Position numbers and translations under genes: made by a program. A stretch of 59,158 nt of DNA, from positions 1 through 59,158 of IMG/VR virus record IMGVR_UViG_3300014024_000069. One strand, given 5' to 3'. This stretch comes from a virus (Duplodnaviria > Heunggongvirae > Uroviricota > Caudoviricetes). The notes under the pieces are model-generated. The model was not told the DNA's origin and did not search any database. It worked only from the letters and a program-made list of their open reading frames with translations. Position 1 is the first letter of the stretch, and every line of letters starts with the position of its first letter. Positions 1 through 59,158 of the stretch are shown here, one piece after another.

Positions 1-11
1 CCCCCGCCGCT

Positions 12-404
12 GTGCGCAGTTGGCATGTAAAGACGGTTATCGACGATCTCTACGGCAAGTCAGTGGAACGCAATCTCTCCTGTTCCCAGAACACTGCTTT
101 CGCAGCGCAGGGCGGTCCACATTCACTGAAAAACGAGGTCATCCTTGAACTGGCTTCCGCAAGCAACCCTGACGGAAGAACACATAGACTAACTGTCATT
201 GTTGACACGGTGCCCTCTGTCGGCAGCATCAACAGAGGTTCACAGCAAGTGATCTCCGCTCACTACCATCACCTTACACTGTGCTCTGTTGACCATGAGG
301 AGGAGTTAGGAGCAGCGCCTTTAACGCAGGAAAACCTTTTCGACCTGCTGAGCCGGTGGGAAGCGTGCGTTGTCAACATGGAGAATGGCGGGCACGGTGC
401 CTAA
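12..404 (+). CDS. Hypothetical protein, probably 5'-truncated by the window edge; paralog of the C-terminal domain of 1143..2033
   Basis: LASASNPDGRTHRLTVIVD / QENLFDLLSRWEACV align by eye with FESPALNPGCKHKLTIDIS / TRNLFKFLNVWEHCV. Confidence 0.65.
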   Translation: MRSWHVKTVIDDLYGKSVERNLSCSQNTAFAAQGGPHSLKNEVILELASASNPDGRTHRLTVIVDTVPSVGSINRGSQQVISAHYHHLTLCSVDHEEELGAAPLTQENLFDLLSRWEACVVNMENGGHGA

Positions 405-419
405 GCAAAAGAGTGTGTT

Positions 420-848
420 GTGACTTTTGAACGACTGTATTCTAGTGTGGCTTGTCAACAATGCGGTTTTGAACTGTGGGAACCAATTGCACAATCATCG
501 TACACCAGTTTGGGCCTGTATAATGATGATCGATTTCCAGGACGTTGCATACTGTCTCTACGGGAGCACAAGGAGTCACTAGAAGAACTTACCGTAGAAA
601 CTATGGTGTTCTTCATGCGCGATATACAAATAGTCATGAAAGCTATCCGTCAAGCAACAAACGCGACGCGGGTTAATGTCGCCATCCTCGGAAACAGAGA
701 AGCGCATCTTCATGCTCATCTTATTCCACGTTTCCCTGAAAATGAACAGTTCCCCGACTGTTCACCGTGGAATGATTTGCGATCCAAAAGGAAGCTTCCT
801 TGTGCGGAAACAGATCGTTTAAAGAACGCTATTTTTGGACATCTGTAA
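420..848 (+). CDS. HIT (histidine triad) family nucleotide hydrolase
   Basis: HLHAHLIPR triad motif, N-terminal CxxC, FPGRCIL and NVAILGN motifs. Confidence 0.9.
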   Translation: MTFERLYSSVACQQCGFELWEPIAQSSYTSLGLYNDDRFPGRCILSLREHKESLEELTVETMVFFMRDIQIVMKAIRQATNATRVNVAILGNREAHLHAHLIPRFPENEQFPDCSPWNDLRSKRKLPCAETDRLKNAIFGHL

Positions 849-1062
849 AAAATAGTCAATCAGAGGCGAACTGCAGATAACTTTTGATTTATTGAAACTG
901 AGACAGGTCCGTATCTGCGTAAAAGAGTTTATTTTCACGGAGCCACAGTCTCCTAATGCTCTTCATTACGAAGTAAGGTTTCGCACTACAGCGTGCAGGG
1001 GTACAGGGGGTGGCTTACATACGGTTTGACCTCATGCTTTACCATTGCACCACCCCCGATGA

Positions 1063-1106
1063 TTGACATATATAAAGATGACAGTTAATATAAAACATGT
1101 CAGCAA
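1063..1106 (+). promoter_or_regulatory. Repeated promoter module, copy 1
   Basis: TTGACA(1063)-N17-TAATAT(1086)-AAAACATGTCAGCAA; GGGGGTGG...CCACCCCC upstream. Confidence 0.85.
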
Positions 1107-1142
1107 AGTGATAGAGTTTAACCCAGGCAGGAAGGAATAAAG

Positions 1143-2033
1143 ATGATTGTTGTTGAAAACATGCCGAAGCCTTTTTTGAAGAACGAGGCAATCCCTGTAA
1201 AGGGCAGATGGCCTTGGACCGACGGAGAAAAGCTTAATGACTATATCAATGATATAAAGTCTAATTTACCCAATAAAGTGGAATTGGTAAATAATATTAA
1301 AAAGATGGTTCCAATCATCAAGTCCATTTCCTCAAAATTCAAGCATATTGACATGGAAGCCTGGCTCTGCCACAACGAGGAGTCCTGTGAATCATGGATG
1401 ATCCTTAAGCTTGACAAAGCTTGGTACTCTTTGCAATGTAAAAACAACTCACTCATCTTGTCAAGGCTATGCAATGTAAAACTAGAAAAAGGGAAATTCT
1501 CGGCTGAATTTTTAAGTAAAGTGGTCTACGAACACATATATTCGGATATTATTATAGATTTCATGAGTCATTTGTTCTCCGCCCAGGCAGACATGTTTGA
1601 TCCTGATTTTTTCATAATCAAACATATAAATAATGAAGAGCTGACCGCTTGTGATGTTTTTAACTCACTGGAAACTTTGTGTGAATATTTCACATGTGTG
1701 CCAGAAAAAATTGACGCTAAGAAGACTCAATTCGTGATTGAGTGTATTTATAGCGGTCCAGAAAAAAGCCTTTATTCTCCATCAGATGGAGTTGTTGTGT
1801 TTGAATCACCAGCTTTGAATCCTGGCTGCAAGCACAAGCTGACAATTGATATTAGCGGAGAAGGAAGAACTATTTTTGGAAAATACAGCTATATCACCCC
1901 CGACACGGTTGAAGAGGAAATTATTGGAAATGGATCCGCTAACACCAGAAACTTATTTAAGTTTTTGAATGTTTGGGAGCATTGCGTCACTGGAAAAGAA
2001 TCCCGTCTCATGGAAGAGAAGGGTATCTACTAA
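1143..2033 (+). CDS. Hypothetical protein (AT-rich)
   Basis: 296-aa ORF, SD GGAAGGA, directly behind promoter module 1. Confidence 0.8.
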   Translation: MIVVENMPKPFLKNEAIPVKGRWPWTDGEKLNDYINDIKSNLPNKVELVNNIKKMVPIIKSISSKFKHIDMEAWLCHNEESCESWMILKLDKAWYSLQCKNNSLILSRLCNVKLEKGKFSAEFLSKVVYEHIYSDIIIDFMSHLFSAQADMFDPDFFIIKHINNEELTACDVFNSLETLCEYFTCVPEKIDAKKTQFVIECIYSGPEKSLYSPSDGVVVFESPALNPGCKHKLTIDISGEGRTIFGKYSYITPDTVEEEIIGNGSANTRNLFKFLNVWEHCVTGKESRLMEEKGIY

Positions 2034-2131
2034 ACTATCTATTTCCTGCGCCTCTATTTTTTATAGAGGCGCTTCCGCAATAAAGAATGTAGGGATAATG
2101 TTTTCTTCTAGTTTTTCAGGAGGTTTTTCCT

Positions 2132-2386
2132 ATGGATTTTACGGGCGAGCTGCGTGCAGCGCTGGCGGGCGACGGACGATTCACCACCGCTGAGGGCGGT
2201 CTTGATGTTTCCCGTGTCGTGGAGGCTGCCTACGCGCAAGATGAGCAGCTTATATCAGCATTGCTAACGTCCCCGTTAAGGGGTATCGTTTTTCGGCAGT
2301 TCGGGCATGTCGTTAGTCTCGACTGTTCGCGGTTGGTGAGGGAACTGAGCTTGGATACTGCAGTAGAGCTGATGGCGGAAGAATAA
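2132..2386 (+). CDS. Stand-alone N-terminal domain of a type III R-M Mod subunit
   Basis: SD AGGAGG; LRAALAGDGRF...VVEAAYAQDEQLISALL...FRQFGHVVSLD resembles the Mod N-terminal domain; lies upstream of the catalytic ORF. Confidence 0.6.
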   Translation: MDFTGELRAALAGDGRFTTAEGGLDVSRVVEAAYAQDEQLISALLTSPLRGIVFRQFGHVVSLDCSRLVRELSLDTAVELMAEE

Positions 2387-2807
2387 TGTGACGAACACAC
2401 AAGCCCAATGGCGGCGAGGTAGAGGAAGTTAGCAGGGGGCACGACACTCAACAAGGGTGCGCCATACCTTGTTGCATACGGCAAGACGTTACGTTATGTC
2501 TTGCGGGATGCGTCTGGAAATAGGTTATCGACGCTCCCTCACCTTTTGAGAACCTGGCAGGTTGCTTATGCATGAGCGCTCCTCGCTGCTGTGTGTTAAC
2601 CTTAGCGCTACTGCTCCCCTGAGCCGCGCCGCCCACTTTTCCCTTTTACCTTGCTTCTGCGCCCTGCATGCTCTTCTCTTGGTTTTCTGCGTGGGGATTG
2701 TTGTAGGATGAGATGTCGCAAATGCTACTTTGCACCTGTAGCTTGTCAATGCAATCACCATAAGGAATCCTCTTAGATAAACATGAAGAAGACACACTAC
2801 AGCACCA

Positions 2808-4319
2808 TTGTTGTTGAGTCCCCTCTGCCCCGCCACGCATCCCAATGTGGGGGGGGCAGGCACGGTGAGCGCACCCGTGCGGGAAGACAGCAAGTCCGCT
2901 GCCGATGCATCAGGGAACGACAGCCGCTCTGCAGAGAACGATAACCCTACTGGAATACATCTCGTGAACACTGTGCGCTATACCAGCAGCACAGATGCCG
3001 CCGACGCAAAAGCAGGTAGCCGCACTCTCAGAAGCGAACCAGAAGACCCCACAGGAAGCCCCTTATGCATCCCTGATGGTATTCATGTTGTCCCCGTTGA
3101 TCCCGCCGCCGTCACCCATGACGACGACCTTATCATTAAAGGAGACAACCTGGTAGGGCTGCGCTGGATGTTGGGCGAGGGTGGATACAGAGGAAAAGTG
3201 AAATGTATCTATGTTGACCCGCCATATTTCTTCACCCGCCATAAGGCGAAACTGGCGTACAACAGTAATTTCCGCAAGGAAGACTGGTTGGCATTCCTTA
3301 AAGAACGCCTCGTCCTGGCGCGGGAATTACTCAGCGACGACGGTTCATTTTTCGCCCAGATCAGCGACCAAGGTGTGGGTGAACTCCTGGTGTTACTAAA
3401 AGAAATATTCGGTGACCGTAATTTCGTCAACATGATTACCACTAGAACCAAATCAACATCAGGATTCGCAACAGTCAACAAAGGCTTATTCAACGCCGCA
3501 GAATACATTCTGGTATTCGCCAAAAACCGCCAAAAATGGCAACCCAATAACCTCTACACGCCAGCCGAATGGGATGACACCTACCGACACCTCGTCGAAA
3601 ACCCCGACGACCACCTCAGCACGTGGCGCATCACCACCATTGCCGACCACCTCGCCACGCAACAAGGCTACCGCACCGCACACGCCATGAGGAAAACACT
3701 TGGCGCTCAAAAAGTCCGCGACCTGGAGGCTCACTACGCCGCAACCCACCCTCATAAAGTCTTCCGACTCAACCAAATCCGCGACAACGCAGGAACCACC
3801 ATCGCCACCACGCGAGACGAATCCAAACGAAACCCCCACGCCGTCTACACCGTGCCCCGCGCCGGGCATCACGACGTGCACATCTGGCGGGGACGGGAAA
3901 TGACTTTCTACGAACGCAAACTCCGAACGATCAACGGCAAGTTAACACCTAGTGTGAAAATGTCGAACATCTGGACAGATGTCTCATATGACGGCATCAG
4001 CCCAGAAGGCGGAGTGCAACTAAGAGGAGGAAAGAAACCCGAACGCCTCATACGCCGAATACTGCAGCTAGCAACCAACGAAGGTGATCTAGTAGTTGAC
4101 TTCTTCCTCGGATCCGGCACCACAGCGGCCGTCGCACACAAAATGGGAAGGAAATACATAGGGATAGAACAAATGGACTACATCAAGAACATCACCACCC
4201 AACGCCTCATCAACGTCATAGGCGGCGACACCACCGGAATATCCAAAAAGCAAGACTGGGAAGGCGGAGGGGCGTTCACCTACGCGGAACTAGCGGGGGG
4301 GCGCGGACTAAAAGGGTAG
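2808..4319 (+). CDS. Type III Mod-like (beta-class) DNA methyltransferase, orphan; start uncertain
   Basis: IIKGDNL, KVKCIYVDPPY (motif IV), KKPERLIRRIL, DFFLGSGTTAAVAHKMGR (motif I), WEGGGAF C-terminus; no Res gene follows. Confidence 0.92.
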   Translation: MLLSPLCPATHPNVGGAGTVSAPVREDSKSAADASGNDSRSAENDNPTGIHLVNTVRYTSSTDAADAKAGSRTLRSEPEDPTGSPLCIPDGIHVVPVDPAAVTHDDDLIIKGDNLVGLRWMLGEGGYRGKVKCIYVDPPYFFTRHKAKLAYNSNFRKEDWLAFLKERLVLARELLSDDGSFFAQISDQGVGELLVLLKEIFGDRNFVNMITTRTKSTSGFATVNKGLFNAAEYILVFAKNRQKWQPNNLYTPAEWDDTYRHLVENPDDHLSTWRITTIADHLATQQGYRTAHAMRKTLGAQKVRDLEAHYAATHPHKVFRLNQIRDNAGTTIATTRDESKRNPHAVYTVPRAGHHDVHIWRGREMTFYERKLRTINGKLTPSVKMSNIWTDVSYDGISPEGGVQLRGGKKPERLIRRILQLATNEGDLVVDFFLGSGTTAAVAHKMGRKYIGIEQMDYIKNITTQRLINVIGGDTTGISKKQDWEGGGAFTYAELAGGRGLKG

Positions 4320-4438
4320 GAACGGGTAGGGCGAGAGCCACCATTGTTTAGCAGCAACACGCGGGGGTGCTCAGCGAAAGGAAAACGCAGCTCAGGTGAA
4401 TTATTCGCTACAAAGCCAACGTAAAAAATTACCCCCGA

Positions 4439-4479
4439 TTGACATATGTTGAAATGCTATTTAATATAAAAATCATCAG
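4439..4479 (+). promoter_or_regulatory. Repeated promoter module, copy 2 (divergent leader)
   Basis: TTGACA(4439)-N17-TAATAT(4462)-AAAAATCATCAG; CGGGGGT...ACCCCCG upstream. Confidence 0.8.
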
Positions 4480-4534
4480 TAGAAAAAGAGGCAGTGAGAT
4501 AATCTCTTGAATCCCCTTTGGGAAAGGAAGAAAA

Positions 4535-4948
4535 ATGGGGTACTATTCAACAATCACCGATGTCGAGCTTGAAGCGAAACTAGAGTGCGCAGAAAATCCT
4601 GTACTTGAAGAGGAATGGAACACATTCCTTTTCAACGCAAGGAATGATAATAGCAATTTCCTGCTTAATGTTTTGGAAGCAGAAGCAACTTTCTCCGACG
4701 ATGGCGAGATGGAAGAGATTCTTTTTGGAACGGCAGGAAGGGAAGGAAAACCTTATAACATTAAAAGGGATTTAGTTTTGTTGAAGAATTTCTTTGACGA
4801 TCACAAAATCCCCTTCAAGTTCACCATCAGAGTAGAGGGTGAAGACGGAGGTGACGTTGTAAAGTACTACATCGACAGTGATAATGATGAGGTCATGGCA
4901 TCACAAGCTGAGCTAGTGTTCCCAGATTTCAGCCCTCTGAAATACTAG
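4535..4948 (+). CDS. Acidic phage-type hypothetical protein
   Basis: 137-aa ORF, SD GGAAAGGA, MGY start and VEGEDG motif. Confidence 0.8.
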   Translation: MGYYSTITDVELEAKLECAENPVLEEEWNTFLFNARNDNSNFLLNVLEAEATFSDDGEMEEILFGTAGREGKPYNIKRDLVLLKNFFDDHKIPFKFTIRVEGEDGGDVVKYYIDSDNDEVMASQAELVFPDFSPLKY

Positions 4949-5049
4949 AATCTGAAAGCATCCCCTAACCTCCTGTGGATTGCGGGGGTGACACATTTTT
5001 CACTATTATCAGTGACATGTGCAGAAAACCAAACAGCAGATGTGGGCGC

Positions 5050-5709
5050 ATGTATACCAAAAGGGTAGCTTACGCGGCCCTTATCGCGTCTTCTCTATTC
5101 CTCTCAGCCTGCGAGGAAACAGAATCACCAGCGACTATGACGCAGGACGTAGAGGATTCTCGTAGCGTCGTGGATAAAGTCAACAAGGCGCAGAAGATTG
5201 AAGCTAAAAAAGACTTTTTCTCCTGGGAGGACCACTGGCGTATATATGCAGATGGCGATGAGGTAGGGGAAGTTAAGGGACTGGTATTCCCCGTTATAGG
5301 AGACGTGTACGCTCTCTACAGCAAAAAAGGCAATCTGGTTGGCAGCGAAGTGGAAGACAAAGGGTGGGTGAGCAGTGAAGCAGCCGTCTACGATTGGCAC
5401 ACTCAGGAGATAGGGCACCTAGAGAAAGAACCTTTCTCATTTATGATGCGAATTGACATCTACCGTGAGAAAGAGGACAAGCATGTAGGGTCAAATGAAG
5501 AAAACCTCAACTTCTTCACGATTGACTCAGACATCAAGAACACCGATGGCTCAGCCGCATGGAAAATGCACAAATCGTTTAGCAGCTATGCGGACCTAGA
5601 GATTACTCGACAAGACGGCGCAGACCACAAGGAAGCCGTAACAGGTATGGAAGCTTTGTGGGTAAGTCTGGTAATGAACGAACTATCCGAAGATAATCGG
5701 GAAGGCTAA
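5050..5709 (+). CDS. Lipoprotein with LURP-one/Tubby-C (scramblase)-like domain
   Basis: Signal peptide with lipobox LSAC; KKDFFSWEDHWRIY...VGEVKG repeated beta pattern. Confidence 0.7.
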   Translation: MYTKRVAYAALIASSLFLSACEETESPATMTQDVEDSRSVVDKVNKAQKIEAKKDFFSWEDHWRIYADGDEVGEVKGLVFPVIGDVYALYSKKGNLVGSEVEDKGWVSSEAAVYDWHTQEIGHLEKEPFSFMMRIDIYREKEDKHVGSNEENLNFFTIDSDIKNTDGSAAWKMHKSFSSYADLEITRQDGADHKEAVTGMEALWVSLVMNELSEDNREG

Positions 5710-5818
5710 GCCGCAGGCAAATCGTTAAGATAATCATCCAATGCGAGCACGAATCCGAGGAATCGGAATCCGGTTAAAACTCAAACAAAAAGTGAGTTTA
5801 AAAAATAAGGAGAAGAAA

Positions 5819-6589
5819 ATGAATATTATTTCCTTTATTGATAAGGAAGAAAAGAAGACAATGAACGAGGAGCAAATTAAAGATTATGTGAGTAATAAAA
5901 TATCTTCACTCTCAAATTATGTTCATGGCGTTGAGGTTGTAGAGTGTGAATGCGAAGAAGGATGCGCGCATTGCCTGTTGATAAAAGTCAATAAATTAAC
6001 AGAAGGAAAATACTTTGTTGATATGAAATTGAATTTCAGTGAAAGTTCAATAAGGTATATGATCAGCATTTCCCAAACAGCAACACCGTCTTCCAAAGAG
6101 ACATGCCCTATTGCGGAAGGTGAGGTTAAAAAGAGTCTGTATCATCTTGAAGGGCTATTGGAGGAATTTCACGCATCCATTGCCTTGACGAGCGAACACT
6201 TTTTAAAGAAAGAAGCGTGCGTTTTCTCTAAGAGAATGCTCAAAAGCGACTTTTTCGTAGACGATAGACTATCGTCAAAGTCAGACTGTCTCACATTTGA
6301 AATGGTCCTAGAGTCAAATGAAGAAGTGTTTGGGAAGAAGGAAAAAGTAAAAGAAACATCGCACCCTCAATGGGATTACATAATTGCGGAAAAAGCATTG
6401 TGTAAAATTTTGCCGAACGGTGCAGTATTCTTCACGATGAACGGTAAAATCATCCTCCTAGAAGGAGGCGACATCACGTACAAAAACATTCATGATGTCC
6501 TAGAAGACATGAGACTGCATCTTTTTTCCAAAAATGTAGTTGATGAGAACGCTCATGAAAAATGGGGAAATATCGGGCAGGCTTGCTAG
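5819..6589 (+). CDS. Hypothetical protein, possible remote member of the expanded alpha/beta family
   Basis: SD TAAGGAG; C-terminal ITYKNIHDVLEDM helix. Confidence 0.7.
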   Translation: MNIISFIDKEEKKTMNEEQIKDYVSNKISSLSNYVHGVEVVECECEEGCAHCLLIKVNKLTEGKYFVDMKLNFSESSIRYMISISQTATPSSKETCPIAEGEVKKSLYHLEGLLEEFHASIALTSEHFLKKEACVFSKRMLKSDFFVDDRLSSKSDCLTFEMVLESNEEVFGKKEKVKETSHPQWDYIIAEKALCKILPNGAVFFTMNGKIILLEGGDITYKNIHDVLEDMRLHLFSKNVVDENAHEKWGNIGQAC

Positions 6590-6610
6590 ACGGAATCTCC
6601 GAAAGCAAAC

Positions 6611-7300
6611 ATGGCAACTTATCCCCTGTTACAGCGCGCAAAGGAGCTACTAAGACAACAGGAGTGCAGCTTCCATGTGTCAAAAGACGGGAACGTGTTT
6701 GCTTATTTCAATAGAGGTGTGGTGGCGCACATAAAATACAGCGAGCCTGCAGACATTAGCACGGCAATCCCTGTTGACATTGACTTCTTTACCCCGTCAC
6801 CCACAGGAAACGTGGATTTGAGCAACAGCAAACCAGTCATTACCGTCACATCAAAAGAATCAAATTTCACTGCAGAAGGAAGTGAGGTTATTAGGGAGTT
6901 TGTTCACTATTCTGGATTAAACAGCCTTCATGAAGATGATTTACACTCAACCTACGTACACAAAGACATCATAAACATACTAGTTTTTGTTAATGATCAC
7001 GGTCGAATCTACAATGCTTTTAAACATCAAATAATGTTCCATGACGCGAGAACCGTCAAATCGCTAATGAAGATATTGCTGTCGATGCAGGGGCTGTCCT
7101 ACGAGCTTGAACCAGATGACAGCTACACCGTGTTCAGCAGAGATGACGATAGGGGTGCTGGTGGATTCTCTGTTGCTGAAACCGCACAGGGAATCGTCCT
7201 GAAGCGCCAAAGAAGATCCCCTTACCCAACGGAGATTGAGGAAGTAGTCAATCCCTCATGGAATGATATTTATCATGCTGCCACCTGCATACTGTGGTAA
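6611..7300 (+). CDS. Hypothetical protein, possible remote member of the expanded alpha/beta family
   Basis: 229-aa ORF ending NPSWNDIYHAATCIL. Confidence 0.75.
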   Translation: MATYPLLQRAKELLRQQECSFHVSKDGNVFAYFNRGVVAHIKYSEPADISTAIPVDIDFFTPSPTGNVDLSNSKPVITVTSKESNFTAEGSEVIREFVHYSGLNSLHEDDLHSTYVHKDIINILVFVNDHGRIYNAFKHQIMFHDARTVKSLMKILLSMQGLSYELEPDDSYTVFSRDDDRGAGGFSVAETAQGIVLKRQRRSPYPTEIEEVVNPSWNDIYHAATCILW

Positions 7301-7375
7301 AAAAGCTAAGCGCGCCCCGGCGGCACCTAAATTCGTTGGAGTGCAGCAGATCGAGTGAGTGCGTAAAGCGGCATA

Positions 7376-7430
7376 AAGTAAACCCCAGAAGGAAATGACT
7401 TCATCTGCCTTTCTCTTCTGGGGTTTACTT
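7376..7430. terminator. Bidirectional terminator-like hairpin between convergent genes
   Basis: AAGTAAACCCCAGAAG ... CTTCTGGGGTTTACTT 16-bp inverted repeat. Confidence 0.7.
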
Positions 7431-7714
7431 TAATCTACTCCTAAAGCCTCCTTTACTTTTTTAATTTCATCAAGAATAATTTGAATATGGGGAATAGCTT
7501 TCTCCACCTGTGGTTTAACCACCATAGGTGTTCCCTTATGGGAGACAGCGAGGTCTCCCCATTTGGCTTCCAACGCCCGTATATTCGAGCGAACGTAAGA
7601 AGACTGTACACCCAAGTAACGCGCGGCCTCTTGAGAGGATCCGCACTGGTAGAGCGCAAACAAGCTCTCCAGCTGTTTGAATGTCGGATCGCTGTAATCT
7701 TTTTTGTTTTTCAT
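7430..7714 (-). CDS. LysR-type HTH-only protein (paralog 1)
   Basis: PTFKQLESLFALYQCGSSQEAARYLGVQSSYVRSNIRALEAKWG matches the LysR HTH_1 pattern; no effector domain. Confidence 0.8.
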   Translation of the reverse strand: MKNKKDYSDPTFKQLESLFALYQCGSSQEAARYLGVQSSYVRSNIRALEAKWGDLAVSHKGTPMVVKPQVEKAIPHIQIILDEIKKVKEALGVD

Positions 7715-7767
7715 AACATTCCTTTCTAGGATTTAACTGAGTAAATATTTTGACATTCATTGAAAGC

Positions 7768-7995
7768 TTACTTCAATGTGGAAAATCCGTGCGGTAGGAT
7801 TTCATTTCCGTTAAGCCACTTTTCGTATTGCCCCCTTTCCATAATGTGCCAACTTTGCTTGGTTACGGTATTCACATACCCATCCTCAACAAATGATTCT
7901 ACTCCTTGATCCTTCACGATATAGACAACAGTATGCCCATCCTGCATTACTTTATAATGCCCTGCGGATTCCCTCTTCTTGGTGATGGTTGCCAT
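7768..7995 (-). CDS. Small hypothetical protein (cassette gene)
   Basis: SD AAGGAGG behind promoter module 3. Confidence 0.75.
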   Translation of the reverse strand: MATITKKRESAGHYKVMQDGHTVVYIVKDQGVESFVEDGYVNTVTKQSWHIMERGQYEKWLNGNEILPHGFSTLK

Positions 7996-8086
7996 TTTGT
8001 GCCCCTCCTTGGAACTCTGGCGGGGTTTTTACACCCCAATGGTTGCTGACAAGATTTATATTAAGTTAGCTTTATTCCTATGTCAA
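7996..8086 (-). promoter_or_regulatory. Repeated promoter/leader module, copy 3
   Basis: Minus strand: TTGACA-N17-TAATAT-AAATCTTGTCAGCAACC, GGGGT..ACCCC hairpin, GTTCCAAGGAGG SD. Confidence 0.9.
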
Positions 8087-8160
8087 CTATCCCAAGAAAA
8101 ACACCCCCAAACGGGTGAACCCGTGGGGGTGCGACTAGACTGCAGAAAAGCGGTGGCAGA

Positions 8161-8496
8161 TCACCAAGACGGCATGTCGGCAAGCGCTTCCTTGGCTTCT
8201 GCGGTCAATGGGTAAAAGAAAACGGTGATAAATCCAGATTCGGCTTCTCCTGCAGGCGTTGTGGATCCAATGACACCCGCTTCATGCAGCAGTGTCACAT
8301 ATTTTCCGTTTTCCTCCTTGACGGCGATACAGCCATCAGGAATGCCGTCAACATTGACTGTCAGCGAATCGAATGGCTCGCCGGTGTCGCATGTTGACTT
8401 GACAGCTGGGGTGCCGTCAATGTATCGACATAGACTCAATTCGAGGCGAAAGTTTTCTCCGTACTTATACAGGTTGTAGATTTTGCCCAGATTCAT
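8161..8496 (-). CDS. DUF4313-like hypothetical protein
   Basis: GEPFDSLTVNV ... SGFITVFFY motifs recalled from DUF4313; SD AGAGGAAG. Confidence 0.6.
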   Translation of the reverse strand: MNLGKIYNLYKYGENFRLELSLCRYIDGTPAVKSTCDTGEPFDSLTVNVDGIPDGCIAVKEENGKYVTLLHEAGVIGSTTPAGEAESGFITVFFYPLTAEAKEALADMPSW

Positions 8497-8653
8497 GGTG
8501 ATCTTCCTCTTTGATGATTGATGCGACGCAGGCTCATTCTTATATGTCCAGCCTGTCTTATCTTTCATCGTCTCATTTTTAGTGCAGGGTAGTCAAGATA
8601 AAAAGACCCCCGCCTATGGACACAGCTCCCATTGTGGGAGTGGCGAGGGTTTG

Positions 8654-8743
8654 CGGAGGTGAAGGGATTTGAACCCTTGAGGCTTCCTAGAGAAACCCAA
8701 CGCATTAGCAGTGCGCCCCAATCGTCCGCTCTGGCACACCTCC
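8654..8743 (-). tRNA. tRNA-Ser (GCT)
   Basis: GGAGGTG/CACCTCC acceptor, GCGCA-CT-GCT-AA-TGCGT anticodon arm, long variable arm, GGTTCAAATCC T arm; CCA not encoded; TGCTATCAT -10 upstream. Confidence 0.93.
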
Positions 8744-9411
8744 AAGCAAGCCCACTTGGACTCACAGTGTTAATGATAGCACGTGGTGTCGCTTTCCTCA
8801 AGATGCCCCCTAGACGATCCAGATGTGCTCACTTGCGACGCAATGCCTATACACCCATACGGCGACAAGCAAAGACACCGATGTGGCGGTGACATGCTCA
8901 CCCATGCAGAACGGAAGAAAGCTGCTCCGCGTAGGTAAACCCCTAGCTCTACAAGGGGAGGATGTAAAGAAGACGAGGATTGGACAAGTGCGTCCCTTGG
9001 TGCACAAAAAGGGGGGCACTGCAGCAGCGAGATGCAGGGTGCTCTAAGTGTAAAAAATGCCGGCGCCTAGTTCCCCACCTGCTGATCAAGCGATTAGGCT
9101 CACATTTTGCGTTTCTATGCTCTTCTGCGCCAATGCATCGACGCCGGTGGCCGCTGCGTTGGGTGTCGCAATATTTTCCACCGCCCTCATTTCGTAGCGA
9201 CTGTGTGAACGCAGATGTGCTGTAGTGTTGAGGGTGGTGATTGACGTGTCATAAAAATGCGTGAGATTTTCCCCTGCTCTCCTGCAGTAACACTGCCGGA
9301 GAATAGAGGCAAGCATGATTTCGCGTACTTTTTCCGATACGTCCACCACCAATAGGCAATCTCCGCCCCTTAACCTCAAACCCCCGGCCTATCAATGAAA
9401 GTTTAACCCTG

Positions 9412-10611
9412 ATGACAATCAACCCGCCCATCCATAAGAAACGCAACCTGCTTGGCGAAGCGCAGATGAAGAAGCGCGACGAGTTCTACACGCAACTAAG
9501 CGATATTGAAAAGGAACTTGTTTTATACAAAGAACATTTCAAGAACAAAGTTGTTTACTGCAATTGCGATGATCCCTTGTGGTCGAATTTCTTTTTGTTT
9601 TTCGTGCTGAATTTCAATAGCCTTGGCTTACGTGGACTAATTGCCACCTGCTATTCCGGTTCCCTGTCATCCGACAAAGCGCTAAAGGCTGTGGTTCGGC
9701 ACGTTCCCGAACACCTCATCCCGGCAGACTATGACGCGGGGCTTGATGATGCCGCAAGGTTCATCAACGAGCCACAAGGTAAACGACGCGGCAAAACAGC
9801 CAACGTGGAATCCCCCATAGTGGATTTTGATGCGCTTTTCAGCCACGACGGCAATGAACTCACCGAGCTTACAGGCGATGGCGACTTCCGGTCACCTGAA
9901 TGCGTTGAGCTGCTGCGCCATGCGGACATCATTTGCACAAACCCGCCATTCTCCCTGTTTAGGGAATACATTGCGCTCCTCATGGAGCACGAAAAGAAAT
10001 TCATTGTGATGGGCAACTTGAATGCCGTCACCTATTCCAACTTCTTCCCCCTGCTCAAAGAACAAATCGTTCATCTCGGCACCAGCATCGGATCTGGCGA
10101 CAAGAAATTCAACGTACCCGACAGCTACGAAATCAACGCAGCAAGCGGCGGCATTGATGAGAACGGAAGAAAATACATCAGGTTCAAAAACGTCCGCTGG
10201 TACCACAACCTTCATGATGATGCTGAACGTCCATTCATTAAACTTACCCAAAGGTATGACCCCAAAAAATACCCCAGATACCTTAACTGCGACGCAATAG
10301 AAGTAGGGCAGGTATCAAACATCCCCTACGACTACGACGGAAACATGGGTGTGCCCATCACCTTCATGGACAAGTGGAACCCACAACAATTCACCATCAT
10401 TGGCGACAGCAGAGATGACTACATCCCCATCCAGCGTGTGGCGAAACCAGACGATAAGTACATATCAAGCGGCGCTAGCCTTTTCATTAGGACAGGCGAA
10501 CATGAACTGCGCAGCCTATACCGGCGCATCATCATCCGAAACCTACATGTCGTGGCGGAGGGCAAGCGAGGAGAAATGGCGCGGATAAGCGCGCTCAACA
10601 AGGAGGAATAA
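9412..10611 (+). CDS. Adenine-specific DNA methyltransferase, EcoRI family, orphan
   Basis: DEFYTQLSDIEKEL, VYCNCDDP, GDGDFRSPEC, TNPPFSLFREY, MGVPITFMDK motifs; no adjacent REase. Confidence 0.93.
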   Translation: MTINPPIHKKRNLLGEAQMKKRDEFYTQLSDIEKELVLYKEHFKNKVVYCNCDDPLWSNFFLFFVLNFNSLGLRGLIATCYSGSLSSDKALKAVVRHVPEHLIPADYDAGLDDAARFINEPQGKRRGKTANVESPIVDFDALFSHDGNELTELTGDGDFRSPECVELLRHADIICTNPPFSLFREYIALLMEHEKKFIVMGNLNAVTYSNFFPLLKEQIVHLGTSIGSGDKKFNVPDSYEINAASGGIDENGRKYIRFKNVRWYHNLHDDAERPFIKLTQRYDPKKYPRYLNCDAIEVGQVSNIPYDYDGNMGVPITFMDKWNPQQFTIIGDSRDDYIPIQRVAKPDDKYISSGASLFIRTGEHELRSLYRRIIIRNLHVVAEGKRGEMARISALNKEE

Positions 10612-10663
10612 AAGAAACCCCATGAGCCTCTGTGGGCGCGTGGGGTGAGATGAGAAGAAGGTG

Positions 10664-10936
10664 CTAGGAAATATTTTCTAGTGTCTTCTCAAACCCGTTT
10701 ATGAGAATGCTCTCCAGCGTATTCGCCAAATCTTCATAGTTGTGATTAACGAAGAATGAGTCAACAATGTCTTCAGAAGAATTGATGAAAACCAATTCAG
10801 ATTCATTGACGTTGCGCTTTGCCAAAAGAAGCTTTCCGGAGAAATTCTTATGGGTGTAGAAAGCTTGGGTGAGGCTAACCTTATGGGCTTCCCATTCGTT
10901 GATGTTCTTGGGCTTGTAGAAGGAGATGGTACTCAT
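10664..10936 (-). CDS. Small hypothetical protein (cassette gene)
   Basis: SD AGAGAGGA behind promoter module 4. Confidence 0.75.
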   Translation of the reverse strand: MSTISFYKPKNINEWEAHKVSLTQAFYTHKNFSGKLLLAKRNVNESELVFINSSEDIVDSFFVNHNYEDLANTLESILINGFEKTLENIS

Positions 10937-11042
10937 TTGATGAATCCTCTCTGGACTAGCGATTTCCTTGTGTTGCTGACATGATTTATATTAAGTTGCA
11001 TAATCCCAATAGTCAAGTAGCCGCATCTTTAATCTACCCCCG
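10937..11042 (-). promoter_or_regulatory. Repeated promoter/leader module, copy 4
   Basis: Minus strand: CGGGGGT-N19-TTGACT-N17-TAATAT-AAATCATGTCAGCAACAC. Confidence 0.9.
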
Positions 11043-11186
11043 CGACACTATAATGACAGCTCATCAAACCAAAAACACCCCCATTCCTTGTTGATTGATG
11101 GAATGGGGGTGGTCGCTAGCCCAAGCTAAGTGATACCAGCATCTTCCCGATTGGTGGGGAAGCAACCAAAACGATGAATCGCACAC

Positions 11187-13223
11187 CTACGGGCATGGAT
11201 AGTATTCATCGTCAGACGGAAGCCCCATAGAAAGCCTCTCTAGCTTTTCCCACCGCTGAATCACGTCACTAAGGGTGATAACTTTCGTCTCTCCGTTGCC
11301 AACGTTGTGGGTGCCGTAGGTTTCCGTGAACTCGTCAATCATGCGAACAAGTTTGCCTTCATCAACCAGGGGTAGTGCACTGTTGGGTAGGTTGAGCTTT
11401 TCGATAAGCTTTGCGGTAAGAAATCTTGCCGCGAGGGTTGTTTTGCTATCGCTTTCGTTTGCGTCACTGTTCTCGCCGTCATGTAACTCATCATCGCGGC
11501 TGATCTGGACGCTATAGATCCCGCTTCTGATGAGACGGTATACCTTTGACTCATTCCTGCCGGACAGGATTGATTGCCAAAACAGCTGTTCGTTGGTTGG
11601 CGCGTCTTTTGAGGATGAAACCCAGTGGATAAAATCAATGGTCTCATCGTTAAGCCCGGCGTGGCATGTGCCTTTTCTCATGCTGCCCATGATCACTTCC
11701 CAGGAACTGGTATTTCTTGGATTTTTTGCGTTCTCTCTCAAGTTTTCATGCAAAGCTGGAAGAAAAGGCACGTTGTAGGGAATGTTTGGATCTGCCATTG
11801 ATGCCTTAATGTTTTCATTAAGGTAATCTGCCACGCATTCCTTATTGTCAATGTAATTCATGGGGTCCATAATGTTTAGATCCTTTGCAAGGAAAACATC
11901 ATGCGGCACATGTCGCTCAGAACTCATCTGAGCTGCCTCATTGATGGCAGCAGGGAACTCATCTAGCAGCATTTGAACTGTTCTGCGTAAATGGTATGTT
12001 GACGATGCGTCAATCTTAGTTTCAACTACGCTGATGAGCTGTTCGTCTTTTTTCTCACCAACAGATGCCTTAAGCAGTAACTCGTCATGCCCGCTCAGCT
12101 TTTCAACTTCAATGAGGATTACATGCGCGTATTTTTCCGTGACGGCATGTAATGTAAATCCACTCCTCTCGCCAAAGACGTTAATGGTGCTGTATTCACT
12201 CTTGTTCTCTTCTGCGATGGTATCCAAAAGTGGAAGCAAGCATTCTTTCCCCACTGTGCCGCCATTGGTGCGGCGCTTTTTAGCGGAGTAGTTCGCAAAA
12301 TCAGTGTCATTGACATTGAGTGGCAACATTCTCATATCCACCAATTTCTCAAGAACTTTTGTTTCTAGCGAATCTAGCGACAAGATGTTTTTAACAGCGA
12401 GTCCACCCAGCTTTACGTTGGGTAAACTGATGTCAATTCCCTCAATCAAATTCTCCACCAATTTGCGAATAGCGCCTAGCGTGGGTTTACCACTAAGGTA
12501 ATTCAGCTTCTTGTTTTGCAGAACGTATATCCCATCAAGTTGATGAGGTTCTTTGATGGTGAAGGGTACCCTTCTTAACCCAATGTAGCTTTCACTGTAT
12601 GATCCTAGTGGTTTCTTTCTACTTAAGATTCGGTAGTCCCATACGGATTCACGTTCTCTTGTTCGGAAACGATCATGAAGCTCCTTGGGGAGTTCATCGA
12701 CGACGGCATCAAGCATTCGGTGAAATGTAATGTCGTCATTTGCATACAGATCGTGGGCGTTCATACCCCATGTTAGCTCTTGATGAAAAAGCTTTTTGGT
12801 GAACTCAATGTCACTCGGATCCAGTGAGAAGATTGTCCCCTGTAGCGCATAATAAACACTATCAAGAAAGCGTCTAGCTGAAAGCCATTTAGCTGAAGTC
12901 CATTTTGATTTCACCCGTGCCGTGATCGGTGAGCTTGGACGTGCAAACTTACCTTCTTGATACTCTTCCTCTCCAGTAATGGTGAATAGGATCGTGTTGT
13001 CGTCGTCCTTGATGTCTTCAATTTGCACATTCACATAGCAGTCTCTTTGCTTTTTCCATTCAGCAGATGCTTCGCTATTGAATCTTAATACGATTTCATC
13101 CCGACTGTTTTCACTAGATGATGTATCGGACTGGATGGTATCGCTAGGTAGCTGGTTCTCGCGTACCCATAAGGATACCTGCGCCCTTAAATCATTGTTG
13201 GGTATGGGTGTACTATTCACCAA
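11187..13223 (-). CDS. Large hypothetical protein, probably related to the expanded alpha/beta family
   Basis: 678-aa ORF, SD AAGGAG, KPTLGAIRKLVENL helix motif; downstream hairpin 11066-11110. Confidence 0.85.
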   Translation of the reverse strand: MVNSTPIPNNDLRAQVSLWVRENQLPSDTIQSDTSSSENSRDEIVLRFNSEASAEWKKQRDCYVNVQIEDIKDDDNTILFTITGEEEYQEGKFARPSSPITARVKSKWTSAKWLSARRFLDSVYYALQGTIFSLDPSDIEFTKKLFHQELTWGMNAHDLYANDDITFHRMLDAVVDELPKELHDRFRTRERESVWDYRILSRKKPLGSYSESYIGLRRVPFTIKEPHQLDGIYVLQNKKLNYLSGKPTLGAIRKLVENLIEGIDISLPNVKLGGLAVKNILSLDSLETKVLEKLVDMRMLPLNVNDTDFANYSAKKRRTNGGTVGKECLLPLLDTIAEENKSEYSTINVFGERSGFTLHAVTEKYAHVILIEVEKLSGHDELLLKASVGEKKDEQLISVVETKIDASSTYHLRRTVQMLLDEFPAAINEAAQMSSERHVPHDVFLAKDLNIMDPMNYIDNKECVADYLNENIKASMADPNIPYNVPFLPALHENLRENAKNPRNTSSWEVIMGSMRKGTCHAGLNDETIDFIHWVSSSKDAPTNEQLFWQSILSGRNESKVYRLIRSGIYSVQISRDDELHDGENSDANESDSKTTLAARFLTAKLIEKLNLPNSALPLVDEGKLVRMIDEFTETYGTHNVGNGETKVITLSDVIQRWEKLERLSMGLPSDDEYYPCP

Positions 13224-13390
13224 AATTTCTCCTTGTTTTGGGTATATGCAAACATGGGCAACTAAAAGAGTACCCGTCCCTAAGCAACAAGATCAAGCAA
13301 ACCACTTACACCATAACTAGTAATCAGAGCTGGGGGCGCGGCGCACGTCTTCCCGATTAACAGAGAGAGTGTCAGTACGATGACTTCTTC

Positions 13391-13711
13391 CTATGAGTAT
13401 TCTTTGTCGGATGGATGCTGCGTGGCAACTTCCTCTAGTCTTTTCCATTGTTGGATCACGTCGTCGAGGGTGATGGTTTTCGTCTCCCTGTCACCAGCGT
13501 TGTGGGTGCCGTAGGTTTCCGTGATCTCATCAATCATGTTGACAATCTTGCCTTCACCAGCTAGGGGTAGAAAACTATTGTGCAGGTTGAGTTTGGGCGG
13601 GTTGAATTTTTCAATGAGATTTGCAGTAACGAGCATCATTCGGTCATCGCCTACGTTTACGTCGTTGTTCTCGTTCTCTGGACTGTTGCTGGTAGTACTG
13701 CTTTCCGACAT
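13391..13711 (-). CDS. Stand-alone duplicate of the C-terminal domain of 11187..13223
   Basis: EGKIVNMIDEITETYGTHNAGDRETKTITLDDVIQQW vs EGKLVRMIDEFTETYGTHNVGNGETKVITLSDVIQRW. Confidence 0.85.
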   Translation of the reverse strand: MSESSTTSNSPENENNDVNVGDDRMMLVTANLIEKFNPPKLNLHNSFLPLAGEGKIVNMIDEITETYGTHNAGDRETKTITLDDVIQQWKRLEEVATQHPSDKEYS

Positions 13712-13927
13712 AACTACCCCTTTCTTGGGTATGTGCTTGTATGGTTTACCAACAGAATACACGCCTCTAAGCAAAAATTGCAGGCATCAAATACCTATTC
13801 GTTTAGGATGGCGATGGAATGCGTAACGGCGGAAAAGGGCATGGGTACGAAACACTGCGCACACGTCAAAGCGAAGGATAGAAGCTGGGTGATTGATACC
13901 GCTGACATATACTGCGAATCTCTACTC

Positions 13928-14362
13928 CTAGCTGTCACCCTTTGGGTTAACTCGTGATTCAAGTTCCGCAATTTCCTCACTCAGACCGCTGTGCCTGAAC
14001 CACAGCACCGACGTGAGTAATCCCAGCGACATCATGAACAGCACGGAGAAAGCGAAAGCCTCAGTGCCGTTTTTCATCAGTGTTGCCAGCACAAGGGCAA
14101 GCGGGCCTATCAACACGGCAATGACGGACAGTCCGATGGTGAAGCGTTTCCGCTTAGCCCTCAGCGTGTTAATCACCGTTTGTGCGTCTTCCTGTACGTC
14201 CACTTGGCGGGCAGCGTTCCCAACAACAGTGACGGTACCGTTAGGGGTGCTATGGGCCGTGGGTACGTCGTGGGTGTTGTCGTAGTGCGCCTGAGAGGTG
14301 GTGTCAATGCCTTGTTGTGTTGGCTCACTGTTTATGGGTGCGTGGCGTGGTTTCGTGTTCAT
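13928..14362 (-). CDS. 2-TM membrane protein
   Basis: Low-complexity N-terminus, two hydrophobic helices, C-terminal EEIAELE helix; SD GGGAGG. Confidence 0.8.
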   Translation of the reverse strand: MNTKPRHAPINSEPTQQGIDTTSQAHYDNTHDVPTAHSTPNGTVTVVGNAARQVDVQEDAQTVINTLRAKRKRFTIGLSVIAVLIGPLALVLATLMKNGTEAFAFSVLFMMSLGLLTSVLWFRHSGLSEEIAELESRVNPKGDS

Positions 14363-14499
14363 CCTCCCATTGTTTCATAGTGTGGTTTTCACATGGTTTC
14401 GCTCCTGCGGAGAACTACTGGGGCCGCGACTTGACGGGGGTGAGTTGTTGGATGCGACAAAAGGCGGGCAGGAGTACACGCTGATACAACCTGATTATT

Positions 14500-15003
14500 T
14501 TAACCTCTATCCCTGCTGGTTTCTTTTGCTTTCTGCGCGTAGCCCACTGTTTCCCTTAAGCCCACTAGGTAATCTCGGGTGATGACATCAGCTTTAAGCT
14601 TGAATATATCTGACATTTCTTTACGTATTTCAGTGAGGTTGTCAGAGATTCTTGTGTACATGAATTGCTCAAACATAATTAGTAGCATCAACACGATCAT
14701 AATCACCGCTGCCGCAATATCATTGACAACTTCTTCTTGCGTAACAAGCGCTAATACTGCAAACGCAACGGGGGTTAAGTAAATGGAATACTCATTGATG
14801 TTAAACCACATGCGTTTCCGTTTGTTTTCCTTTGCTTCTTTTCGTTCAAGCTCTTCTAGAAGGGAGTCCAACTGCTCTATATCTACGCCTTGCAGGTTCC
14901 TGTATTCGTTGATTATGTCATCAATGTGTTCCATCAATTTCGTTAAATTCCCTTCATGTTTGCTTGCCTCATGAGCAGGGTTCATCCCGTCACTCTGCGG
15001 CAA
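14500..15003 (-). CDS. 2-TM membrane protein with coiled coils
   Basis: Coiled coil, two hydrophobic helices, coiled coil. Confidence 0.8.
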   Translation of the reverse strand: MPQSDGMNPAHEASKHEGNLTKLMEHIDDIINEYRNLQGVDIEQLDSLLEELERKEAKENKRKRMWFNINEYSIYLTPVAFAVLALVTQEEVVNDIAAAVIMIVLMLLIMFEQFMYTRISDNLTEIRKEMSDIFKLKADVITRDYLVGLRETVGYAQKAKETSRDRG

Positions 15004-15311
15004 ATCTTTCTTAACCAGTTGCTTACGACACCCATCTTAAGCGGTGGGTGGGTGAAATTGCACATGCCCGCCGCAAATAGACCAAACACAGGCACTCCGC
15101 AGCCGTAGTTTCTAGTCCCCTTAGTGCTACTTTACGCCCAGCGAACGCGACTAGGCCCGCCGCGCACACCTCAAAAATGGTACCAGTACATGCCACAGTC
15201 TTGCCGACGCTCACCTGCCTCACCTCATTTTCCTGTATTAGGCTGGGACTTCCTAGTAACATGGAACCAGGATAAGCGCCACGCACAAACACAACAGGAA
15301 GGTATAACCAT

Positions 15312-15593
15312 ATGTCCAATCTCAATGAAACACATGAACACAAGGTGCCCCAGCGCGCCTGCGGGGGTTGCTGCTGTAGTGACTGTGGGCAACATGTCTT
15401 GCCTGGTGATGATTCGGTAGGAGTTGCCGGGGCGGGTGTTCCTGCGTTGTCGGAGGTTGTGTTGCGTTGTAGGCGAGGTGATGTTGCTGCTGGCGTTCGG
15501 CATCTTGATCCTATTGTGCGGGCGGGGAGAGAGGCTGAGGAGCGAATAGAGCAGATGGGGTATGGCGTGAACATTTTCCCACCTTTCGCCTAG
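15312..15593 (+). CDS. Cys-rich hypothetical protein
   Basis: SD AGGAAGG; CGGCCCSDC motif. Confidence 0.45.
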   Translation: MSNLNETHEHKVPQRACGGCCCSDCGQHVLPGDDSVGVAGAGVPALSEVVLRCRRGDVAAGVRHLDPIVRAGREAEERIEQMGYGVNIFPPFA

Positions 15594-15833
15594 TGGGTTT
15601 TGTTAGATGGGCGCTGTTCTGGGAGTGAGATATTGGGGGACGCATGGAATCAGGGAGTAGATATTGTTGCCAGGTTGCTGGTGTGGTGCAGCAAGACAAG
15701 GCCCCTGTACCGCGTTGCGCCTGAAATTCCCCGTTTCTTTCCCGCATCTCCTGTTGTGCCTCTTCACTTCTTCTCCTGGGTCTGGTGTGCTGACATCAGA
15801 GGGTCTGCGCCGCCAGCACTAAAAGCACTTCTT

Positions 15834-16211
15834 CTAGTCCCTCCTTTGTGCTTTCGACTGGTCAGGTAGTTTGGTGTCTAGCTCCTTGATTTCGTTGAGG
15901 AGTGCCCTCTGGCGCTGCTGCATGGCAACCAGCGCCCACCCTGCACAGAAAGCCATAATGGGTGCCGTCGCCCTGAACTGCTCGTGTACCACAACAAGCC
16001 AAATCAAGAACACAATCACCACAGGAAACACTGAAAGAAGCAACTTTTGGGCTTGCCCCCAGAACCAGTAAGCGCGCCACAAACGATCACTCTCCATGAC
16101 AAGACGACCTGCCGACTCCGCACTAATCGGATACGGAGACGACATCATAATCCCCGGCGCGGACGTGGCATTTCGTCGTGGTTGTCTGTGCTTCTGGTGG
16201 GTGGTACGCAT
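15834..16211 (-). CDS. 2-TM membrane protein
   Basis: SD AGAAAGGA before ATG 16211; two TM helices then ALLNEIKELD. Confidence 0.75.
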   Translation of the reverse strand: MRTTHQKHRQPRRNATSAPGIMMSSPYPISAESAGRLVMESDRLWRAYWFWGQAQKLLLSVFPVVIVFLIWLVVVHEQFRATAPIMAFCAGWALVAMQQRQRALLNEIKELDTKLPDQSKAQRRD

Positions 16212-17107
16212 AGTGGTTTCCTTTCTGACGGGCATTCCGCTTTTTCTGCGCCAGGGCGTGTACGTCCTACCCTTGTGCGCCGCTGTCCTGCCTCCTATGG
16301 TAGCTGCTGCAGTGCACATGAGGGCACGCCGGGGGTGAATGATGATGAGGCGCGGGTACTCTCTTTTGCTGTAGGTGACGCGCATTTGGATATTCAGAGA
16401 CGCATGGCAGGGCGAGGGGAACAGCATGAATGTTGACGTACACCCAGCACAGACCCCGCTGACATCGCCGCCAACTAACGACAGGGCGGTTGTGAACAAG
16501 AAGGTCCAGCATTGGCATTAGACCCCACACATAGGTCAATCTGTTTCACCAGCGTACTGAACAACTATGAGCGGTGCCGAGGATGGGGTTTTACGGCAAG
16601 CGGCACCTGGCGGATAACAATTGGGGATTTGGACTAGGCTACTTTTGGTGCCGCACATTCGGGGACTTCCTGGATCTGCGGAGCGCTGGAAATAGTAAGG
16701 ACTCACACCCTCGCCGCGCCATACCCCTGACAAAATCACAATTCACCGTTGATAGCCGAGTGGACGCTTCCCTCACCTTGCGTCCAACACGAATGTAAAC
16801 GGGCGCGCGCCGGGGCACGCCTAGCCTCACCCAACAGCACCCCCGTAGAACAGAAGGGATGGTGACACACAACACCGTCCAACTAGCCTCTAACCTCTCG
16901 CTGCCAAACATTTCCTAGTCCCCTGCACCTTAATGGAGTTTCACGCAGACCTACCATGTGGACACACCCAAATAGCCCAACATAGCGATACTGACAGGCA
17001 AGGTGGCACCACGGCTCCCCGCATAGGGCACCATCGTTAAGACAAAGGAAAAGGCGGAGTGTCGATAACCGAACAACTCCGTCAAAAAGCGCCCTTAGAA
17101 GTGCCCG

Positions 17108-17674
17108 CTATGACACCTCCCCTATTGTCTGCGTAAACAGGGCGCTATCCTCACCAGACAACCCAGCGTTTGCCGCATACGCCTCGGCACTCAAAGCGCT
17201 CTCACGCTTCAACTCCCTGCGCGCTGACGACCATACACAATAGAGCACGCCAAACCCTGCCACCCACGCCATATATGACCAGCACAACACATAATCCCAC
17301 ACGCCGCCCACTCCCGCAACCGATAACCCCCACATCCGCCACCCTAGTACGGCACCCAGGGTGAGGTAAGCCAACATAGCCCTGTTGTAGATGCGCAAAT
17401 CCCTCTTCTTTGTCCAAGCCGTGCCCTTGTCAATGGGATTCACGGGTGGGTCTTCTTCAAGATTCCCGCCCAGTGGTGATGCGTGCATATACTCCCCCGG
17501 CGCGCCCTTGGTGTGCGTGGAAGTGTTACCTCCCGGAATATCGCCCGCGCCGCGCGGCGTGGGTTGGGGTGCGCTAGTGCTGGTGGCATCGTCATTGTGC
17601 GGGCTGCCGCCAGCAGCAGGGGTGGATACCCAATCGGAGTGCCCCTCTGGATGTTCCATTCGTTGCTTATTCAT
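17108..17674 (-). CDS. 2-TM membrane protein
   Basis: SD GAAGGAAGGA; disordered N-terminus, two TM helices. Confidence 0.8.
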   Translation of the reverse strand: MNKQRMEHPEGHSDWVSTPAAGGSPHNDDATSTSAPQPTPRGAGDIPGGNTSTHTKGAPGEYMHASPLGGNLEEDPPVNPIDKGTAWTKKRDLRIYNRAMLAYLTLGAVLGWRMWGLSVAGVGGVWDYVLCWSYMAWVAGFGVLYCVWSSARRELKRESALSAEAYAANAGLSGEDSALFTQTIGEVS

Positions 17675-17795
17675 ATTGTTCCTTCCTTCGTTGTATTGTT
17701 GGTGTTGCGCGAACCGCGCCAGGGTGGCTCACGCGCAATGCAAGAGGGCGCGGGATGTAGGGGAATCCCCATAAGTTGCGCCTTCTTGTTTTTAT

Positions 17796-18134
17796 TTATT
17801 CCGCGTTCCCTTCTTCATATAGTTCATATAGCTCTTTTAGGTCTTCTGACTGTTTGACCAGCCAGTTTTTCCATCCCTCCCCGAATAGTTTGTCAAGCAT
17901 CTCCCAATCCTTGGGATTGTTGCTCACAGCCCATTCCACTAAATCTTCTGCTGGGGAAAGATTTAGTTTTGATGCGAGTATAGCTTCCTTGGAAATAGGG
18001 TTGTATTCAACAAAAATATCAACACTCCTGTCTTCATCGTCAGGGTACAGGTAGACTACACTACCGAAAAATTAATACTCCGCTGGCGGATCAATCCAAT
18101 CCAGCTCGTCTAGATCATATCGCTGATCGCTCAT
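17796..18134 (-). pseudogene. Acidic hypothetical gene interrupted by an in-frame TAA (18072-18074); absent from the ORF track
   Basis: Manual translation MSDQRYDLDELDWIDPPAEY*FFGSVVYLYPDDEDRSVDIF...LYEEGNAE* reads protein-like across the stop. Confidence 0.6.
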
Positions 18135-18324
18135 TTCTCACTACTTCTTTCTGCAGTATTGGGATATGCAACCACACCACAATGAGGAAGATAATATATC
18201 AAGTGGGGGTACCAAAATCGCCCCCACTCCTTCATCTGGGCCTGTCATGAAAATCATGTCTAGGTTACCTTTGAGGCGGATCAGAAGCGCCCTGCTTCTC
18301 AATATCAAACCTCTGCCACACGTC

Positions 18325-19143
18325 TCACAAGGCAAGAATCGCTCCTGCTGGGTAGAGAATGCTCTTGCAGTCACCCTCGGCAGCGACAAGTCCCGCAAGG
18401 TGCTTTCCGTGCCTAGATCGCAGCTTGTTACATAGGAATGAGAATATTTTCATCTCAGCGAAAACACTTTCCCACGTACAGTCTATCTTACGTACCGTCT
18501 CGGTGCCGCTGGCAGAGAAGGGAAGGCGAGAAGAGCAGGTGATTGACTCGATCGCGGACTGCCCTTTGTCTTCCTTTTCGACGTACCGGAAGGAGATATG
18601 TGCGGAGTTTCGTGCACACTGTCGCACCTCTCGGCTTGCCCTGTCGTGGGATATGGAGTTCCATCCCAACCCCGTATACAACTCACCTATGCGAACCGCA
18701 TGCTCAATGTCTTCTGACGACAGTAGAACACGTCGGCAATTCTCCCCACCAAGAGTTGAATTTTGCTGAAAATAAGATCGAAGGCCGTCAAGATACGCAC
18801 TCTCGTTGAGGACAATGGGGAGTGATTCTTGCAGGTGGACCGCCCCGCGAACCATATACTTACATCTCGGACGGCAGCCCCTAACGTGCTTCACGACTAG
18901 AGCTGGCGAGTCCATTGGGGCACCTTTATAAAGGCGCACCTCAACACTAATCCACCCCTCATTCCTTGTCCCCGCCGGGAAGGGCTGGAAAGTGCACAAC
19001 ACCCAACCACCTTCACCAGCAGCGAACCCATATACCAGTCCCTGATCTGAACTTTCATCACCTTTGTGGACTATTTCACCCACACCAGAAAGATAAGTAC
19101 CCCTGACCGCTTTCAGTAATTCACCATTGCTGTAAGTAACCAT
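18325..19143 (-). CDS. Hypothetical protein, probably leaderless
   Basis: 272-aa ORF; CACAAT-N6-ATG. Confidence 0.7.
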   Translation of the reverse strand: MVTYSNGELLKAVRGTYLSGVGEIVHKGDESSDQGLVYGFAAGEGGWVLCTFQPFPAGTRNEGWISVEVRLYKGAPMDSPALVVKHVRGCRPRCKYMVRGAVHLQESLPIVLNESAYLDGLRSYFQQNSTLGGENCRRVLLSSEDIEHAVRIGELYTGLGWNSISHDRASREVRQCARNSAHISFRYVEKEDKGQSAIESITCSSRLPFSASGTETVRKIDCTWESVFAEMKIFSFLCNKLRSRHGKHLAGLVAAEGDCKSILYPAGAILAL

Positions 19144-19438
19144 GCGGATATTGTGTCATTGACACACCCCTATCGGCAAGATCCCCACACTGCGCGTGTC
19201 TTGCCTGAGTTGCAAATTATCCCGCGCCGGGGGAGAAACGGAGCCTGTGCCGCCACCGGTTTTCACTCCCGCCACTATTGCTGCGTCACGTGCTATCTGG
19301 ACACCCATGACCCGACCCCCTACGTTAGAACCCCTGATGCGCCTTGTGTCTGTATGCCCCGTCCCCCGCATACACAAAAGCCACTACCGCAGCACAAGAA
19401 GACGTATCTAGCCCCGCCCCCTCCCTCTATACGTGGTG

Positions 19439-20104
19439 TTACCGGCGGCGTGAACCAACACGGTCAAACCGTTCCTTGCTGAAAAGCCCATCAACATCAG
19501 GACTGAAAATATTACGGTCATCATGCCAAATCCTTTTCTGCTTGCCAGTCATACAGTCACAAGATTCAACCAGCTTGAACGTAAGGCAATGCGTAGATAC
19601 AAGCGTGGACACGGGCATGAGTAACAGCGCAAAAATCACCACATCAGCGCGAACATACACATCACTCGACGAGGTGAGCCACACATACCCATGATTATTG
19701 ATGGATACATAGGGTGCGATGTCAATAGCGCCAACGGTCAGGGGGAAATTCAGAAAGGCAATCACCGTGCGCGCCACATTGATGGACAGGCAACGAAAAT
19801 GCTTGTGGGTAATATCACTTTCCACATCGGTTTTGGTGGGATAAAGGAACCTCAACCCAGCCCACACCATGCACAAAACCGCGATGGACCAACCAATGGA
19901 TTCCAGCGTGGCGAGCTTATCGCTAAGCGCAAGAACCGCATAGAAACCAGGATGCCTTACTTCCCTGATGAAAAGGGGAACGAACACCGCGAACACAATC
20001 AGCAACATGACCGCGCCACGCCACCAGGCACTAGACATAGGGAACCCCTGTCGGAAACGCGCGCTCATTTGACGCGGCGAATGCTTGATCATGTTGCTTT
20101 TCAT
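19439..20104 (-). CDS. Multi-pass membrane protein
   Basis: SD AAAAGGA; about 4 hydrophobic segments. Confidence 0.75.
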   Translation of the reverse strand: MKSNMIKHSPRQMSARFRQGFPMSSAWWRGAVMLLIVFAVFVPLFIREVRHPGFYAVLALSDKLATLESIGWSIAVLCMVWAGLRFLYPTKTDVESDITHKHFRCLSINVARTVIAFLNFPLTVGAIDIAPYVSINNHGYVWLTSSSDVYVRADVVIFALLLMPVSTLVSTHCLTFKLVESCDCMTGKQKRIWHDDRNIFSPDVDGLFSKERFDRVGSRRR

Positions 20105-20253
20105 TTGGTTTTCCTTTTTGAAAATGTTTGATTGCGTTTGAATGGTTTGCTTACGTCGAAAGAATTGTTGTTTTGTGTCCGTTTTAGTGCCGCCAAGGCA
20201 AACGTTCAGGCATTACAGCGCGCTTACTTCCGCACGCCTTTACCCTTTACTGT

Positions 20254-20628
20254 TCATTTGCCCCTGCAGCCCTTTTCAAGGCGCTTTCTTCTGATCACCA
20301 GCTCAATGGCCCGCTCATTTACCTGATTGATCTCATCAAGTACCCCGCCGCTACTCACGATGCGATAAAAAAGATAGATTGACAGCCCCACAGACAGCAA
20401 CCCACCCCAGCCCATGACTGCAGATAGCAGGATGCTGCTATGGATGCCATTGCTGGCTGCCATGACCACCACCCCAACAACGAAAAGCAACCCAGCGGTA
20501 GTCAGTGTTATGACATTGGACTGGGAAAGATCGTCGGCGCGATTGAGAAGATGTCGAGCCTCGCGCCTCATCGCATCGGCATCGTTGGAGACATAGGAGG
20601 GCAGGTTTTTCTTCTTAAACATATACAT
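20254..20628 (-). CDS. 2-TM membrane protein
   Basis: Two TM helices flanked by charged helices. Confidence 0.75.
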   Translation of the reverse strand: MYMFKKKNLPSYVSNDADAMRREARHLLNRADDLSQSNVITLTTAGLLFVVGVVVMAASNGIHSSILLSAVMGWGGLLSVGLSIYLFYRIVSSGGVLDEINQVNERAIELVIRRKRLEKGCRGK

Positions 20629-20763
20629 ATTATCCCCACTAGGGAAGGGCGTATGCAAGTTCTCCAGCTCCGTCGCCCCACCTGCAAAAACGCCACAAGA
20701 CACCCCATTGTGGGGGTGAGTTATATTGATAAATGAGCATAAAGTAGGCTAGGTGTTATAAGC

Positions 20764-21072
20764 ATGAATGAGAATTTCAACATAACCAGCCGACATCTAG
20801 AAATGCTTATCACTCTTGATAAGGAGCGATCCTTTGTGGAGACCTCAAGGAAGCTTGGGGTGTCCGACAACTATGCTCATCAAATGGTAAAACACCTAGA
20901 AAAGAATCTGGGTGTGAAAATCACCCAGCCCGCACAACCAGGGCTGGGGCGAAACGTCAAATTCACCCGACAAGGTGAAGCAATTGTGCGCGATGCGTAT
21001 TTCGCACACAACCACATCGTTAAACTAATGAGCCACGGAGGTGAGGAGCTAAATGCTGATGATAAGCAATGA
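20764..21072 (+). CDS. LysR-type HTH-only protein (paralog 2)
   Basis: RHLEMLITLDKERSFVETSRKLGVSDNYAHQMVKHLEKNLGVKI...FTRQGE. Confidence 0.88.
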   Translation: MNENFNITSRHLEMLITLDKERSFVETSRKLGVSDNYAHQMVKHLEKNLGVKITQPAQPGLGRNVKFTRQGEAIVRDAYFAHNHIVKLMSHGGEELNADDKQ

Positions 21073-21223
21073 CAATTTCTCTCGCGGCATTGCCCAGGCG
21101 ATTGGCGATGCCATGCAAGAAATGTCTACCTCCGAACTGCGGCAACTAGCGGTTGGTCCGTACCTGGATATAAGGGCAACCATAGTCGCAGAGAAAAGTG
21201 TCCGTACTGAGGTTTCTGTATAA
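21053..21223 (+). CDS. 56-aa hypothetical protein (below the ORF-track cutoff)
   Basis: SD GAGGAG; MLMISNDNFSRGIAQAIGDAMQEMSTSELRQL... Confidence 0.55.
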   Translation: MLMISNDNFSRGIAQAIGDAMQEMSTSELRQLAVGPYLDIRATIVAEKSVRTEVSV

Positions 21224-21329
21224 GATAAACCCACGCAGCAGGGATGAGTTAACAGGCAAAATTCTCTGCTCAGAGGCGCGTGGGATAAGCCCACATTTAA
21301 TAATGTCTAATGTCCATTAGGAGGACGAA

Positions 21330-22961
21330 ATGAACAATCTGAACGAACTTAGAGAACTATTAGCAGAATGGGCAGAACATATCCCATCTGACCAATTTGA
21401 GGTTTCAGTGAGGGCCGTTGAACCCTCTAACAATTTCAGGATAAATCAGCCAGTGGTGTATGCGGACATTACACCGCTAGAAGACATGAACAATACTCTG
21501 GTAGTAAAAGCATGGATCATTGGGGCAGAGCAAAGCGAAAGCACAAACATCAAATCGCGTAGCGGTATCGTACGCTTTATGATGTATAGCGAAAACGCTT
21601 CCAGTCTCGTTGGGTTTAATGAGAATCCACTACTCTGTGTGGAAGCGAGAAACATTCCACTAACAATCAAAGCACGCCTCAGCGTCTTGCACCAATCAAT
21701 CACACAGGCATATGCAGGTGATGAAGGCATGTTTGCTAAAAATGTTGCCCGAGCATTTGTTGAAAAGTCCATTGAACATCAATGGGCAAAAGACTTGTTC
21801 GTCTATGATATTAATGCAATGGAAGGCGTTTTTGACGCGCTCCGCAAGCATGTTGACGACTGGGACTTTGTGAAGTCCATTGAGGTGAAAAACAGCGGTA
21901 ACAGCGAACACTCCAGCTTTAACCTCATTAGGAGAAATTACCATTTCCTAACAGAAAACACCTCCATTCCGCTAGAGTCCACGCAGGGGCTAGTGTGTCT
22001 AAAAATCAACGAAGACACACAAAGGCAAATCAAAACCCTAGACGCGGGGAAGATTTTTGATGCACTGGTAGCTTTTTGCAGTGGAGGACTAGATGATTTT
22101 AATGAATTTGATTATGTAGGCACCCCAAGCAATAGCCTTCCAGAGGAGGCAGAGAAAACTGGGATTGAGGCGAAAGACCCCGATAACGACAAGAGGCTGG
22201 CGGAATCAGCAAAAGAACAAGAAGAACTACAGAAGGGCCTTTTCGCTGTCGCTGCAGCTGCAGTAACTCCTCACAGTGCCATCCCGCGCCGAAACACCCT
22301 GTCAATCCACAATGATGCGTGGGGCGACAACCGCAGTGCCACCATCACTGCAAAATCGCCACGCAAAGTAGGCAACGTGCATCCATGCCTCATCATGAAA
22401 ATCACCGAAAATAAGTCAGAAGAGAAAATGGAAGTGGAGGCTGTACTATCAGATTCCCTTCCTGACAACGGGCGGAAAATCGTCACCCATAGTGTGTATG
22501 CGTCGGAGTTCCCGCAGGATGAATACACGATCTTCTACGAAATCGTGAGCACGCTTAATGTCTTCAACACTGTGATCGCTGGTACCAGTGCCAGCGACGG
22601 GATTTCCGACGTGGCGGAGATGCTGGCGCGCCGCAAAGAGGAAACTCTGGCAGATCACTCACTGAACATCACAAGACGCATCGCCAACGCTGGTGAGCTA
22701 CACCGCGTTCTCGCCACATATGCGCATTGGACCGCCGACCGTGACCCGCGTTTTACGATTAAGGCACTCGGTTTTGGCGACTTCCAAAGCACCACAATCA
22801 GGAACGGTGTCAAAAAGCTAAGCATTACAACCCCCTCCGATAACGCCGACGACGCTAAAGCGGTGCTTGAAATTTCAGGTGTGAGGCGAGTCGAAGTAAC
22901 CCGCCCAACCTATAAGGAGGCGCGAGACGAAATCGCCCTCATGATAGAAGAACTAGACTAG
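21330..22961 (+). CDS. Expanded alpha/beta paralog family protein
   Basis: SD AGGAGG; RIANAGELHRVL, VHPCLIMKI, PTYKEARDEI motifs shared with neighbours. Confidence 0.88.
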   Translation: MNNLNELRELLAEWAEHIPSDQFEVSVRAVEPSNNFRINQPVVYADITPLEDMNNTLVVKAWIIGAEQSESTNIKSRSGIVRFMMYSENASSLVGFNENPLLCVEARNIPLTIKARLSVLHQSITQAYAGDEGMFAKNVARAFVEKSIEHQWAKDLFVYDINAMEGVFDALRKHVDDWDFVKSIEVKNSGNSEHSSFNLIRRNYHFLTENTSIPLESTQGLVCLKINEDTQRQIKTLDAGKIFDALVAFCSGGLDDFNEFDYVGTPSNSLPEEAEKTGIEAKDPDNDKRLAESAKEQEELQKGLFAVAAAAVTPHSAIPRRNTLSIHNDAWGDNRSATITAKSPRKVGNVHPCLIMKITENKSEEKMEVEAVLSDSLPDNGRKIVTHSVYASEFPQDEYTIFYEIVSTLNVFNTVIAGTSASDGISDVAEMLARRKEETLADHSLNITRRIANAGELHRVLATYAHWTADRDPRFTIKALGFGDFQSTTIRNGVKKLSITTPSDNADDAKAVLEISGVRRVEVTRPTYKEARDEIALMIEELD

Positions 22962-23192
22962 CGCGCTGGCACCCAACGCAGCCACGTCAACGATGAAGGT
23001 AAACACCCACGGCAGCGCAAAAGGACTGGATGCTTCTCGCCCCCTCATGCTGCCGTGAGTATCTTTTGCTCCTCACTACAACAGGGGAGGGGCGCATAGA
23101 GGAACCCAGCCGCATGACTTGAACCGCGATGGCTCGATACCATGAACAAGCGCAGGCACCTTCATTAATCTAATTAGGAAGATAAACAGAGT

Positions 23193-24881
23193 ATGGGAAC
23201 CATTAATAAGATCACATCACCAGAAGAACTTTTTGCTGCCGTAGAAAAGGAATGCTGCGACATTCCTAGTGACTATGAAGTCAAAGTAACACTGCAGGAT
23301 TTTGGCGAGAAGATGGCTTGTGGTAATGAGCGTGTATATATTGACATTACGCCCGCAGGCAATAAATATTGTGACGTAGTGTCAATTGAGCTAATTCTGC
23401 ATTCAGAGGATGAGTACTTTTTAGAGAAAAAGGTATCTTTCGCTGTAAGCTGCACAAGAAGTGGGCAAGGTGAAATAAATGTGTTGAACGGATGCTTCGT
23501 CAACACTTACGAAGAGCTTTCTCATTTCGTCAACACTCTTCTTCACTATCTTGCTTCCGTAAGACCGATAATCTTTAATCCTGGGTTTATCAAGCAAATC
23601 ATCAGGCACGGACTTCACCACAATGAATGGGACATCGAAATTTTCGACAAAACACCTACTGCAATGCAAATGGTCATTAGCCATGCTTTAAGTATTTTGA
23701 GGAGGAATGGAACTCACGTTGTAACAAGGCGCATGAAGAATGACAATAAGTGTGACACTCAGCCTGTTTCAGAATGGGATGCCTTAATAGCGCACACATT
23801 CCGGGAAGGCGGCAACGGACGAGGGCATCTTGTTACCGTATGGTCAGATCGTCGGGGACGTGCGCGCGTAAAGACGCAAGGCACTGACTATGAGATCAAC
23901 CGAACACACGCATACGACATTTACCACGCGGTATTCCAGCTTGCCGAAAAGGAATTAAGCGAGCTGATCACAGGCGATCCCCTGTCCTTGCTGAAACCCA
24001 TTGAAACCGTCAACCACCACCAGCAATGGGAGTTTCTACCAGAATGGGCAAGGTTTAACTACGGGTGGGAACATCTCACAACAGAAAAAGCTGTTGACAT
24101 GCCAAAACTGCTGGAGTCCCTACAAAGCAAACGCAACTACGTGGGGCGCGCAAACGACATGAAAACAGTCACTGCTCATAGTGACAATTACACAAACTCA
24201 AGCGAGTGGTATTCCGAGTATGTTGTTGAGGTAAAAAGCCACCTAACCATCAACCACTTGACCCCAACAATGGTGGTGCACGTCAAAACAGAACAGCCCA
24301 GCCACTACCGTGACATGGTACTCATAGAGGTGTCTGTGCACTACGACAAAGACTACTTCCCTGATGTTGAAAACGTGATCTCCATCTGGGTGCCCCATAA
24401 TGTGCTGAACATCTACCGCGTGCTCCATGAGCTGATACTAGTGTTCAACAACTGCGTGAAACGCAATGCTGACGGCAACCCCCACATAGCTGCTCTCGCG
24501 CACTCAATGGCGCGGGAGGCGTACATGAAGACACAGAAAGTATCTCCAGCAGCGCAGGCCCGCATCACCAATAGGGCGCATCTCGTCAATGTCACGCTAT
24601 CGGAAATTTATCAACTTCTTAACAAGGAACCAGAGATACAGCTCAACATTGCGGAAAAAGCAATTGTCCCCAGCAATGATGTCACTGTGTGTATATCTTC
24701 TAGGAACAACGATGGAACATTGACCATAGCAGGGGGAGCTGTACCAAAAATCCTCATCCAGTTGGGTTACAATATCCTCACGCTAAAGGAAACTCCCACT
24801 CGCGGTGAGATAACAGAATTTATAGATGAACTGGTGGCGCTTCTGAAAGAAACACCATTGGGGAGCCAGCAAGACGATTGA
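23193..24881 (+). CDS. Expanded alpha/beta paralog family protein
   Basis: RITNRAHLVNV, LTPTMVVHV, PTRGEITEFIDEL. Confidence 0.88.
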   Translation: MGTINKITSPEELFAAVEKECCDIPSDYEVKVTLQDFGEKMACGNERVYIDITPAGNKYCDVVSIELILHSEDEYFLEKKVSFAVSCTRSGQGEINVLNGCFVNTYEELSHFVNTLLHYLASVRPIIFNPGFIKQIIRHGLHHNEWDIEIFDKTPTAMQMVISHALSILRRNGTHVVTRRMKNDNKCDTQPVSEWDALIAHTFREGGNGRGHLVTVWSDRRGRARVKTQGTDYEINRTHAYDIYHAVFQLAEKELSELITGDPLSLLKPIETVNHHQQWEFLPEWARFNYGWEHLTTEKAVDMPKLLESLQSKRNYVGRANDMKTVTAHSDNYTNSSEWYSEYVVEVKSHLTINHLTPTMVVHVKTEQPSHYRDMVLIEVSVHYDKDYFPDVENVISIWVPHNVLNIYRVLHELILVFNNCVKRNADGNPHIAALAHSMAREAYMKTQKVSPAAQARITNRAHLVNVTLSEIYQLLNKEPEIQLNIAEKAIVPSNDVTVCISSRNNDGTLTIAGGAVPKILIQLGYNILTLKETPTRGEITEFIDELVALLKETPLGSQQDD

Positions 24882-25105
24882 CACAACCTGTATTAGGGCA
24901 ATCCCGCGTCACTTGCATGCACCACGATAGACGCGATTGAGTGGAATCCCATGCTGCTTGTCCAAGCCCCCTCGTCATGTATGTAGCACGATGGGGCTTT
25001 TGTGTGAGTGCCGCCTCCTACGCAAAATGCCCCATCTGGGGGTACCAGCACGTCAATGATTGATTATCCTTGCGGATACTTAAACTAATCAGTAAAGTAG
25101 ACGAT

Positions 25106-25444
25106 GTGAGCACAGAAGAAAACAAGAAGCCCCAGCGTGGGGTGGAATTTCCGACGGTGAACCAAATGATGGTTCTGTCGGAAGTTCACACTCACGGCGG
25201 TTTCGCCAAAGCGTCACGAGCAATGGGAACACCCAACTCTTATGCCAAGGTGACGGTGAGCAAGTTGGAACGCAAGCTAGGCGTTCAGCTCACCGCCCCG
25301 ACAGGGCGTGGCAGGGCGATTGAGTTCACCCGTGTTGGTGAACAAATAGCACAGATGTCTGAGGAGGTTGTTTACTTACTCCAGCAGATTAAGCGACTTG
25401 TAGATGCCGAAAAAGAAATAAGGGAAAGCAAAAAGGAAGGATAA
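25106..25444 (+). CDS. LysR-type HTH-only protein (paralog 3), probably leaderless GTG
   Basis: PTVNQMMVLSEVHTHGGFAKASRAMG...VSKLERKLGVQL...FTRVGE; TAAAGT-N7-GTG. Confidence 0.88.
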   Translation: MSTEENKKPQRGVEFPTVNQMMVLSEVHTHGGFAKASRAMGTPNSYAKVTVSKLERKLGVQLTAPTGRGRAIEFTRVGEQIAQMSEEVVYLLQQIKRLVDAEKEIRESKKEG

Positions 25445-25449
25445 TTACA

Positions 25450-26675
25450 ATGCAAGAACTAAAAGAAATGTGCACACAATGGGTAAACAAAAAGGAAATC
25501 CATGAGGATTTTACCGTTGCGGTTGAGACGGTTCCCGTAGTCGGGAATCCACATGCCGCGCCAGAAGTCTTTGTTGATTTCATCAACAAGGCTCAAGGGC
25601 GCACCGTCACCGTGAAACTGCATGTTGATGAAACCACAACAAGGAAAGACTCTGATCGCCCTGCGCAGGTTAGGGCTGAACTGCAGCGCAGTGTATTGTC
25701 GGGTGGGTACGATTCCGTATTGGCGTATGCTGAGCTGCCGCAGGAAGAAGTCGCGGTTTTCGCTCTTCTTGACCACGTGAATCAATTTCTCCAAGGAAAC
25801 CATGAAGAAGACATGGTGATTGTTGACATCAAAAAGGCATTCATTGTTAATGCTGACGACAAAATTAATGTGGAACCTTGCTTCACGGTTGGGCTGCCTG
25901 CAAACAACGACGGTGGTCTAAAAGACCACCGCGGTGATGCTGTCAGCACTCAGCTAATCGTTGAGGATGCACTATGGGCGCATAATTCATGTATGCGCCG
26001 TAACAATGTTCATATGTTCGTAGATCCGTGGACGGGAACGGTTTTTGCCGAGGCGTCTCCGAAGATGTGGGATGACAAGTCGCCCCGTCCTGTCCTGATG
26101 ATGCGAATCATTGATCATAAGTACGATGATGACAGCAAGTTTATTGAAGTTGACGCTGTGGTGAAAAGCATTGACGGAGTGACGGGCATTTCCAATGCAA
26201 CACTGGTGAAGGTTCCTAAACAAACAGGACACGTCTACAGTATTGTACATGACATGGTAAAGCTTTTCAACAAGGCCATTTACACCACAGTCAACGATGA
26301 CAAGGAAGCGGACGTGGCATCAATTGCCGAGTATATCGGATGGAAGTCCTGTATGCATTTTGTTGCCCTAACTGGGAAGGCGGCCACGGTGAACATTACC
26401 AACGCTAATGTGCTTTTCGGCACCATCAAAGGGGAGCTATTTACCTCCTTTGCTATGGGGAAAAACGCTTCCTTTGAGCATCACCAGGTGGAGAACTGGA
26501 TTCAGGAATTATTCTGAAATCTGGTACGAAAACCGCTCGGATTCAGGCTGTGCCATGTAAAAGCAGCATAGGGAGAGTGTTTCTGCGTAATGACTATAGC
26601 ATCATTGCCGACCCGACCGTTAAAAATGTTCAAAGATTCGTTAAAGAAACGCTTGACTTTCTCAGTCGTCAGTAG
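25450..26675 (+). pseudogene. Paralog-family gene with a -1 frameshift near 26476-26510
   Basis: ORF stops at 26517; the -1 frame continues ILKSGTKTARIQAV...ADPTVKNVQRFVKETLDFL*, matching the family C-terminus. Confidence 0.75.
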
Positions 26676-26764
26676 CTACGGATATAAGTAAGTTCCTTGT
26701 GTAAAACCGCGCCCCATGAAGTGTGGGGCGCGGTGCAAACAACCTATAGAAAGAGAGAAAGAAA

Positions 26765-28036
26765 ATGGTATCTGGACCAATAAGAAATGGGAAGAAGCTT
26801 TTTGAAGTTGTTCAATATGGCTTTAAAAACTATACAGGTAAACATTACTTATTTAAAAGCATTTTCGTACCTAAGTACGAGGGCACTTTCCCAGTAAATG
26901 GAAAAGGATCTGTTGAGACTTTGGTTTTCTCGAAACATGATAGAGATAAAAGTGATGTTTTTAAGATCACTACATCGCTTAATGAAGGTGTAATTGACGC
27001 TACGTTTTCGCACGTTGTGAGCAGTAATGCACAGCGTGATCTTTTGAGAATTGAAGGTATCCCCGCTGCCTCGTATGATGTCCGCGAATATCTAACTCGC
27101 ATGGTAGTAGTCATTATTTTGCTGGTAGATGAATTGATTGAAAGCGGCAAAGAAATCCAGATAGTTGAATATGTCACCTTGAAAATAATGGATGCTCTTC
27201 TTAATCAAGAGGGCATACGGGTTGTTCCGCTCAGTAGAGGTGTAGCTGACCATCTCATCAAAAAGGCAATCAATACTTTCGACGTATTTGAAACATACTG
27301 GGGCGTTGATCGTCCAAATGTAAACGTTCTACCTTTTCACAGAAACGGGAATCTGTGCTATGAGTTGACGCACAACAAGTCTGGGAACATCATCCACCTA
27401 GAAACGAGGAGCAATGGAGGCATCTTTTTCAGGGTTAAGGATAACCTTGACGGAATTGATGGAAAATCAGCGAAAGATGTTTATGATGCTATCTCCCAAT
27501 TTGTTGAAGACGGCACTCTACCGGAAAAGATTAACCTGACTGAAGCCGATTTAAGTTTTGATGGTTTCATGGAAGATTTTTGGGAGGAGTACATCTCTCC
27601 TATTTGTCGAAACTATAAACTACAAAACAGTTTCCTCTCCCATCCAGAAGGGCATAAATCTTTCTTTAAAAAAGAAGATGGATGCAAAAGATCTTTAAAT
27701 ATAGATCTCACTGCACCGAAAGATGAAGAAAAGCTTGTAAAATTCTCTGTTTCTTTTAAAAGGTCAGTGGAATCAGGCAAGTGGATTTCCGATTTTCATG
27801 TAGCTGATTTTTATGTTCCTTTAAATGAGGTATACTTGTTTGATTTGTACAAGAACGTTATTGAGTTTTTCAATAATGCTTCTGGGCATGATAAAGACAT
27901 TGACGTTTCCGCCAATTTGGAAAATAGTTTAAGAGAATTTGCCTACAATTGCTGTTACATTAAATCTTTCGATATTCTGACAGGTGAGCGTGAATGCACA
28001 AACAAAAACGGGAATATTATCTGGAGGCGTACATAA
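26765..28036 (+). CDS. Expanded alpha/beta paralog family protein (AT-rich)
   Basis: 423-aa ORF; PIRNGKKLFEVV and SAKDVYDAISQF resemble motifs in 23193..24881. Confidence 0.85.
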   Translation: MVSGPIRNGKKLFEVVQYGFKNYTGKHYLFKSIFVPKYEGTFPVNGKGSVETLVFSKHDRDKSDVFKITTSLNEGVIDATFSHVVSSNAQRDLLRIEGIPAASYDVREYLTRMVVVIILLVDELIESGKEIQIVEYVTLKIMDALLNQEGIRVVPLSRGVADHLIKKAINTFDVFETYWGVDRPNVNVLPFHRNGNLCYELTHNKSGNIIHLETRSNGGIFFRVKDNLDGIDGKSAKDVYDAISQFVEDGTLPEKINLTEADLSFDGFMEDFWEEYISPICRNYKLQNSFLSHPEGHKSFFKKEDGCKRSLNIDLTAPKDEEKLVKFSVSFKRSVESGKWISDFHVADFYVPLNEVYLFDLYKNVIEFFNNASGHDKDIDVSANLENSLREFAYNCCYIKSFDILTGERECTNKNGNIIWRRT

Positions 28037-28165
28037 CCCTCTGCGGCGCACCTTTCGCCCCCTGATGTGCTATAGCATAGTCAGGAATGGTGAGCGCACC
28101 CAATCAATACGAAAACACACACCTGCTCAGAACAAGTAGCCAATATAAGGAAGTGGGAAACTTTT

Positions 28166-29773
28166 ATGAACATGCAAGAAAAATTCAAACAATTGTCGGA
28201 AAAACTCAGTGAGAAATACCATGTTATTGGTGTCCATGAGCTAGGGAAAGACGAAATAACTACCACCTACATGGACATCCAAGGCACCTATGGTGATCAT
28301 TCGTCCATTTTGTCTATAAGAGCAGACGAGTTCATGGGCAGCAATGGGGTAGGGAAGTTAGCGTTCACCTTGTCATTCCCCTATGTTATTGGCACTTTAC
28401 TGAGGGTGATGGTCCCGCCAACAAAGGCAGGTGTTGAAGGTTTCATGCAGGCACTAAAAGTAGTACTAGATGAAATCTCAAAGAAAACGTTCATTCTAGA
28501 TAAATATTACCCTGTTGACACTGCGGTGCGCGTGGCGAGAATCTGCGGCAAAAATCGGATTGGTGGGGTATACATGATGTCACCAATTTCTTCACGATGT
28601 TTTTACTCCACCGAGGAAGCACTTATGTTGGAGGACATTAAACTAGGATCGGCGCAGTTAACAGTTGACTTGAGTGCTTACGCTCTTAGCGTCTCCAGTA
28701 AGTACGAACTGGTTAAATCGTTCAACATAAAAGAAACTACTGTGCATGAGATACAGCATTTCATCCTGGACTACATTGAGAAAAACAAAAAGAACGATGC
28801 GGAGATAGTGTTTAAAGGCGATGGCAACGCGGTAGATACGGGCGACACCACCGGCGGCGTGGCAATATCCAGCGCCTCCAATATCGAGGAAGGTAAAACT
28901 CCACTACTACCCGTAGCTGACTGGAACACCATCAGCGATGAAGAGGTTCAGATGTTGTATGTCAACAACAATCCTGAGATTGCATGGCACGAGGAGAATC
29001 TGTTTGACATCGTTGATGATGTCACTGACGTACACTACCTGGAAGCACGCTTCATGGAAAGTGTCATGGTCACCGAAGCCAGCGATCAGAAGGTTGTACT
29101 GCGGGCTTGTTCTCATCGACGCGCCAAAAATGACGTGACCCCAGCAATGCAGATTGATGTTCTCCCTACAGAAAAAGGGCAAGTATCTCTTTGGGTGAGC
29201 ATTGGAGATGATGAAAAATTAGGAAAAACCCCACCTTCACGCCGTAGCCGTGCCTTAGCGGAAGAAGAGAAAACAACCTTTGATGTCATCCACTTGGAAA
29301 TGACACGGCATAGCATGGCGGGTGAGATTAAAGATGTGCTCCTCAAAATAATGCAGGCTTTCGACGAATCTCTGCGTTTTATTGATGGTGGTTGCTTACG
29401 GAAAACAGCACACCTCATGGCGAAGTCCATCCGTTGGCATATGGAAGAAATCAAATGGAAAACAGGGTTTACAAAAACCAACGTCACTAACATTGATGAC
29501 GCTATGGAGCTTGTTGAATATGAAGTATCACACATAATACATGCAAGTATGCGCGTAATGCATGATCTCATTCTGAGGAAAGACCACTACGCCCTATTCT
29601 CTCTGCACACTCGATCACAATTGGGAACCATTTCCATCAAGGAAGATGCCCATTTGGGTGTGTGTTTGGAAACCCTGCTGAATGACAGGTCACTGCGTAG
29701 CCACGTCTACCCAACACCAGATGAAATCACGAGTGCCGTCAGGGAACTAATCGGACACAAAATACTAAACTAG
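28166..29773 (+). CDS. Expanded alpha/beta paralog family protein
   Basis: VTPAMQIDV, NVTNIDDAMELV, PTPDEITSAVREL. Confidence 0.88.
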   Translation: MNMQEKFKQLSEKLSEKYHVIGVHELGKDEITTTYMDIQGTYGDHSSILSIRADEFMGSNGVGKLAFTLSFPYVIGTLLRVMVPPTKAGVEGFMQALKVVLDEISKKTFILDKYYPVDTAVRVARICGKNRIGGVYMMSPISSRCFYSTEEALMLEDIKLGSAQLTVDLSAYALSVSSKYELVKSFNIKETTVHEIQHFILDYIEKNKKNDAEIVFKGDGNAVDTGDTTGGVAISSASNIEEGKTPLLPVADWNTISDEEVQMLYVNNNPEIAWHEENLFDIVDDVTDVHYLEARFMESVMVTEASDQKVVLRACSHRRAKNDVTPAMQIDVLPTEKGQVSLWVSIGDDEKLGKTPPSRRSRALAEEEKTTFDVIHLEMTRHSMAGEIKDVLLKIMQAFDESLRFIDGGCLRKTAHLMAKSIRWHMEEIKWKTGFTKTNVTNIDDAMELVEYEVSHIIHASMRVMHDLILRKDHYALFSLHTRSQLGTISIKEDAHLGVCLETLLNDRSLRSHVYPTPDEITSAVRELIGHKILN

Positions 29774-30288
29774 CTGCGAAAGCCACCTACTTGCCGACGC
29801 TCCGACAGCTATATCTTGGTGTCTGACACTGGTTACCGTTTGCAGCGATGCGAGGCGCGTAACGCAACCACCTCCCATGCTCTGTATGGGTGCCACGCTG
29901 GTTGGCTGTAACAGCACAGTCCCGGCGCGAGTTTGCGTTTCTTCGGGTGCCTGGTTGAGGGAGGCAAGGTTGATACTAGCGGCGACGATAGTGGTGGTGT
30001 GCGGGGTTGGTATTCGCAGTTATGCTGCAACTGTTGGGACTAGTGCGCTCTTATGAACGGAGCTTCATGTGCCCCTATTGGGAGTGTCGCCGTTACTGCA
30101 GCGTCGGGGATGAGGGGTTGGCGCACCCACCACGTGGAGGCTCCCGATAGGGTGTCGCTGGGATGGTTTTTGTGGCAGGTGATTTGTTGCCCAGTGGGGC
30201 ACGCTTGGCGGGAATCCTGTTTGGCTTTCCTGTCGGGTGTTCGTATAGGGGTGGTGTAAATATGCTTTTAGCTTTACTTTTGCCGACT

Positions 30289-30403
30289 GCGGGGTTAATT
30301 TTCTTGCTGACGGTTGACAATAATTGATGAGCAACTTAATATAAATCATGTCAGCAACACAGGGGTTAGAAAAACCCGCTAGAAGTTCCAGAGGAGGAAC
30401 AAA
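30289..30403 (+). promoter_or_regulatory. Repeated promoter/leader module, copy 5
   Basis: GCGGGGT box; TTGACA(30314)-N17-TAATAT(30337)-AAATCATGTCAGCAACAC; GGGTT..AACCC hairpin; GTTCCAGAGGAGG. Confidence 0.9.
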
Positions 30404-30685
30404 ATGTTCGAGTTCAACATTGCAGAGGCTTTTGTCCGGGTCATCCTGAACGCCATCAAGGAAAACAACGAGAACATTAAGTTTGGAGCAAAATGGACAG
30501 AATTTAACGAAGGTCTTGGGTTAATCGAGATTAAAATCACTATCAACTACAATTTGGTTAAATTTGTTGCCGTAGGGCAAACTCTAAGTGTGTTTGTTGG
30601 CGACAATGGAGAGAAGAAAGTAGAAATCAAGGAAGATGACAATGAGTTTGATATTGCGGTGAAGATTATCGCAGCGTTAGACTAA
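30404..30685 (+). CDS. Small acidic hypothetical protein (cassette gene)
   Basis: Strong SD; terminator hairpin about 30694-30732. Confidence 0.82.
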   Translation: MFEFNIAEAFVRVILNAIKENNENIKFGAKWTEFNEGLGLIEIKITINYNLVKFVAVGQTLSVFVGDNGEKKVEIKEDDNEFDIAVKIIAALD

Positions 30686-31088
30686 ATCATCAGAGAAACC
30701 TCCTACCTCAATCCCATAGGTAGGGGGTTTCTTCATTTCTAGAAGGTGACTTTTAATGAGAAAGAGGAGGGCTTACCTTTGCTTCACGTCGCCCGGCAGC
30801 AGAGGTTAATCAGTAGTCCACGCCGCCATGCAGTGCGCACCGTCGCTGGAAGCCAAAGCGGCGCAACATCACGCTTTTGGTTAACGCTCTGAGTTGAGTA
30901 ACGACGCGGGCACAACATATCATGGTGGTGTACAGCGTAATCATTCCGTGCGCCCTTGGATTTGATCGACACGCGCTATAAAGTACGCGCTACTGGTGGC
31001 GACGTAGGTATACGCAAACACGACAGAATCCTTGTCCCCGCACCCCCTGTAGGTACAACCAGTAGAAATCCAGTAAGGAGAGAACCAA

Positions 31089-32443
31089 ATGAGTAACAAC
31101 CATATATCCGCACGCCCCACAGGTCTGCGTTCCACCCTGCCCCCAGGGCTTGGTCACCCCACCCTCGACTTGGTGCTTGAACGATGAGTGAAAAGGCTAT
31201 GCGATGAAAACGAGTTCCTTCACGCAGAATTGCATATAGTGAAACCAGAAGAGGCGATAATAGCGGATGTCAGCGACAGCACTTTTTATGTTGATATTTG
31301 CGCCAAATCTCCGCTACACACCGGTGGGATGACTATCAAGGCATGCCACGCAAAAATCCAGCATTCATCAAGCTGCATCAATGCTCCATCAGAAGATATT
31401 GTGCGTCTGACACTGATAGGAACCCAGGAAGAACCCCTACAAGAAATCCCGCGCCTGGTGATTGAAACAGGTGCCAATGTACGACCCTACGGTGCATCAG
31501 GGAAGCCGTGGACAGCGCTGCAATGGCAGACGATGACTGGAAAGTATCGCGCGTCGTGGAAAACATCATGAAAGCCACGCAGGCAACCGCACTGAACCCA
31601 CACACCCACAACATAGGCGATGTACGCATCATCAATTCCGTCAATGCTGTTAACGACAGCAAAACAGATACTGTAGGGAACTCCGATGGTGTCGCCATGA
31701 GTGAAGACTACGTGAGCATCATGAACGTGATAGAGGACGCAACGAACAGGCACCATGTCTGGGCGCGGGCGCTCCGAAACATTGACGTATTCGGTTCAGC
31801 TCAGAACTTCCAGCTTATCGTGAACAGCGACACCCTATTTAACAGGCAAGCGGTCATCACGATTGAACCGAACACGGAAGAAGGAATCATGGAGATCTCC
31901 ATGAAAATCCTCATGCCGTCACACCCTGACGGTGTAGGTGTCGTATTCGCCATAACCCCCTACCGGCGTGACGACGTAAGCCACGTTGTGCAGACGATGC
32001 TTCACCAATTTGACCGCAGTGCACGATTCACGCAAAATGGCACAAGCCAAGTCATGGCTGCTCACCTAGCGCACAATCTTCACCGTACCCTCAAAGCGTC
32101 AGCGTCCCTTCATATTGCCAACCCCGCCCACCTCATTGGGTTAATAGAATCAGTCATCTCTGAACACAAGAACTGTCACCCCAACAGCATCATCATCACA
32201 ACAACCACTGACAGGGACGAAACCACCATCACTGTTGCATCCCACACAGGAGTCGGTGAACTCGCCGTCGTGCCGAGCGGATGGAACGAAAAACCATCAG
32301 TAAAGCTGTCTGTCCTTGACGACGTAGATTGCCTATCACAGCGTATGACCTACGAAAACCTTACGGAAGACTACACCGACGCGACAATATGGGAGTTCCT
32401 GCACGAACTCACCAGCGGGCAGTACCCTAGGCTTGACTACTAA
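31089..32443 (+). pseudogene. Degraded paralog-family gene (frameshifts and an in-frame TGA); intact part 31508..32443
   Basis: SD TAAGGAG at 31089; pieces 31188..31571 and 31508..32443 overlap in different frames; HIANPAHLIGLI family motif. Confidence 0.7.
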
Positions 32444-32879
32444 GGGTTTCCTAGTCCCCTCTGATTCTTTCTGAGTTCATAAGAGCATGGAAGATAGGGG
32501 GGCGCGGGGCGGGGTGGTGTTGCGTAGTTAAGCGCGCTGACTATTCATCAGGCGGGCAACGGGACACAAGGCGACAGGACGCTACCCCAGGCAAAAGGCA
32601 GTCGCGCCTATAGTCGCACTGCAGGCTCCGCAATAAGGTATCGGTTGCCTACACTCACCAAAAACGCCGCAGCGTGCGCCCGTCACGACTCCCTTTAGCC
32701 CCTTAGCGCATGGCAGCGCGCAGGGGGGCGAAGTGTCCCTCCCCTTGGTGTGGTATGTGTTGTTTGTGCCCACTACACCAAGGGGTTTTTGTTGGTCGAT
32801 ATGCCACCCAGAGGAGTAAAATAGGGCATACATGGTCGGAAAGCCTGTGTATGTAACCGAACGGGAAGAAGAGGGTGAA

Positions 32880-33115
32880 ATGAACTCATCAACGAACAAA
32901 ACTTACCCCTATCAGAGCAGTATCACGAGGGAGGCATCAAAACGCGCATTAGCTGAACTTGAAAAATGCACTCCAGGAAAACCATGCTGAGGGAAGATCT
33001 CGCAAAAACAATAGCCCCCGACGACTGGCATACCGCAGTCAAAGTCATCGATGATCTCGCATACCTGCAGCGAATCACCATCACCAGCGACCATGAGCAC
33101 ATCAGGAAAATCTAA
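32880..33115 (+). pseudogene. Small gene split into 32880..32990 and 32984..33115 (possible winged-helix protein with a -1 shift)
   Basis: Manual translation ...ALAELEKCTPGK / MLREDLAKTIAPDDWHTAVKVIDDLAYLQRITIT. Confidence 0.4.
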
Positions 33116-33284
33116 CCCCCTCGCTTGCTCAAATTTTCTTAGAGAAAATAACAAAGGTTAAGCGGTAAGGATAAAACCTCTTGGGCAGGAAAATCAGCGT
33201 CCCCAATGCTACACTGTGGTAAATGGACAAGATACCCTCTGCTTCCAAGACAGCAGGGGGTGGATTCGGGAAAAGGAAACCAGC

Positions 33285-33776
33285 ATGAAAACCCCCTACG
33301 GTGGAAGTGCTGTCATGGACAAAGAGACACACTACGACTGGGAGAAGCTGGAATCTCTCAGAGAAAAACACCCTGTGAAATACCACAAGCTAATACTTGA
33401 AGAAGCACCACCAGTAATAATGAGCAGTAACTTATATAAGCAGCATCCGTGGGTGAAGGCTATTGAAGACTACGACAATACCTTGCCAACGTGGACGAGG
33501 ATTTGCTGTTGGGGTTACGGACAGTCAATAGAACTTTTCCACGAAATAGAAGAGGGTGATATTCATCGCGTATTAACAATTGAAGCCACCAACCACATGG
33601 ACAATGAAAACATGGTTTATATTCATGCCTATAGCCAAGGGGTGGAAAATGATAAAACGCCAAGAAAAACCATATCTATTGTTGAGGCACCCAACTTGTA
33701 CAAAGTTATTCACAAAAACATTGGGGAAATGATAGAAAAATTCACCAACGAAACCCGAGCTGCAGTAAACACTTAG
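33285..33776 (+). CDS. Hypothetical protein
   Basis: SD AAAGGA; TGCTACACT extended -10 upstream. Confidence 0.78.
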   Translation: MKTPYGGSAVMDKETHYDWEKLESLREKHPVKYHKLILEEAPPVIMSSNLYKQHPWVKAIEDYDNTLPTWTRICCWGYGQSIELFHEIEEGDIHRVLTIEATNHMDNENMVYIHAYSQGVENDKTPRKTISIVEAPNLYKVIHKNIGEMIEKFTNETRAAVNT

Positions 33777-33933
33777 CTTGTAATCCACGTCGCAAAGGAA
33801 AGTTCTTAGCGTCCACGCGCCCTCATTCTCCTGCGCGGGCTTTTATGCCCACACCCAACAGTTCGTGGGTGTTTGTGTTACCGTGAGTCAAAGAGCATCA
33901 ACCACAAAATCATCAAAAAAGGGGATGATTGTT

Positions 33934-34941
33934 ATGACTTCAGGAACTGCGCAGGGCGGATCAAACTCCACTGGGGTGAGGTACATTTTTGGAAAACTGA
34001 ACACTAATTTCAAAGGACACAAAGCAGCTTCCGAAGGCGCGGCCAAAGATTCTGCCCGCGCATCAAGCATCATGAGCGGACTTGCCGCCACCTTAACAGG
34101 TAATGAGCCACCACAAGTCATTGCCAACCACCCAGAGGCAGAAACCGTCATGAAACTAGGTTGGGATCCAGAAGAAAGCCTCGGCAAGAGTAGGTATCAA
34201 AGGTTCGGTACTGTCATCCCATCAGATGTTACGAAAATAGATTCTTCCGAATCCGTCCATAGGCTCGTCCTGGGAGGAATGAGCCTATTCAGGGATATAA
34301 CAAACAAACGTGTTGAGATGGCGGAAAACCAAGATGGTGGACAGATCGAACAAGACGATTACGTGGCACCAACATATGGCGGTGTTGCCGTAATGAGTGA
34401 AACCCCAGAAGGGGAGGAGTTGCAGTACCCAACGGTAAAAATAGATCCAGCTCACCCGCGTTACCAAACCATGAACAATGAAGTCCACAACTATGTGGAA
34501 GTCATTGACGACGAGCACCTAAGAATACGAGTAACAAGGAACGCCGATCCTGAAAAATGGGATAATAAGCCTGTTGCGGACATAGTGATCAGCAACGACC
34601 GCGACACTGTAGAGAAAATGCTATGGCAACTGTCGGAACCTATCGAAGGTGGATGGATTCGGAACGAAAACCATATTGTCGCTGATAAACCTGGTGAAGT
34701 CTACCATGTTCGTGAGGCGCGCCCATTCGTCCGAACCTGGATGGAAAACGCCAGGAACATGGCGGAAGAGCTGGAAAGAGACGGGAAAGCCACCATCACA
34801 TCGCATGATGAAAAGATGTGGAACAACTCAATCGCCGCACTTGACGAAAAAGAAAAAGTGCAAAAAACAGGATATTACTTCATTGGAAGCAAACGAAGTG
34901 ACGGCTACCCTTTGGGTAACGGACCATTGCCAAGACCGTAA
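33934..34941 (+). CDS. Hypothetical protein
   Basis: Long ORF with protein-like composition; SD AAGGGG. Confidence 0.82.
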   Translation: MTSGTAQGGSNSTGVRYIFGKLNTNFKGHKAASEGAAKDSARASSIMSGLAATLTGNEPPQVIANHPEAETVMKLGWDPEESLGKSRYQRFGTVIPSDVTKIDSSESVHRLVLGGMSLFRDITNKRVEMAENQDGGQIEQDDYVAPTYGGVAVMSETPEGEELQYPTVKIDPAHPRYQTMNNEVHNYVEVIDDEHLRIRVTRNADPEKWDNKPVADIVISNDRDTVEKMLWQLSEPIEGGWIRNENHIVADKPGEVYHVREARPFVRTWMENARNMAEELERDGKATITSHDEKMWNNSIAALDEKEKVQKTGYYFIGSKRSDGYPLGNGPLPRP

Positions 34942-34972
34942 AACTCACAAGCACACCCTTTTTATCGCCGCC

Positions 34973-35530
34973 CTATTCTCCATTCCCAAGCATTTTGTAA
35001 AACAATGAATTGGTTTTTGATTTCCTTAAATCGCGGGAAACCTCATCATACATTTGTCCTTGACGACATTCCCGCCAATCAAGAGTTGTTAAAGACAGAA
35101 ACAAAATAGGTGTTATGACAAACAGTAAAACCATTGCAGCTGTATTGGCATAGGTGAAAGCAGGCCCTGAATCCTGGTGATTGTTGATCATTTCCTGTGC
35201 TCGGGCAGCCTGCATGATACCGTAGACAACAGCCGCAATGGTAAGCAGGCATAACGTCGCTGAGCCGTTACGTGCCAAGGTGAGCAGCCTTTCATGGTAA
35301 GTCTTCTCTTTAACCTTGGCATCAATCTCCCCCACAACCCACGGACTAGAGACTGATGTGCTGCCGAGTTTCCCTTTACTACTGCCTTGTGCGGCACTGT
35401 CCTGAGTGCTTATCAGCTGCGGTTCTTTCCAATCAGTAAGAGACCCTTCCACCTCCCCGTCGATAAGCTTCCCTGCTGCACCCTGAGCCTCAGCATTGTA
35501 CTCGTCTTCCCATTCCTGTTTGTCATTCAT
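34973..35530 (-). CDS. 2-TM membrane protein, leaderless
   Basis: TAGGAT-N7-ATG; two TM helices. Confidence 0.8.
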   Translation of the reverse strand: MNDKQEWEDEYNAEAQGAAGKLIDGEVEGSLTDWKEPQLISTQDSAAQGSSKGKLGSTSVSSPWVVGEIDAKVKEKTYHERLLTLARNGSATLCLLTIAAVVYGIMQAARAQEMINNHQDSGPAFTYANTAAMVLLFVITPILFLSLTTLDWRECRQGQMYDEVSRDLRKSKTNSLFYKMLGNGE

Positions 35531-35889
35531 ACAGGTAATCCTATCTGAATAACCAGGGCAGTTTCTACAACAACCACAGTGGTGGCGCGCCTACCTCAAT
35601 GGGGAGGCATGGATCGCATGCGATTGCGGCGACACCCACGGGGCACACAATGTTGACGCATAGGGGGCGCGGAGAAGGAGCAATACCGCGCCGGGAGTGC
35701 CAAGCGTGTGTCCGAGCAAAGAGCATCATGAACTCCGTTGCTCGGAGTGGGAAGAGCCAGCCGACAAGAAGGAAGTTCACAGCCAACCCCCACGTGCGCA
35801 CGGCACCGGCGCTTGCGACAATACAGTGCACAATAGACATAAAGAAACACCCCATGATGTCACCAATAGTTCATCAGGGGCGCTGTTTG

Positions 35890-35970
35890 TTCCAGGTGTT
35901 GGATTTGAACCAACGTAGCTTACGCGACGGATTTACAGTCCGCTCCCTTTGTCCACTCGGGCAACCTGGA
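35890..35970 (-). tRNA. tRNA-Tyr (GTA)
   Basis: TCCAGGT/ACCTGGA acceptor, A73, GCGGA-CT-GTA-AA-TCCGT anticodon arm, class II variable arm, GTTGG-TTCAAAT-CCAAC T arm; CCA not encoded. Confidence 0.92.
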
Positions 35971-36214
35971 TCGTGTACCTGACTATACATGATTGCCTCC
36001 AGAACCGCAAATACAGGGGCAGTCGGCGCTGTGGCGACGCGGCGCGCGCATGACGCAGCACAGGATCGTGCACGCATCCCCTCCTATTAACAACGGGGGT
36101 AAGGACACCCCCAGCTTTTGGCAACAATGAATATCCACATGTATAGTCAAAAAGTGTAAAGCCAGCCCAGGTAACACGCCTGAACTGGCACCCACCCCCA
36201 GAAAGGAAACCGTC

Positions 36215-36562
36215 ATGCCCGCAGTTCTCAGCTTACGAATCACTTTCTCGGTCAGCAACACCGATGAAACCGACCCCAACCTATACACCTTAAAGCAAGA
36301 TTCGTCACTACAGCATTACAGCGACGAGTACTACACGCTCGTAGGAAAGTGCCTCTACAGGACAACCCTCAAAGAGGGTAAAGGGGAAATGGCAATAGAG
36401 TTTATTGACCTTGGAGTTCAAGTGAATGAGCTACAGTTTGACACAGAAGACATCCGTGAGGTTATCGACTGGGAGACCCTAGAAGATGACAATACGAACC
36501 ATGCTCGCGCTAGGGCTGTTATTTCAAGTTCGCTCCTTGACCTGCTGATTCTAGGCCGGTAG
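36215..36562 (+). CDS. Hypothetical protein
   Basis: SD AGAAAGGA; terminator ATACCCCCGCATCT...AGATGCGGGGGTAT at about 36571-36618. Confidence 0.78.
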   Translation: MPAVLSLRITFSVSNTDETDPNLYTLKQDSSLQHYSDEYYTLVGKCLYRTTLKEGKGEMAIEFIDLGVQVNELQFDTEDIREVIDWETLEDDNTNHARARAVISSSLLDLLILGR

Positions 36563-36774
36563 TGAAAATAATACCCCCGCATCTTTGTGAGCGTATAGCC
36601 CATGAGATGCGGGGGTATTTTCTTTGCCAAAAATCAGCAAATTGCGTGAAATGAACCCCGTTGGATGTGATGGGATGGCAATCCCTTACACAGCAAAAAG
36701 CACATGGCATTCCACCATGCGCTTAACATTTCCCTCCAATCAACCAAGCGACGCACCCCCGCTACACACTAATC

Positions 36775-37281
36775 CTATTCACGGCCCGCCGTGTACTCCT
36801 CGATAAGCCGCATGATTTCCTCGCTGCTGTCCTCATTCATCGCTCGCTGAATATTATTCAGCTCCGCTATTCGTCCCTCTGTGTGCTTCAACGCGGCTTT
36901 GGTTTGCCGACGCATCCCCCGCGCGGCCGCCCATGTCCAGATGCTTGACACGACGAAAAGGACACTCACAGCGAAACCGGTAAGCGAACCATCTAGCCAT
37001 GCCTCGTAGATGGTTCTTATGGTCATGCCGAAAAGTAGCGGAACCAAGAAGAAGGACACCGCGCGCCTGTTCCTCATCTGCCTACGCAACTCACACAGCA
37101 TCGCCGTGTAACCAGCTAGCACAGCATCAATAAGCATGCTGCCGTCAAGCGCCTCACTCTCGCCAGTATAAGGGGCACTCCACCCTGACGAGGTGCCGCC
37201 AGAGAAAGCAGACGCGCCGTCATTGTCGCCACCGTTGACCACCCAGGACAACGGGTGAGTGATGCGTTGGGGCTTATCCAT
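36775..37281 (-). CDS. 2-TM membrane protein with C-terminal coiled coil
   Basis: SD AAGGAG before ATG 37281; the upstream extension in the ORF track is not protein-like. Confidence 0.78.
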   Translation of the reverse strand: MDKPQRITHPLSWVVNGGDNDGASAFSGGTSSGWSAPYTGESEALDGSMLIDAVLAGYTAMLCELRRQMRNRRAVSFFLVPLLFGMTIRTIYEAWLDGSLTGFAVSVLFVVSSIWTWAAARGMRRQTKAALKHTEGRIAELNNIQRAMNEDSSEEIMRLIEEYTAGRE

Positions 37282-37754
37282 GAAGAAACTCCTTATGATG
37301 AAACAATACGACCATCTACACTTTAGCGCTGTCGATGGTCTAGAGATGAGGTGAAACGTGTAGACTGATTGGTGCAGCGCGGGGTGTAACTTCTGTTGAT
37401 GGTAACACAAACAAGGACGAAACCCCGCAAATCCCGCGCCTACCAACGGAAGGTGCGCGGGCGCTTTGGTGAGACAACAATATGCCGCGCTCACTCTCCA
37501 CTCACAAAAACCTCGCACACAGCGAATGACTTTGGCGCGCCGGGAAGCCTGGTAAATAGGTAGAAGCGACCGTTCACCGAGTTCGTCTCTGTGTTTTCTA
37601 GTCCCCACTGGAAGAGCGTTCATCCTGTTTAGCACCCTCAACCCCAGTTGTGGGTGGAATGTTGCCGCTTGCAGTAAAACATATATACAATCAAAGCGGT
37701 TCAGCCCATCACCTTTGCCGTCCAAAAAGCAAGGAAAATCAGAAAGGAAGAAAA

Positions 37755-38555
37755 ATGATTGAAATGAAACGCCACCCATTGATGGATCTGAAGGAGGTGG
37801 CATCCATCATCTCCGACTCACTGAGGGAGGGGAAGATGGACTTCCTTCCGCGCCGTGTCTCCGCAGAAATGGAAACCGTTGATAATTCGATTGAGGTGAC
37901 ATTTTGTCGCCCCTGGTACCTCCAAGTCAAGCCAGTTGGCGGGGTTGAGCATCTTGTGACAAAAGTCAAGATTGTTTTCAACCTTGATAAGAGAAACAAA
38001 GGAGGAAAGAAAGTACCCTACTTATCCGCAACATTGGAGGGAGTTCAACTGTGCGGGGAAGTGATCCCTCTCGCTGAGTTAAGCCTTCCTTACAAAAAAG
38101 AGTCAATCTCTACTTTGATAGAAACCATTGCTTGGCACTTTTCCGCTAGTGGAGACATGATGGGAGGAATTGTTGATTATTACGATCTTTACGGTTTAAG
38201 ATACAATGAAGTAATTATTAAAGTTAATGATGTGAAATACTTACTTCAAAGGTTGCTGCACCTTCTTGCAGTGAAGAGGATCGTCGTTACTCCGCTGGAA
38301 GACCCCTGTTCAAAGGCAACCCCAGAAAACATTGAGGAAGGATTTTCCACGCACAATAGTGATGGTTGGTACCTTCCTTCTCAAGCAAGACTTTCAGTGG
38401 AGTTTAAAAATGAGGGCAGCTCTATTCGTTTCCATATCAAAAAGCAAATCGAATCCACGTCTAGGGTAGAGGTTGGCTCTATTGCTGTAGAGCCACGCCT
38501 TGACACTATGGAAGACGTTGCAGGGCTTATTCTGCATTATCACCAAGCGGAATAA
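37755..38555 (+). CDS. Hypothetical protein, probably expanded alpha/beta family
   Basis: SD AGAAAGGA; LAELSLPY resembles LAYAELPQ of 25450; C-terminal PRLDTMEDVAGLIL helix. Confidence 0.8.
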   Translation: MIEMKRHPLMDLKEVASIISDSLREGKMDFLPRRVSAEMETVDNSIEVTFCRPWYLQVKPVGGVEHLVTKVKIVFNLDKRNKGGKKVPYLSATLEGVQLCGEVIPLAELSLPYKKESISTLIETIAWHFSASGDMMGGIVDYYDLYGLRYNEVIIKVNDVKYLLQRLLHLLAVKRIVVTPLEDPCSKATPENIEEGFSTHNSDGWYLPSQARLSVEFKNEGSSIRFHIKKQIESTSRVEVGSIAVEPRLDTMEDVAGLILHYHQAE

Positions 38556-38675
38556 ACGACGGTGATGCAAGGCAAGCAATTCTCACGAAACCGCTGCGTG
38601 CTACCCTCTGCTTCTGAACTTTGCCCCCCCGCAGCGCCGAATCAGGTGATTGAGAATCAACCGAAAGGAATCTCC

Positions 38676-38882
38676 ATGCAGTACTTCACAACTGCTGACG
38701 AAATCAACACTTACGTTCATGAATGCCTATGGACATCAGAGGGGTATCCCGATGACTATGACATTCGGCCCATCGTGGATGAACTTCAACGGATGGCTGG
38801 ATGGGATCACGAGAAACAGGCACTCACGGAAACATGGGATGATGACGAATTTTGGGAGATCGTCATGAATAACTTGAAGTAA
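38676..38882 (+). CDS. Small acidic phage-type protein
   Basis: SD GAAAGGA; DDYDIRPIVDEL...DDDEFWEIV. Confidence 0.75.
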   Translation: MQYFTTADEINTYVHECLWTSEGYPDDYDIRPIVDELQRMAGWDHEKQALTETWDDDEFWEIVMNNLK

Positions 38883-38964
38883 TTTTTGCATGCAGGAAGA
38901 CTCAATGGGCATCCCTTGATTCGGGTGCCCGTTTCTGCATTCCTGCGACGGTTATCACAGGAAA

Positions 38965-39678
38965 TCAAGAACGCTTTCTTTTTGAGTACAGCTCCTTATA
39001 GGAGCGTCGAATGTCTGGGCTGGTATCCCTGCCGCGCCCCTGTTTTGCGAAAAACCCTATCTTATGCAAAATGAGGGCAAAGAGCAGAGGGTTTTCGGTT
39101 TTGCCATGCAGCCTATACTTTTCAACATAGCTTCTAAAAAGCCTCGCCCTCTCCCGCGCAAGGAGACGACGGAGGTAAGCCACCCATTTGAGATGCCTGA
39201 CCATGAGATAGAAGGCAGGCGGGCACAACACCCCCGAAAATACGCTGAACGGGTTACCGTTGTGAGCCATGTAGTACGCGCCCCACGCCGACGCAACAAG
39301 CACTATCCCATACATTGCGATATTCGCATACCCCACCTTTATTTGCCACTCAGAGGCGCGTATCTCCCTGATAGCAATCTCTTCCTCTACCTCACTGTAC
39401 GCATCAGGAACTCTATTACCCCATGATGCTTGCTCCCCTTCCCTTATATCAAGCTTTGCCTTACTCAGTGCACGCGCCTGATTCAAATACCATAGGGTTT
39501 TACCAGTTAGGCACCCTAGAAGAATGCTCTTGACGGCTTGCCTTTTGCGCCATGTTTCCTCTTTCTCGCATGCGGCATCGTCGCTTATCTGCAGGCTTTT
39601 GATGTCATCAACCAATGCGGGTTTGGCGTTGTAATTGTTGTGATGATCGTGCTGCTGGTCTATCTGACTGATACTCAT
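38965..39678 (-). CDS. 2-TM membrane protein, leaderless
   Basis: TACACT-N7-ATG; two TM helices followed by a basic helix. Confidence 0.78.
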   Translation of the reverse strand: MSISQIDQQHDHHNNYNAKPALVDDIKSLQISDDAACEKEETWRKRQAVKSILLGCLTGKTLWYLNQARALSKAKLDIREGEQASWGNRVPDAYSEVEEEIAIREIRASEWQIKVGYANIAMYGIVLVASAWGAYYMAHNGNPFSVFSGVLCPPAFYLMVRHLKWVAYLRRLLARERARLFRSYVEKYRLHGKTENPLLFALILHKIGFFAKQGRGRDTSPDIRRSYKELYSKRKRS

Positions 39679-39738
39679 GAAGAATAGTGTAGATGAAGCT
39701 ATGCACGTAAATCCACTAGGAATTTAACAATCCTTGAT

Positions 39739-40134
39739 TCAGTGTCGTTGAGTCGAACACCCTAATATAACAATCTTAAATACCGCGAAGAATAAGTTAA
39801 AAATAAACACAACTGTAATAGTCGCGTATCCAGATGCAGAAATGAGAACAAAAGGAAGAAAAGATATTACAACAATTAAGTTTTTAATAAATAAGGTGTA
39901 GTCTGTGTACAAAAAACTATCCTCATTAAGTAAAGAAGGAAGGATGGAAATCAACTCATAGGAAACCATAAGGAATAAATAAGTAAATATAAGGAAACTT
40001 AGCTTAGTTGCGAGATAAGCCTCTATGCATGAACAAATAACACCTAACATAATTACATATGCAATCTTCTTATTCAGTTCGCTTGTGCTGTTTTTAATCA
40101 AGTGGGGAATCCTCTGCTTTACCTCAAGCTTCAT
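39739..40134 (-). CDS. AT-rich 4-TM membrane protein
   Basis: Four hydrophobic segments; start chosen at MKLEVK. Confidence 0.65.
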   Translation of the reverse strand: MKLEVKQRIPHLIKNSTSELNKKIAYVIMLGVICSCIEAYLATKLSFLIFTYLFLMVSYELISILPSLLNEDSFLYTDYTLFIKNLIVVISFLPFVLISASGYATITVVFIFNLFFAVFKIVILGCSTQRH

Positions 40135-40277
40135 AGATAAAACCTTACCTGAGTGCTCCTTTTCGGTCAACGCGCTAGCGACATAACCAAGAGCCACACA
40201 ATATATGTCAGAGGTCGCTGCTGCATCCTCAAAACAAAGAAACACCCCACCTACACGGCGGGGCGTTTAAAACAAAC

Positions 40278-40484
40278 CTAGTCGTCCAGATCCTCCCTAT
40301 CCAGAATGACTGGCTCTGGTTCTCCGTAAAGACTGTTTACAGTATCCAGTTCCTCGTTTTCGATAAGGGTAAGCCCCTCTCCCTTATCGAACTTTTCCAA
40401 TGCCTCCGAGTTATTCTCTGCGTCTACAGTGTAGATGCGCTTGACAATAACCGTTTCCTTGATTGCGATGGTGTAGCGCTTCAT
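40278..40484 (-). CDS. DpnD/PcfM-like small protein (cassette gene)
   Basis: MKRYTIAIKETVIVKRIYTVDAENNSEALEKF; SD GAAGGAG. Confidence 0.75.
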   Translation of the reverse strand: MKRYTIAIKETVIVKRIYTVDAENNSEALEKFDKGEGLTLIENEELDTVNSLYGEPEPVILDREDLDD

Positions 40485-40585
40485 GGTCTTAAACTCCTTC
40501 TGAACTTTCTCTGTGTTGCTGACATGATTTATATTAAGTTGCTCATTAATCATTGTCAACCACTAGGCAAATAAACCTACCCCCG
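40485..40585 (-). promoter_or_regulatory. Repeated promoter/leader module, copy 6
   Basis: Minus strand: CGGGGGT-N19-TTGACA-N17-TAATAT-AAATCATGTCAGCAACAC. Confidence 0.9.
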
Positions 40586-41310
40586 TTTTCTAAAAGTGCT
40601 GCTTGAAGCCCACTTTCTTCACCCCCAACGATGACGTTTGACCATTCATGCATGGCGCATTCCCTTTGTCTGTAAGTTCATGAACTCTGCTCATGCGGGT
40701 GAGGTGTGCGCGCAACATGGAGCACGTGTGTACCTTGCGCATAATCCCACCCGTCAACGTTTTAGGTTAGGTTTCACTTATTGGCTGCCAGCCGGAAGAT
40801 CCCCATGAAGAGAGCAACGGAAAACTGAACAGCTCAATAGCGTTGAAAATCACTTTCACAGCACCATCAATACGGAGGTGCCCAATGATCATGACGACAC
40901 CCAACTATCACGACAGCGGGTGCCACAACGTTCGCCGCTTTTTCGCGGCATACTCTCCTCATGAGCTTCCACGCTGAATTTTCTGTTACATGAGGGAATA
41001 GTCCTCTGCCCGCTGCTGCGGTTAGTGGCTCCGCACTGGCACGAGTGTATGTTGGCTCCCCTAGTCATTCCCTCCGCCCTGTTGAGTGTGAACCGCGCTC
41101 AACAGGTAGTTATGCTTCTTCATTCATTCCCTTGCCTCCTCTCTATATATGCATGCTTATTGAAAATCATTTTTTCTTACTTATCCTATTCGCCTCCTCT
41201 AGGTTGAGCAGTGGGTAAGGTGGGGAAAAAGAGCGTAGAGGCTTTGACGATTTATAGAAAGCTACGTTATAATAGGTAAAACGAAAATATACACTAAAGG
41301 TCAGGGCTTT

Positions 41311-41511
41311 ATGGCTTGTTTTCAACATTTTGAGGATGTTTTAGATGGGAATTGTCCAATGTGTGGGGAAAAGATGGCTTCTGGGGATTGCGGTTGTTAT
41401 GTCGCTCTAAAAGTGTATTCTCCAGAAGAGATCGAGGAAAAGATGAAGGAGTTTAATGATTCCATAAACCAAACATTTGAGATTCGGGGTGAGCGCAGTA
41501 TACCCCTGTGA
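41311..41511 (+). CDS. Small Cys-rich (zinc-ribbon-like) protein
   Basis: CPMCG...GDCGC; TTGACG-N18-TATAAT promoter at 41244-41273. Confidence 0.65.
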   Translation: MACFQHFEDVLDGNCPMCGEKMASGDCGCYVALKVYSPEEIEEKMKEFNDSINQTFEIRGERSIPL

Positions 41512-41792
41512 CCGCTCTATGGTAGAAGACTCCAAACCAAGGGGACTACCTAACTTCTTTGACGTGGGCGCTTCCCCTCATCTTTGACGGCTCACGCTTT
41601 CCCCCGTGTAGTGACACTGCCTTTGGTTCTACTAGCGGGAATTTCAGGGCGTAGGTTACGAACATCCCACTTTGCTTGACTAGGTATAATTACAGTACTT
41701 AATGCATGTTGCACAAAAGGCAGGTGGGGGTAGTTTTTATACTCATTTAGCAGGTCTTTTAGTAAATTTTACCCCCATGTCTAAGTTGGTGA

Positions 41793-41869
41793 TTGACAAG
41801 ATGCAAGAAGCGGCTTAACATAAATTTCATCAGCCATAAGATGGTGCAAACACACAGAAAGGTAGAGCC
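41793..41869 (+). promoter_or_regulatory. Repeated promoter module, copy 7 (variant)
   Basis: TTGACA(41793)-N17-TAACAT-AAATTTCATCAGC; GGGGGTA...TACCCCC upstream. Confidence 0.75.
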
Positions 41870-42043
41870 ATGAAGGAATATGTTGTTCAGTGGGTAGAGG
41901 TAACTAGGGTGGAAGCCTCCGTTATGGCTTCCTCTGAAGAGGAAGCTCTTGCAAAAATAAAAAAGATGGACCAAGAAGAGCTTGACGATATTGCGTCATT
42001 TGACAATGGCGGAATGTCAGACATTTATGTACAGGAGGTGTAA
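41870..42043 (+). CDS. DpnD/PcfM-like 57-aa protein (absent from the ORF track)
   Basis: MKEYVVQWVEVTRVEASVMASSEEEALAKIKKM...; SD AGAAAGG; terminator AATCCCCCAC..GTGGGGGATT at 42061-42087. Confidence 0.78.
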   Translation: MKEYVVQWVEVTRVEASVMASSEEEALAKIKKMDQEELDDIASFDNGGMSDIYVQEV

Positions 42044-42280
42044 GCAACTTCTCTATACGAAATCCCCCACTGTTTTAGTGGGGGATTTGTTGTGTCATCA
42101 ACACCTGCTTTGACTTAATCAAGCCTCGCAGGATACCTCATTTTGCATTACTAGGAAGGGTCCATATTTTCCTTATGTTGCCTCTTTTCTCCTTGGTTTA
42201 GGTTTTGTGCACCCTAACTTCGCCCGCTGTATCCTCACGTTGAGTGCTGGTGTCGTCCTGTCGTTAACACCCTTAGAATA

Positions 42281-43612
42281 TCACTCATGTGATTGGCGGC
42301 AGCACATCCATGTCTTGCCGTCATTTAGTTGCTGTGCGGCGTTAATCGCGTGCGTGACGGCCGCGCGTGCGGCGGTGTCGTCCATGCTGAACCACCAGGA
42401 CACCATGTCGTAGAACTGGTTATATGTCGCAGGTCGATTAGGCAGACGAACGGCATTGTCGGGAAGACTGTAGCTTTCTGTTGGCTTTTTGCTCCTGTAG
42501 TAAGCACTGTACTTGCTTTCAAGCTTGCCGCTGGGGTAGTCATGTCCGTCAACAAGGTATACGGTGGGTGTGCATCCTGCAGCTGCTGTATCGCCGCCCA
42601 GTGTGGCTGCCGCGCCATTACCTGCAGTGCCTCCGTCGCCAACGCAGATACCAGCATCACCGTTGCCCGTGTGGCGAGTTGGGTTTACGAACACCAGAGC
42701 GGAACCGTTGGGGGAATAGGGGTTATATAGAACGATGTGACCATCATCAAAACGATCATCTTTCAGTATTCCCCATGTGACTCCATTAGTGCTGTTTGAG
42801 ACTACTTCCCTCGCGGCGTTTTCGACATCTGCCCAGGTGATAAAACACCGGTCGTACATCACGACGGCACCATCAGGGGATTGCCTTTGACGCAGCGACG
42901 TAAAGGAGGAAGAATCACCGTGGATCATCCACTCTTCCATCATGTCGCGCACCGTGCCGACGCGGGGATTAAGTGCCGTCCACTGCGCGGTGATGACACG
43001 GGTGTCACCTTCCTCATAGAAGTCCGTTAACACAACCTCAGGGATGAATAGGTCGCAGTTTCTCATCATGTGCCTGTCGCGCCTATTATGAATGACCTCA
43101 CGTTCACGAATAGACACCATGAGCTTACTCAGCCCAGCGTCGTTGTCTTTACATAGGCACTCAATGATCATGGGCTGTTCGGAAAACCTAGTGTTCATGC
43201 TTTCCGCGTCCATGCGGAAGTGCCTAAGCGCACCTTTTCCCTTGTCCCCTCCTGTATCGGCGGTGCCGTGTTCCTCGGTGAGGTTATCGGTGTTTGGTTG
43301 CTCACACCCCGGCGCGCTGGTGATGTTCTCTTTCGTGTTGGTTGTTGTGCGGCTGGCGCCTTCTTCTTCAATATTGTTTGAGGTGGTGGTTGGTGCGGCG
43401 CTGAGTTCGTAGTAGTTGTCGTTGTACCATTCGATGCCGCTTTGGCATTTCAGCTCAATGAACCGCAGGATGTGCGCCATGTCTCCGTGTAGTTCAAAAA
43501 ACCCATCCCACGTAATGTCATCATTGTAGTCGTTGATGTGTTCGTAGTCGTTGGGTTTGATACCGTCGTCGCTGTAGCGGTTGGAGGGTGTTCGTGTTTC
43601 GTGTTTACTCAT
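42281..43612 (-). CDS. Hypothetical protein, leaderless; homolog of 54850..56879
   Basis: TACCAT-N7-ATG; WTALNPRVGTVRDMMEEW, FITWADV, ALVFVNPTR, PTVYL, DMVSWW shared motifs. Confidence 0.82.
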   Translation of the reverse strand: MSKHETRTPSNRYSDDGIKPNDYEHINDYNDDITWDGFFELHGDMAHILRFIELKCQSGIEWYNDNYYELSAAPTTTSNNIEEEGASRTTTNTKENITSAPGCEQPNTDNLTEEHGTADTGGDKGKGALRHFRMDAESMNTRFSEQPMIIECLCKDNDAGLSKLMVSIREREVIHNRRDRHMMRNCDLFIPEVVLTDFYEEGDTRVITAQWTALNPRVGTVRDMMEEWMIHGDSSSFTSLRQRQSPDGAVVMYDRCFITWADVENAAREVVSNSTNGVTWGILKDDRFDDGHIVLYNPYSPNGSALVFVNPTRHTGNGDAGICVGDGGTAGNGAAATLGGDTAAAGCTPTVYLVDGHDYPSGKLESKYSAYYRSKKPTESYSLPDNAVRLPNRPATYNQFYDMVSWWFSMDDTAARAAVTHAINAAQQLNDGKTWMCCRQSHE

Positions 43613-43912
43613 AGTTGCGATGGTACCGCTTATTGGGGGTGGAGCACCAGCAAAAGACAGCACGCAGGGAGGTAGGTGATGTGGTGAAATAGGGGCGGTT
43701 TGACTAGTGGTGGTGCCGATTATGCTCCAGTGAGGGGTTTCTTTGTCCCCCAGATTTTGTGTCTTTGCGTGTCGGTTTCTCTTTGCTCACAAGGGAGGGG
43801 GAACGCGGACGGCGTGCCCCAGAGGGGTTCTTTGTAGCCCCCGATTTCCCGCAGCGCCTAGTGGTGACCGTTCTCACCCCTACTTTTTGTCGTGATTTGC
43901 TGATTTTCGTTG

Positions 43913-44101
43913 TTATCGCTGTTGCAAGAAATTACGCATGCCTAGCATACGTCGGTTGCGGGCGTAAGCCTCTTCTCTTTTCACTGCTTCGGTTACGTTC
44001 TTGTCCACACGATCCCTGATTTCGTGGACTCTTTCAAATTCCCAGGCAAGCTCATCAAAGGTTAATGGCGATTCGTCTTTGGATTTCTTCTCTTTGCTCA
44101 T
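43913..44101 (-). CDS. Small hypothetical protein (tandem paralog A)
   Basis: DELAWEFERVHEIRDRVDKN...AYARNRR. Confidence 0.75.
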   Translation of the reverse strand: MSKEKKSKDESPLTFDELAWEFERVHEIRDRVDKNVTEAVKREEAYARNRRMLGMRNFLQQR

Positions 44102-44295
44102 GAGTTTTCCTGATTGTGTTGGCGGGTGGGGATGGGTGGGTTTCGCTCATCAAGGGAAGCTTCCCTTGGCTTCATCTGGGGGGGTGTTCGGGAGACTAGC
44201 TGGCATACCAATGCAGTATTCCATATGGGCTGTGATTGCTCTATCATCCCGCTGTAGTGTGCCGCACGTGGTCAACGTGTCACGCGGCGGCGGGA

Positions 44296-44448
44296 TCAGA
44301 GATAAACCTCGGAGCCAGGAAACGGTGAGGTGCGCCGGTTGCGAGCATAAGCGCGTTCACGTTCCGCTGATTCACGAATATTTTTACTTACACGTTCATC
44401 AATTTCTTTGATCATCTCAAACTCCCATGCCAGCTCATCCCAATTCAT
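44296..44448 (-). CDS. Small hypothetical protein (tandem paralog B)
   Basis: DELAWEFEMIKEIDERVSKN...AYARNRR. Confidence 0.72.
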   Translation of the reverse strand: MNWDELAWEFEMIKEIDERVSKNIRESAERERAYARNRRTSPFPGSEVYL

Positions 44449-45181
44449 ACCTGTCCAAGTGTCCTTCCTAACGGTCCGCAGTAGCAAAACAAGTTTTTGC
44501 CTGCGTGTTATTTTACCGTAGTCCTGCATGGATAATCCAAGCGTAATACCAGATGGAAGCACTAAATGCTCTTACTTTCTTGTCCCCCTTTTCTTATGCC
44601 GCATACTGCACAACGGCAACCGACAAGGAAGACTCGCATGTGGGGGCGCGGCGCGGGCAGGTTGCAGCGTTGGGGTGAATCTGGGAGGTCGCCTTACTCT
44701 AGGCATGTCCACCTAGAAGAGTCCACCAGGGGGATGGGCGCGGAAGGTCATAAGCTGCGGATCGTCGCACTGCACGACAGACGCGGAACAGCGCGCGTGA
44801 CTGTGTACATGTGCTGATGCCCCAAATCCACAGCTGGTAACCAACAACACCGAGGAGCACATACAGAGCTTCATGCTGATACACGGGAAGATATTGCCCC
44901 GATCTGCAACTACGCCTATGCGGAGTGCGACACCAACACGCCCCGCAGCGACGAAACCCGGCGCGCCGGACACAGAGGGAGCGTGAACAAACGAGGAAGC
45001 AACCGTCAGGGAGGCTGACGAGTTATTTAGCACGATGGTGTGGATCGCAAAAAATAACAATGATGAATCTACCAGGTGACGAATCTTTAGCTACTCATTT
45101 GAGAAAAACATTTACGGGGGTGATGTTTTTACGTCTTGACCATTTGTTTTTCTGGATAGTTTCATAGAGATACCCCCGTTT

Positions 45182-45273
45182 TTGACAACAATCAAAGCAT
45201 CACTTAATATAAATCATGTCAGCAACCGGCAAGGGGTTAGTAAAGCCCCTAAGAACTTCCAAGGAGGAAGAAA
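45182..45273 (+). promoter_or_regulatory. Repeated promoter/leader module, copy 8
   Basis: TTGACA(45182)-N17-TAATAT-AAATCATGTCAGCAACC; AGGGG..CCCCT hairpin; TTCCAAGGAGG. Confidence 0.9.
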
Positions 45274-45633
45274 GTGCACACCGTCAAGAATTTTGGGTAT
45301 GGTCACATAATTGAGTTTCCTAATGGTGACGAGGTTTTTGTTGACGAGGACGGGACTTCAAGCCCCATCCTCAAAAATGAGGAAATCTTAGACACCTATG
45401 TAAAGCGATTCGTTAAGGGTACCGAATGGGAAGCAGAGAAAAAGGAAGCGGGAAAGTATATTTTTAACCACCCTGAAACAAAAGGACGTCTCCTATTGAC
45501 TCTAGAGATTGATTTTGTTAATAGAGTATGTACGGTGAGCCTCAACGGGAATGAGTTTAAAACATTTTACGTTGATGAGAAAAATGTTTTTGGCCTTCTT
45601 TACGGGCAAATGGAGAATGCTCTAGCTCCATAA
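45274..45633 (+). CDS. Hypothetical protein (cassette gene)
   Basis: GTG start with AAGGAGG; terminator about 45646-45694. Confidence 0.8.
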   Translation: MHTVKNFGYGHIIEFPNGDEVFVDEDGTSSPILKNEEILDTYVKRFVKGTEWEAEKKEAGKYIFNHPETKGRLLLTLEIDFVNRVCTVSLNGNEFKTFYVDEKNVFGLLYGQMENALAP

Positions 45634-45897
45634 AATTGCACTCCCACCACCCTTATCCTGCTTAAGCCTCATAGGATAAAGGTGGTTCCTTTTTATCCTA
45701 CGCTTGCCGCTTTCGCAATTAGCGTGTGCCACTCCTCACAAAACCAGCAGTCCAGGAGAGGGGATGAAGCTTATGCCGGATAGCAATGCGCAGGGGTGAT
45801 TCGCGCCAGTTACTCGACTTCTATATGGCAAAAGAGCGTGCACTACTATTGGCTGCGGGGGTGGCGAAAATAGTGTTTCAAATGCGCTTTTAACGAA

Positions 45898-46018
45898 CGG
45901 GGGTAGGCTTGAAAACTTGATGGTTGACAATGGGAGATGGGTAACTTAATATAAATCTTGTCAGCAACCAACAGGGGCAAAAGAAAACCCCTCAAAGTTC
46001 CATAAGGAGGAACACAAA
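45898..46018 (+). promoter_or_regulatory. Repeated promoter/leader module, copy 9
   Basis: CGGGGGT-N19-TTGACA(45924)-N17-TAATAT-AAATCTTGTCAGCAACC; AGGGG..CCCCT; GTTCCATAAGGAGG. Confidence 0.9.
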
Positions 46019-46348
46019 ATGTCCAACCTAAAGACCGTAGAAGAAGCCGCCCGAATCATGGTTTCCATTGCTAAAGAAATCGTAGAAGATCGCGGATGGA
46101 ACAATTGTTGGGTAGCAGGATTCAGGGAGGGAAATCCCTACCTGAACGAAGATTTAAACGAAAACAACTATGGGAAGGCAGTTTTCGTGAAATATGAGCA
46201 AGGAACCATCTTCACGAAAGAAAATCCATTGAATGAAGATGAAGAAAAGAAGGAGCTGGAAGGCACTGAAAAGTTGGTCGAAGAACTAAACAAGCTGGAA
46301 GGCACCGAAGAATTATTTGGATTTGATGTTCTAGCCTTCAGTGAGTAA
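46019..46348 (+). CDS. Acidic hypothetical protein (cassette gene)
   Basis: Strong SD; internal LEGTE repeat; terminator AGAAACCCCCAC..GTGGGGGTTTCT at 46351-46390. Confidence 0.82.
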   Translation: MSNLKTVEEAARIMVSIAKEIVEDRGWNNCWVAGFREGNPYLNEDLNENNYGKAVFVKYEQGTIFTKENPLNEDEEKKELEGTEKLVEELNKLEGTEELFGFDVLAFSE

Positions 46349-46479
46349 AAAGAAACCCCCACACCAAATATAATGGTGGTGGGGGTTTCTCGTTTTGGTG
46401 AATCTTCTCAAATCCCCTCGCAAGGCAAGACGATATGAAGTAAAAACTATGGGGAAGGAATGGACACGCAAAGCATCGG

Positions 46480-46746
46480 TTATGCTCGAATCATCGCCAG
46501 GCACTCCTCGTGTAAACGATCAGACCTTTTCGACAACATATGGTTAACCACCAGGAAAACCGTCAACGCGGCAACCGACGCGGCGAATCCCCACCGATAG
46601 TCAACAGCATTCAAGACCATGAGGACGAAAATAAAAATTTGCACAAAGGTTGCAAAAATCCCCCAGTTTACAAGCTGCCTGCCAGCCTTCCGACATTCAT
46701 GCTCTTTTTCTGTCAGGGTTCCTGTCGTGTTTGTTTCTTTACTCAT
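46480..46746 (-). CDS. Small 2-TM membrane protein, leaderless
   Basis: TATCAT-N6-ATG; two TM helices. Confidence 0.78.
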   Translation of the reverse strand: MSKETNTTGTLTEKEHECRKAGRQLVNWGIFATFVQIFIFVLMVLNAVDYRWGFAASVAALTVFLVVNHMLSKRSDRLHEECLAMIRA

Positions 46747-46995
46747 GGCACCATGATAAGAGACGAGGGGGCACAAAATCCACTGCGAATATTTCACCGT
46801 AGCAATACCCGCCGATACCTCATTGGCTCTCTCGCTTACGTTGTCTCCTGTGTTACGCGCTTACGCCCCCGCTGTGTCATAGTGGCGAATACATCAACGG
46901 GCGTGCCGTCGCCACGCCGCCAAGCGTCAACCCGAAACTAACATATTGCCGTTGATGAAATCGCCAGCTACAAGAGGCAAACGCATATAGGAAGA

Positions 46996-47078
46996 CAAAA
47001 AGAAAACCGGCCCCTACGGGCTGTTAATTGCCCTTAAGCGCCGGGTTTTCGTTAACGCGGGTACTGTCCCGCTCCATG
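46996..47078 (-). ncRNA. Candidate small RNA (or 17-aa leaderless peptide) with its own promoter and terminator
   Basis: TGGTATGAT -10 (47085-47093); hairpins GCGGG/CCCGC and GAAAAC-CCGGC...GCCGG-TTTTC followed by a T run. Confidence 0.45.
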
Positions 47079-48311
47079 AAAACCATCATACCATACCAAA
47101 CATACAATCATGATGCTAGGTGCCCATTGCCCCCCTTTTTTGCCAGCGTGAACCATGTGCGTACCATGAATCCCCCAACACAATCAAACTTAGACACCTA
47201 CTTAACCAAGCCCCGATCCGCAGCGAACTCACTCAACCCGCTGGTGCCACGCCCCTAAGCTTATCGACGACCCCAAAAAACTGTACACACTCCTTCACGC
47301 AGCGCGCATCACCTCACCACCACCTAACAGGAGGGCTAAGATTTAAACACCCGCACCTTACTTTTCCTAGTCCCCTTAATGTACAACAAGCAGCCCGGCT
47401 CGCCACCGACCACTGCGCCGGTATAGGCACCTTCACTTTTCATCAGGGGGCGGGCAGGTAGGTGCGCTGACATGCGCCTTGTATCTGAGGGGTATCGTTC
47501 AGCACCAACGCAATAGGGGTAAGCCCCTCGCATCCTGCGTGTGGCGTGTCGTCGATAAGCGGAAGGAAGCAGACAGTGAACGCCGCCCCGCATTGGCACC
47601 CCTCGCCGTTGATGCCGCAACCCTTACGCCCTACACCCCAGCGCGCCGGGGTGTCCTTCCTCTGATGTTACCTATGTCCACGCCGTCTAGGGGCGTGATT
47701 GTCTTGATGCGTGTCGTGGTGCGCCCGCCGGTGCCCCTACTAGGGGTTACCTACTAGTTATTCCCATCAGGGATACTTTTCAGACTTTTTGGCGGCTTGT
47801 TCTTTCCTTCTTGCCATACACTGAGCCTGCAAAGCAGGGGAGAGTGCTGAATGTCGGGGTGCTTGTGCTCGCGGTTGCCGGGATGCTGCGGCACCCACGG
47901 TCAGCGCCCCCCTTTTTTCGGAATGCCAATGCATGGAGCAGAGTCGGGGGGGGCGGTGCCGCCGTTCGACTTGCCGACGCACCCCAGTGGAGACAACAAC
48001 CTCTCCAGCCTCATTGTTGGACGTGTGTCAAAGGATCAATGGTGAAAACGGGACAACCAGGCACGCCGCCGCAACCCACTCCCCCAACGTCCAACGCCCG
48101 CTTTCTTTTCGATAGGAACCGATCGCAACTTGCCGACGACCCCGCGTCCCCGCCGCAAGTCAACACCTTGGGGGAAGGAGGATCCGGACCGCGCTCTGTG
48201 TGGAACTTCCGGCAGTGACTCGCCGCCCTTCCTTCCTTCATGCCCGCCACGGCACCGCAGCCCGCACCCACCCTGACATTGACACCTCGCCGCCCATAGT
48301 GTCAACAGAAA

Positions 48312-48995
48312 CTATGCGGCACCCATAAACCGCCCCAACATCCCCATCTGATGCACCGACAGCCCCTTCATTGAGTTAGGCGCAACTGTCATTAAACAAT
48401 CACCGTACTTATGCTTCACCTCACCCGCGTAAACACCTTGCAGTACATCATCATCCACCCACACTATCTTCACGCCCGCGCCGGGGTGAGAAGAAGGGTG
48501 TGCTAGTAGTTCGCTTTCGTCCAACCAGTTTTCCAACGCAGGTTTCTTGTCCCCCTGTGGCGGGTGGGCAACCCCCGGCGCGCCGAAATCAAGGAAGAAC
48601 TGCGCAGCATTCGGGGCTAGCCCCATCATGGCGGCGAGGGTGCCTGTGTGTTGCTTCCAGGTTGTCAACCACACCACCACGGCATCGTGATCAGAAAGGA
48701 TCCCACCAAGTTCCCCCACTAGTTTCGTGGACCATTTCACCATGCACGAGGGCGGTTCCACGCTGGGATCGTTGGCGTAGTACGGGTTTTCGACAACCGC
48801 CGTATGGTCAGTGGGGAAGTACTTTTTCCCCAAAGTTCCCGCCGATAGGGGGTTGAGCACACCGTCAAAATCAAGCACGATGATTTTGGTGATATTGCTT
48901 TCTATGAGGCTGTCCAGTGGTGGGGCTGGTAGTAGTTCCTTGGTGGCGGCGCAATGGATGCAGGGGTGTTCTGCGTTACTAGTGTTGGTGCTCAT
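48312..48995 (-). CDS. HAD-superfamily domain protein (HAD_SAK-like)
   Basis: LDFDGVLN motif I, WLTTW, WVDDD motif IV; SD AAGGA. Confidence 0.85.
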   Translation of the reverse strand: MSTNTSNAEHPCIHCAATKELLPAPPLDSLIESNITKIIVLDFDGVLNPLSAGTLGKKYFPTDHTAVVENPYYANDPSVEPPSCMVKWSTKLVGELGGILSDHDAVVVWLTTWKQHTGTLAAMMGLAPNAAQFFLDFGAPGVAHPPQGDKKPALENWLDESELLAHPSSHPGAGVKIVWVDDDVLQGVYAGEVKHKYGDCLMTVAPNSMKGLSVHQMGMLGRFMGAA

Positions 48996-49213
48996 TTCTT
49001 TTTCCTTGCCGTTTTCGCAGTGAATGTGGTCATACAGTTAAGGCATGTGGGCGGGTGTCCATGCTGTTTCATGAGGGGGGGCTGGCTGGATTGGCGTGGA
49101 CTGTCCTTGCATATACGCCCGTCTACACCAGACGGAAAGATGTGGGCTTGGGGTTTTGATGGGGCGATTGGTATAGCGCCCTAGCGTGCCACGGGGTTTG
49201 GTGTATAGTGAGC

Positions 49214-49315
49214 AAGAAGAGTCCTCAAACTTGGGTGGACTACAGCTGGGTTCCCGAATGGGAGTAAGGCTTTAAGCCCGAGAAATCCCTTGCTCCTGGG
49301 GTTTGAGACTCTTTC
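49214..49315 (+). ncRNA. Candidate structured ~100-nt RNA, antitoxin-like, orphan
   Basis: TATAGT -10 at 49204; closing stem AAGAGTC(C)TCAAAC / GTTTGAGACTCTT; inner hairpins TTCCC-GAAT-GGGAG and GGCTT-T-AAGCC; no ORF. Confidence 0.65.
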
Positions 49316-49340
49316 CTATTCAATAGGGGGTGCCGCTACT

Positions 49341-49583
49341 TTACAGCGAGCGCGCTCTCCGAACGCGCCTATCACGGGAAAGCTCGCGGTAAGTGCTGAT
49401 TAACGAATCGCCAAAAACGATTAGATCTATCCCTAACGATCCAACCATAGAAACCCACAGCAAACGATCACTCACACCTTGAGTATGTGCAAAGGCGCAC
49501 ATACCTAGCAGTGCAACGACAGGAATAGCGCTAATAACTGTAATTAGTGCAAGTTCGTGCTTGTTATACATCCCATAAAGCAT
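49341..49583 (-). CDS. Small 2-TM membrane protein
   Basis: SD GGAAGGG; two TM helices, basic tail. Confidence 0.7.
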   Translation of the reverse strand: MLYGMYNKHELALITVISAIPVVALLGMCAFAHTQGVSDRLLWVSMVGSLGIDLIVFGDSLISTYRELSRDRRVRRARSL

Positions 49584-49822
49584 GATTCTAGCCCTTCCTT
49601 AAAGATCCCAATTAGATGACATATAGAATTATACCAGCGAAAACACCCAAACCCAAAGAAGGGGTACGGACGCGGGGGTGTTCTGCATATGCTGACACCA
49701 AGGGTAAGGAAGACGGTTAGAGTCTTGCCCCATAAGAAGGATGATTCACTTAGAAACCAGGCATACCTAGACACGAAAACGGGGGTGAGAGAAAAGTTAA
49801 TCTACATGCTATTTTGTAGGCG

Positions 49823-49945
49823 CGGGGGTAGTCTTTGACGCTATGTGGTTGACAAAGATTTACAAGCAACCTAATATAAATCATGTCAGCAACACACAAG
49901 GGGCTAAAACCAAAAGCCCCAAAAAGTTCCAAGGAGGAACACAAA
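49823..49945 (+). promoter_or_regulatory. Repeated promoter/leader module, copy 10
   Basis: CGGGGGT-N19-TTGACA(49849)-N17-TAATAT-AAATCATGTCAGCAACAC; GGGGCT..AGCCCC hairpin; GTTCCAAGGAGG. Confidence 0.9.
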
Positions 49946-50146
49946 ATGACTAAGTTCTACGTAACAATTGAAGAGGTTGTTGAGAAGGTTGTTCTTATCG
50001 AGGTAGATACGGATAACAAGAAAGAAGCAAAAGACATTTACAACGGTAAAAAAGAGGGAAACATGATCGTACTCTCGGAAAGCGAAGAGAACGGTCTTGG
50101 AATAACATTCAAGAAAATTTACACAGAAAAGGAGTATCTTGGATAA
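49946..50146 (+). CDS. DpnD/PcfM-like small protein (cassette gene)
   Basis: MTKFYVTIEEVVEKVVLIEVDTDNKKEAKDIY; terminator AAGGGCAC..GTGCCCTT at 50149-50179. Confidence 0.75.
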   Translation: MTKFYVTIEEVVEKVVLIEVDTDNKKEAKDIYNGKKEGNMIVLSESEENGLGITFKKIYTEKEYLG

Positions 50147-50230
50147 TTAAAGGGCACCCAGTTACCTGAGTGCCCTTTTCGCGTATCACGCCAGGCGCTT
50201 GATGCCTTGCGTGGATTTTTATTGTTCCAG

Positions 50231-50686
50231 CTACAGCTGCTTCTTTTCGTTCTCGCGTTTGCTGGCAATCCCCATCACGTACAGGTGGATGCCCTCACCG
50301 TAGAAGCCGTTATCCTCGAAACCTTCTGCCGTGACGATTTCTGTTGCCTGTATATCGGATTCGGTGTAGACGAAAATCCGAACACGGTCATCCCAGTTAT
50401 AGTCGCCGGTGTAGCGTTTTTCCGGGTTGCTTTCCGTCACCATCTCCACGGCAGTGATGGCGTTATTCGTTGCGGCAAGCCGGGTTAACCACCAGTCGCC
50501 ACACGAGCACCCACCACACCCAACGTTGGGCACAACATACAGGGTGGTGTCGTCATCAAGCACCAAACCGTTATCCTCAATGCGGACGATCCTGCGCCCA
50601 ATGAGCTGCTTTTCCAGCACCTCCTGGGTTAAGTCGTCATAGAAGTATCTTTCGTCGTAATGGCTGTCACCATATCCAGTAAACAT
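50231..50686 (-). CDS. Phage-type hypothetical protein with a GCGGCSCG motif
   Basis: SD AAGGAGG; acidic 151-aa ORF. Confidence 0.8.
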   Translation of the reverse strand: MFTGYGDSHYDERYFYDDLTQEVLEKQLIGRRIVRIEDNGLVLDDDTTLYVVPNVGCGGCSCGDWWLTRLAATNNAITAVEMVTESNPEKRYTGDYNWDDRVRIFVYTESDIQATEIVTAEGFEDNGFYGEGIHLYVMGIASKRENEKKQL

Positions 50687-51626
50687 TTTCGTATCCTCCT
50701 TGTGGTGTCAAGCGGCGTGAGTGCGGTTGCCGTGGTGTCACCGCACCCGAAATTTGGGTGGAATCACAATGGGCACCCGGCTTCCCAGTGTGGGTAAACT
50801 CATAGGCAGACTGGTCGGGTTTCCTAGCTGATTGTCTTTCCGACTTTTGAGCCTATCCGTCATGGGGCACTACTAGCAACCCACGGCAAGCACTGAGTGC
50901 GCCGTCAACCACCACCCCGCCCATAGGGGCACGCGGCGCAGGCGTGGACGGTAGACAACCAAGAGCGCGGGGAGGGCGCTCCCTCTCATTCTCTTGTGGG
51001 GAGAACTGGAATCCTGCCATTCCCAGCCCCGTCCCCCGGAGCGCCAATCGGCAGACGGGCAAAAGGCAGGCTGTCGTCCGCCGTAAGACGTGCGGTGCCT
51101 CCATATAGCAGCGCACACCCATAGTGTTTTGCTTGTCCTGCGCAATTAGTCCAACGACGTTTGCGCCTAACACTATGGGTATAAGGAGTATCCCGCCAAA
51201 ACACATCCTCCCTGCCGTCGTCAGAAAACTTCCCTAGCTGGATTCGGTTTAATCCTGGTCTGGTCCCGCCGCCCGACACATCGCCGCACCACTGTATTTC
51301 CTAGTCCCCCAACACCATTAAATCACCCTACACGGACACACCACATCTAAGGGGTGCTCCCCAGACCCAACCCCGCGCTGCACGGCGACTAAATCGGACA
51401 CAGAGGGCATAGCAGAGCACACAAAGACACTCCTCAATGAATGACTAAATGAACCCCATTCTGTATAGGAGGGTACGGTCACTGCCGCACCCCTCTAGGG
51501 TGGCAGTGCATCTGCGCCATCAATGGCGCAGCACCTAACCCGGCATCTCCGCCCAGCCCAGTAGGGATCTTACTTAATCACGCTGCACGTGGGTGACGGG
51601 GGTAGTCCCGATGTTGCGGCTTTAGG

Positions 51627-51688
51627 CAAAAGGAGACCCCCTAAATGAAATTCATCTAGGGGGTGAGATTCAATGAAATGATTTAACA
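51627..51688 (-). ncRNA. Candidate ~60-nt small RNA
   Basis: TTGCCA-N17-TAAAAT promoter (51723-51695); ACCCCCTA..TAGGGGGT hairpin followed by T run; no ORF. Confidence 0.5.
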
Positions 51689-52112
51689 ATGACCATTTTA
51701 GCGCGCACCTCACAAGTTGGCAAATCCCATGCTTGACGCGCGCTTTTTGTGCTCAACTAGCGGTTCATTCTGATCATTCTTTTAAGGGGCGCGGTGAGGA
51801 TTTGGGGAAGGTGCAATCAGGTATTCGTTAGGCACACCAGATTGGTTTCACACTGCGTCATGTCAGCGCAAGGGAAGATGCCGGCGCCGCGTGCTCACGT
51901 AAAACTAGGTGCCCATGCCGTATCAACGATAGAGAGAAGCCCATACCACCCGCCCATCAAGACTCCAGGACACCCACTCCCACTAGCATGAAGGCTACTC
52001 GGCACCCCTTATACCCCAAGACCTCGGCGCGCCGGGTTTCCTTGGCAACTCTTGCGCCCCCGCAGCGCTCCACAGGGGCGGAGCCACACTGTAGACCACC
52101 GCACTTATTGTT

Positions 52113-53400
52113 CTAGTCCCCCAGTGGGGTTCTTTATGAAATTCTGCAGGGTGTTCAGTTCGTAAACAATCTGCATTATTGTCCACACTGAGCCGCTATT
52201 TCACTACATCAATCACCTACAAAAGGCCCTGGAGACGCTAGAACCACCCCCGCCAGTAGAAATGTTATGCCAAGCGGACACCACCCCAGGCAAAAGCTCC
52301 TCTTCATTGATGAAGCACGATCCATATACTTCAAACCAATCCCGCTGCTGCTGTTTGTAATCCATATACACTACGGAGGTAAATCAATTATCAGTCATAC
52401 CGCATGGCACACCGGTGAACCTACTCGTGGCATCACCAACGCCGTTGGCGCCGCCGGGCGCCGCACCATTGGTGCCGTGGGCATCTGTCGTGTCGCCGCG
52501 CACCGCAACACCCGCAACCGCCCTCACCAATAGGGCATCGTGCCCGCGCCGGGCAGTCCCGCAGCACCCCAGGTGTTCTCACGCCACTGTTGGGCGGGGT
52601 GAAATTTGCATGACATGACATTTCCTTGTCCCCGCAGTCCCGCCCGCCGGTGGTTTCACCACTGGTGAAATTAGCATCAATGCAGAGGTGGGCACCCGCC
52701 TCCGCGTCTTCCGTTGTTGGTATTCCAGAGTTTCCTGTTTGCCGTAGAGGTACCCGCAACAATCCCACATCTGCACACCTTCGCTCGGACGCGACTTGAT
52801 GCCGCCGTGAGTTTTGGTCACCGCATAGTCCACGGTGCATGACGGGATAGTGTCGCTGCATAGGGGTGCCCGGCACGCCCGTGTTGTCGGTAAACTTCTC
52901 TGCCGCGACAGAAACACCATCCCCGCAGTTCTTGTGTGCTGTGTCTTACTGTGAAGGAGCTTACAGTATTGCCTGCCGCCTCGGCGCTGGTGCCGTCCGC
53001 AACGCCTGTGAACCCAGCATCACCAGTGCCCCCGCTGTGTTGTCACCGGTCAACCGCAGGGGACGCTCTCGCTCCAGTTCTAGTGACAACGCCAGGGCTT
53101 TCTGCCGACCGGAGTGATCGTGAAGCCACCTTGTGATACCCGCAGTATCCTGCTCACCCACCACTGAAACCGACCCCGCGACCCCTCCTGCGCCATCGAT
53201 GGCGAAACACCCACACACAAACAGAACCCCACCCCAAAGAGGAATCACATTAAGGCACACCCATAGGTGCACACAGTCAGGATCCGCGCGCCCCAATGCC
53301 GGTGCTCCCTCGACAAGGTTTCCGACGACCCCGAGGGCTAGACCCCGTATGTACGACGTGAGGGTGTAACTCCAGCACGCGCACCGCACCAGATAAATCC
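52113..53400 (-). pseudogene. Degenerate duplicate of the 54850..56879 gene
   Basis: Manual translation near 52380-52250, FTSVVYMDYKQQQRDWFEVYGSCFINEEELLPGV, matches FSPIVYVDYGHQEQDWFEVYGPDYTDDEGELLPDV; multiple stops and frameshifts; upstream boundary approximate. Confidence 0.75.
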
Positions 53401-53560
53401 TCCGCCGCTGATTAATCGTCGCGCAGGCACGAGCCGCGCCCGCTCATCGATGGTGAAAAACCACGCGGGAACAGCACTCCGTTCCGAAGAGGAATCGCAT
53501 TAAGGCACCAACACCCACTGCGTGTTTGCATCACCCGCGATAATGTGGTATGCTGATTCT

Positions 53561-53625
53561 TAACGGTCCTTCCTGTAGCTTCTCCCCATTATTGGGTGCC
53601 AGCGCCTCCAGGAAGTCCTTTTTTT
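53561..53625 (+). ncRNA. Candidate ~65-nt small RNA, antitoxin-like, orphan
   Basis: TTGCAT-N17-TATGCT with TGTGG extension; stem CTTCCTG/CAGGAAG enclosing TAGCTTCT-hairpin-CCAGCGC; T7 run. Confidence 0.6.
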
Positions 53626-53633
53626 ATTCAGCA

Positions 53634-53802
53634 GAAAAACACCCTCTTGATGAACCAGGTGAGTGCATCAAAAGGGTGTTCCCTGTCTCAGTGTGAAATG
53701 ATTTGTCGTCTGCGATGCAGCTGGACAGGCACGACATTTAGCAGGTGTACAACACAACATCATTCCTACTTCTGGAAACAACAACCATTTCTGGCTGTCG
53801 TG
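53634..53802 (-). ncRNA. Candidate ~170-nt transcript (sRNA or micro-ORF), convergent with 53561..53625
   Basis: TGTGGTATGCT extended -10 (53809-53819); long terminator hairpin 53638-53680 with T run. Confidence 0.45.
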
Positions 53803-54357
53803 TAGTTGAGCATACCACATTGTTTTAGCCTTTTGTTAAGCACAAATGGTCCACACGATCAGTGTCCTTTTGAGAGTTAACCTCACGGTTTCACTCTAGA
53901 ACTAGGGATTTTGGGTGTGGCGATGGTGCGATTAGTCATGCAGGCACCTCCGCAGCATAGGCTCGTCGATAAACCCGACACCCCGCACGCGGCACCACAG
54001 CTCCCATAGATGTACCCCGGCGCGCCGGGAACACCAGAAGGGGTATCAAAAGGAATGCCGAATGTGTTGGTGCGACTAGGCTTCCTGCGTCACCGCCACC
54101 AATTCATACGCTGGCGGCACACAAGATACCCCGCTCTCCAATGATGGGGTGGTGCCAGTAGAAGCACGCTCCCGCCCTGCCCGACTCATACACTCATCCT
54201 GGATCAGACGAGGGGAGTGCACGCTGCTTAATTAGGGGCGTGCATGCCGCGCCCTGCACCCCTGTTAGGTAGAAAGATTATCGTTAAGTATAATTGCTGG
54301 TGTCCGTGGACTTGAACCGCTTCCAAGACCAGCCGATTCCCATAGAAGGAGAAAAAT

Positions 54358-54567
54358 ATGATCACTATATCCGAACACTACATTTCACTTGCAGCTTTCC
54401 TATTGTCGCTTGTGGTGATGTTAGTCATATTGTTAATTCTCAATGTGCTTGCTGCACGTTTCGGGGTAAAGGAGGTGAAGGTTCAGATTTTCCGCGAGGT
54501 CAAGGAAACAAAGAACCCACCTACCACCCCCAATACCCCGCCACGTAGGGATAATGAGGTAGAGTAA
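54358..54567 (+). CDS. Small 1-TM membrane protein
   Basis: SD GAAGGAG; TATAAT upstream; hydrophobic helix then basic/Pro tail. Confidence 0.72.
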   Translation: MITISEHYISLAAFLLSLVVMLVILLILNVLAARFGVKEVKVQIFREVKETKNPPTTPNTPPRRDNEVE

Positions 54568-54638
54568 TGGAAAATCTTTTCATTCTCTGGCCGTTAATAG
54601 TGGTATTGGTGGTAGTGATAGCAAGAGAGTTTCTTTAA
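54567..54638 (+). CDS. 23-aa hydrophobic peptide (absent from the ORF track)
   Basis: MENLFILWPLIVVLVVVIAREFL; TAATG stop/start overlap, SD GAGGT, terminator ACCCCAGCTT..AAGCTGGGGT follows. Confidence 0.6.
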   Translation: MENLFILWPLIVVLVVVIAREFL

Positions 54639-54849
54639 AATCCACCCCAGCTTAACAAGCTGGGGTTTTCTTATTGTCAAACCAAAAGCACTTCTAAGCC
54701 GCTACCCCGCACCTGTGGACTGTCGCCGCCGCCGCGCCCGCAAAGAAAAAGAGAGGGTGCGGTTGCGACAACAACACAGGTGCACAATACCTCATTAGTG
54801 AGGAGGAATGGACATGTCATACACTTGACACGCCCATTCCTCTAGTCCC

Positions 54850-56879
54850 CTAACGTGAGCTTCCCTTCATGAAGCGCCGCAGGGTGCCCAGCGCGTCGGC
54901 GCTCATGGTGCCGTCAGCACCAAGCCACCATTTCACCACATCTACCACCTGCAAAAAAGACCCTGGAGAAACCGGAACCACCCCACCACCAGCAGGAATA
55001 CTATGCCGCGCGGCCGCTGCAACATCAGGAAGCAGCTCACCTTCATCATCGGTGTAGTCAGGACCATACACCTCAAACCAGTCTTGCTCTTGGTGCCCAT
55101 AGTCCACATACACAATAGGTGAGAATCCACCATCTGGCACACCATAAGACACACCAACAGGAGCATTACCACTGGTGGAACCTCCGCCCTCATGCCCACC
55201 AGAACCAGCGGCACCAGCAAGCCCAATAATCGCGGCATCCTCTTTGCTTGCGCCGCACCCACGGTTGCCGCCGCCGTGGGTGCCCGGCGCGGGGGTTGGC
55301 GCTGGTGCAGGCGAGTGTTCCCACACGTTACCCGCGCCTGCGTGCCCAGTGGAACCTGGAACGCCCCGAGCGTAGGAACCTTCATCACAGCGTTCGCCGT
55401 GGCGCCGGCATCTGCGTTAAACAGATCACCTGCATGACACTCATGAGGACGCGCGCCAATAAAACCCAGCTCAGCGCCTATACCACCCTCATCAGCAAAG
55501 GATTTCTCCCTCTGGGTTTGCTTGTCGTTGAACATGCCGGCTTTTTCACCCCCAGGGGCTGCCACGGCATCACCGTGGACGCTGGCGGCACTGGCATGTC
55601 CAAGCCCCGTGGTTCCTGCACCGTCGCGCCGGGTAAGTGTGTACGCATCCTCGTCGGGAACCCTAGTGGTGGGCACGCCCGCGCCGATTTCCGACGCACC
55701 ACAAGAGCCGCAACGCGCGGCTTTGCCAGCGTCGTTGCTTAGCTGTGAGGCTGATTGGCATGGGGTTTCCTTGTCCCTTGCCTGTTCACCACCAGGGGTA
55801 TTGGCAGTGATTCCGCCGCTGGTGCCACTATTCTCGCCATACTGGGAAATGCTATCGGCACGGTTGGCGCCGTCGTTGATGGTGGCGCGGCTGCCTACCG
55901 TGGGCACCCCGCCATTACTCTCCGTGTTTTCTGCACTACCCACGGTATCTGACCCCACGCCCGCCCGGCGTGTCTCTGCAGTAGTCGCTGCCTCGCTGCC
56001 ATCGTGAGTGCCGCTGTCTCCTGCACTCAACCCCGCGTCTACATTTGCATCCTTGTCTACGGGTACCGTCGTGCGCGGACCATCCGCCTCCGTAGCTTCA
56101 CCTGGACTGTCACACACGGCTACACCCAGAGCGCCAGGGCTGGGTACCGACGCTCCCCAGGTATCACCACTCACCGGATCCGCGCCACCTCTAATGCCCA
56201 TGTCTGACCCCGCGCCTGCTTGTTGGCACCGCGCCGGGTCCACAAACACCAACGCGGGTGCGGACTCGTCCTTGGTGTTGGTGAGCACAACCCGCCCATC
56301 AGCGCCACGGTTGAAATCCCACTCCAAATCCACGCGCCACCCCTCGCCCTGAATGGCATGCTGGGTGGCTTTCACCGTGTCATCCCACGACAGTAGGATA
56401 CGGTTGAAAAACACAGGGCAGTCATACCGTGACCTCATCACCGACGACGCTAACTGTATACCATCATCCAACCACCTGCTCATGAACTGCTGCACTGAAT
56501 CAGGGGTGGGGTTTCGCACAACCCACAGTCCCGCCAGCGCCCAACGCCCCGCTGTGGTGTCGTCTGGAGTGTAGGCTGCCGCGACCATTTCCGCCCCGCG
56601 CTCATAATCCATGTCCTTGTGGTAGCCCACATGGTTGTCGTTCCACCTGCGTTGCTGCATGGTGAGCACCAGCCGCATGTCCCCGCCGGTCCATTCCCAA
56701 TGTTCCCAGTCTTGCGCGCCGGGGCCTGCGGGCGTGTCCAGGGCGGAATGGTTGCCGCCGCACTCGCAGCCTCCGCATGTGGTGTGGTCGCGGCGGCCCC
56801 CGTCATCCACAACCCCAGCACCCTTTACCGCTGTTTCCGACTGCACTGAGTGTTGCGTACAGTTATTTTTCATGCTCAT
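54850..56879 (-). pseudogene. Homolog of 42281..43612 with a ~370-aa low-complexity insert and a -1 frameshift near 55385-55415
   Basis: N-terminal homology in ORF 54942..56879, C-terminal homology in ORF 54850..55326. Confidence 0.72.
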
Positions 56880-57177
56880 TCCTGCTTTCCTCGTAGTGGA
56901 GTTGCGACGTTAAGTGATAGCCATGACAGCTTGGACACAGGTAGTATCGGCACTCCCGATTACACCCAGGGTGATGACCAACAATCCGCGCCAACGCCTT
57001 CAAAGCATAATCAGCGTTCTTATGCCGAACCTTCCCAGTTGCAGAGCAAATAAACAAGGACGGTCGCTTTTCTTTCGCGCGTTTCCTGGATCGTCTATTT
57101 CGCTCTTTTACCCATCTACGTCGAGTTTTCCTCTCCTGTGCTCTACCCACAGCAATCACCATGCTTCCCAATATCAC
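56863..57177 (-). CDS. Basic zinc-finger-like phage protein; start uncertain
   Basis: CSATGKVRH...A..AL...RYYLCPSCHGYHLTS. Confidence 0.72.
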   Translation of the reverse strand: MILGSMVIAVGRAQERKTRRRWVKERNRRSRKRAKEKRPSLFICSATGKVRHKNADYALKALARIVGHHPGCNRECRYYLCPSCHGYHLTSQLHYEESRNEHEK

Positions 57178-57281
57178 TCACACGGCAGTGCCCATTGTCA
57201 CCATCCGCGCCAGGCGCGCCGCCCGTGGCATCGCCGCATGAATCACCACCAGTATTACTACTAGAAACGTACTTGCGTGAT

Positions 57282-57830
57282 TCACCCAACAGGGGCGCGC
57301 CCACGTATGTTCTCATCAGTGACAGCACCCCTGCTGTCACGCCGCCCACCGCTGTGAGTATCGGCATCACCCGCGAGCGCGCTGATAGTTGGTGCGGCAG
57401 CCGCAGTTCCCGCGTCGTGTTCGACACGCCCGCCTGACATACCGCATGAAACCCCATCTGTGATGCCACCAGTATTCCCCGCTGGTTGTGGCGCGCGGAT
57501 ACCCACAACGCCGTGGCACCCATGACTATCGTACCCACCGCCACCACCAGCGGAGATGCAACCAGGATCACCATGAGAAAAACCAGAAGAATCAAACCGT
57601 GGCGCGCCGGGTAAAACAACCCGGAGAACACGCACACTATCCTCACCATAGGTTTTCTCCGCCTCGTCACGGTTAGCGGCATTAACAGCTTCCCGCACGT
57701 CCCCATGCGTCAACCCCGGCGTGCCGGGAAAACCTTGACCTCCGCAACCACCATCACCCCCAGATAGTGGCGAATATGCGCCTCCACTCATAGATGCAGA
57801 GGTAGCAGTATTCCCATTCGTTTCACTCAT
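57282..57830 (-). CDS. Gly-rich low-complexity hypothetical protein
   Basis: SD AAAGGAG before ATG 57830. Confidence 0.55.
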   Translation of the reverse strand: MSETNGNTATSASMSGGAYSPLSGGDGGCGGQGFPGTPGLTHGDVREAVNAANRDEAEKTYGEDSVRVLRVVLPGAPRFDSSGFSHGDPGCISAGGGGGYDSHGCHGVVGIRAPQPAGNTGGITDGVSCGMSGGRVEHDAGTAAAAPTISALAGDADTHSGGRRDSRGAVTDENIRGRAPVG

Positions 57831-58274
57831 TGACACTCCTTTTCAAAAAACAGGGCGGCAACCCGGCACACCCAAAATCGTATAGTTTTATACACCCCAT
57901 TGTCCTACCCACACACCCGCATGCGCAAACCAAAAAGGCAGGAACGGACTTGATGCCACCCCAGAAGAGAAAACACAAGAGACATAAAGAGGAAAACCCC
58001 GAAAAGACACACAAAAAGAAACCCCACCCGCCTGCGCCGCCGCCCATAACCTCGCAGTGACACAAGTTGAACACAAGAAAACAGGGCGACATATAACCAA
58101 TGAGGGCATGTAGACACGCCGGGTGTGGATGGAGCTTCCCGGCGCGACCACACGGGTGCGCGTTAAGGCACCGTCTCCGCCCCGAACGAACATCACTTGC
58201 GTGAGACAACACCCACCGCGCCGGGAATCCAGCAACCAGGCAGACAAAAGCACCCCCAAGGGTGGACGTTGTAG

Positions 58275-58338
58275 ACACATAGGCGTATAGCTATATAGCC
58301 ATATAGGTATATAGGTGCATAGCTGTATAGGTAGATAG
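58275..58338. repeat. Tandem array of eight imperfect 8-bp units (NNNNATAG)
   Basis: acacatag gcgtatag ctatatag ccatatag gtatatag gtgcatag ctgtatag gtagatag. Confidence 0.85.
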
Positions 58339-58608
58339 CCCACCATCAATCATGGAGGCTATCGGCGTGAATCACTCATGGGCACCCAGCCTGAATCCCT
58401 TTATCCCTTTGCCGTCGCCGTGCACCGCTACCGCTGCCCGAAATACGGTCAATCCGCGTGACTGGACACAAGCGTGAGAACAAGTACACTCAGGCATCGC
58501 CTCCCAGTAGTGCACGTTTATCCTCCGCATATAGACCAAACCTGCCGGGGAAGAACTTTTCGACTTTCATCTAGGGCATCACAATAAGGGGTGACCCGCA
58601 CAAGGAAA

Positions 58609-58643
58609 TTGACAAACCAACTATGCGAACCTAATATAAATCA
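58609..58643 (+). promoter_or_regulatory. Repeated promoter module, copy 11
   Basis: AGGGGT-N16-TTGACA(58609)-N17-TAATAT-AAATCA. Confidence 0.82.
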
Positions 58644-58696
58644 CATATGGAGGAAAGCGGAGAAGAAACCGCTTGAACACAGGAAGGAAGCGCATT

Positions 58697-59008
58697 ATGG
58701 ATAACAAAAAGTATTACAGCCACTTCACTCACGGTGCAGAAATCGTCGCCGTGATGCGCACAGAAGGCCCAGCAACCCCACTCCTGTACATCATGGAGGC
58801 AAAAGTAGGCGCAAAGGACTCCAGCTACTTTGCATGGGCAGAAACCGCCCCCAAATGGTACATCATAACCACAGAAGAACACGAGTTGTATTGGAAAAAG
58901 GGAGCTGGTTTTCTGGAAGACGGAAGACAAGGATACAAACGACTCCCCCACGCTTTCAAGGCTGCCATAGAGCAGCTGGAAGTTGAAGGCTTCCTAGAAT
59001 CCACATAA
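58697..59008 (+). CDS. Hypothetical protein (cassette gene)
   Basis: SD AGGAAGGA behind promoter module 11. Confidence 0.78.
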   Translation: MDNKKYYSHFTHGAEIVAVMRTEGPATPLLYIMEAKVGAKDSSYFAWAETAPKWYIITTEEHELYWKKGAGFLEDGRQGYKRLPHAFKAAIEQLEVEGFLEST

Positions 59009-59158
59009 ACCCCACGCCCGCCCCGCCCACCGCGCACCCCCAATCAAAAACGAGCACTATGGGCGGGGTTTCCTATTGCCAAAAGCACCACCCAGAAGGG
59101 AAGAAGCCCAGGAAGAAAACAGACAGGGCTTTTCTTCATGATCTCTACACCCCCGTTG

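Follow-up and report, generated by a model that had tools for sequence, protein, structure and literature searches.

The window analysed here is a stretch of 59,158 nucleotides, positions 1 to 59,158 of the IMG/VR record IMGVR_UViG_3300014024_000069 (element G000). Between a divergent HAD-domain gene and a small convergent ORF it holds a structured RNA on the plus strand, and the features of this locus are as follows.

48312 to 48995, minus strand: HAD_SAK_2 gene (RNA-repair-type HAD domain; PF18143, E 1.6e-8), divergent
49204 to 49209, plus strand: -10-like hexamer TATAGT, read from the sequence (TATAAT in a sister element), with no -35 match
49216 to 49315, plus strand: structured RNA of a DUF3644/PDC-S19-linked family, from covariation, RNAalifold and a model match; inferred transcript with unmapped ends
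49217 to 49232 with 49299 to 49313, plus strand: P1 closing stem, 13 Watson-Crick and 2 U-G pairs, one bulged C
49237 to 49296, plus strand: conserved core (P1b, P2, P2b and three-way junction)
49237 to 49238 with 49295 to 49296, plus strand: P1b, from alignment covariation
49244 to 49246 with 49292 to 49294, plus strand: P2, first pair G-C in 36/70 and A-U in 31/70 aligned RNAs
49248 to 49250 with 49287 to 49289, plus strand: P2b, with a compensatory change in the Javan334 copy
49251 to 49264, plus strand: P3 hairpin UUCCC-GAAU-GGGAG, compensatory changes in 4/5 pairs, 100% of paired cells pairing
49268 to 49278, plus strand: P4 hairpin GGCTT/AAGCC, 4 bp here, of variable length in the family
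49281 to 49286, plus strand: conserved AGAAAU linker of the three-way junction, from the alignment
49341 to 49583, minus strand: hydrophobic 80-aa ORF, convergent, occupying the HEPN-gene position of homologous loci

The core of P1 (49217-49230 with 49301-49313) consists of the 13 Watson-Crick pairs around the bulged C and is extended by the two U-G pairs. The stem is longer than in those copies of the RNA that are linked to the putative toxin gene described below, and a short U run lies 3' of it. The hexamer, a closing stem of 13 bp interrupted by a single bulge, the TTCCC-GAAT-GGGAG hairpin and the convergent neighbour are thus present as the initial annotation had described them, and an ORF check of the region (minimum length 40 aa) agreed with it that the RNA is free of ORFs. 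The GGCTT/AAGCC hairpin is also present, with four pairs and not the five given, because the fifth would leave a loop of 1 nt. The proposed fold of ~100 nt draws its support from covariation (14/26 pairs, n=70) and not from single-sequence folding, by which the window RNA is no more stable than chance (z -1.12, equalled by 24/200 shuffles) and takes an MFE structure that differs from the conserved fold. A sigma70 scan did not call the promoter in the window because a -35 match is absent. Searches with Rfam yielded nothing that reached gathering score in the window and nothing up to E 10 in 49000-49500, and neither the abiF nor the ToxI models matched. The convergent 80-aa ORF has no match in Pfam or PHROG, is unrelated to the HEPN gene, is diverging fast and, in a survey of neighbours at homologous loci, lies beside the RNA in the window lineage only. 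Elsewhere in the window two near-identical blocks, at 49849-49946 on the plus strand and ~8030-8090 on the minus strand, each comprise TTGACA, TAATAT, a short hairpin and a ribosome-binding site ahead of a small AT-rich ORF, which suggests a repeated promoter cassette.

A search with a 22-base core pattern recovered at least 120 genome loci and at least 119 viral loci (estimated totals ~280 and ~190 stretches), with hosts among the matches listed in the Clostridia, Bacilli, Actinomycetes, Saccharibacteria, Bacteroidota and Treponema. Since selection by an exact 22-mer would bias an alignment, the fold was examined in 69 distinct RNAs found by way of a protein search, together with the window RNA (n=70). 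In the family fold a long irregular stem (P1, P1b, P2, P2b) leads to a three-way junction from which hairpins P3 and P4 branch. Across the alignment 98.1% of cells pair and 14 of 26 pairs show compensatory change, a level of support reached by 0/500 shuffles, a control that ignores relatedness and so does not yield a probability; in slid controls 42-66% of cells were paired. RNAalifold independently returned the same nested fold, and the many G-U pairs favour the plus strand. A covariance model matched the window RNA at 49218-49312 with 81.8 bits, the window RNA being one of its 70 training sequences. A pseudoknotted alternative was rejected, as it pairs 96.6% of cells against 98.1% for the nested fold and is broken by the variant in the Streptococcus satellite Javan334, in which the nested helix is kept and the pseudoknot pairing lost. 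A resemblance of the core to HDV-like or theta ribozymes was also set aside, since covariation has the segment in question pair locally, forming P3, and the ribozyme models of Rfam gave no match. Among toxin-linked RNAs 85 of 106 have a -10 element at the matching place, 61 of these with a -35 (12 in a shifted control window), and the spacing of TATAGT in the window agrees once its longer P1 is counted. Rfam searches of 20 homologous loci gave no match to this RNA. On the alignment evidence, then, the RNA represents a real family present in several phyla, without an Rfam match and with a predicted three-way junction supported by covariation. The core loops are invariant across phyla while the stems covary, a combination that fits a protein-binding surface.

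Among the matches listed, the commonest neighbour of this RNA is a convergent gene of 320-360 aa with the domains DUF3644 and EC042_2821 (PF12358+PF18740). A profile search placed it at 78/118 genome and 67/118 viral loci among the matches listed, the count being of loci whose downstream sequence runs to 250 nt or more (3/239 were too short and were left out, and 79 loci have a flank of only ~300 nt). It is convergent with the RNA at 145 of these 236 loci and in any other orientation at none, with its stop codon at or beside the 3' stem of the RNA in homologous loci. The RNA had been expected just upstream of its toxin; instead it forms a separate unit aimed at the toxin's 3' end. Viewed from the gene, the association is tighter still. 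The RNA lies at the 3' end of 73/73 testable genes (those with a complete end that is followed by 200 nt or more of sequence) among the best 80 of 565 matches, 7/80 being left out as at or near a contig end; the profile was built from RNA-linked proteins, so that the figure is valid for that clade only. Genes from cultured Staphylococcus or Streptococcus phages or satellites, chosen by protein search from 45 records, carry the RNA in 6/6 cases (77-87 bits). In 321 Corynebacterium genomes the gene was found in 18 and the RNA pattern in 34 (including one likely chance match and two uninspected ones), with gene and RNA adjacent in 17 of the 18 and the pattern unaccompanied by the gene in 17 of the 34. 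The one exception, in genome G166, is a distant PDC-S19 homologue that lacks the RNA; short inverted repeats lie downstream of it (L470 ~2080-2230, minus strand), and the DNA 3' of this gene might hold a different RNA. The linkage from toxin to RNA is thus near-obligate, and the anticipated connection with a predicted RNase defence gene proved to be tight, while ~40% of the RNAs at genome and viral loci among the matches listed have no partner gene. A gene almost never found without the RNA, and an RNA often found without the gene, show the asymmetry expected of a toxin and its antitoxin.

DUF3644/EC042_2821 has been classed as a HEPN family in published work (PMC3710099). The RNxxxH HEPN motif is invariant in 36/36 aligned partner proteins, and 5/5 of those tested match the PADLOC candidate PDC-S19 (E 1e-139 to 1e-148). 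A sequence search found no solved structure related to the partner protein, and its predicted structure (mean pLDDT 82) has as its nearest, weak, neighbour the HEPN toxin HepT (E 0.37, target TM 0.56). PDC-S19 is a widespread candidate defence gene and a predicted HEPN RNase. The module sits on temperate phages and satellites beside integrase or lysin genes, positions that are defence hot spots. Another DUF3644 protein, HEC-08, was reported in a preprint to give anti-phage defence requiring its motif histidine (10.1101/2024.01.29.577857), and a DUF3644-type/DUF4145 HEPN protein, Ishtar, is described as causing loss of the conjugative plasmid RP4. HEC-08 differs from the PDC-S19/EC042_2821 family in having zinc-finger-like C-terminal domains, Ishtar may or may not fall in the RNA-linked clade, and all three are treated in the passages available as single-gene systems, with no mention there of an RNA partner.

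The convergent layout itself suggests another relationship, in which the RNA would pair as a type I-like antisense with the 3' end of the toxin mRNA. Firmicute type I pairs share this arrangement, and in homologous loci the toxin stop does lie at or next to the 3' stem of the RNA in a convergent, 3'-overlapping layout. The conserved partner, however, is a HEPN protein of 320-360 aa and not the small hydrophobic peptide of type I systems, and near-invariant loops on a junction that covaries across phyla exceed what self-complementarity would need, so that this mode of action seems improbable. A variant in which the orphan RNA targets the toxin mRNA of a host in trans, or the element's 80-aa ORF in cis, deserves equally little credence: the ORF in the window is indeed small, hydrophobic and convergent, but it accompanies the RNA in this lineage only, and orphans in tRNA clusters have replaced the very 3' stem that would overlap an mRNA.

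The nearest experimental precedent for a protein-binding antitoxin is the AbiF/RCd22 system (RF03085), in which RCd22 neutralises the HEPN toxin AbiF in trans by direct binding (10.1101/2025.04.15.648962). The likeness extends to a structured RNA of ~100 nt, a sigma-A promoter of the RNA's own (here predicted), a HEPN RNase gene and an occurrence in prophages. RCd22, however, lies upstream of its toxin, is co-transcribed with it and has two abiF hairpins, whereas the present RNA is downstream and convergent with a single three-way junction; the partner is DUF3644+EC042_2821 and not Abi_2, and a match to RF03085 is absent from the 501-nt region even at E 10. The initial annotation had proposed a TenpN or Abi_2/AbiF-type partner, yet Abi_2 accounts for 3/113 convergent neighbours and ToxN/TenpN-type proteins for none among the matches listed, co-oriented downstream ORFs being found in a minority of loci. 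In the ToxIN, CptIN and TenpIN systems a tandem-repeat RNA antitoxin of pseudoknot units lies 5' of a toxin of the ToxN fold, and the outcome is abortive infection. The present family shares with them an RNA antitoxin set against an RNase toxin protein (both here predicted), and the abortive-infection context, and in the broad sense of type III its RNA gene is obligately linked to a predicted toxin (73/73; 6/6; 17/18). It differs in having no tandem repeats, supported pseudoknot or upstream operon, and its predicted toxin is a HEPN protein and not of the ToxN fold. Most likely the RNA would work like a type III antitoxin outside ToxI, TenpI and abiF. From the asymmetric linkage and the AbiF/RCd22 precedent together we consider it probable that the RNA binds and inhibits the predicted PDC-S19 HEPN RNase.

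The copy in the window has no such toxin beside it. A sister element carries the same locus (the sister records L442 and L443 do not differ in this region, so that the comparison is with one diverged lineage), and here the core is identical at 72/74 positions and the whole RNA at 96/102. Of the four flanking segments, the one upstream is 82.8% identical, the HAD gene 88.2%, the convergent gene 68.3% and the one downstream 88.3%; a binomial calculated by hand for 72/74 against 88% gives ~0.005. The core is thus conserved in excess of its flanks. Independent toxin-less copies elsewhere also keep the junction while the outer stem has been rebuilt, as in the prophage loci L415, L417 and L440 and in Eggerthella phage LE2-3. 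The Corynebacterium phage Darwin likewise has a toxin-less core, with a rebuilt outer stem, between tRNA-Lys and tRNA-Arg (L320 2489-2603), and Poushou, like Darwin a cultured phage of the host species Corynebacterium vitaeruminis, carries the RNA with a DUF3644 gene beside its integrase (L321 2478-3677). Three of 34 viral orphans among the matches listed directly follow a T-loop. Searches of whole records found DUF3644 in Poushou and not in eight toxin-less phage records. A further viral locus, L152 (1-450 and 1397-1546), combines within 1.6 kb a ROOL RNA, a truncated core of the DUF3644 RNA and two tRNA-like genes whose anticodon loops are abnormal.

It might be asked whether such orphans are simply what is left of a complete module that lost its toxin, the RNA bringing no benefit or serving only to terminate transcription of the convergent 80-aa gene. 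Chromosomes often hold orphans (40/118 genome loci, about a third of chromosomal copies, among the matches listed), and the toxin's last codons are still present in 12/74 distinct orphans (7/40 genome and 5/34 viral, among the matches listed), orphans that keep them being seen at L041, L047, L050, L083, L177, L186 and L199 and also at L411, L422 and L423. These scars indicate that loss of the toxin with retention of the RNA happens often, and in G000 the toxin's position has been taken by another gene. At the window RNA, however, no toxin-tail scar was detected (score 24 against a shuffled maximum of 35), the core is conserved above both coding and non-coding flanks, the -10 box is retained, P1 has been extended and a terminator would not need invariant loops. 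That the window copy is a relic is therefore unlikely, if less so than the antisense readings above.

The position beside tRNAs invites the further thought that the RNA may serve the HEPN protein as cofactor, guide or trigger sensor, or be active independently of the toxin, for example in catalysis or processing, and that G000 keeps it for this activity. Processing RNAs do occur beside tRNAs, linkage alone does not tell whether the RNA would activate or inhibit the protein, and G000 encodes RNA-repair proteins and a Ro60/TROVE protein. An activator, though, would make it hard to explain why toxin-less invaders repeatedly keep the core; a guide should have a variable region, and none is present except the P4 stem; and for catalysis or a Y RNA role there is no match to an Rfam ribozyme or Y RNA model. 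We regard such functions as doubtful. An identity as Y RNA, prompted by the Ro60 gene ~187 kb away in linear coordinates, was dropped because the homologues of the RNA track DUF3644.

In phages and prophages of Saccharibacteria the RNA occurs within arrays of exchangeable RNA stem-loop modules, which are separated by a 6-base spacer and enclosed by a long-range stem (L340-L400 around 1500; L401-L406; L182 1462-1790). The modules are of at least eight types and vary in order and content, and the DUF3644 RNA is one of them, present in 29/58 arrays parsed from 61 loci. Rfam matched no module in 10 array loci. A cognate toxin locus for the other modules did not appear: all matches of two module patterns lay in arrays of Saccharibacteria genomes, one module 13-mer was found in 13/401 genomes, near the reversed control, with the module stem in none, and BLAST of array modules against plasmids returned the DUF3644 module only or nothing.

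G000 is a single contig of 321,819 bp (322 kb) that has a terminal repeat, encodes 19 tRNAs and is catalogued as a complete virus record. A covariance model search places one copy of the RNA in it, a second match (7372-7435, 24.6 bits) having been rejected as a plain terminator-like hairpin; Rfam searches of the rest of the element found nothing apart from tRNAs. Profile searches of the whole of G000 gave no match to DUF3644, EC042_2821 or PDC-S19, and the element therefore is, as had been supposed, without a cognate toxin. Its thymidylate synthase is 78% identical to that of C. argentoratense, and RecA and a weak WhiB match also point to Corynebacterium, which is probably the host genus. That genus carries the system, in 18/321 genomes and in the temperate phage Poushou. 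The standing of G000 as a phage is less secure than its filing suggests. Pfam scanning covered 165 of the 196 ORFs that lie outside the window and encode 120 aa or more, and PHROGs 74 of these and 42 window ORFs; within the ORFs scanned no capsid, portal, tail protein or terminase was found, although two weak PHROG head-and-packaging matches of ~100 residues each were obtained. A VirB4-like ATPase is encoded at 183204-187043, a TraG-D_C coupling domain was not found, and FtsK, an M23/NlpC enzyme, sortases, a pilin, methylases and replisome genes are also present. From this gene content G000 appears more likely to be a conjugative megaplasmid than a jumbo phage. It further encodes an RNA ligase (102019-103218), PNKP (231507-232490), TROVE/Ro60 (236628-238172), ArdC (116563-117819) and a SocA/Panacea-type antitoxin (313191-313844), and these RNA-repair and counter-defence genes, with the HAD gene in the window (48312-48995), are consistent with pressure from host RNases.

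Taken together, these data lead us to favour, by a modest margin over even chances, the proposal that the RNA belongs, as an antitoxin that binds the protein, to an undescribed HEPN toxin-antitoxin defence system and is kept by G000 as a decoy. In such a system the invariant core of the RNA would bind the HEPN protein and silence the predicted RNase, by a type III-like logic but from a separate convergent promoter, and a fall in RNA supply during infection or plasmid entry would release the toxin. The window RNA, transcribed from its -10 box, would then rescue G000 in trans by silencing the RNase when the element enters or replicates in a host bearing the system, the targets being hosts or resident prophages that carry it. 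The same antitoxin chemistry could serve an end other than the blocking of immunity, in that neutralising the toxin of a competing prophage or plasmid would allow this competitor to be lost. The module does reside on temperate phages and satellites by integrase or lysin genes, and G000 has the SocA/Panacea-type antitoxin as well; those positions are, however, the ones recognised as defence hot spots, the partner gene is a PADLOC defence candidate and phages with copies in tRNA clusters would gain little from curing a rival, all of which leaves such a role a slim prospect.

For the decoy proposal a precedent of a kind is phage phiTE, which escapes ToxIN by a pseudo-ToxI RNA after repeat expansion selected in the laboratory (PMC3475682). 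In both cases an antitoxin-like RNA is found on a toxin-less invader, here G000 and the eight other toxin-less phage records. Relative to phiTE, the G000 copy differs in being natural, full-length, conserved and provided with its own -10 box, and orphans of its family turn up repeatedly, in elements that are unrelated, within tRNA clusters and as parts of modular arrays. Tentatively, and with somewhat less assurance than for the decoy in G000 itself, PDC-S19 may be a HEPN toxin not described before, held in check by a convergently transcribed three-way-junction RNA that phages and giant plasmids have domesticated repeatedly and independently as an anti-defence gene. With the same reserve, that RNA could stand alone in G000, be cut from tRNA clusters in Corynebacterium phages and form an exchangeable cassette in the arrays of Saccharibacteria, and we would be no more confident in suggesting that other array modules are decoys for further RNA-controlled defences.

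A description of the RNA, or of its pairing with the gene, was not found in open-licence PMC or bioRxiv text, and the RNA may be listed in subscription papers or in supplements, for instance those of large RNA-motif catalogues or a 2025 AbiF/Cas13 paper. A natural test pair exists in the non-pathogenic species Corynebacterium vitaeruminis, for which temperate Poushou provides gene and RNA and Darwin the RNA core only. If the proposal is true, PDC-S19 would join AbiF as the second HEPN family controlled by an RNA, its gene layout and RNA fold both being new, and a widespread candidate defence gene would acquire a mechanism. RNA antitoxin decoys, previously known from a phage case selected in the laboratory, would then be standing natural anti-defence genes, of a kind that escapes protein-centred searches.
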